37,133 nucleotides of DNA from a virus (lineage: Duplodnaviria > Heunggongvirae > Uroviricota > Caudoviricetes). A program made the translations under genes and the position numbers. Shown here piece after piece: positions 1 to 37,133 of this stretch. Every line of letters starts with the position of its first letter. The first letter of the stretch is position 1. The stretch is taken from the IMG/VR virus record IMGVR_UViG_2531839477_000018, one strand, 5' to 3'. The notes under the pieces are model-generated. The model saw only the letters and a program-made list of their open reading frames with translations, did no database searches and was not told where the DNA came from.

Positions 1-1002
1 TTACCCTCTATTGTCAAAAGGGTTCAATTCAACAGCAGCCTCTAAATGACCTGGAGCAAAATGCGCATAACGCATAGTCATTTTTATATCGCTATGCCCC
101 AGTATTTTTTGCAACACAAGAATATTTCCGCCCCGCATCATAAAATGACTGGCAAACGTGTGACGTAGCACATGAGTTAATTGCCCATCAGGAAGCTCGA
201 TCTTCGCTCTCTTAATTGCAGCGTCAAAAGCCTCATAACATGGTGAAAATAGCGCTCCTCGTTTTTTGGGAAGCATAGCCTGCAATTGAGGTGAAATCGG
301 TACAGTGCGGTTCTTCTTTCCTTTAGTTTTAACAAATGTGATTCGACCGGGCAGTACTTGAGATTGCTTTAATCCTTCTGCTTCACTCCACCGAGCACCA
401 GTCGCAAGCCCAATACGGACAACAACCCCCAAATCTTTATTCCGTGACTCATCACACGCAATCAGAAGGCGTTCAATCTCATCTACATACAGAAACGCCA
501 GTTCCTTTTCTTCCTCACGAAACTTGCGAATACCAGTCAGGGGGTTTTCACCAGACCACTCCCCAAGGCGCTTCAGTTCGGCAAAAACAGCATGTAGATA
601 TGACTGCTCGCGATTAACGGTTGCTTCACTAAGTTTTTTCTTCCCCTTGGGATTCCACTCTCCTGATAACCTTCTTTCCCGATAAGTGGCAAACATATTT
701 TTGTCAAACTGAGAAGCAAATGGATCTCCCAGCCTGGAACAAATCGCCTCAAGTTTGACTTTGCGCTCTGCACCAGAGGACAAGGTTTTACCGTACATCT
801 CAAACCAACGAGCAATCAACTCAGAAAGACGAGGACCAGAACCATCTTGAAACTCGTCTCCAACTCTACTATTCATTAAACGGCGCTCATAAGAGAGCGC
901 CTCACTTTTTGTCGCAAACTGTTTACGAATGCGTTTTCCCGATGCCCCGTAGGGATAACATTCGCAAAGCCATTTACCTGATGGAATCTTACGAACCGAC
1001 AT
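1..1002 (-). CDS. int: Tyrosine recombinase / phage integrase (P2-like)
   Basis: 333-aa ORF with C-terminal catalytic region typical of tyrosine integrases (..LRHTFASHF.., ..LGHSDIKMTMRYAH..); stop codon is at window position 1-3; first gene of a P2-like gene order. Confidence 0.9.
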   Translation of the reverse strand: MSVRKIPSGKWLCECYPYGASGKRIRKQFATKSEALSYERRLMNSRVGDEFQDGSGPRLSELIARWFEMYGKTLSSGAERKVKLEAICSRLGDPFASQFDKNMFATYRERRLSGEWNPKGKKKLSEATVNREQSYLHAVFAELKRLGEWSGENPLTGIRKFREEEKELAFLYVDEIERLLIACDESRNKDLGVVVRIGLATGARWSEAEGLKQSQVLPGRITFVKTKGKKNRTVPISPQLQAMLPKKRGALFSPCYEAFDAAIKRAKIELPDGQLTHVLRHTFASHFMMRGGNILVLQKILGHSDIKMTMRYAHFAPGHLEAAVELNPFDNRG

Positions 1003-1007
1003 TTTAG

Positions 1008-1355
1008 TTACTTATCACATAAATCAAATGCAGCCTTAGTGACATCCCCCAGGCTCTTTTTTAACCCTGGGGCGGCATCATTATCTAGCCAAAATGGATT
1101 ATTGTTATCTAACGGTAACGCACCAAATGTTTTACCTTTTATTCGAGCCAAACCTGTAAGTGCATATAACTTATTATCGTCAAAATTCATCACATAAGGA
1201 TTACCATCAAGACACTGTAATTGAACCTCATCAGTATTAAATGGCCATACCCCATTGAAACTCTCACGTTCAATAGTTTTAAAAGGCATTGCGACGGCGG
1301 AAAAAGAAAACATAGATAAAAAAGTAACTAATAGTTGAACCTTTTTTACTTTCAT
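1008..1355 (-). CDS. Hypothetical secreted protein (N-terminal signal peptide), lysogeny-side cargo
   Basis: 115-aa ORF; hydrophobic N-terminus MKVKKVQLLVTFLSMFSFSAVAMP; AT-rich relative to phage structural genes; same strand as repressor and integrase. Confidence 0.5.
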   Translation of the reverse strand: MKVKKVQLLVTFLSMFSFSAVAMPFKTIERESFNGVWPFNTDEVQLQCLDGNPYVMNFDDNKLYALTGLARIKGKTFGALPLDNNNPFWLDNDAAPGLKKSLGDVTKAAFDLCDK

Positions 1356-1384
1356 ATCATTACCTCAATTTAGCTCAAGTAAGA

Positions 1385-2035
1385 TTACAAATTAAAAAAC
1401 GCCCTAGAAATGACACCGCCTACCAAAACCCCTACGCAGATAAAGAATATTATTTCTTTTGGATAAAGTCGGATTAATTCTGAAGCACGAAGTCGGACTT
1501 CTGGTAAGGTCGAACTCTCTGTGTGGCTTGATGCCGATTGTTGCTCTAACCACGACAATGCAGACTGTAACTGAGAACGAGTAAGATCGTTTAAACGTCC
1601 TGTACCGAAATTGATATGGCAATACCGCAGAAGTTTTTGTCGAAGTCCACAGTCTTCACTGTTACGTAGTAATAAACTTACAAGAGCCTTACAGGCATCA
1701 TGATCTTTACATCGCTCAAGCATTGCATGCAGAAAACTCTCCGCTGTTTTATATTGATTTACTGTCATATCATCAATACCAGCTACACCAATCTCCGCAT
1801 GTACTTTTTGCCAAATAATAAACGCTTCAGTATTGCTAGCTTCTGCAATAGCAGCAACCAAGCTATTTAGCTCCTTACGCTGAGCCTTAAGCAAAGGGCG
1901 ATCGTCATCATCATTATTCGAAGGGATTGCGATATTGACGGTATGAGAACCATCATATCGCTCTATCTGAATATTCTTTTCGTGAAAATCACGCCCAGCA
2001 ACGCGATTGTTTGAACCGTTTGAGTTGACGGCCAT
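1385..2035 (-). CDS. Hypothetical protein with C-terminal transmembrane anchor, immediately downstream of the repressor
   Basis: 216-aa ORF; C-terminal hydrophobic helix IIFFICVGVLVGGVI; N-terminus NNRVAGRDF echoes the repressor C-terminus; 15-bp gap after repressor stop. Confidence 0.5.
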   Translation of the reverse strand: MAVNSNGSNNRVAGRDFHEKNIQIERYDGSHTVNIAIPSNNDDDDRPLLKAQRKELNSLVAAIAEASNTEAFIIWQKVHAEIGVAGIDDMTVNQYKTAESFLHAMLERCKDHDACKALVSLLLRNSEDCGLRQKLLRYCHINFGTGRLNDLTRSQLQSALSWLEQQSASSHTESSTLPEVRLRASELIRLYPKEIIFFICVGVLVGGVISRAFFNL

Positions 2036-2050
2036 GTCACCTCCCTACTA

Positions 2051-2455
2051 TCACCTACCCTTAGTTTCGTTATAGTCACGACCAGCGATACGGTTATTAC
2101 CACCAGAAATATTTAACTCACGTCCTGATGGCTGAGTTTCCTTTTCACTGATCGCACCTTTTAAAGCCCCAATCACCGCGTTTTTCACATCTAACGAAGC
2201 TGCTCGAAAGCGAGTAATCAACTCCTGCTCATCATCGTTATAAGTTTCAGGTGAGTGAATTCCCAACACAACATACTGAACATCAAGGCCAAAACGAGAC
2301 AGCGCTGCCAAATACGCAGCATCAGGAAAGCTATCTCCTTTCTCATATCTAAGCTGAGTTAGCTTTTTGACTCCACCAATGTCGCTCATGGCAACTTGAC
2401 TAAGTCCCAATCTTTCCCTTTCCTCACGCAACCGCTGACCAATATCATTTTTCAT
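2051..2455 (-). CDS. HTH (XRE-type) immunity repressor, CI-like
   Basis: N-terminal helix-turn-helix IGQRLREERERLGLSQVAMSD; ORF track gives 2051-2530 but the internal Met at MKNDIGQ (2455) is the likelier start; divergent from rightward early operon. Confidence 0.7.
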   Translation of the reverse strand: MKNDIGQRLREERERLGLSQVAMSDIGGVKKLTQLRYEKGDSFPDAAYLAALSRFGLDVQYVVLGIHSPETYNDDEQELITRFRAASLDVKNAVIGALKGAISEKETQPSGRELNISGGNNRIAGRDYNETKGR

Positions 2456-2531
2456 ACAAAAAACCTTGACATGTATCTTTTTTGATACCAAAATGATTTC
2501 ACGAGCTATTAGATGATCACAATATACCACT
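2456..2531. promoter_or_regulatory. Divergent early promoter/operator region between repressor and rightward early operon
   Basis: 76-bp AT-rich spacer containing a perfect TTGACA hexamer (about 2466-2471) between divergent genes; exact -10 elements and operators not resolved by eye. Confidence 0.4.
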
Positions 2532-2738
2532 ATGAAACAAGTTCTTCACGATACCAGATCACGCATTCCGCGTAACACCGCCACAGGTCCAAGACTGGCA
2601 CTTCGGCTGTCCCTCGAGGAGCGAGCCGTCATTGATGAAATGGCAGCTAAAGAACAACGCTCATCCTCTAACATGGCGCGCATGATCTTCCTTCGCGGCC
2701 TAGAGCTAACCCAGAAAGAACAAAACAAATCTTCCTGA
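2532..2738 (+). CDS. Small early regulator (Cro/Apl-like; possible ribbon-helix-helix)
   Basis: 68-aa basic ORF, first gene of rightward operon divergent from repressor; position as in the P2/186 immunity switch. Confidence 0.45.
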   Translation: MKQVLHDTRSRIPRNTATGPRLALRLSLEERAVIDEMAAKEQRSSSNMARMIFLRGLELTQKEQNKSS

Positions 2739-2754
2739 TCAGGAGGCTAGTGGG

Positions 2755-2958
2755 ATGTCAGGTATAACCATCAATATCAATGTGAATGCCCCCTATGTAT
2801 CCCTGCAGAAATATGCAGAGATAACAGGTATCCCTCTTAATACATGCAAAAAGATGTTGGCTGACGGTCGAATTATTATCCGCCCCAAACGCGCCAAAAT
2901 GGAAAAGCCTGAAGTAAACCTTGTGGCGATGTTAAAAGACGCTTTGGCTAACAGCTAA
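2755..2958 (+). CDS. Small HTH DNA-binding protein (CII- or excisionase-like)
   Basis: 67-aa ORF with HTH-like segment VSLQKYAEITGIPLNTCKKMLADGRI; preceded by GGAGG-type RBS. Confidence 0.45.
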   Translation: MSGITININVNAPYVSLQKYAEITGIPLNTCKKMLADGRIIIRPKRAKMEKPEVNLVAMLKDALANS

Positions 2959-2979
2959 AACAATGAACAGAGCACCATC

Positions 2980-3330
2980 ATGAAAAAAAACGCTAATAAT
3001 CCATACTCCAAATTTCGTAATAGCGTAGAACGCCATGTACACCACGTCGCTACCAGTGCATCACGTAGTAACAGTCGCTATAACCTGAACGAGACGCACG
3101 CAACACCGGATGGCCACGCTGTAAAACAAATCGGCGAGCATGCCTGGCTGATTGAGAAAGCTGGAATCGTGGTCCACAAATGCCCACGCAATCCGTTTAC
3201 CGGAAACCGCATTTTTGCATTGAACTGCGGCGACAATCACTTCGGGCAGGATTTCACATTATACGAAGCACTTCGCACGGTTGATCGTCTGCTTCGCGGG
3301 CAAAGTTTTATTAAACAGGCTGATTTATAA
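2980..3330 (+). CDS. Hypothetical early protein
   Basis: 116-aa ORF in early operon, no recognisable motif. Confidence 0.4.
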   Translation: MKKNANNPYSKFRNSVERHVHHVATSASRSNSRYNLNETHATPDGHAVKQIGEHAWLIEKAGIVVHKCPRNPFTGNRIFALNCGDNHFGQDFTLYEALRTVDRLLRGQSFIKQADL

Positions 3331-3340
3331 CAGGTGCTTT

Positions 3341-3619
3341 ATGACCAAAGAGCATGCACAAGGTGTATTTATCCGTTTTATTGATTTTCGCGGTGAACTG
3401 TTATTACGCGCATCAGCCATTGACGGAGTTGTTCCATCCGAAAAAAACGCAGCTACTTACGTTTATCTGAACGGTACGCGCCTGACTGTGGAGCTTCCGT
3501 ACCAGACCGTACGAGAAATCATTAGCGAAGCTGAAAAGGCACGTCAGGTTAATGGCGATGAACCCTATATCGAAATTATTTGTATGGATTCAGAAGCTGA
3601 AATTCAGAAAGCAGATTAA
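3341..3619 (+). CDS. Hypothetical early protein
   Basis: ORF track 3281-3619; start at MTKEHAQG (3341) avoids overlap with the previous gene. Confidence 0.4.
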   Translation: MTKEHAQGVFIRFIDFRGELLLRASAIDGVVPSEKNAATYVYLNGTRLTVELPYQTVREIISEAEKARQVNGDEPYIEIICMDSEAEIQKAD

Positions 3620-3630
3620 AGGGCGTTGCG

Positions 3631-3873
3631 ATGGGCAAAGAATATAAAACTCTCATTAACAAAGCACTTGAACGATTTTATTTTCGCTTAAGTGCATCAG
3701 GCGCTCATGCTGAACATGCAGCCCGTGACTCATTGACCAGGGCAATCCGGAGTTTGTATGACGTTGCTTTTTACGCTGATGATCTGGATGCACTTAACGA
3801 ACTTTCCGAGCTGATCTGTGCCGCAGAATGCGGGGAACACATTGAACCGTATAAGCTGGGGAATATCGCATGA
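3631..3873 (+). CDS. Hypothetical early protein
   Basis: 80-aa ORF in early operon. Confidence 0.4.
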   Translation: MGKEYKTLINKALERFYFRLSASGAHAEHAARDSLTRAIRSLYDVAFYADDLDALNELSELICAAECGEHIEPYKLGNIA

Positions 3874-3983
3874 GTATATTTATCTCATGGCTTGTTCTGA
3901 TTATTTCGGTGGCCTGCGCCATTGGGATTATGCGAATTATTCATTCAGTAAAAAAGATTGAACGCTTTTTTACTGACAAATAA
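3870..3983 (+). CDS. Small hydrophobic membrane peptide (37 aa), below ORF-track cutoff
   Basis: ATGA start/stop overlap with the preceding ORF suggests translational coupling; sequence MSIFISWLVLIISVACAIGIMRIIHSVKKIERFFTDK is one TM helix plus a basic tail. Confidence 0.35.
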   Translation: MSIFISWLVLIISVACAIGIMRIIHSVKKIERFFTDK

Positions 3984-4075
3984 CAGCTTAAACAAAACAC
4001 CAGATTAAACCCGAAAACCTGAAAACTATCCGCATTCGCGGAGGTATTCGCACACGTAAATAACGGAGATATAAA

Positions 4076-4492
4076 ATGAACGCAAAAGAAAAAAATATTA
4101 TCAATACATTAAAAATAGTGTCAGCAGAGCAAGACAAGCTGTCCAGGGCAGCCCAGAAAGATAATCAACATATGGCAGCGCTTTACGCACTGACCATCGC
4201 AATAGCCGCCTCTGAAGTAGCCAAAGTTATTGAGGAACAGAGCAAAGAAATCGACACTCTTAAAACACAGTCAACAGTTGCAGCCATGAATCCGTCCAGC
4301 ATTGGACGCTGCATTTATATTCTTGGTTCAGCAATGATGCTGCAATACACCATTATTGCCGAACTGCACGGCAAATACCTGATAACGCCTTACCACACAA
4401 AAGAGTCAGAGCTTCTGACAAATCTCCGCCTGATAGAACGCTCTCAAGCTGTATTCATTGATGACGCGCAATGTGCCGTATTTAACGCATAG
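4076..4492 (+). CDS. Hypothetical protein, AT-rich moron-like gene
   Basis: 138-aa ORF with GGAG RBS; preceded by an AT-rich spacer; composition differs from neighbours. Confidence 0.45.
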   Translation: MNAKEKNIINTLKIVSAEQDKLSRAAQKDNQHMAALYALTIAIAASEVAKVIEEQSKEIDTLKTQSTVAAMNPSSIGRCIYILGSAMMLQYTIIAELHGKYLITPYHTKESELLTNLRLIERSQAVFIDDAQCAVFNA

Positions 4493-4515
4493 GGTTACTG
4501 GACAAAGGGGGCGCA

Positions 4516-4719
4516 ATGGCAATTAAGCATTTTCCCGTCGTTCGCTTTACCTCCAGAGGGCGCGAATACGAGGTCGACGAACGCCTGATTACCACTATCG
4601 ACAAACATCGTTCGGAAAAGGATGCACACCACATCTACCTCACTGACGGCACTTACTTCTGCGCCACCAACGTGGCGCGGGTGAATCTTATCCGACAGGT
4701 ACAGGAGCCACGCAGATGA
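4516..4719 (+). CDS. Hypothetical early protein
   Basis: 67-aa ORF, GGGGG RBS, 4-bp overlap with next gene. Confidence 0.4.
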   Translation: MAIKHFPVVRFTSRGREYEVDERLITTIDKHRSEKDAHHIYLTDGTYFCATNVARVNLIRQVQEPRR

Positions 4720-4982
4720 CCATTCTGGACTACATCGCTACTCATCCGGGGTGTAGCGGCGGAGAGATCGCCGCAGCACTGAATACCCCAACCACAGCCA
4801 TTAATGCTGAGTTACGCCGACTTTGGCGCGGCGGCTTAGTCATCAGAACAAACCGCAGCACAGGTGGTCGCGCTCGCAAAACAGGAGGCCAGGCTTCTTA
4901 CCACGTAAACCCGATGCTGTTCGGGTGTAGCAATCCACTTACTCACATGTTTAACCAGCTACTGAAGGAAGCCAGAGCATGA
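4716..4982 (+). CDS. Hypothetical early protein (possible winged-helix)
   Basis: 88-aa ORF overlapping both neighbours by 4 bp (operon-like coupling). Confidence 0.45.
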   Translation: MTILDYIATHPGCSGGEIAAALNTPTTAINAELRRLWRGGLVIRTNRSTGGRARKTGGQASYHVNPMLFGCSNPLTHMFNQLLKEARA

Positions 4983-5278
4983 GCACCATCAACCACCAGA
5001 AGCTACGCGAACTGGCATTTGCCCTGCAACGAATGGCAACGCCTCAAAAATTACTGGCATTTCGCGCAATGCTCTCGCCGTCTGCTGTGCTGGCACTGCT
5101 GGATCAGCTGGAGCACGCCAGAACCACGGCTCCTGCCATTCGCCTCACGCTCCATCATGAAATCGCTGATTTCTGCGCAACGCTGGGGGCACCTGGCGAA
5201 CCGGAAACGCCGGAAGCAATGCAGCAAGAGCTGCTGCAACGCATCGATAACGTTTTTGATTTTTTTCTGAACCAGTAA
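4979..5278 (+). CDS. Hypothetical early protein
   Basis: 99-aa ORF, coupled to previous gene. Confidence 0.45.
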   Translation: MSTINHQKLRELAFALQRMATPQKLLAFRAMLSPSAVLALLDQLEHARTTAPAIRLTLHHEIADFCATLGAPGEPETPEAMQQELLQRIDNVFDFFLNQ

Positions 5279-5401
5279 GAAACCAGAACATGCACACACA
5301 AAAAAACCGCTTGCCATGCCTCAATCGGTCAGGTTACATTTCCGCTGCAGCTCATAAAACGGGTGCCGGGATTCTCAACCCGATACAGAGCAAAGCGCAT
5401 A

Positions 5402-5425
5402 ACCGCGCAAGCGGTTTTTTTGTGC
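5402..5425 (+). terminator. Putative rho-independent terminator
   Basis: ACCGC-GCAA-GCGGT hairpin followed by a run of seven T; an inverted copy of the same 15-mer lies at 5309-5323. Confidence 0.4.
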
Positions 5426-5600
5426 GTACTGTATTGCCACGTCTTTTTCGCGTCAGAATTATGGCGGGGCGTACGGGGCCGACTTCGGTCGGGCCGGATT
5501 CTTTGCTCTCCGGTGTTGAGAACCCTGTACGTCTCGCCACCCCGAGATTCTCAACTCTGGATGGTGAGTTATTTCTATCACCGAGCAAAGAGGCCACACC

Positions 5601-5831
5601 ATGGCAGACCGCAAACAGCACCGCACTATCGCGGAGCGTCGTCACATCCAGACTGAAATCAACCACAGACTTTCCCGCGCATCACGCGTCGCGCAAATCA
5701 TGCACATCAATATGCTGCATGAGCGCAGCCACGCACTATCAAACATTTATTCCGCCTCTGTTTTCAGCTATCTGGCGGATGATCTGCACGAGCTTCAACA
5801 GCTCATCCAGCAGCAAAACAAACTCCATTAA
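5601..5831 (+). CDS. Hypothetical small protein
   Basis: 76-aa ORF with AAGAGG RBS 8 nt upstream of ATG. Confidence 0.35.
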   Translation: MADRKQHRTIAERRHIQTEINHRLSRASRVAQIMHINMLHERSHALSNIYSASVFSYLADDLHELQQLIQQQNKLH

Positions 5832-5903
5832 TTCCTGTTCCGGGCCTTTCCTGCACCTTGCGGCGGGAGGCCTTCGCACATCTGTAACAAGAGGATTGCC
5901 GCA

Positions 5904-6269
5904 ATGATTCTCGCCAACGACTTTCTTGAATACCTGCTCAACACAGAGCGTGATCTTGCCGCTCGCGTACGTGATCGTTATGACATGTATCTGAAATCCC
6001 TGCCTGTACCGCAGCTCGCTGACGGAAAAATTGTTATTGATGGTCGCTACATGATTGACAGCCACGAGGGGAATTACAGGCTTTACCGCATTGAAGCCGG
6101 CACCCCGTCCGTTATTGGCATTTACCAGCGCCCATCCTCTGCGATCGTCGATGTGATTGCCGACAGCATCCGCATCACACACCACCATGCCGACACAGAA
6201 GACACTGTGCTGGAGATTCAGCGGCTGGCTGCCGTTTGCCGTGACACTCTGAACGGAATGACGAAGTAA
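5904..6269 (+). CDS. Hypothetical protein immediately upstream of replication gene A
   Basis: 121-aa ORF with AAGAGGA RBS; position analogous to P2 B but no recognisable similarity. Confidence 0.45.
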   Translation: MILANDFLEYLLNTERDLAARVRDRYDMYLKSLPVPQLADGKIVIDGRYMIDSHEGNYRLYRIEAGTPSVIGIYQRPSSAIVDVIADSIRITHHHADTEDTVLEIQRLAAVCRDTLNGMTK

Positions 6270-6275
6270 ATCAGT

Positions 6276-9098
6276 ATGACGACAGAGTACATCAGGGACT
6301 GGCAACAACCGCGCCACGCAGTAGGACGTGAAGGAACGGGGATCCCCGCACCTGAATCCGCACTTTCCTCCTGGCTGGATGCCTACCGGGCAGAGAACGA
6401 ACGCCGCCAGGAAATGGCTGATGCGGCGTTCTCCGCCACACCGCTGGGCAACCTGATTAATAAAAGCCTGGACGCACAGGAAAAACAGGACAAAACCATC
6501 ACACTGGCCAGAGAAGCCAGAAAACAGGCACGCGGCGCGGTGGATGAAGCCATGGCCTCGCTGCGCCTGCTGCCATCCTATCTGCGCGATCCGCTTATTC
6601 GCCACCTCTCCTTCCTGCGCAAAAAACAGGAATCTGACCGCCAGAAAGGTAAAAAGAACCAGCAGGCTGAACGCTACGCGCGCGGGACCCTGCGCAAAAT
6701 ATTCGAACGTCTGGACCGCACCGACCACCGCTGGCTGACACCGGGTTATCGCTCCCTTGCCGGACGCGAACGCCTGGATGATTTGCTTTACCTCCCGCAG
6801 CTCAACAAGCACCAGATACAGACGCTGGCCACCATGACGGCGGCGATGTTCAGCAGCACCTTCGAAAAACTCTGCGATGGCTTTGGCGCGACCGATGGCG
6901 AGCTGACCATGGATGTAACGCTGAAGGCGTATCAGATGCTGGCCCGCATGGCGTTACACCTGCACATCATGCCTCCACATTATGACGCACTGACAACAGA
7001 TAAAGACCGGAGGAACGAACCGGACACGGAGCTGCTGCCGGGCGCAATCCTTCGCCTGACCTGTGCGGAATGGTGGAAACGCAAACTGTGGCTGTTACGT
7101 TGCGAGTGGAGAGAAGAACAACTCCGCGCCGCCTGTCTGGTTTCCAGAAAAACATCACCCTATCTGAGCCAGGACGCGTTAAGCGAGTTTCGCGCACAGC
7201 GCGAGAAAACACGCGATTTCCTGAAAAGTTTCATGCTGGAAAATGAAGACGGATTCACGATTGATCTCGAGACAGTGTATTACGCGGGAGTAAGTAACCC
7301 GGTTCACCGTAAGGCAGAAATGATGGCCACCATGAAGGGGCTGGAACTTCTGGCCGAAGCCCGTGGCGACAAAGCGGTGTTTCTGACTGTCACCTGCCCG
7401 TCAAAATACCACGCCACAACAGAGAACGGTCATCCGAATCCCAAATGGAACGGGGCCACCATGCGCGACTCCAGCGATTACCTGGTTAACACGTTTTTTG
7501 CGGCGGTCCGCAAGAAACTGAACCGCGACGGCCTGCGCTGGTATGGCATCCGCACGGTGGAGCCTCACCATGACGGCACCGTGCACTGGCATATGATGGT
7601 CTTTGCTCATCCGGAAGAAATCGACAGCATCGTGGCCATCACCCGCGATATTGCCATTCAGGAAGACCGCCACGAGCTGGGCAATGACATAACTCCGCGC
7701 TTTAAGGCAGAGTACGTCGACGGTTCGAAAGGTACGCCGACCAGCTACATCGCCACCTACATCGGAAAGAACCTGGACAGCCGCGCCGTGGATGGCATTG
7801 ACCCGAAAACAGGCAAGCCACGCGTTGATCACGAAACCGGAAAATCAATGGCCGAGAGCGTGGAACGCGCCATCGGCTGGGCGCGCCTTCACCGCGTCCG
7901 CCAGTTCCAGTTCTTTGGTATCCCCTCCCGTCAGGTATGGCGTGAACTCCGCCGCCTTGCCAGTCAGATGGCCCGCAACCCGGAAGGTCCACAACGTCTG
8001 GAAAATGACGCAATGGATGCGGTACTCGCTGCCGCTGATGCCGGGTGTTTTGCCACCTACATTGAGAAACAGGGTGGCGTACTTGTTCCACGCAAGGATT
8101 ACCTGATTCGCACCGCCTACGACCTCGCAGAAGAGCTGAACGATTACGGCGAGCAAAGCGTACAGATTTACGGGATCTGGTCGCCACAAATCGGGGAATC
8201 TTCCCGCGTGTGCACGCCCCCGGATAACTGGAAGCTGGTAAGACGTAAACCGGAAGCGGAAGACAGCGCCCGCGAAAATGGTTTTGACCTTCAGGGCGGC
8301 CCTGCCGCCCCTTGGACTCGTGGCAATAACTGTCCCCGTGTACAGGAAACGGACAACAACGGGACAGAACAGCCGGAAGAACGGCCAGCACCGTGGCCGC
8401 AGCTCCCTGACGGCGTTGAAGTGAACGAATGGATGCGCTCACTGAAACGGCACGAACGCCGGGCGCTGATGCGTTCGCTTCGTGACAAACAGGCAAAAAA
8501 CAGCAGTGATGAAATGCAGAGCTGGACACAGAGCCGCAAACAGCAGCGGCCTTTGCCTGATAACCACGAATTACTCGCTAAAGAATGGCGGGAGTCTGCT
8601 GAATCTCTCGGCCTGCATATCGGTGAACAGCAGATGCAGCACCTGTTACGGGGCGGCAGTCTGTACGTTGACGGCAGCATCATTGCACCGCAGGGATTTG
8701 AAATTGTACGCAAACCGGATACCCGACCGGACAGCCGGATCACGCAGCTCTGGCAGCGCCTGAGCCGTAACCACGGCGTAAGCAGCACGGAGATCCGCCA
8801 TAACCCGGTCGCCAGCTATCTGGAACTGCTGGGGGCATCAGACCCCGAAGCCGCCGCACGCCTGGCATCCACACTTCAGCAAGACCAGAACACCATGAAA
8901 ACACCCGTTACCGTGCTTTCTGACATGCTGCGCGCCATCCGCGACGCAGAGCACGCACAGAGAATCAGTGAAACCACTGAACGCGCCCACCGCAAAGCAG
9001 ACCTGCTGCAGGGTGGCCTGACCAGTGGAAACAAAAAACAGACAGAAACGGGATTCACAAATCCCGTAAATGAGCAAAAAACGCGCCGCGATATATGA
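6276..9098 (+). CDS. A: Replication initiation protein A (rolling-circle endonuclease, P2 gpA-like)
   Basis: 940-aa ORF; HUH-type metal-binding motif (..GTVHWHMMVFA..); position downstream of early operon as in P2/186. Confidence 0.85.
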   Translation: MTTEYIRDWQQPRHAVGREGTGIPAPESALSSWLDAYRAENERRQEMADAAFSATPLGNLINKSLDAQEKQDKTITLAREARKQARGAVDEAMASLRLLPSYLRDPLIRHLSFLRKKQESDRQKGKKNQQAERYARGTLRKIFERLDRTDHRWLTPGYRSLAGRERLDDLLYLPQLNKHQIQTLATMTAAMFSSTFEKLCDGFGATDGELTMDVTLKAYQMLARMALHLHIMPPHYDALTTDKDRRNEPDTELLPGAILRLTCAEWWKRKLWLLRCEWREEQLRAACLVSRKTSPYLSQDALSEFRAQREKTRDFLKSFMLENEDGFTIDLETVYYAGVSNPVHRKAEMMATMKGLELLAEARGDKAVFLTVTCPSKYHATTENGHPNPKWNGATMRDSSDYLVNTFFAAVRKKLNRDGLRWYGIRTVEPHHDGTVHWHMMVFAHPEEIDSIVAITRDIAIQEDRHELGNDITPRFKAEYVDGSKGTPTSYIATYIGKNLDSRAVDGIDPKTGKPRVDHETGKSMAESVERAIGWARLHRVRQFQFFGIPSRQVWRELRRLASQMARNPEGPQRLENDAMDAVLAAADAGCFATYIEKQGGVLVPRKDYLIRTAYDLAEELNDYGEQSVQIYGIWSPQIGESSRVCTPPDNWKLVRRKPEAEDSARENGFDLQGGPAAPWTRGNNCPRVQETDNNGTEQPEERPAPWPQLPDGVEVNEWMRSLKRHERRALMRSLRDKQAKNSSDEMQSWTQSRKQQRPLPDNHELLAKEWRESAESLGLHIGEQQMQHLLRGGSLYVDGSIIAPQGFEIVRKPDTRPDSRITQLWQRLSRNHGVSSTEIRHNPVASYLELLGASDPEAAARLASTLQQDQNTMKTPVTVLSDMLRAIRDAEHAQRISETTERAHRKADLLQGGLTSGNKKQTETGFTNPVNEQKTRRDI

Positions 9099-9146
9099 AG
9101 CGCGCATAAAACAGGCAAAAACGGGATTTCAGAATCCCGTAAACGG
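9036..9146. repeat. Two copies of a ~30-bp unit with internal palindrome ACGGGATT-N-AATCCCGT (candidate ParR-binding centromere/operator)
   Basis: Copies at about 9036-9075 (inside the 3' end of gene A) and 9109-9146 (intergenic, just upstream of the parM-like gene). Confidence 0.4.
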
Positions 9147-9174
9147 TTAATTAATCAACATAAGGAAAAGCGAC

Positions 9175-10134
9175 ATGAAAATTTGTATCGATGACGGCTC
9201 CACCAACATCAAGCTGGCATGGACTGAGAACGGCGAACGCCGCAACGCCATCAGCCCGAACAGCTTCAAGTCGGAATGGTCTGCGCCGTTCGGTGGCACG
9301 CAGCCCGCGAACTACATGCTTGATGGCGTGCGCTATGGTTTTGATCCTGTCAGCGATCGCTTTGTCCAGACGACCGACACGCAATACCAGTACAGCGATG
9401 TGAATGTCATTGCCATTCATCACGCGCTGGTCAAATCAGGCATCACGCCACAGGCGGTGGATGTGGTTGTCACCCTGCCGCTGAGCGAGTATTTCGACAC
9501 AAACGCCCAGCCGGATATGACCAACATCAACCGCAAAAAAGCGAACGTTATGCGCCCGGTGGAGTACCAGAACGGTGAGGCATTCACTATCCGTAATGTA
9601 CGGGTTATGCCTGAATCCATTCCGGCAGGCTTTAAGGCACTGGCTGACATGAGTCCGTTTGAATCCCTGCTGATTGTGGATTTGGGCGGAACCACGCTGG
9701 ATGTGGCAAAGGTTCAGGGACAACTGGCAGGTATCAGCCAGGTGTTTTGCGATCCACACGTAGGCGTTTCCCTGATGGCCGATGCCGTACTGTCGGTGAT
9801 GGCCACTAACGGTATGCGTACCAGTCACCACATCGCCAATACCATTATCGAACATCGCCATGATGAAGCCTGGCTGCGCCAGCACATCCACAATGACGCG
9901 CATTACGCCAGCCTGATGGCGGTTATTCGTGAAAAGGAAGAAACACTGAAACAACGCGTGATCCGCGCGCTGGCGGGTTTTTCGGGTTACGGGCGGGTGA
10001 TGGTTGTCGGTGGCGGGACGGAGATTGTGGCACCCGCTATCCGCGAAGCCTGCGGAGTTAATGCGACTTTCATCGCGGACGGGGTGCCACAGTTTGCTCT
10101 GGTTAATGGGCTGTACGCAATGGACAAGGAGTAA
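9175..10134 (+). CDS. parM: ParM/StbA-family actin-like segregation ATPase
   Basis: N-terminus MKICIDDGSTNIKLAW matches the ParM/StbA phosphate-1 signature (R1 ParM begins MLVFIDDGSTNIKLQW); later ..DLGGTT.. and ..VVGGG.. ASKHA motifs; 319 aa. Confidence 0.75.
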   Translation: MKICIDDGSTNIKLAWTENGERRNAISPNSFKSEWSAPFGGTQPANYMLDGVRYGFDPVSDRFVQTTDTQYQYSDVNVIAIHHALVKSGITPQAVDVVVTLPLSEYFDTNAQPDMTNINRKKANVMRPVEYQNGEAFTIRNVRVMPESIPAGFKALADMSPFESLLIVDLGGTTLDVAKVQGQLAGISQVFCDPHVGVSLMADAVLSVMATNGMRTSHHIANTIIEHRHDEAWLRQHIHNDAHYASLMAVIREKEETLKQRVIRALAGFSGYGRVMVVGGGTEIVAPAIREACGVNATFIADGVPQFALVNGLYAMDKE

Positions 10135-10138
10135 ACCA

Positions 10139-10450
10139 ATGACGACACCAACCAGACGGATAAGTTTCTATCTGAAGCCCGCCGCCGTCAAGAACGAAGG
10201 CGAAGCATGCGCCTGGCTGGACAGCCTTACACCAGAAGCCCGCAAAAGCGGCCAACGCGTGGCTTTTCTGGCCGGGCTGGCACTTCTGAAAATGAATCCG
10301 GCAGAGGCTTACCGACTGGCTGCATGGGCTGACGATGAAGCGTTATCCCTGACACAAACCAGGACAGAACGCCCCGTGTCACAGCCAGCACCAACCGCAC
10401 AGATAACCAGTCAGATGGCCGGAAATATCCGGGCGTTATTTCCTGAATAA
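10139..10450 (+). CDS. parR: ParR/StbB-like small DNA-binding adaptor
   Basis: 103-aa ORF just downstream of parM with AAGGAG RBS; ISFYLKP..AGLAL..ALFPE resembles R1 ParR (IAFKLNP..AGLAL..SLFPKE) as recalled from memory. Confidence 0.5.
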   Translation: MTTPTRRISFYLKPAAVKNEGEACAWLDSLTPEARKSGQRVAFLAGLALLKMNPAEAYRLAAWADDEALSLTQTRTERPVSQPAPTAQITSQMAGNIRALFPE

Positions 10451-10513
10451 CACAACGTCAGGGCGAGTTCGTCCTGATCTCCACCTCAGAGCATAAACAA
10501 GGAGAACGACATA

Positions 10514-10948
10514 ATGAGCGAAATCAACTATCAGGCATTACGTGAGGCGGCACAAAACTATCAATCGACGCTGGCGTGGTATGAGGCCATCACGGATAAC
10601 CCAAATGCTGAGCAGGATTGTAGCGAAGCAGTGGCGGCGTTTAAGCGTCAAATCCGTCATCAGGAAATGGACATTATCGCCGAGCTACTGGAAGAGCTGG
10701 AAACCAAAGACAACAGGATCGCTGAACTGGAAAAAATCGCCACTGACCATGCACTGAAATTCCAGAAAGCACAGGACGCATTAAAGTATGCCGCTTTGCT
10801 GCATAGCCAGACGGCGCAACAAACAAATAATTTTTCAGTATCGCTTCCGGACATAAGCGAATATTTCATTAATGACGTATTTCAGCACCTGCGATACGAG
10901 CGGGATGTTGAAAGAGCCATCATAAAGGCTGGCGGAAAAGCATTGTGA
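10514..10948 (+). CDS. Hypothetical coiled-coil protein in the A-to-packaging variable region
   Basis: 144-aa ORF with AAGGAG RBS; acidic, helical, no recognisable domain. Confidence 0.5.
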   Translation: MSEINYQALREAAQNYQSTLAWYEAITDNPNAEQDCSEAVAAFKRQIRHQEMDIIAELLEELETKDNRIAELEKIATDHALKFQKAQDALKYAALLHSQTAQQTNNFSVSLPDISEYFINDVFQHLRYERDVERAIIKAGGKAL

Positions 10949-11179
10949 CAGAAGAAACACGAGGACAGAACGCATCAGTCCTGCGATGTAAATCGTGGAT
11001 GGTTTAGCCCACTAACGACAGATAAAAATAACACCTGATCCCCCTCAAACCAGGGCGATAATCGCGCATCGCCCTTCTGCACAATAGCGCACAAATTTGC
11101 ACAATTTTTTTGAACGACTTTTTACCCTTCCGGCCCGCATGACGGCTGGATCCGTCAAGGATCCGTGCGTGCACAAAAA

Positions 11180-11260
11180 AACGCGCTTTTTCTGCGCGCA
11201 GGTGACGGGGGAACAGCCCGCGTTTCAGGGGGTAAATAGCATCCCCTGAACGATGTCGCA
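11180..11260. other. Candidate cos / packaging-site region (inferred)
   Basis: 600-bp non-coding gap before portal gene; GGTGACGGGGGAACAGCCC at about 11201-11219 resembles the P2/186 cohesive end GGCG(A/T)GGCGGGGAAAGCA(C/T) as I recall it (13 of 19); adjacent palindromes CTGCGCGCAG and TCAGGGG..CCCCTGA. Confidence 0.25.
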
Positions 11261-11528
11261 GCGACACAACAGAATGGCTGTATTTCTCACGCTGAGCGTG
11301 AAAAAGACGTGAGGGCTTTTGATTTGACGGGGTGGCAGATAAGGCCGTCAAAATCGCACTGAGGCGGCGAGAACATACAGTCAACGCGGTGGGATTGCGT
11401 AAGAGTCTGACCGTCAATGGTGGCGATAAACTGGAAGGCGTCGTGAAATTATCTGACTGATACAGGAGCTGGAGAGTCGGGGCATAAATTTTTTATGCCC
11501 CGGCGAAGCAGCAGACAAGCGAAGCGCG

Positions 11529-12575
11529 TCAGGATGTGGGCTGGGTGTCTAACAGTGCGTAAGGGTTAAAGCGGATCACCTCTTCGCCAAGCCAGTCATT
11601 GATGTGCTTCATGGCCTCCATGACGGGCATCAGCTCGTTAATTGCGTAAACCCGCGCGGCCTTCTCCACATCACCAAACGCACTTTTTTCGCCCGGCATC
11701 GCCCCCATCAGTTGCGGCGGAACGCGGTGCGCAGCCAGCACATCATCACGGGATGCCGCCTTAACATTCATGAACTCATCCTTTGCGGTGATCTGCTGGA
11801 ACGGCAAAATTTGCACACCTTCTTTGCCCCCGTTGGGCGCATGGATGAGCACGTTTTTAAACGCACCACCACCACGTGCACCCTGTAGCGTTTCTTTCAG
11901 GGAGTCCATGCTTTCGCGGTTTACCTGCGCTGCACCGATGTAGATGATGCACCCGGCATGGGATCCGTTGTCGTAATACAGTTTTCTGAACATGTCCGCC
12001 GAATGAGACAGGCTGGCCGCGAGTAATGCGCCGAGATATTCCGGCATGCCGTAGATTTCCTGGTTAATGTCAGGATTCATCAGGTGGCACACTTTGCCAG
12101 GGCGAAACTGAAACGCATCCTTGCCATCCTGCACATACCACCATGATTCAAGATCGCTTCCGCGTCGCATGTATTTCGCCAGGGCGTGCCGTAATTTAAG
12201 CGGTTCGCCGAGCATATTGCTCCGAAGCTCAAGGAATGCGTTACCGAACACAAACCAGTCCAGCGCCAGCGCCGAGAAATCCTGCCGGGAAAGCAGCGGG
12301 TGCGGAATATAGCAACCGAGCAATACATTGCGCTTAAAGTAAAGCGCAGACTGATGCCAGGACGTTTGCCGGGCAGCTCTTGCCAGACCGTACCAGTCCA
12401 CCGGGGTTTCATACCACCGCCCGTTATCAGCACAGTACATATTGTCCAGCAGGTCATGCCCGGTCAGGCGATAAGGACCATCAAATGTGAATGCACTGAG
12501 CGATGATTCTTTCCTGAGCGCATCAGCAAGATCAATGCGTGAACTCATGCGCACTTTTTTATTTTTTCTGCTCAT
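11529..12575 (-). CDS. Q: Portal protein (P2 gpQ-like)
   Basis: 348-aa ORF, size and position match P2 Q; overlaps start of terminase gene; head-gene synteny. Confidence 0.85.
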   Translation of the reverse strand: MSRKNKKVRMSSRIDLADALRKESSLSAFTFDGPYRLTGHDLLDNMYCADNGRWYETPVDWYGLARAARQTSWHQSALYFKRNVLLGCYIPHPLLSRQDFSALALDWFVFGNAFLELRSNMLGEPLKLRHALAKYMRRGSDLESWWYVQDGKDAFQFRPGKVCHLMNPDINQEIYGMPEYLGALLAASLSHSADMFRKLYYDNGSHAGCIIYIGAAQVNRESMDSLKETLQGARGGGAFKNVLIHAPNGGKEGVQILPFQQITAKDEFMNVKAASRDDVLAAHRVPPQLMGAMPGEKSAFGDVEKAARVYAINELMPVMEAMKHINDWLGEEVIRFNPYALLDTQPTS

Positions 12576-14326
12576 CAGAACTCCATAACCGTGAAACGCT
12601 CGTTTTCTCCTTCGCCGCCAATTGGTTCGTTAATGACAGCAAGCATGGTTGCCCACGCAAGGTCGCCGTGGCTGATCCCCCTCGCGCGGTCCGTTTCGTA
12701 AGTGATAAAGCCGCCCGGTGTTTTCACCTTACGCACGGCGTTAAAGGCCGCGACCAGTTCGCGTTCGGCGCGATCGTATTCCCACCGCCCGGCACGCATT
12801 ATTTGGAGCATTTTCAGTACCAGCGACCGTTTTGATGACAGCGTGAAGGTGTACGGAATAGCTGCAGGGAAAAACCGTTTCACTATCTGATAAACAGCCT
12901 CCCCGTTCCCGCCCGTCACATCAATACCGATGTGTTCCACGTTGTAGCGACACGTGAACTCTTCAATGACTCTGGCCTGTTCTTCAAACTCCAGCCCCTG
13001 AACGCGTCGCGTCTCCACCGTTCGAAAACGGCCACCAGGAACAGCCGGAGGAACAACTACGGACACAGCGCCGCTGTCGCCGTTGCCACTGCTGCCGTTT
13101 GCGTCATACCCAATCCATACCGGACGATTCCCCATCGGGCGGGGAGCAAAAGGTTTCCAGTCTTTCCAGTCGTCGTATCCGTCAACACCGCAGCCAATCA
13201 GGATATTCAGGTTAAATGCCGATTCCCCTTCGCGGACAAACTCACACATATAGAGATTGAGGAACTCGTCTTCGGTGTTTTCATCACGAATTTCGTCGAT
13301 ATCGGTGTGTTTCCAGCCGTGATTAACCACATCTTCCAGCGTGACAATTTGCCGCCACGTCCGGTCAGGGCAGATAAGCCCGTTATGCAGCGTTTTCCAG
13401 TCCACAGAAAAACGCTGGCGTTTATGCGTGGCCTTTTTCTCGTTCCAGCGGTCGCCGTTCCAGTAGGCGTATGCCTCGTGCGTTTCGGTGGATGGCGTGG
13501 AGAAGTAGGTGCGCCGCAGTCCGCTGAGGGTTGCCATAGCGCCAGCCACCTTGCGCAGTTCAGCAAAGCGGCTGACCCAGAAAAATTCATCAAAATAAAA
13601 ATTGCCCGTGTAGGACTGTGCCGACGCAGCAGAAGTGCCGAGAAAATGCAGCTCTGCGCCGTTGGAGAGGATGATTTTATCGCCCCCTTTCAGCTCCACA
13701 TCAACTTCAGATGCAGCCTTCTGAATAATACTTTTAAACTGGAACGCCTGACGACGCGACGCAGACAAAAAAATCTGGTTACGCTGGTAAGGTTGTGCCA
13801 CATCGTCACGCAGCGCCATCAGCAGTGCTTCCTGTGCAAAATACCAGGTCGCCCCAATCTGTCGGGATTTCAGGATCATCCTGTTACGTATCCCGGCTTC
13901 CCTGCAAAGGGTCAGGGAGTCAAACCAGCCCCGCTGATGCCACTCCAGCCTGCTGATGATTTTTTCCCGCAGTGCGGCAATCTGTTCCGGCGTGAAATGA
14001 TTTTTAAGTTTTTTCGCCCGGCTTTTCTTTCCTGTGGCCGTCGCATCCGGCTGGCCATCATGCAGTTTTTTAAGCTGCCGGGTCAGCAGGTCTATTTCCT
14101 TGAAGTCACCACCTGTTTTATTCTGTTTTTCAGTAAGCTGGATGAGGCGCCCATCGATGGACTGCGTGACACGCTGCACGGGTGGCGTTTCATCCCACTG
14201 ATCGCGTTTTTTCCACGCATAAATCGTGTTCGGGTTTATTCCCATCAGACGTGATATTTCTGCGGGCGGATAACCCTGCCAGTAAAGTTGCCGCGCACGC
14301 TGGCGCACAAAAGCGTCCTGAATCAT
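12575..14326 (-). CDS. P: Terminase large (ATPase) subunit (P2 gpP-like)
   Basis: 583-aa ORF divergent from the capsid operon, as P2 P; size matches. Confidence 0.85.
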   Translation of the reverse strand: MIQDAFVRQRARQLYWQGYPPAEISRLMGINPNTIYAWKKRDQWDETPPVQRVTQSIDGRLIQLTEKQNKTGGDFKEIDLLTRQLKKLHDGQPDATATGKKSRAKKLKNHFTPEQIAALREKIISRLEWHQRGWFDSLTLCREAGIRNRMILKSRQIGATWYFAQEALLMALRDDVAQPYQRNQIFLSASRRQAFQFKSIIQKAASEVDVELKGGDKIILSNGAELHFLGTSAASAQSYTGNFYFDEFFWVSRFAELRKVAGAMATLSGLRRTYFSTPSTETHEAYAYWNGDRWNEKKATHKRQRFSVDWKTLHNGLICPDRTWRQIVTLEDVVNHGWKHTDIDEIRDENTEDEFLNLYMCEFVREGESAFNLNILIGCGVDGYDDWKDWKPFAPRPMGNRPVWIGYDANGSSGNGDSGAVSVVVPPAVPGGRFRTVETRRVQGLEFEEQARVIEEFTCRYNVEHIGIDVTGGNGEAVYQIVKRFFPAAIPYTFTLSSKRSLVLKMLQIMRAGRWEYDRAERELVAAFNAVRKVKTPGGFITYETDRARGISHGDLAWATMLAVINEPIGGEGENERFTVMEF

Positions 14327-14479
14327 TGCTCCCCCTGAGTAATTACAGGAAGATTACCCGCGCGCGAAACCGTTCTCCTTAACCCCCTGTTCTGGCCGTT
14401 TTCTTACAACAAAAGCCCTTTGTATCAGCCTGTTACGCTTTGCCATCATGACTGAAGAACCAGTCAGAGGGGCAAAACT
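14327..14479. promoter_or_regulatory. Divergent late promoter region (PP / PO equivalents)
   Basis: 153-bp spacer between divergent terminase and scaffold operons; I could not confirm a canonical TGT-N12-ACA Ogr box by eye. Confidence 0.35.
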
Positions 14480-15316
14480 ATGGTTAATGAAAAAAAGACA
14501 TCCCGCAAAAAGTTTCGCGTGGCTGTCTCCGGATCAACTGTTGATGGCCGCGAAATCAGCCCGGTACATCTGCGTGAAGCCGCCGAGAACTTCAACCCGG
14601 ATGTTTACGCTGCCCGCGTGAACGTTGAGCACTATCTCTCGCCATGCCCGTCAAGCGAATTTTCCGCAATGGGCGATGTCACCGCGCTGAGTACGGAAGA
14701 TATTACGGAAGGCCCGCTGGCCGGACGTACTGCGCTGTATGCAGAAATCGAACCGACCGAGCGCATGAAGCAGCTTGTCGCTGACGGCAAGAAAATCTAT
14801 TCCAGTATCGAACTGCACCCGCAGTTCTCCGTTAACGGGCGCGCCTATCTGGTCGGGCTGGCGATGACCGACACTCCGGCAAGCCTGGGCACTGAGCGCC
14901 TGAAATTCACGGCACAGCAACGTCAGGCGGTGATGACGTTCAACAGTATCCAGGGTGAAGCACCGCTTATCTCCGAAGCCATCGAGTCTGAAATCATCGA
15001 AATGGCAGAACAACGCCAGGAAGAAGGCACCCAGTGGTTTAACCGCGTAATGGGGATTATTGGTCGTGGCCGCAAAGCGGATGACGCCAGTTTCTCCCGT
15101 ATTCAGGAAGCGGTGGAAGGTGTCGCAACGTCACAGGCCGACATTATCGACCGTTTTAATACACTGGAAACCCGCCATCAGCAGGACAGCCAGAAAATCA
15201 CTTTACTGACCACAGAGCTGGCAGCATTGAAGGAAAAACTGCGCACGCAGGACGGCGATCCGCAGAACCGGTTCACCGCAACAGGTGCAGCCTCCGACCA
15301 GCTGGCTGACTTCTGA
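14480..15316 (+). CDS. O: Capsid scaffolding protein (P2 gpO-like)
   Basis: 278-aa acidic ORF preceding the major capsid gene; size matches P2 O. Confidence 0.8.
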   Translation: MVNEKKTSRKKFRVAVSGSTVDGREISPVHLREAAENFNPDVYAARVNVEHYLSPCPSSEFSAMGDVTALSTEDITEGPLAGRTALYAEIEPTERMKQLVADGKKIYSSIELHPQFSVNGRAYLVGLAMTDTPASLGTERLKFTAQQRQAVMTFNSIQGEAPLISEAIESEIIEMAEQRQEEGTQWFNRVMGIIGRGRKADDASFSRIQEAVEGVATSQADIIDRFNTLETRHQQDSQKITLLTTELAALKEKLRTQDGDPQNRFTATGAASDQLADF

Positions 15317-15339
15317 TAAGACAAAGGAGCAAATTTTTT

Positions 15340-16392
15340 ATGAATCTGGTGATGTCAGATATTACCCGCAACAAGCTGGGGTGCTATATGGCGCAGCAGG
15401 CGTCGCTTAACAATATCCCGGTTTCCGCACTGGTATCGCGATTTACCGTGGAACCCTCGGTGCAGCAGCGTTTTGAAAACGCCTCAAAGGAAAGCACCGA
15501 ATTTACAAAAAGAATTAACGTGATCGGCGTGACCGACCAGAAAGGCGAAAAAATCCTCCTGGATACCACCGGACCGATTGCGCGCACAAATACCAGTTAT
15601 GACGGCACAAAACGCCGTAACCCGAATAACGTGGTTGATCTGAAAAACCGCAAATACCAGTGCGAACAGGTGAACTACGACACGTTTATTTCATATCCGC
15701 AGCTTGATGCCTGGGCGGCACACCCTGATTTTCAGTCCCGCATCAGCGCACAGATTGCCCGACAGGTGGCGCTTGACCGCATCATGATCGGTTTCAACGG
15801 CACGTCTCACGCGGATGAGTCCAACTTCAGCACCAACAAGCTGCTTCAGGACGTTAACGTGGGATGGCTGGAGCACATCAGAACCGACGCCAGCGAACGC
15901 GTTATGAATGACGTGACGCTGACCTCCCGCAACATGGACAACACCGTGGCGCACGCGGGTAAGTATGCGAACGCTGATGCACTGGTACAGGACGCGCGTT
16001 CATCCCTGCTGGATGAATGGCACAAGGAAGCTGACGACCTTGTGGTGATTATGGGGCGCAACCTGTTTAACTCGCTGCGTCTGCCCGTGCTGAACAGCAT
16101 CAGCGGCCAGAATCCCAATGCGGAATTACTTGCCGGGCAGCTCATCCTGTCATCGCGCACCATTGGCGGGCTGGGCGTGTTCCTTGCGCCGTTCTTCCCG
16201 GATGCAACGATGCTGATCACCTCGTTCAACAACCTGTCGATTTACTGGCAGAAAGGTTCAATGCGTCGTCTGATGAAAGACGAACCGGAATACAACCGCA
16301 TCGCCACCTACCAGTCCATCAATGACGCTTATGTCGTTGAAGACTATGGCAAGTGCGCGATGGTCACTGGCCTGAAGTTCGCCGACAGCTAA
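15340..16392 (+). CDS. N: Major capsid protein (P2 gpN-like)
   Basis: 350-aa ORF after scaffold; size and order match P2 N. Confidence 0.85.
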   Translation: MNLVMSDITRNKLGCYMAQQASLNNIPVSALVSRFTVEPSVQQRFENASKESTEFTKRINVIGVTDQKGEKILLDTTGPIARTNTSYDGTKRRNPNNVVDLKNRKYQCEQVNYDTFISYPQLDAWAAHPDFQSRISAQIARQVALDRIMIGFNGTSHADESNFSTNKLLQDVNVGWLEHIRTDASERVMNDVTLTSRNMDNTVAHAGKYANADALVQDARSSLLDEWHKEADDLVVIMGRNLFNSLRLPVLNSISGQNPNAELLAGQLILSSRTIGGLGVFLAPFFPDATMLITSFNNLSIYWQKGSMRRLMKDEPEYNRIATYQSINDAYVVEDYGKCAMVTGLKFADS

Positions 16393-16437
16393 TCAACCCA
16401 CGGCGGGCATCATGCCCGCCTGTAACGGAGAGAACAA

Positions 16438-17238
16438 ATGATTACTCCTGCACAGCAACACTGGCAGAACGTGATGGCACAGCGCGCAGGCCGGGCGAAT
16501 GAAGGCGTGGACCACGCCGCGCGTACCGCGCATGAAGAGGTGCTGTATCGTCTGCGTCTGGCACAGGCCCGGCTTAAGGGCGTACAGGCCAGAAGCGCGA
16601 AAGCCGCCATCAAAAAAGAGTTGTTGCCGGATTTTTCCGGCTGGATTGAGGGAACGCTGGAGGCTGACGGCGGGCAGCAGGATGAAGTGATTGCCACGCT
16701 GATGGTGTGGGCGATTGACTGCGGCGATCTTCCGCTTGCGCTGCGTATTGGTGCGTATGTGGTCCGTCACAACCTCATCATGCCGGATAACTTTGGCCGT
16801 ACTGCTGCCACGGTACTGACCGAAGAAATCTGCAACCCGGTACTGATACAGGCCGGGACGGATGCCGACGCGGATTTGTCCACCTTTATCGAACCACTGG
16901 ACACACTTTGGGAAATTGTCGCCAACCAGGATATGCCGGACGAAGTGCGCGCCAAATTATGCAAGGCGTGCGCCTTTGCCCGCCGTGGCCTGAGCGATGC
17001 GGACGGCATGGCCTCATCACTGAAGCTGCTGCGCGAAGCGATGCACCTGAACCCGAACGCAGGTGTGAAACGCGAGATTGCAACCCTTTCCCGCGCCCTG
17101 AAAAAAGCTGATTCCGCAGCCGCACCAGAAGATACCAGCACACCGCAGACGCAGGACGAAAGCAGCAAAAGTAAAAAGACAACGCGGAAGCCTGCAACAC
17201 GAAAAACCACCGCGACGCAGAAGGCGAAGCGCGGTTAA
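16438..17238 (+). CDS. M: Terminase small (endonuclease) subunit (P2 gpM-like)
   Basis: 266-aa ORF with basic Lys/Thr-rich C-terminal tail; order O-N-M. Confidence 0.8.
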   Translation: MITPAQQHWQNVMAQRAGRANEGVDHAARTAHEEVLYRLRLAQARLKGVQARSAKAAIKKELLPDFSGWIEGTLEADGGQQDEVIATLMVWAIDCGDLPLALRIGAYVVRHNLIMPDNFGRTAATVLTEEICNPVLIQAGTDADADLSTFIEPLDTLWEIVANQDMPDEVRAKLCKACAFARRGLSDADGMASSLKLLREAMHLNPNAGVKREIATLSRALKKADSAAAPEDTSTPQTQDESSKSKKTTRKPATRKTTATQKAKRG

Positions 17239-17330
17239 CGACTGACCCCGTCAGCGGGCGGCGTGCGCGGTGTTCCGGTTTGACTCCGTGACCGTTTACA
17301 CCGCGCACCCACCGCCCGATTTTTTCAGGA

Positions 17331-17834
17331 GTGAACCCCATGAGTATGGTTGCCAGAACCAACCCCGGACCCGCAGAGAACGACATCACCGATACCGATG
17401 ATGGTGATACCCGTATTTCAGCGGGCGCATTCTGGCCGGATATTGTGCTGCGCGAGCTGCGTCTGGCGATACGACTGCCGGGCCGTGTGACCACCTCCCG
17501 CCTGCTGCATACCGCCACCGGGGCCGTGGCACACGTTACCCGCGAGCTGGAAGCGTGGCAGCAGGAACAGCAGGCGGCTGGCCATCAGACGCTGGCCGAT
17601 GTTCCGGCACCCGTAATTAACGGAGAAAGCGTCAATCTCTGGCACTGGCGCAATGCTGTTTATACCGCCACACGCGCCCTGATTCTGGAGCGTTACCGCG
17701 ATGCGGACACAACGGACAAGGGCGACCGCCGGGCGGACGCACTGGATATACAGACATCAGATTTGTGGCGCGATGTGAGCTGGGCCATCTCTGACATTCT
17801 GTGCCGCCCGCGAATCTTTGCGGAGTTGTGCTGA
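17331..17834 (+). CDS. L: Head completion/stabilisation protein (P2 gpL-like)
   Basis: 167-aa ORF, position after M. Confidence 0.8.
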   Translation: MNPMSMVARTNPGPAENDITDTDDGDTRISAGAFWPDIVLRELRLAIRLPGRVTTSRLLHTATGAVAHVTRELEAWQQEQQAAGHQTLADVPAPVINGESVNLWHWRNAVYTATRALILERYRDADTTDKGDRRADALDIQTSDLWRDVSWAISDILCRPRIFAELC

Positions 17835-18034
17835 TGAAAGTGAAGGCACTGGAAGGCGACACCGTGGATTCGCTCTGTTTCCGGTACTACGGCACGACGC
17901 AGGGCGTCACCGAAAAGGTGCTGGATGCCAACCCCGGACTCTGTCAGCAGGTATTTCTGGACGCCGGGCAGGAAGTGGAGATGCCGGAGCCGGAGAAGAA
18001 GAAACGAGAAATGATTCAGTTGTGGGGGGAGTAG
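17834..18034 (+). CDS. X: Tail protein X (LysM-like, P2 gpX)
   Basis: 66-aa ORF MKVKALEGDTVDSLCFRYYG..; ATGA overlap with L stop. Confidence 0.7.
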   Translation: MKVKALEGDTVDSLCFRYYGTTQGVTEKVLDANPGLCQQVFLDAGQEVEMPEPEKKKREMIQLWGE

Positions 18035-18036
18035 CA

Positions 18037-18360
18037 GTGAACACCATTCAAACAGGGATCACAGAGCAGGTTATTGCATGGCTCTTTGACCACCTGCCAA
18101 CGGTGTATGCAGTAGGCGCGGCGGTCAGCATTTCCGCGCTGATGAGTCTTTATGACGGGCGAACACTGGTTCAGACCGTAACGGGATCGCTGGCGTGCGG
18201 CGTTCTTGCCATGGCCGTGGCCGGGTCGTTGCGCTTCTTCGGGTTTCCTGAAGATGCTGTGACGTTTATCGGCGCATCAATCGGTTTTATGGGGGCAGAG
18301 AAAGCACGCGACAAGGTTATTGCGGCCTTTAATCGCAGGGTGAAGGAGAAGGACGAATGA
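18037..18360 (+). CDS. Putative holin
   Basis: 107-aa product from GTG at 18037 with two hydrophobic helices; precedes endolysin; the ORF-track 17818-18360 call is the same frame read from an upstream start. Confidence 0.55.
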   Translation: MNTIQTGITEQVIAWLFDHLPTVYAVGAAVSISALMSLYDGRTLVQTVTGSLACGVLAMAVAGSLRFFGFPEDAVTFIGASIGFMGAEKARDKVIAAFNRRVKEKDE

Positions 18361-18749
18361 GCAACACATTTAAATTCAGCAGCCGGAGCGAAAATAATTT
18401 GCAGGGCGTAAATCCTGATCTGGTGAAAGTGACCCGGCGGGCACTGGAAATCTCGGAAGTGGATTTTGGTATCACCGAAGGGTTGCGCAGCCGTTACCGC
18501 CAGAAGCAACTGGTGGCCACGGGTAAGAGCCAGACCATGAACAGCCGCCACCTTACGGGTCATGCCGTGGATGTTGTGGCTTATATCGGCAGCCAGGTGT
18601 CATGGGAATGGCCGCTGTACGAAAAAATCGCAACCGCATTCAGACAGGCCAGCCGGGAACTGAATATTCCGGTGGAATGGGGCGGCGACTGGAAGACCCT
18701 GAAAGACGGACCGCATTTTCAGTTACCACACGGAGCCTATCCGGCATGA
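18357..18749 (+). CDS. Endolysin, peptidase M15 family (L-alanyl-D-glutamate endopeptidase type)
   Basis: 130-aa ORF with ..SRHLTGHAVDV.. and ..WGGDW.. motifs typical of M15 zinc peptidases; ATGA overlap with holin. Confidence 0.75.
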   Translation: MSNTFKFSSRSENNLQGVNPDLVKVTRRALEISEVDFGITEGLRSRYRQKQLVATGKSQTMNSRHLTGHAVDVVAYIGSQVSWEWPLYEKIATAFRQASRELNIPVEWGGDWKTLKDGPHFQLPHGAYPA

Positions 18750-19153
18750 AGCTCTGGCCCACGCTTGGCGTCGCTTTCCTTCTGATTGCCGCATGGGGAA
18801 CATCCATGCGTCTGTCGTGGTCGCTGGGCCGGGAGAACGCCAGAAACGAAGCGCAGGCCAGCACCCTGAAAGGTACCGTCGACACCCTGAATATCATCAG
18901 CACCGGGGTACAGGATATGCAGAAGGTGCTGGCGCAACTCCGCGTGGAAAATCAGCAACGCAATCAGGACGGAGAGGCCAGACGTGAACAGCTACGCAAC
19001 GATATTGCAAAAGATGAATGCGCCCACGCTTTGCCTGACGCTCGTTTTACTGACAGGTTGCGCAGGCACGCAGAACGCGCCACGGCCAGCGCCGTCAGTC
19101 CGGCTTATACCGCAGACGCTGACCATACCGGTAACGCCTCCCCCCTTCCCTGA
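18746..19153 (+). CDS. Spanin inner-membrane subunit (LysB/Rz-like)
   Basis: Start MKLWPTLGVAFLLIAAWG (N-terminal TM) overlapping the endolysin stop; coiled-coil body; ORF-track 18602 start is probably too long. Confidence 0.6.
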   Translation: MKLWPTLGVAFLLIAAWGTSMRLSWSLGRENARNEAQASTLKGTVDTLNIISTGVQDMQKVLAQLRVENQQRNQDGEARREQLRNDIAKDECAHALPDARFTDRLRRHAERATASAVSPAYTADADHTGNASPLP

Positions 19154-19304
19154 TACTCCCACATGGGGAAATCTCGGTATATGGGGCGACCGCCTTCTGG
19201 ATGCACTGGAAACCTGTAACGCGGATAAACGGGCCATTGAATTACTGGAACAGCGCAGGCTGCAACGACTGAACAACGAGGATAACAACCATGCTGAAAA
19301 CTGA
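19014..19304 (+). CDS. Spanin outer-membrane lipoprotein (LysC/Rz1-like)
   Basis: Lipobox LTGC after a signal peptide (MNAPTLCLTLVLLTGC); reading frame overlaps the 3' end of LysB in another frame, as in P2 lysB/lysC. Confidence 0.5.
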   Translation: MNAPTLCLTLVLLTGCAGTQNAPRPAPSVRLIPQTLTIPVTPPPFPDTPTWGNLGIWGDRLLDALETCNADKRAIELLEQRRLQRLNNEDNNHAEN

Positions 19305-19758
19305 TTCCCTGCGTGAAGCCATGACCCGTTCATGCCGATGGTGTCAGGCCAACCCGGAAAAATTCACCATTTTCGTGGAGAGCGGCAACATTGAAACGAC
19401 CGGAGAAACGCCCTCGTTTGTTTACCGCTATCAGATGGTGATGTTTGTCATGGATTACGCAGGAGAGCTGGACGACCTCACGCTACCGCTGCTGGCGTGG
19501 TTATCCGAAAATCAGCCACAGTTGTTGCTCAATCCGGAGCGTAATCAGGACATCAAATTTTCCGCCGTTATCAATGACGATGACAGCGCCGATCTCCTGT
19601 TTACGCTCCCCCTGCGGGAACGCGTTCGCATCACGCGCAACAGTCAGGGCACACCGCAGGCAGAACACCTGCCGGAGCCAAAACCCCGTCTGCCCTCTTC
19701 CGAAGGCGACTGGTCGCATGTATTCCAGGATGTGACGTGGGGTGAAAGCGATGGATAA
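19291..19758 (+). CDS. R: Tail completion protein (P2 gpR-like)
   Basis: 155-aa ORF, synteny after lysis cassette. Confidence 0.75.
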   Translation: MLKTDSLREAMTRSCRWCQANPEKFTIFVESGNIETTGETPSFVYRYQMVMFVMDYAGELDDLTLPLLAWLSENQPQLLLNPERNQDIKFSAVINDDDSADLLFTLPLRERVRITRNSQGTPQAEHLPEPKPRLPSSEGDWSHVFQDVTWGESDG

Positions 19759-20386
19759 GACATTCACCCGCGTGGATGAAACCTTTGAGGCCATCCGCGA
19801 CAGCCTGAATCAGCAGGCCATCAATAACATCGCCAGAAAGCTGGCACAGGATTTACGCCGCGCCCAGCAGGCGCGTATCCGGTCACAGAAAGCGCCGGAC
19901 GGGACCGCGTGGACACCACGCAGACGCCGCGTAACCCGGATACAGGAACGCATTCGCTTTATCTGGAATAACGAAGCACGCACGCTGAAAAACTGGCATC
20001 ACGACACGGGGAAATACGGGCGAACCATTACCGGGTGGGATGAGGATAAAAACAATATCCGCACGTTTTACCGGGATGACATCGACCGCTTTCTGGAAAT
20101 ACGCACCCGGCGCATCAACCAGGACAGCACAAAGCGCGTCCCCATGTTCGTAAAACTGCGCACCGCCCGCTACCTGAAAGCCCGTGCAGATGCTTCCGGT
20201 GTGACGGTGGGTTACAGCGGCGTGGCCGCACGTATTGCCCGCGTTCATCAGTTCGGTGAGCGCGATCAGGTTGCGCCGGGCATTTTCACCGATTACCCGG
20301 TACGTGAGCTGCTGGGTATCAGCCAGGCAGATGAGCACCTGATTTATAACACGGTGCTGGGCCGGATTGCGGAGGCTGTACGGTGA
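19742..20386 (+). CDS. S: Tail completion protein (P2 gpS-like)
   Basis: 214-aa ORF overlapping R end; synteny; start may be the ATG at 19751. Confidence 0.75.
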   Translation: MKAMDKTFTRVDETFEAIRDSLNQQAINNIARKLAQDLRRAQQARIRSQKAPDGTAWTPRRRRVTRIQERIRFIWNNEARTLKNWHHDTGKYGRTITGWDEDKNNIRTFYRDDIDRFLEIRTRRINQDSTKRVPMFVKLRTARYLKARADASGVTVGYSGVAARIARVHQFGERDQVAPGIFTDYPVRELLGISQADEHLIYNTVLGRIAEAVR

Positions 20387-20964
20387 GCGCAGAACTCATG
20401 CGACTGCTGAGCAATATCATCCGCACCGGGATCATCTCTGAAGTTGATGAGAAGTCCTGGCGCGTGCGCGTTCGCAGCGGCGAACTGGAAACAGGCTGGT
20501 TGCGCTGGAACACCACGCGCGCGGGAGCCTTCAATGTGTGGCTGCCGCCATCACCAGGCGAACAGGTGGTAATTGCCTGCATTGGCGGCAACCCGGAAAC
20601 CGCCATGATAATTGGCAGCCTGTGGAGTGATGCCAATCCGGCACCCGGCAAAAGCCTGAAAGAAATCGTGATCAGCGCGCCGGACGGCGCGGTGTTCCGC
20701 TACGACGCGGACGCAGGCGCACTGAGCGCCAGCGGCATGAAAACGGCCACTTTACAGGCATCCGTCAGCGTGAAACTGGATACGCCCGTCGTGGAATGCA
20801 CAAACCGTCTGAGAACGGCGACGCTTGACGTCACAAAAGGGGGAAAGATGAGCGGCAATATCACGCACAGCGGCGGCAATTTCACCTCAAACGGCATCAC
20901 AGTGCATACGCATAAACACGGTGGCGTTAAAGGTGGCAGCGATTCGACAGGAGGCCCGCAGTGA
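20383..20964 (+). CDS. V: Baseplate spike/assembly protein (P2 gpV-like)
   Basis: 193-aa ORF, ATGA-coupled to neighbours; synteny. Confidence 0.8.
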   Translation: MSAELMRLLSNIIRTGIISEVDEKSWRVRVRSGELETGWLRWNTTRAGAFNVWLPPSPGEQVVIACIGGNPETAMIIGSLWSDANPAPGKSLKEIVISAPDGAVFRYDADAGALSASGMKTATLQASVSVKLDTPVVECTNRLRTATLDVTKGGKMSGNITHSGGNFTSNGITVHTHKHGGVKGGSDSTGGPQ

Positions 20965-21311
20965 CAACCCGCTACACAGGAATGAACCCGGACGGAACGG
21001 GAAACCTGAACGATATGGAGCACCTGAAACAGTCAGTCAGGGACATCCTGACCACCCCGCTGGCAAGCCGGGTTATGCGACGGGAATATGGCAGCCTTGT
21101 GCCTGATTTGATTGACGAACCCATGAATAACACCACGCGTCTGCAATGCATGAGTGCTGCCGTGATTGCGCTGACACGATGGGAACCCCGCATTGCCCTG
21201 GATGCCATCGACGTTGTCTGGAAGGCAGGAGGCCGCGCCGGGGTGACGCTGTCGGGCACTGTCATGCAGACCATGCAGAATGTTGAATTAACCATCACGC
21301 TGAGGGAGTAA
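20961..21311 (+). CDS. W: Baseplate wedge protein (P2 gpW-like)
   Basis: 116-aa ORF; synteny V-W-J. Confidence 0.8.
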   Translation: MTTRYTGMNPDGTGNLNDMEHLKQSVRDILTTPLASRVMRREYGSLVPDLIDEPMNNTTRLQCMSAAVIALTRWEPRIALDAIDVVWKAGGRAGVTLSGTVMQTMQNVELTITLRE

Positions 21312-21314
21312 ATC

Positions 21315-22211
21315 ATGCCTGCCGTTGACCTTTCACAGTTACCGGAACCCGCCATCATCGCGGAGCCTGACTTTGAGGCAATTCTGGCTGACACAAAGGC
21401 CATGATGATTGCGTCCTATCCCGCCGAACAGCGTGAAGCCGTTTCCGCCGCGCTGGAGCTGGAATCGGAACCCCTTAACGTTATCGCTCAAACCATGTCG
21501 TTTCGTGAAATGCTGTTACGCCAGCGGGTCAATGAGGGTGCACGCGCCTGCATGCTAAGCCACAGCGCCGGGACAGACCTGGACAACCTCGCGGGCAATA
21601 TGAACACAAAGCGCCTGGTTATCACTCCGGCAACGGATACCACCGACGCGGTGATGGAGAGCGACACCTCGCTGAGACTGCGGGCGCAACGGGCGTACGA
21701 CGGCCTGAGTGTTGCTGGCCCGTCAGGTGCATACGAGTATTTTGCCCGCAGCGCCAGCGGTCTGGTGCGTGATGCGCGGGCTATCAGTCCGTCTCCGGCA
21801 AATGTGACGGTTTCCATCCTGTCCACTGAAGGCGACGGCACAGCAACGGAGGCGTTGCTTAATACCGTTCGCGCCGTTCTGAATGCAGAGGATACCCGCC
21901 CGGTGGCCGACCGCCTGACCGTACAGAGCGCCAGCATCGTGACATGGCGGCTGAATGCAAAACTGTACTTTTACCCCGGCCCGGAATCCGAACCTATTCT
22001 GGCCGCGGCTGAATCGTCATTCAGGAAGTGGCTGGCTGAACAGGGGCTTATCGGTCAGGACGTGGCGTTGTCCGCCATTGCTGCCGCACTGCATGTGCAC
22101 GGTGTGCAACGCGTGGAGATAATCGAACCTACACAGAATATGGCCATCAGCGACATACAGGCGGCGCGCTGTGAGTCATTCACCATCAGCGAAGGTGGAC
22201 GCAATGAGTAA
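21315..22211 (+). CDS. J: Baseplate protein (P2 gpJ-like)
   Basis: 298-aa ORF; synteny. Confidence 0.8.
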   Translation: MPAVDLSQLPEPAIIAEPDFEAILADTKAMMIASYPAEQREAVSAALELESEPLNVIAQTMSFREMLLRQRVNEGARACMLSHSAGTDLDNLAGNMNTKRLVITPATDTTDAVMESDTSLRLRAQRAYDGLSVAGPSGAYEYFARSASGLVRDARAISPSPANVTVSILSTEGDGTATEALLNTVRAVLNAEDTRPVADRLTVQSASIVTWRLNAKLYFYPGPESEPILAAAESSFRKWLAEQGLIGQDVALSAIAAALHVHGVQRVEIIEPTQNMAISDIQAARCESFTISEGGRNE

Positions 22212-22734
22212 TTCGTTGTTACCACCATCAGCCAGCAATTTCATGCGTTGTGCCGAAGCCGTCGGAACACGCATTACAGACATTCCGGTAGACCTCAACA
22301 CGCTGTGGTCGCCGGACACCTGCCCGGTGCATCTGCTGCCTTATCTCGCCTGGGCGTTTTCCGTTGACCGCTGGGATCGCAACTGGCCGGAAGAGACAAA
22401 GCGACAGGTTATTCGTGATGCATGGCTGATACACCGACACAAGGGAACCATCAGCGCACTGCGCCGGGCCATTGAGCCGCTGGGATACCTCATTCGTGTG
22501 TCTGAGTGGTGGGAGTTCGGCGGAGAACCGGGAACATTTACCGTTGAAGTGGGCACGCTGGACAGTGGCGTGACGGAGGAAATGTATCTGGAAATGGAGC
22601 GGTTGATTGCTGATGCCCGCCCGGTCAGCCGCCACATGACAGGGCTGAATATCATTCAGGAGATCCCGGGAGATATTTTCGCGGCGGCAGCAACTTACGA
22701 CGGTGAAGTCATTACCATTTATCCGGACGATTAA
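22204..22734 (+). CDS. I: Baseplate protein (P2 gpI-like)
   Basis: Start at MSNSLLPP overlapping J stop; 176 aa; precedes tail fibre. Confidence 0.75.
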   Translation: MSNSLLPPSASNFMRCAEAVGTRITDIPVDLNTLWSPDTCPVHLLPYLAWAFSVDRWDRNWPEETKRQVIRDAWLIHRHKGTISALRRAIEPLGYLIRVSEWWEFGGEPGTFTVEVGTLDSGVTEEMYLEMERLIADARPVSRHMTGLNIIQEIPGDIFAAAATYDGEVITIYPDD

Positions 22735-22736
22735 GC

Positions 22737-24902
22737 ATGAGTACCACAACACGAAAATTTAAAACCGTTATCACCGATACGGGTGCCAAAAAATTAGCTC
22801 AGGCAGCCGCGCCAGATGGTAAGCCTGTCCGCCTGACTCATATGGCCGTGGGCGACGGTGGCGGTACATTGCCCACACCAGACAGTAAGCAGACCCGTCT
22901 GGTGCATGAGGTGTGGCGACATACTGTTAATCGCGTCTTCCTGGACGCAACACATCAGAACCGCATTATTGCGGAGCTGGTTATTCCTCCTGAAACGGGC
23001 GGATTCTGGATCCGGGAAATTGGTGTATTTGATGAGCACGGCGATTTGATCGCGGTTGGCAATACAGCCGAAAGTTACAAGCCAACCGTTGCCGAAGGGT
23101 CAGGACGTGCACAAACATTTCGCACCATTCTGACCGTCTCCAGCACTGCCACTGTGGCGCTTACCGTGGATAACACCATGGTTATGGCCACAGTGGATTA
23201 CGTGAATGACAAACTGAAAGAACATGAACAGTCACGACGTCACCCGGACGCCTCGCTGACCGCAAAAGGCTTTGTTCAACTCAGTAGCGCCACTAACAGC
23301 GTGTCTGAAACGCAGGCTGCAACGCCGAAAGCAGTAAAGGCCGCATATGATCTTGCTAAAGGTAAATATACTGCGCAGGATGCCAGCACGACGCGAAAAG
23401 GCCTTGTCCAGCTCAGTAGCGCCACCAACAGCACGTCTGAAACACTGGCCGCGACATCGAAAGCGGTTAAGGCGGTAATGGATGAAACGAACAAGAAAGC
23501 GCCCTTAAACAGTCCTGCGCTGACCGGAACGCCAACAACGCCAACTGCGCGACAGGGAACGAATAATACCCAAATCGCAAGCACGGCTTTCGTTATGGCT
23601 GCGATTGCCGCCCTTGTAGATTCGTCACCTGACGCACTGAATACGCTGAACGAGTTAGCGGCGGCGCTGGGAAACGACCCGAATTTTGCGACCACCATGA
23701 CTAACGCGCTTGCGGGTAAGCAACCGAAAGATGCCACCCTGACGGCGCTGGCCGGGCTTGCTACTGCGGCAGACAGGTTTCCGTATTTTACGGGGAATGA
23801 TGTCGCCAGCCTGGCAACCCTGACAAAAGTCGGGCGGGATATTCTTGCGAAATCGACTGTTGCTGCCGTTATCGAATACCTCGGTTTACAGGAAACGGTA
23901 AACAAGGCTGGTAACGCCGTCCAAAAGACAGGCGATATCTTGTCCGGTGGGCTTACTTTTGAAAACGACTCAATCCTTGCCTGGATTCGGAATACTGACT
24001 GGGCAAAGATTGGTTTTAAAAATGATGCCGACAGCGATACTGATTCATACATGTGGTTTGAAACAGGCGACAACGGCAATGAATATTTCAAATGGAGAAG
24101 CCGCCAGAGCACCACAACAAAAGACCTGATGAATCTTAAATGGGATGCTTTGTATGTTCTTGTTAAAGCTCTTTTCAGCCGTGAAGTAAAAATATCGACA
24201 GTCAATGCACTGAGGATATTTAATTCATCTTTTGGTGCTATTTTTCGCCGTTCTGAAGAATGCCTTCATATCATCCCTACCCGAGAAAATGAGGGGGAAA
24301 ATGGCGATATAGGGCCACTACGCCCCTTTACGCTTAATCTCAGAACTGGTCGCATAACTATGGGGCATGGTCTGGATGTTACAGGAGATATATTTGCAAA
24401 CCGTTTTTTAATTAACAGCAGTACAGGCATGTGGATTCATATGCGTGACCAGAACGTTATTATGGGACGTAATGCGGTATCCACTGATGGTGCTCAAGCT
24501 TTGCTTCGTCAGGACCATGCCGACCGCAAATTTATGATTGGCGGTCTGGGAAATAAGCAATTTGGCATCTACATGATTAATAATTCAAGGACAACCAATG
24601 GCACCGATGGTCAGGCGTACATGGATAATAACGGGAACTGGCTTTGCGGCTCGCAAGTTATTCCCGGCAACTATGGCAATTTTGATTCCAGATATGTGAA
24701 AGATGTTCGACTTGGTTCACAGCAATATTATGGAGTGAACAACTGGCAAACATGGAATTTCCAGTGCCCGTCAGGTCATGTATTGTCTGGTATTAATGTT
24801 CAGGATACAGGGTCCAACTCTGCCGATAATATAGCGGGCGTTTATTACAGACCCGTTCAAAAGTATATAAATGGCACCTGGTATAATGTAGCGAGCGTTT
24901 AA
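22737..24902 (+). CDS. H: Tail fibre protein (P2 gpH-like); constant N-terminal part to about 23894, variable C-terminal part 23895-24902 in the expressed orientation
   Basis: 721-aa ORF with internal ~30-aa tandem repeats ([11 protein letters not shown].. / [11 protein letters not shown]..); recombination site embedded at 23869-23894. Confidence 0.85.
23869..23894. repeat. Invertase crossover site, left (gix/hix-like), inside the tail-fibre gene
   Basis: TTATCGAATACCTCGGTTTACAGGAA; inverted partner at 26941-26966; matches the Gin/Hin site pattern TTATC..AAACC-TC-GGTTTACAGGAA. Confidence 0.8.
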
Positions 24903-24903
24903 T

Positions 24904-25431
24904 ATGATGCACTTAAAGAACATAAAAGCGGGTAACGCTAAAACACTGGAACAGTATGAGTTAACAAAGAAACACGGAGTTATCTGGCTTTACTCTGAGG
25001 ACGGAAAAAACTGGTATGAGGAAGTGAAGAACTTTCAGCCAGACACAATAAAGATTGTTTACGATGAAAATAATATTATTGTCGCTATCACCAGAGATGC
25101 TTCAACGCTTAATCCTGAAGGTTTTAGCGTTGTTGAGGTTCCTGATATTACCTCCAACCGACGTGCTGACGACTCAGGTAAATGGATGTTTAAGGATGGT
25201 GCTGTGGTTAAACGGATTTATACGGCAGATGAACAGCAACAACAGGCAGAATCACAAAAGGCCGCATTACTTTCCGAAGCGGAAAGCGTTATTCAGCCAC
25301 TGGAACGCGCTGTCAGGCTGAATATGGCGACGGATGAGGAACGTGCACGACTGGAGTCATGGGAACGCTACAGCGTTCTGGTCAGCCGTGTGGATACGGC
25401 AAATCCTGAATGGCCACAAAAGCCTGAATAA
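24904..25431 (+). CDS. G: Tail fibre assembly chaperone (P2 gpG-like), expressed orientation
   Basis: 175-aa [17 protein letters not shown].. immediately after H. Confidence 0.8.
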
Positions 25432-25459
25432 AAATTAAGGCCCGCTATCGGGCCTTGTC

Positions 25460-25993
25460 TCATTCAGGTTGTTCGGGAAATGTTACTGGCAGGCTGGAGG
25501 TGTCTGTAGATTCGACTTTCTGCGCATAGAGCATCCACTCGGTTAATTTTTGTTTATTCTCGTCGGAAATGATGCCCAGCCGTAGCTGTGAGTCCCATAG
25601 CTGGGTTTTATCCCTGACAAGTTGCAACAGGCTTTGCTTTTCATTCTCTGCCTGCTGCCTCTGTTCCTCCTCGGTATAAGTTCGCTTTATCACTACGCCA
25701 TCTTTGAACATCCATTTACCCGAAATATCAGCCCAGCGATTTGCTGTAATATCAGGAACCTCAACGACGCTTGCGCCTTCTGGATTAATTGCTGAAACAT
25801 CCTTTTCAATACAAATAATAACGCCGTTGTAGTCATAGACCATTTTCAACGTATCAGTCTGGAAATTCTTTTGTTCCTCATACCAGTTTTTTCCATCCTC
25901 TGTATAAAGCCATTTGATGTTAAATTGTTTCGTTAGCTGGTATTGCTCTTTTGTTTTAGGGTTGCCAGCTGTAATATTTTTTAAGTGCATCAT
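25460..25993 (-). CDS. Alternative tail fibre assembly chaperone (G'), silent orientation
   Basis: 177-aa ORF MMHLKNITAGNPKT.. paralogous to G, on the opposite strand inside the invertible segment. Confidence 0.75.
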   Translation of the reverse strand: MMHLKNITAGNPKTKEQYQLTKQFNIKWLYTEDGKNWYEEQKNFQTDTLKMVYDYNGVIICIEKDVSAINPEGASVVEVPDITANRWADISGKWMFKDGVVIKRTYTEEEQRQQAENEKQSLLQLVRDKTQLWDSQLRLGIISDENKQKLTEWMLYAQKVESTDTSSLPVTFPEQPE

Positions 25994-25995
25994 AA

Positions 25996-26940
25996 TTAAA
26001 TACTCCCCGCGTTATACCACGTTCCATTAATGCAATACTGAATTGGCCTTGCCTGTGTTGTATCAATTAATTCATCACGGTTTCCGTTAACTGAACCCGT
26101 AACGACATAACCTGACCTGTCAGACCAGCCGGGACCATTCCATGTCTGAACAGATGACAGACCGCCAAGACGAATACCTGTAATAAACCTTGAGTTACAT
26201 TCTGCCTGCGTATATGCACCAACATCTCCCGCTGATGGCTTACGTGTTGTGGTGTAAATTTCTGACCAGTCAGCTTCGAATCCGTAACCATCACGCGCTG
26301 AACGATAAAAAATACCGCCGTTCCTGTAATTCACACGGAACTGTACGGCAGGGCAACTCCCCGTATTCATATTGAAGTGGAGGATTAATGTCGATGCGCC
26401 ACCAATATTTGCGTTATAGACCCCGCTATTCCAGTTCCAGCCAACAGCTTTATCATTTCCGACAGTGCTTCCTGTTTGCCCTAAAGCAAATGCAGGCTGC
26501 TGGTTTTTCGTGTTGTAGTCTCGTCGCCAGCCAGGAGCATAAGCATCACCATGATTAATATAAGTGAATTGAGCGTTAGTGATTCCGCCACCGCTGGACG
26601 TGCTCGGCGTGGTAACACGTATGGTCATTGCGCCGCGAGTGCCAATAACTTCCACCACAGCACCTGCAAGACAAATATTTCCGCAACCTGTATCTGTAAT
26701 GACCTTATTATTTGCATAAGCCCATGAGCCTTTGCACATCCAGTAAGGATGGTTAAATGCCCCCTGACTCTCCAGCCACGAAATAAATTGCACAGTTGTC
26801 CAGACCTGACTATCGCCACCAATATCCACCCATGCGCTATATGCGCGACAGGCCCCAATATTTTTGGTGAAGGTATCTTTTCCCGGAATATCTGCGCCGT
26901 TCTGGTTTTTCTGTAATGCGCCAGAAGCCTGATTTACCGT
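25996..26940 (-). CDS. Alternative tail fibre variable C-terminal segment (H'), promoterless, fused to the constant part only after inversion
   Basis: Minus-strand frame is open from the right crossover site and stays in frame with the H constant region across the site (..[14 protein letters not shown]..); ORF-track 25996-26829 is its Met-initiated tail. Confidence 0.65.
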   Translation of the reverse strand, partial: TVNQASGALQKNQNGADIPGKDTFTKNIGACRAYSAWVDIGGDSQVWTTVQFISWLESQGAFNHPYWMCKGSWAYANNKVITDTGCGNICLAGAVVEVIGTRGAMTIRVTTPSTSSGGGITNAQFTYINHGDAYAPGWRRDYNTKNQQPAFALGQTGSTVGNDKAVGWNWNSGVYNANIGGASTLILHFNMNTGSCPAVQFRVNYRNGGIFYRSARDGYGFEADWSEIYTTTRKPSAGDVGAYTQAECNSRFITGIRLGGLSSVQTWNGPGWSDRSGYVVTGSVNGNRDELIDTTQARPIQYCINGTWYNAGSI

Positions 26941-26966
26941 TTCCTGTAAACCGAGGTTTTAGATAA
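26941..26966. repeat. Invertase crossover site, right (gix/hix-like)
   Basis: TTCCTGTAAACCGAGGTTTTAGATAA, reverse complement of the left site apart from flank mismatches; ~55 bp upstream of the invertase gene. Confidence 0.8.
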
Positions 26967-27020
26967 TGGCCGTTTCCGGCCTGCATGGCATGATTTGCGC
27001 TTTTGGACGGGAGATTCAGC

Positions 27021-27608
27021 GTGCTGATTGGCTATGTAAGGGTATCAACAAATGACCAGAATACAGACCTGCAACGAAACGCTCTTGTTTGTGCAGGATG
27101 TGAACAAATATTTGAAGATAAATTAAGCGGGACAAAGACAGACCGACCGGGATTAAAACGCGCTTTAAAGCGCCTTCAAAAAGGTGACACGCTGGTTGTC
27201 TGGAAACTGGATCGCCTCGGGCGAAGCATGAAACATCTGATTTCTCTCGTCGGGGAACTACGGGAGCGAGGGATTAATTTTCGCAGTCTGACCGACAGCA
27301 TAGATACATCTTCTCCAATGGGGCGTTTTTTCTTCCACATGATGGGTGCCCTGGCTGAAATGGAACGTGAATTAATTGTTGAACGTACACTGGCCGGACT
27401 GGCGGCAGCGCGCGCACGGGGGCGCACAAGCGGACGTCGACCGAAGCTGACAAAAGAACAGCATGAGCAAATAGCAAGGCTGATCAAAAACGGGCACGAC
27501 AGAAAACAACTGGCAATAATTTACGGCATTGGTATATCGACGATTTATCGTTACCACCCCGCAGGAGAATCAAGCGGAACAATTGAGAAGAGTCAGGAAA
27601 CAAAATAA
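27021..27608 (+). CDS. Serine site-specific DNA invertase (Pin/Gin/Hin/Cin family)
   Basis: Probable GTG start giving ..LIGYVRVSTNDQNTDLQRNAL.. (catalytic Ser in VRVST); closely resembles E. coli e14 Pin as recalled; C-terminal HTH; ORF-track start 27003 is an upstream in-frame ATG. Confidence 0.9.
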   Translation: MLIGYVRVSTNDQNTDLQRNALVCAGCEQIFEDKLSGTKTDRPGLKRALKRLQKGDTLVVWKLDRLGRSMKHLISLVGELRERGINFRSLTDSIDTSSPMGRFFFHMMGALAEMERELIVERTLAGLAAARARGRTSGRRPKLTKEQHEQIARLIKNGHDRKQLAIIYGIGISTIYRYHPAGESSGTIEKSQETK

Positions 27609-27636
27609 CCGCTAATCTGGCCATTAGCGGTTTTTG
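27608..27636. terminator. Hairpin terminator between invertase and U (possibly bidirectional)
   Basis: ACCGCTAAT-ctggcc-ATTAGCGGT perfect 9-bp stem followed by TTTTT. Confidence 0.5.
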
Positions 27637-27643
27637 TGTTAAA

Positions 27644-28138
27644 TCAGAACAGCCCTTTAACTGAACTGGCCGCACTGTTAAGAGATGATGTCACCTTATC
27701 TTTGAAGCCGGACAGCATATCGCTGAATGATGAGGATTGCAGGCGCTCCCGCAAATCCTCATCACAGCGTTCAAGGGTCAGTGAAAATTCTATCTTTTTC
27801 GCCTTACCGTAGCGATCAAACTCGGAACGGGTCGTATTCGTTTCAGTCAGCACATACATGCCGTAAATCTGCCCGACACCATCAATCAGAGGCCAGGGGC
27901 GTCCTGTATATGCCTGCGTGGTCAGCAACGAAAGCGACACTTCGCCACCTGTAATTTCAGGATAAAGCACGCCGGAAAGCACAATGCGATCATCACCTGC
28001 ACCGATATACTGCCAGCTTGCTGAACGGTTAACGCGTTCATTTTTCACATGCCGCCAGCTTTTGTTTTGCTGTAACTGCTGATGCGGCAGTGTGCGCAGC
28101 TCAAAAACAAACATGCCGTAGATCATCATCATGGCCAT
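27644..28138 (-). CDS. U: Tail protein (P2 gpU-like)
   Basis: 164-aa ORF; remembered similarity to P2 U (..SWRHV.ND.RV.RSA..QY.G.G.D.I.LSG.LYPE.TGG.VSLSLL..); last gene of the T-U order on the minus strand. Confidence 0.8.
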   Translation of the reverse strand: MAMMMIYGMFVFELRTLPHQQLQQNKSWRHVKNERVNRSASWQYIGAGDDRIVLSGVLYPEITGGEVSLSLLTTQAYTGRPWPLIDGVGQIYGMYVLTETNTTRSEFDRYGKAKKIEFSLTLERCDEDLRERLQSSSFSDMLSGFKDKVTSSLNSAASSVKGLF

Positions 28139-28144
28139 GACTCC

Positions 28145-30988
28145 TCAATCTTTATCGTAAAAACTGCCACGCCCGGCACGGGCGCGCCGTTCCATTTCTG
28201 CCCTGACCATTTCACCGACCAGTTTCGCCAGTTCGCGGGGATTCTGCGTAACAACGTTATGCAGATGAACATGAATTTCACCACCAAATCCGGAGGCAAC
28301 AGGCTCCCGGTTACGGGAAGTTACAGGAACTGATGCCACTGGCGATCGTATGGCCTCCGCCACCGGGCGGGAGCTGGCCGCAACAACAGGGACCAGCGCC
28401 GGAGGCAGCGGAGCCGGGACTACGGGTGTGATATTAATTGCGGGGGCAGGCTTACTGACCTGCGCAATCTTCCGCTCCTGCCACTCCCCACGAACAGCAA
28501 GTGCGCGGGGCAGGTTCTTAAAGACAATATCGCCGGGGCCAATGCGTTTTTTCGTCTCATCAACCAGCTTACCTGTGTTATCAGCAATTTTGCTGAGTCT
28601 GCGCAGCGTCCCGGTATTGCTGTCTGTGAGCGGTTTGTTGTCTTTGGGGTTATCACCTCCGGTGCCATTGCCATTTTCCACAGGCTTCGGCGGATTGATT
28701 TTCGCCAGGTCCCCCTGAAGCAAGGCAACCTTGTCCTGAAGAATGGCCGCACGCTGTGCGTCTTCGATTTTCTTGCGCGCCCTTTCCGCTTCATCCGGAA
28801 GGACGCCAAGTTTTTCAAGTATCCACGCCAGCGTATCCAGCAGCATTTTTGCAGGTGTCAGAACAAGTTGTAACGCACCGCCAAGAACGTTACCGAATAT
28901 CTCGCCAGCACTGGTACATTTATCCAGCGTTTCCTTGCTGGACTCCATCGGTGACAGCAGCGATTTAAAACAGTTAAACACCTGGCTGATCCCGCTTCCG
29001 ATTGCGTCAAAAACAGGGCCAAACCGTTCAAAGGTTTCAAGCAACGGGTTCAGCCTTTCCATAATCCCGCTGAACACCCCGGCAAAAAATGCCCTGATGG
29101 GATCCCAGTATTTCCAGATAAGAACGGCAGCTCCGGCAAGCGCAGCCACGATAAGACCAACGGGACTGAACAGCGCCCCGATAGCGCCTCCCAGCAAAGA
29201 AACGGAACCCGTCACCATTCCCCACAGCGCAGGCAACACCCTGACGACATTCATTGACCGGGTAAGAATGTCAAAACCAAGACGCAGGGTGGCCAGCTTC
29301 CCGTAAAGCACCCCAATAACCAGCGACAACGAGCCAATCGTTGCAGTCATTGCCAGCAACGCACCGCCTGCTATCAGTAGCTGGCGCGTCAGTACCGGAT
29401 GGGCCTGCGCCAGCGAGGTGATTTTTTCAAGCACCCGCGTGAGCCACTGCGTGACAGAACGCAGCGGACCGTCAACCAGATCACTGATGCGAATACGAAG
29501 ACCTTCCCATGCGCTGTCGAGATTTTTCAGGTCCCCATCAAGATTATCGGCCATTACTTTTGCAACGCGATCGGCCTCTCCCCTTGCCCCCTGCAATTCT
29601 CTGGTCAGTTTTTGCAGCTCTCCCGAACCAGCCGCCGCAACAAGCGTCTGCAAACCAACGAACGCCTCTTCTCCGGCGATGTCCTTGAAGAAGGAGACCT
29701 GGTCCACCTGTCCGTATTTTTGTGTCGCCTTATAGAGATCAAGCAGCACATCCTCCATCGGGCGCATTTTGCCTCTGGCGTCAGCAACTGACACCCCCAG
29801 CTCTTTCAGTGCATCAGCCGCAGCTTTTGGCGGTGATGCAAGGCGGGACAGACTTGCGCGCATGGCCGTGCCAGCATCGCTTCCGCGAAGACCATTATTG
29901 GCAAGCATCCCGGCCATGGCCGCCGCTTCTTCAAGACTGATACCAAGTTTTGCGGCAACCGGACCGGTATACTTCATGGTTTCGCCCAGCGAGCGTAAAT
30001 CAGTATTGGTCCGGGTAAATGCTGCTGTCAGCGTATCGCCCACCCGGCCCATTTGATCGGCTGTCAGGTTGAACTGTGTGAGGATATTGGAGCCTATATC
30101 AGCCGTCTCGCCGAGTTCGACGCCACCTGCCAGCGCCATATTAAGAACACCGGGCAATGCGGCCTGAATGGCCTGCGGAGTAAAACCAGCCATTGCCAGA
30201 AAGCTCTGCCCACTGGCGGCATCACTCGCAGTAAACTGTGTTTCAGAGCCAAGTTTTAACGCCTGCTCACGCAGCGCCTTAAACTGCGGGCTGTTTTTGT
30301 CGATTCGCGTCAGTGCCTGAACGCGGGACATCTCTTTGCCGAACCCGATCGCAGGCTGCAAAAAACGCCCGGCAGCATAGCCGCCCGCCACTGCCGCACC
30401 AGTTGCCAGCGCACCACCTGTTTTCAGTTTTCCAGCGGTTTCCTGCGCACGCGAATACCGCTCACGCGCCCGCGTTACACGCGCAAGCGCCTGCCGTTCG
30501 CGTTCAAGCTGGTTGTTGTATTGTTCGGTGCGTCTGATAGCCTGCTGGATGGTGTTATCGCTGCCTGTCAGGGAAATGCCGTGGCGTTTCAGTTCTCCGC
30601 CAAGCTCCCGCATTTTCTGAATTTCCCGTGTGCGCGATTCATTCAGGCGTTCAAGCCGGGTGCTTAACTGCTGCATCAGCTTTTGTTGTTTTTCGCTGAG
30701 CACTGTACCCGTGCGTTGTAACTGATTAAGGGCGTTAAGCTGGCGTCGTGCTTTCACGATACCCGCATCCGCTTTACTGACAGCGTCGCGGGCGCGCTCA
30801 AATGAACGCGCCTGACGCTCGAGATTTTTGATCGCCCCCTGCGTTCGCTGGATGGAGTCACCAAACTGCCCCATCAGGCGGCGGGCGTTTTCGGCAGGCC
30901 GGGTCAGCCTGTCAACGGCGCTGAAAGCGACCCGGATATCAAGAGTCTTCATTGTCTGCACTCCCGCTGCGAAGTGCCGCCCGCTCAC
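28145..30988 (-). CDS. T: Tail tape measure protein (P2 gpT-like)
   Basis: 947-aa ORF, Ala/Gly-rich with long helical N-terminal part and TM-like central segments; downstream of E/E'. Confidence 0.85.
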   Translation of the reverse strand: MSGRHFAAGVQTMKTLDIRVAFSAVDRLTRPAENARRLMGQFGDSIQRTQGAIKNLERQARSFERARDAVSKADAGIVKARRQLNALNQLQRTGTVLSEKQQKLMQQLSTRLERLNESRTREIQKMRELGGELKRHGISLTGSDNTIQQAIRRTEQYNNQLERERQALARVTRARERYSRAQETAGKLKTGGALATGAAVAGGYAAGRFLQPAIGFGKEMSRVQALTRIDKNSPQFKALREQALKLGSETQFTASDAASGQSFLAMAGFTPQAIQAALPGVLNMALAGGVELGETADIGSNILTQFNLTADQMGRVGDTLTAAFTRTNTDLRSLGETMKYTGPVAAKLGISLEEAAAMAGMLANNGLRGSDAGTAMRASLSRLASPPKAAADALKELGVSVADARGKMRPMEDVLLDLYKATQKYGQVDQVSFFKDIAGEEAFVGLQTLVAAAGSGELQKLTRELQGARGEADRVAKVMADNLDGDLKNLDSAWEGLRIRISDLVDGPLRSVTQWLTRVLEKITSLAQAHPVLTRQLLIAGGALLAMTATIGSLSLVIGVLYGKLATLRLGFDILTRSMNVVRVLPALWGMVTGSVSLLGGAIGALFSPVGLIVAALAGAAVLIWKYWDPIRAFFAGVFSGIMERLNPLLETFERFGPVFDAIGSGISQVFNCFKSLLSPMESSKETLDKCTSAGEIFGNVLGGALQLVLTPAKMLLDTLAWILEKLGVLPDEAERARKKIEDAQRAAILQDKVALLQGDLAKINPPKPVENGNGTGGDNPKDNKPLTDSNTGTLRRLSKIADNTGKLVDETKKRIGPGDIVFKNLPRALAVRGEWQERKIAQVSKPAPAINITPVVPAPLPPALVPVVAASSRPVAEAIRSPVASVPVTSRNREPVASGFGGEIHVHLHNVVTQNPRELAKLVGEMVRAEMERRARAGRGSFYDKD

Positions 30989-31468
30989 GCCAGCTAACCA
31001 CTTCGCCGGGCGTCATCATGAAGATTTCGGCGGGCGACCAGTTAAAAATAACGGCAATATCTGCCACAAAGTCTTCTATGTGCTCAAAGCACACAACCGT
31101 GATCAGGCTTCCGTCGCCTGTTCGTTCTTCCCGCCAGAGTCCGCACCGCTCAAAAAATTTACGGCAACCACACATAACTGAATAAAGTCACGGGATGCCA
31201 TTTTTTTGATCGTCACTTCATCCAGTCGCGGTGATGTCACGCGTGACAGCAGCGTAAACATGGATTCCGCTTTCAGATTCAGCACATCAGACAGCGACAA
31301 ATCTCGCAGAGATCCAGCCTGCTCAATAGCTCCGGTGATCTCCACATACGTGATTTTTTCGCCGCCTCGCTCAATTGGTTGGGTAAGTTTTACGCCACGC
31401 TCACTGGTTTCTTTCACAGTGTCAGCAACGACCGTGTTTTCGGTATCGATGTTTTTCGTCTCTTTCAT
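30939..31468 (-). CDS. E: Tail assembly chaperones E and E+E' (programmed -1 frameshift product)
   Basis: E frame 31103-31468; E' frame 30939-31175 overlaps it; slippery heptamer TTTTTTG on the minus strand at 31151-31157 lies in the overlap, as in P2 E/E'. Confidence 0.7.
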
Positions 31469-31522
31469 CAGGAAACTCCTTTCAGTCAGAGGCGACGCAC
31501 TGCGCCGCCTGCATATTACTTA

Positions 31523-32035
31523 TCAGCCAAGCCCGAGCGCGGAACGGATGCGATCGGGCACAATGTCCTTGCCGTCCTTCCGGTAAATGAAGTTCAGCAG
31601 GTCAATCTCCCACAACGGGCGATCGTTAACACTCAGCTTGTAATAGGTGTTTTTAATGGCGTAAGTGTGTGATGTGGCTTCGCCCTGTTTGGCTTCCCCC
31701 ATATCAATTTCCGTCACACGTCCGCGCATTTCGACTTCATACAGGTCGCTTTCTGCATCGGTGTAGTATTCACCCGCAAAACGCAGCAGCGTGCCGTCAA
31801 TCGTGCCGCCATACTTAAGGAACAGCTCACGAACTGCGCCCCCCATGACAAAGCTCGCATCAAGCGCGGAGTCGTCCAGACCGAGATCAATACTTACCGC
31901 ACCCATCATGCCGCCCCCCCGGTAGCTGTCGGTTTTGCGCGTCAGTTTGGGCAGAGTGACGGACGTCACCTTACCCACTTCGTTTTCACCATCCACAAAC
32001 AGCGTAAAAAAGCGAAGATGTTTTGGCACAGCCAT
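31523..32035 (-). CDS. FII: Tail tube protein (P2 gpFII-like)
   Basis: 170-aa ORF directly after sheath gene; size and order match. Confidence 0.85.
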   Translation of the reverse strand: MAVPKHLRFFTLFVDGENEVGKVTSVTLPKLTRKTDSYRGGGMMGAVSIDLGLDDSALDASFVMGGAVRELFLKYGGTIDGTLLRFAGEYYTDAESDLYEVEMRGRVTEIDMGEAKQGEATSHTYAIKNTYYKLSVNDRPLWEIDLLNFIYRKDGKDIVPDRIRSALGLG

Positions 32036-33219
32036 CAGGCACCTCCCAGCACCGCAAATGCGGGTTCAAAGTATTCATCAGTAAACGTCTGGTAAAGCTC
32101 CATGTCTTCCAGTGGCGGAACGGGCGTATATTTGTAGCGAATACGCACACGCCCCTGACGTAAATCCGTGGTGCTGTTATCCACCACGTCATACCAGCAC
32201 TCCGCGCCAATCAGTTTCCCGGCAGTAACCAGTGAGTCCAGTTTTGCCCTGATGGCACTGATAACATCCTTCACGTTCGCAGGCGTCAGTGGACTGTCGA
32301 TGGTTTCAAACTGCGCTTCCGCAATTGAATCAGCCAGCACCTGTGCGGTTCGGGTATACACCTCAAAGATGTAGGCGTTCGTTTCCGGTGTGCGGTTGCC
32401 CCAGAAGCGGAACCCGTTGCGACGAATAATGGTCGTGATTTCTTTGTTGTTGAGGCTGTTGGCATCGCTGTCTTCGGCCTGCAACGACCAGAACACATGC
32501 CTCGACATCCCCAGCACATTTTTAACCGGAACGTTGGACAGTGATTTGTGCCAGCCCTGCTCATGGTCAATGTACGCACGAAGGCCGCACGCATAGGCAG
32601 GCGCGGGGAACGTTTCGTTTTTGCCACTTTTCGGGTTGTAGGCAATGAAGTCAGGCCATAAGAGCATCACCTCACGTTCGTTGAATTTCTGGCGGTAGGT
32701 AATCGCCTCAGCCATCGTGTTACAGCCGTGACATGAGGCATACACAAACGCGCGCAATTTACCCGCAATCACGCACAGGGATTTTGTCACCGCCTCCGTA
32801 TCCAGCTCCGGCGCGGCCAGAATACGCGGACGGTATCCGATGCTTTCATCCTGCTCTGCAACAAGCAGCGCATACATCCCCGTATAGCTGCCGTCATCCT
32901 CAGAACCACCGATAACCAGTTGATCCTGCGTCTTTCCGTCTTCTTCTTTGTGTTCAGCCACGCGAACGACGATCACCTTTGTGCTCACCTGGTCTGCGAT
33001 GGCCTTAAGCGCACGATAAAGCGTCCCCGTTGTTCCGCATTTTCCCAGCACGTCATTGACGCGGGTCAGCAGTGTGGGCTTGTTCAGCGGGAACAGCTTC
33101 GCGTCCGCATCATCCGCCGTTGCCACGATACCGATAACGCTGGAATCAACATCGTTAATCGCTGTTACCAGGTCGGTATTTTCCGTAACACGGGCACCAT
33201 GAAAACGAGTTTCACTCAT
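32035..33219 (-). CDS. FI: Tail sheath protein (P2 gpFI-like)
   Basis: 394-aa ORF with remembered similarity to P2 FI (..FPLNKP.L..V.......GTL...L.AIADQ..); overlaps FII start. Confidence 0.85.
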   Translation of the reverse strand: MSETRFHGARVTENTDLVTAINDVDSSVIGIVATADDADAKLFPLNKPTLLTRVNDVLGKCGTTGTLYRALKAIADQVSTKVIVVRVAEHKEEDGKTQDQLVIGGSEDDGSYTGMYALLVAEQDESIGYRPRILAAPELDTEAVTKSLCVIAGKLRAFVYASCHGCNTMAEAITYRQKFNEREVMLLWPDFIAYNPKSGKNETFPAPAYACGLRAYIDHEQGWHKSLSNVPVKNVLGMSRHVFWSLQAEDSDANSLNNKEITTIIRRNGFRFWGNRTPETNAYIFEVYTRTAQVLADSIAEAQFETIDSPLTPANVKDVISAIRAKLDSLVTAGKLIGAECWYDVVDNSTTDLRQGRVRIRYKYTPVPPLEDMELYQTFTDEYFEPAFAVLGGA

Positions 33220-33376
33220 AGCTTCAGCCCCTTGTATCCGTTAAATGATTCAGCAACAATCATCACCCACCACGCGCGTAATCTCACCCCTGCGCTATTC
33301 TCCCGCCATGGCGACAACAAAAAGCAGTAACCCACTCCGCACGCACATGCGACCATGCCGCACAGGGAGGGAACAG
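33220..33376. promoter_or_regulatory. Divergent control region between FI (leftward) and D (rightward)
   Basis: 157-bp spacer flanked by divergent start codons; must hold promoters for both units; no canonical TGT-N12-ACA box found by eye. Confidence 0.35.
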
Positions 33377-34486
33377 ATGACCGACACCACCATGCAATTG
33401 CTCAGTCAGGGCACAGACCCCGTGAAAATGCCGGATTTTGATATTCTCGCGGAGGGTAAAACGCTGTCCGGCGTGGCAGAGCGCCTGATGAGCCTGTCGC
33501 TGACCGACAACCGGGGATTTGAGGCGGACCAGCTCACCATCACGCTGGATGATGCCGATGGCCAGTTGCAGCTACCGCCACGGGGCGCGCGTCTGACGGT
33601 TCTCATTGGCTGGAAAGGGGAACCGCTGACAGAAAAAGGCACTTACATTGTTGATGAAATCGCTCACGAAGGACCGCCGGACAGGCTGACTGTTTCAGCC
33701 AGAAGCGCAGATTTTCGGGATGAATTTAACGTTAAACGTGAGGTGTCCTGGCATGATGTGACCGTTGAGCGTGTGGTATCCGCCATCGCTCATCGGTACG
33801 GTCTGAAACCGCAAATCAGCGAAATGCTGATGGATATCGAAATCGACCACGCCGACCAGACCGAAGAAAGCGACATGTCCTTTCTTACGCGCATGGCGGA
33901 AATGCTGGGCGCAATCACCACGGTAAAAAGCGGTAATCTGTTATTCATTATGCCAGGCGGTGGCGTGAACGCACAGGGCCAGCCGTTGCCATCGTTCGCC
34001 ATCACGCGCAGCAGTGGCGATCGCCATCAGTTCCGCATTGCTGACCGCGAAGCGTATACGGGGGTACGCGCTTACTGGCTTGATCTTAATTACGGGAAAA
34101 AGAAAAAAGTCAGCGTGAAACGCCGCAAACCGCCAAAACCCAAAAAGGAGAAAAGCAGCAGCCGTGAAGGTGATTATATGGAAGGTGCGGAAGGCAATGT
34201 GTTTGTGTTACGCAAGACTTATCAGAACGAGCAGGCAGCAAGACGCGCAGCGGCGGCAAAGTGGCAACAACTACAACGCGGAGCCGCATCATTCTCCATC
34301 ACGCTGGCACGTGGACGAGCAGAACTCTACCCCGAAATGCATGGCACGGTAACAGGATTTAAAAGCGAGATTGATAATCAGGACTGGATTATTGCAAAAG
34401 CCGAGCACACCATTGATAACAGCGGCTTTACCACGCAGCTTGAGCTTGAGGCAAAAATCCCGGAATGGATAGCGGAAACAGAGTGA
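33377..34486 (+). CDS. D: Tail protein D (P2 gpD-like)
   Basis: Start at MTDTTMQLLSQG with GGGAGG RBS 7 nt upstream; the ORF-track start at 33245 adds a low-complexity leader that is probably not translated. Confidence 0.8.
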   Translation: MTDTTMQLLSQGTDPVKMPDFDILAEGKTLSGVAERLMSLSLTDNRGFEADQLTITLDDADGQLQLPPRGARLTVLIGWKGEPLTEKGTYIVDEIAHEGPPDRLTVSARSADFRDEFNVKREVSWHDVTVERVVSAIAHRYGLKPQISEMLMDIEIDHADQTEESDMSFLTRMAEMLGAITTVKSGNLLFIMPGGGVNAQGQPLPSFAITRSSGDRHQFRIADREAYTGVRAYWLDLNYGKKKKVSVKRRKPPKPKKEKSSSREGDYMEGAEGNVFVLRKTYQNEQAARRAAAAKWQQLQRGAASFSITLARGRAELYPEMHGTVTGFKSEIDNQDWIIAKAEHTIDNSGFTTQLELEAKIPEWIAETE

Positions 34487-34528
34487 GCAACTTAGAATAG
34501 CGGCAGCACCACGTTAAAGGAGGTCGCT

Positions 34529-34789
34529 ATGTTCCGTTGTCCGCTTTGTGGCGCATCTGCCCGTATCCGCACCAGTCGTCCGGAAAATGATTCAAACACC
34601 GTGCGGCAAAAGTATTACCAGTGTAACAACCTGGAATGCGGCGTATGCTTCTCAACACTGGAAGCTTTCCATAAATTCACATCGAAACACGCCTCCGGCG
34701 TTCACTCATCAGAAGGTATCCCGTGGCATGAGCTGCCAGCTTCACACAGGGGAAACAATCAGATGAGTTTGCCTTTACCTCAGAATTAA
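34529..34789 (+). CDS. ogr: Late gene transcriptional activator, Ogr/Delta zinc-finger family
   Basis: MFRCPLCGASARIRTSR...YYQCNNLECGVCFST matches the P2 Ogr pattern MFHCPLC....RTSR...YHQC.N..C...F (four Cys zinc finger); last phage gene. Confidence 0.85.
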   Translation: MFRCPLCGASARIRTSRPENDSNTVRQKYYQCNNLECGVCFSTLEAFHKFTSKHASGVHSSEGIPWHELPASHRGNNQMSLPLPQN

Positions 34790-34978
34790 CAGGCAGAATT
34801 GCCGGAGTAACAAAAAAGCGATAGATTACGTGCGGGTGCCTTTCGGCTGATGGTCGGAGGGAATACCCGAAGGCCGGATGTGGAAAGGCCCCGGAAAACA
34901 TTTCTGTTTAACCGAGGCCCTAACCCGTCAACCTAGCAAGTGATAGGTTAGCGCCTCTCCAACAAAGGAGCAAGCGCT

Positions 34979-35119
34979 ATGTCGCAAAAATCGCTTACGG
35001 CCATCACGTTCTGCGTGACGGTAATCCTCATCATCTGGATGCTGCACGGTTCGCTGTGTGAAATACGGATGAGCTTCTGGGGAGCGGAGTTTGCGGCGTT
35101 CTTACAGTGTAAGCAGTAA
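34979..35119 (+). CDS. Hok/Gef-family small membrane toxin (46 aa), not in the ORF track
   Basis: MSQKSLTAITFCVTVILIIWMLHGSLCEIRMSFWGAEFAAFLQCKQ: N-terminal TM helix and C-terminal LCEIR...AAFL signature of Hok/Gef; AAGGAG RBS 8 nt upstream; structured leader and hairpins around it. Confidence 0.65.
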   Translation: MSQKSLTAITFCVTVILIIWMLHGSLCEIRMSFWGAEFAAFLQCKQ

Positions 35120-35207
35120 GGAAACCGCGACGGGGAGGCAACTCCCCGTCAATCGGTTGCCGGGGTAAGGCCGATAAGGCACCCTATCTCATAGGCATGA
35201 ATAACAA

Positions 35208-35240
35208 CCCCGCAGCGTAAAAACTGCGGGGTTTCTTTTT
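35208..35240 (+). terminator. Rho-independent terminator downstream of the hok-like gene
   Basis: CCCCGCAG-cgtaaaaa-CTGCGGGG stem-loop followed by TTTCTTTTT. Confidence 0.6.
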
Positions 35241-35308
35241 GGAACTCTCACTAGCTAGTGAGCCGTTAACTGCACATAATGCTCGCACAACAAATCAGTT
35301 AAAAGAGA

Positions 35309-35704
35309 TTACTCAGCATTCTCCTGCTTCCATTGCCGGATCATTTCATCGGTAACATCACTTTCATAACATACCACGTCATACCCTCCAGTACGGCTAT
35401 ATGCACTGCGTCCACCACATCTACTACCATTCCTTGCATGATTATACGGACACGCACAATTGCCTGGATAAGATTCAATGGATTCTTTAATTATTTCTTT
35501 CTTGATCTGAGCATCTGACTTTCCTGTTGCTGCATACCCACTAAAAGATACCAAACAAAGGCAGATTGCCATTAATAAACCACATCGCATACCGATACAC
35601 TCTATTACTAACCAATCATAGCCCACATCATAAAATCGAGATGAGGAGTACAACACCTTTAACAAGAAGGTGCCATCACGATAATATGCCGTGCAATTCA
35701 TCAA
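35309..35704 (-). CDS. Hypothetical cysteine-rich secreted protein
   Basis: ORF with internal signal-peptide-like segment (MRCGLLMAICLCLVSFSGYAATG) followed by a Cys-rich ~70-aa region; weak RBS at either candidate start (35704 or about 35590); AT-rich surroundings. Confidence 0.35.
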   Translation of the reverse strand: MMNCTAYYRDGTFLLKVLYSSSRFYDVGYDWLVIECIGMRCGLLMAICLCLVSFSGYAATGKSDAQIKKEIIKESIESYPGNCACPYNHARNGSRCGGRSAYSRTGGYDVVCYESDVTDEMIRQWKQENAE

Positions 35705-35840
35705 AAAAAAGATCTATATCAAAGAGATAGAGTTATTATCAGTGCTGCAGACATCAGCATTCGAGGCAGCAGAAAGACAGTAAATCTAACGAATTTGTCT
35801 TTTTCTCAGGATGTTGTCAGATTAAAAAAGATAGAGTAGC

Positions 35841-35925
35841 GCAGACACCTTTTGGTGGATGGTAGGAGGAAAAATGAAGTTGAGTGGGAAGATCCCAGAA
35901 AAAACTTTGGTTTAACCAAGGCCCT
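35841..35925 (+). repeat. Degenerate second copy of the hok-type leader (imperfect direct repeat of 34841-34925)
   Basis: ~70-75% identity over ~85 bp with the leader upstream of the hok-like gene, including a short mok-like leader ORF; no intact toxin ORF follows. Confidence 0.4.
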
Positions 35926-36063
35926 AGTTCAATATGCGAAATGCAGATGAGTTGCAGGAGAGTTTTGCTTCACCCTTAGAGTTTAAACAGACGTGTACTA
36001 TCATTATTTCTGCATATCGCCACACCATCGCCACTTTACCGCCATTTAACAAAATACAAATAC

Positions 36064-36087
36064 AAAAAAACCACCCGAAGGTGGTTT
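36064..36087 (-). terminator. Rho-independent terminator of the glyW-cysT-leuZ operon
   Basis: Minus-strand AACCACC-ttcg-GGTGGTT hairpin followed by TTTTTTT, just downstream of leuZ. Confidence 0.6.
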
Positions 36088-36130
36088 CACGACACTGCTT
36101 ATTGCTTTGATTTTATTCTTATCTTTCCCA

Positions 36131-36217
36131 TGGTACCCGGAGCGGGACTTGAACCCGCACAGCGCGAACGCCGAGGGATTTTAAATCCCTTGTGTCTACC
36201 GATTCCACCATCCGGGC
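36131..36217 (-). tRNA. leuZ: tRNA-Leu (anticodon UAA)
   Basis: Reverse complement reads GCCCGGATGGTGGAATCGGTAGACACAAGGGATTTAAAATCCCTCGGCGTTCGCGCTGTGCGGGTTCAAGTCCCGCTCCGGGTACCA, 87 nt with CCA end. Confidence 0.95.
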
Positions 36218-36229
36218 TCGGGAAGAAAG

Positions 36230-36303
36230 TGGAGGCGCGTTCCGGAGTCGAACCGGACTAGACGGATTTGCAATCCGCTACATAACCGCTTTGTTAACGC
36301 GCC
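36230..36303 (-). tRNA. cysT: tRNA-Cys (anticodon GCA)
   Basis: Reverse complement reads GGCGCGTTAACAAAGCGGTTATGTAGCGGATTGCAAATCCGTCTAGTCCGGTTCGACTCCGGAACGCGCCTCCA, 74 nt. Confidence 0.95.
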
Positions 36304-36357
36304 AAATTCTTCAGGCCTTTCAGCCAGACATCCGCTTGAGGCCGATGTCTTTTAAAC

Positions 36358-36433
<76 letters not shown>

Positions 36434-36584
36434 ATTCATCAAGCAATCAGTTAATCACTTGATTTTATTATCGTCTGGCAATCAGTGCCGCCGTTCGATG
36501 CGTTGCATTCTACTTACCTGGCGCGATGAGTCAACGATATTTTTCACCACTTTTGATCGTTTGCTGAAAATTGCGCCGAAACGA

Positions 36585-37133
36585 TCACTGATCAAGCAAA
36601 TCTGCACGCGCAGCGCTCAAATATTGCAACATTGACCACAGAGTCAGTACCGCAGCCACAAAGAAAAGTGCAATACCGGCGTACTCAACCCAAATGTTCG
36701 GACGCCACAGCAGCCAGGCCAACGCCACCATCTGGGCAGTGGTTTTCACTTTCCCAATCCAGGAGACAGCCACGCTACTGCGTTTACCCAACTCCGCCAT
36801 CCATTCGCGTAGCGCAGAAATAATAATTTCACGGGCGATCATCGTTGCCGCCGGTAGGGTCACCCACCAGCTGTGATAATGCTCGGTTACCAGCACCATG
36901 GCGATAGCCACGAGAACTTTATCTGCTACAGGGTCAAGGAAAGCACCAAACCGGGTACTCTGGTTCCAGCGGCGTGCCAGAAAACCATCGAACCAGTCAG
37001 TCACCGCCGCGACGCAGAAAATGAGCGCGGCGGCAAACGGCGACCAGGTGACAGGCAGATAAAAGACCAATACAAAGAATGGGATAAGGATGACACGGAA
37101 CAGTGTAAGCAACGTAGGGATATTAAATTGCAT
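36585..37133 (-). CDS. pgsA: CDP-diacylglycerol--glycerol-3-phosphate 3-phosphatidyltransferase
   Basis: 182-aa [30 protein letters not shown].. with the CDP-alcohol phosphotransferase motif D-G-x2-A-R...D-x3-D (..[19 protein letters not shown]..); conserved E. coli neighbourhood pgsA-glyW-cysT-leuZ; start is the last codon of the window. Confidence 0.95.

Follow-up and report, generated by a model that had tools for sequence, protein, structure and literature searches.

A probable relic of a second hok locus beside a complete hok/sok locus at the leuZ end of a P2/P88-like prophage

Results

The prophage and its end in leuZ

The stretch of DNA analysed here (37,133 nucleotides, IMG/VR record IMGVR_UViG_2531839477_000018, referred to as the window) holds a P2/P88-like prophage, which has inserted into the tRNA gene leuZ. 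Its two ends carry the integrase gene and D with ogr, respectively, and the att sequence is duplicated in such a way that the tRNA gene is restored (Table 1). After the phage genes come three minus-strand tRNA genes, for Leu(UAA), Cys and Gly, which make up the leuZ-cysT-glyW operon of E. coli, and then pgsA. In a K-12-type genome the distance between yecA and leuZ is 195 bp, and the only part of it common to the window is the final ~69 bp before leuZ (36062-36130).

Since the window starts at int, attL was taken from strain FORC_031, where the integrase end is 99.9% identical. Adjoining int in this strain, the leuZ terminator and the tRNA's 3' half are present a second time. This second copy differs from positions 36063-36186 of the window by two substitutions and a 2-nt gap, and it stops in the anticodon loop. 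An identity block of attL and attR that stops at this point in leuZ implies that the phage integrates into the gene and restores it with its own copy. All DNA from ogr to position 36186 is phage DNA, and both copies of the hok-type leader and the Cys-rich gene between them are phage cargo. Close to the att block there are three repeats, phased at 11 bp, which look like Int arm-type sites of attP and would be bound by Int. They are kept in E. coli NCTC9112 and in Salmonella, and related copies adjoin int in attL of FORC_031.

Table 1. Features of the window, with positions counted from its first nucleotide
Feature	Position	Strand	Remarks
Tyrosine integrase (int)	1-1002	minus	Window begins at the int stop codon
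gpD (D)	33245-34486		Near the right end of the window
ogr, late transcription activator	34529-34789	+	Pfam Ogr_Delta, E 5e-14; conserved phage genes end here and the cargo region follows
Putative hok promoter, copy 1	34799-34827	+	TTGCCG, 17 nt, TAGATT; read from the sequence
Full-length hok mRNA region, copy 1	34834-35241	+	Leader, Hok ORF 34979-35119, fbi 35170-35184, terminator 35206-35233
Predicted Sok antisense RNA, copy 1	34878-34938	minus	~60 nt; ends inferred
Putative sok promoter, copy 1	TTGCTC 34973-34968, 17 nt, TAACCT 34950-34945	minus	Read from the sequence
Perfect 16-nt palindrome CTCACTAGCTAGTGAG	35247-35262		Left edge of the cargo
Gene for 93-aa secreted protein, moron	35309-35590	minus	Sec-type signal peptide, four invariant Cys
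Copy 2, probable hok promoter-leader relic	35824-35926	+	~105 nt; from local alignment with copy 1
-10-like box TAGAGT, copy 2	35832-35837	+	TAGATT in other lineages
5' hairpin, copy 2	35846-35858
Complement of the Sok hairpin, copy 2	35888-35926
Non-homologous AT-rich spacer	35927-36010		84 nt, G+C 38%; where copy 2 would be expected to have its hok ORF and sok promoter
Putative Int arm-type sites of attP	36016-36045	+	ATCGCCAC, ATCGCCAC, ACCGCCAT at 11-bp spacing
att identity block, leuZ terminator and 3' half of tRNA-Leu to the anticodon loop	36063-36186		124 bp; right prophage end; from aligning attL and attR with the empty site of K-12 type
tRNA-Leu(UAA), leuZ	36131-36217	minus

The complete hok/sok locus

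Copy 1, located next to ogr, is a complete type I hok/sok toxin-antitoxin locus as far as can be predicted from its elements. The initial annotation had assigned an intact toxin ORF to the first copy only, and this agrees with our results. The ORF codes for 46 residues, is preceded by a ribosome-binding site, and matches Pfam HOK_GEF (E 3.7e-7, 30.1 bits with a cut-off of 22) and phrog_251, 'MokW-like host killing' (E 2.5e-23). The NCBIfam Hok models also match the protein, but under their cut-offs. The Rfam sok model RF01794 matches positions 34834-34989 over its full length with 47.3 bits (E 8e-9), which is below the gathering score of 59, and the mRNA start was read near 34834, where this model begins. 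The tac and fbi elements (34834-34847 and 35170-35184) are complementary in 14 of 15 positions and form a duplex of −28.4 kcal/mol, a fold-back that hok mRNAs typically have. The Sok hairpin folds with −29.7 kcal/mol (z −3.05), and in eight distinct variants of copy 1 the mean was −33.9 kcal/mol and the mean z −5.8.

The promoters of copy 1 were not called in a consensus promoter scan with a threshold of 9/12, which is too strict, and what is said about promoters here rests on reading of the sequence and on conservation within the family. The −10 box is a conserved feature of hok leaders, and TTGCTC-17-TAACCT is what we take to be the mirror of the R1 sok promoter. No canonical mok could be found, there is no frame initiated by ATG, GTG or TTG that overlaps the hok start, and in the leader alignment copy 1 has no start codon at the position where K-12 mokC starts. 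The missing mok frame and the Rfam score under the gathering threshold suggest that the regulation of copy 1 may differ in detail from that of R1 hok/sok. The hok mRNA would be stable, with its 5' end paired to fbi near the 3' end so that it stays inert, while the Sok antisense RNA, transcribed from its own promoter within the leader, would block translation of the toxin. Upon loss of Sok, the Hok peptide would damage the inner membrane. Over positions 34813-35184 the DNA identity to hokW-sokW, as found in Stx2a phages, is 83%, and by analogy with this tested pair copy 1 is presumably active.

The Cys-rich gene

A minus-strand gene for a Cys-rich secreted protein had been placed between the two copies, and it is indeed found there, with a signal peptide and four conserved Cys. 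The lengths of its homologs favour the ATG at 35590 as start over an upstream TTG. The four Cys lie within a strongly conserved motif, which is invariant in 39 aligned sequences. Homologs, 260 in number, occur in Enterobacteriaceae, Aeromonas, Pseudomonas, Oxalobacter and metagenomes, and their genes often adjoin integrases or defence genes. The sole family match is phrog_27544 (E 1.5e-59), with none in Pfam or NCBIfam. The AF2 model of the protein is fairly confident (pLDDT 82.6) and gave no fold match in PDB, and none of the sequenced phages searched carries the gene.

The direct repeat and the second copy

The two copies had been described as imperfect direct repeats with an identity of about 70-75%, and pairwise alignment bears this out. 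In the best local alignment (34812-34922 against 35824-35926) 79 of 111 columns are identical (71%), the column identity in a MAFFT alignment is 74%, and an ungapped core of 43 nt (34880-34922 and 35884-35926) reaches 79%. The coordinates needed some adjustment. The copies are spaced not by exactly 1000 nt but by 1004-1012 nt, and the segments first compared were shifted by a few bases. The homology also begins ~29 nt further upstream, so that the −10 box is included. The local score of copy 1 against copy 2 is 55, as compared to 18.6 ± 2.2 with a maximum of 30 in 1000 dinucleotide shuffles, and the next best match of copy 2 in the whole window, on either strand, has a score of 24. Chance similarity of the copies was ruled out by the shuffles together with the independent leader profile described below. 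An unrelated repeat family was ruled out as well, Rfam gives only tRNAs and sok, and the window contains no further copy.

Two profiles of hok leaders were used, a full one made from ten leaders, and an independent one made from the leaders of NCTC9112, four Salmonella loci and K-12 hokC, without copy 1 or its close relatives. With nhmmer, copy 2 was found by both, with E 1.2e-7 for the full profile (positions 29-147) and E 3.7e-6 for the independent profile (positions 37-149), of ~203 positions. The match to the independent profile means that copy 2 is a homolog of hok leaders and not merely a look-alike of copy 1.

What is left in copy 2 is the −10 box and ~90 nt from the beginning of the leader. 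Copy 2 has no toxin ORF and no ribosome-binding site, it lacks fbi and the terminator, and it has neither a sok promoter nor the 5' tail of Sok. The last homologous letters are GGCCCTA (35926), which form the base of the Sok hairpin. From there the sequence runs into non-homologous AT-rich DNA that ends at the leuZ terminator, just as had been noted, and this spacer has no similarity to any hok locus tested. There is no Hok-like frame in 35840-36065, tblastn with Hok found copy 1 alone in all E. coli versions, and a 281-nt Rfam search gave no RF01794 match to copy 2 at E<=10. The equivalent of the Sok hairpin folds with −11.6 kcal/mol (z −0.5), no better than shuffles, and the mean z of eight variants is −0.1. 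Between copy 2 and copy 1 there are 16 mismatches from G/C to A/T and seven the opposite way, and the G+C content of copy 2 is 41.7%, as compared to 49-57% in ten leaders taken from loci where the hok ORF is intact.

Sequence variation points in the same direction. The mean pairwise diversity was calculated over 25 distinct E. coli and IMG/VR versions, and copy 2 is among the most variable segments, 9.3%, with 9.4% in the spacer after it. The DNA upstream of the Cys-rich gene reaches 4.0%, and the two coding sequences have 2.5% (Cys-rich) and 0.9% (hok). The pattern in copy 2 has the look of unconstrained decay. A segment of this kind would persist merely by its position, between a conserved cargo gene and the attachment arm of the phage.

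Distribution and comparative layouts

A blastn search with 35790-36065 found copy 2 in 651 of 5,426 complete E. coli genomes, at 657 places, in essence one for each genome, and nearly all with 85-100% identity. It is located at leuZ in every locus inspected and is unannotated in all matches listed. The full arrangement of hok, Cys-rich gene and copy 2 is present in 317 genomes. An intact copy 2 was not found in any of the 651 genomes, nor in 37 IMG/VR loci, each of which has the truncated form or is cut by IS elements or contig ends. The prophage at leuZ in O157:H7 is a remnant where IS30 has replaced the D end, ogr and copy 1, and the Cys-rich gene and copy 2 stay, which implies that copy 2 is independent of copy 1. 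A check against a locus without the prophage had also been suggested; the empty K-12-type site carries neither copy.

The P2-like prophage at leuZ in E. coli NCTC9112 has ogr, one hok locus, ~110 bp, and then the same attP arm, with no Cys-rich gene and no copy 2. This layout implies that 35243-36010 is a cargo insert of ~770 bp with low G+C content, which is uniformly 37-42% as compared to 53% for copy 1. In sequenced P88-like phages, ogr and copy 1 have counterparts with 94-96% identity, and the similarity stops at ~35242. The ogr-hok pair is also found in prophages at other att sites, near flk and near serS, and the similarity always ends at ~35242.

The leuZ prophages of Salmonella enterica (L013-L015 and L061) have ogr, two intact hok loci, a truncated third, the Cys-rich gene, the arm and leuZ. 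The third hok consists of the leader, the ribosome-binding site and a few codons, and then runs up against a Cys-rich gene of 68% identity, at the 3' end of that gene. The truncated hok is on the opposite side of the Cys-rich gene in Salmonella as compared to E. coli, and the layouts are not collinear. Tandem hok cassettes with a broken distal copy thus recur at the leuZ-phage end in both species. We have counted the Salmonella arrays as showing duplication of a resident hok locus.

Discussion

Copy 2 is probably a non-functional relic, the dead stump of a second hok locus beside the complete hok/sok locus of copy 1, and it is part of the phage cargo. It has the homology and the anatomy of a hok leader, it is phage-borne, and it has lost the remaining parts, the fold and any constraint on its sequence. 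The initial annotation had suggested a tandem pair of hok loci with one decayed. The decayed locus stands, in view of the match to the independent profile, the loss of every downstream element and the Salmonella arrays. That a complete locus once existed at this very spot is something we infer, and the relic would then have been a full locus before it decayed. The array probably arose by tandem gain of hok cassettes at the phage end, by analogy with the arrangement in Salmonella.

It is also conceivable that the relic was never resident, and that a fragment was imported together with the Cys-rich gene on the ~770-bp piece, from a donor having this gene beside a hok locus. The G+C content of the insert is uniformly low, in contrast to copy 1, and that of the relic matches the surrounding cargo. 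NCTC9112 lacks both the Cys-rich gene and the relic, the two co-occur in the E. coli versions when IS disruptions are set aside, and there is a 16-nt palindrome at the left junction. However, a hok leader (E<=1) was found in 0 of 16 other genomic contexts of Cys-rich homologs. A scan of genome contigs with the Cys-rich protein gave only distant homologs from Aeromonas, Kosakonia and Pseudomonas, none with hok. In a comparison with ten leaders, the relic had its highest scores with copy 1 and L024, the leader of an E. coli prophage near flk, both of them E. coli leaders of P2 type and not a foreign one. Furthermore, the Cys-rich gene in Salmonella abuts the truncated member of a resident hok array. 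An import of this kind seems unlikely to us.

Another explanation, proposed in the initial annotation, was a remnant of an older insertion beside the tRNA operon, and the relic could then be debris of an element integrated at leuZ before the present prophage. Serial insertions do gather at tRNA genes, FORC_031 has a second integrase island at the leuZ site, and the O157:H7 prophage at leuZ is itself a remnant. This reading fails on topology. When elements integrate in the anticodon loop one after the other, the older ones end up on the int side, not in between ogr and leuZ, and the island in FORC_031 is found on the int side. The prophage ends inside leuZ, and the DNA from ogr to leuZ is the attP-proximal arm of the phage itself: the repeats 3' of the relic match the arm repeats beside the phage's own int, and in NCTC9112 the same arm comes directly after hok. 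We regard an older element as very unlikely.

The relic of a second hok locus, as we see it, could still have been put to a new use: it might be an orphan promoter or 5' hairpin, it might regulate the Cys-rich gene, or its RNA might pair with the leuZ terminator. A −10-like box is kept (TAGAGT, with TAGATT in other lineages), and the relic is retained in as many as 651 genomes. Its 5' hairpin is complementary to the leuZ terminator in 12 of 13 positions, −20.2 kcal/mol, a value that was not reached by any of 300 shuffles or by any of 300 natural 19-mers. On the other hand, the relic has no acceptable −35 box and the scan calls no promoter there, it has no fold above background, and its diversity is at the level of the unconstrained spacer. 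The complementarity to the terminator is broken without compensation in the variants L001 and L007. The pairing is statistically unusual, but as it is not conserved in variants we have taken it as a coincidence of two hairpins with CACC/GGTG. The relic cannot act as a decoy for Sok either, since it has no target for the Sok 5' tail. It would be most surprising if the relic had been co-opted in any of these ways.

A wider version would be that the junction between ogr and attP in P88-like phages at leuZ is a hot spot for hok/sok turnover, with cassettes being duplicated, replaced and eroded time and again, and that the E. coli stump has taken on a function. It could for example be a weak outward promoter with a 5' hairpin that pairs with the leuZ terminator. 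If this were true, the pairing could influence read-through or termination in the glyW-cysT-leuZ operon of lysogens, but we find it highly improbable. Esr41 was also considered, as an sRNA in the long non-coding stretch, and was rejected as it is located in SpLE1/OI-43.

The relic is a case of ordinary gene decay, an object of a known kind that was previously unannotated, and by itself it matters little. It does account for an unannotated conserved stretch in ~650 complete E. coli genomes, including strains of O157:H7, O145, O103, O121 and O26, and the DNA between ogr and leuZ can be assigned in its entirety to the phage cargo. Together with the Salmonella array, the relic documents tandem gain and loss of hok/sok cassettes at the leuZ-phage end. 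Some caution is called for, since automated finders of toxin-antitoxin systems or sRNAs could take the stump for an orphan sok. The family of secreted four-Cys proteins, widespread on mobile elements, is a more open question than the relic.

Copy 1 shares several features with R1 hok/sok (parB): the leader, an antisense promoter with a 17-nt spacer, the fold-back between the 5' and 3' ends, and a small membrane toxin. The two differ in that copy 1 is without a canonical mok, has an Rfam score under gathering, and codes for a Hok of 46 residues as compared to 52 in R1. In K-12, Pedersen and Gerdes reportedly found in 1999 that hokA, hokC, hokE and other loci were inactivated, mostly by IS elements or point changes, with the toxin ORF kept. 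These loci and the relic are alike in that the function is lost and a recognisable leader remains, but the relic is phage-borne and consists of ~105 nt of promoter-leader alone.

The closest system studied by experiment is hokW-sokW of the Stx2 prophage Sp5 in E. coli O157:H7 Sakai, which was shown to be a type I toxin-antitoxin pair, and it is for this relative only that toxicity of Hok and neutralisation by Sok have been shown (PMC8621323). Copy 1 and hokW-sokW have 83% DNA identity, belong to the same PHROG family, are carried by prophages and have an antisense RNA from its own promoter, a predicted one in copy 1. The host phage of hokW-sokW is lambdoid, whereas copy 1 is found in a P2/P88-like phage and sits between ogr and attP, and the relic has no counterpart in the hokW-sokW study.

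Among phages, the Xuanwuvirus members P88, Chuche and 500465-2 are P88-like and have an ogr and a copy 1 that are 94-96% identical to those of the window, but they are without the Cys-rich gene and the relic. The Salmonella leuZ array is at the same site and has the same layout, from ogr and hok to the Cys-rich gene and the arm, with a truncated distal hok. It differs from the E. coli pair in having three copies instead of two, and the alignment shows its leaders to be visibly much closer to each other. In Salmonella the truncated hok, which still has a ribosome-binding site and a start codon, is found 3' of the Cys-rich gene.

Results and discussion

The gene that lies between the intact hok/sok locus and its decayed second copy encodes a small secreted protein in which the four cysteines are invariant and the core is strongly conserved (YPGxCxCPY...GxxCGxRSAxSxxGG...CY). 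Homologs, 260 in all, are spread over the Proteobacteria, the majority in mobile elements or defence islands. Searches of Pfam and NCBIfam placed the protein in no family, and its structural model (pLDDT 82.6) had no fold match in the PDB. The gene is still intact in O157:H7 strain H2495, where the leuZ prophage is a remnant (L001 4488-5895) with gpD truncated by an IS30, ogr and hok removed by IS30, and the tape-measure gene frameshifted.

Features at the leuZ end of the prophage and in Salmonella
Feature	Coordinates	Position or strand
Small secreted four-Cys protein gene	window 35309-35590	minus strand
Perfect 16-nt palindrome CTCACTAGCTAGTGAG	window 35247-35262	
Three direct repeats ATCGCCAC, ATCGCCAC, ACCGCCAT, 11-bp spacing	window 36016-36045	ahead of the att block
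Tandem hok array, two intact loci and one truncated	L013 (Salmonella enterica) 3340-4540	ogr to Cys-rich gene, at leuZ

Similarity to sequenced P88-like phages breaks off exactly at the palindrome, where the low-GC cargo starts; an insertion scar and a terminator of the Cys-rich gene are both possible readings of it. At the other prophage end, three small minus-strand genes (1008-2530) are found between int and the lysogeny switch, whose RefSeq annotations are DUF2511, hypothetical and HTH protein; these may be additional cargo.

Relatives of the three direct repeats adjoin int on the opposite arm, as seen at the attL end of the FORC_031 prophage (L006 2961-2997), and the repeats themselves are kept in Salmonella and in E. 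coli NCTC9112. They are probably Int arm-type sites. Left of attL, FORC_031 carries a second island (L006 1-2770), which encodes a 399-aa integrase of its own. This island lies between the P2-like prophage and the yecA side, and the 3' half of leuZ, in a diverged copy, separates it from the prophage; the tRNA site is here occupied in tandem.

The 5' hairpin of the decayed hok copy (35846-35858) is complementary to the leuZ terminator (36070-36083) at 12 of 13 positions, and the pairing energy, -20.2 kcal/mol, was reached by none of the shuffled sequences and none of the natural controls. The complementarity is not kept in other lineages, and the match is therefore probably a coincidence.

In the Salmonella enterica locus L014, a different Hok type, of 53 aa, takes the place of the first hok copy of the tandem array. 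In the intact locus of the window, no mok frame with an ATG, GTG or TTG start in 34900-35060 overlaps hok. R1 hok and K-12 hokC, in contrast, both have an overlapping mok frame, which implies that the control of translation by Sok may work differently here.
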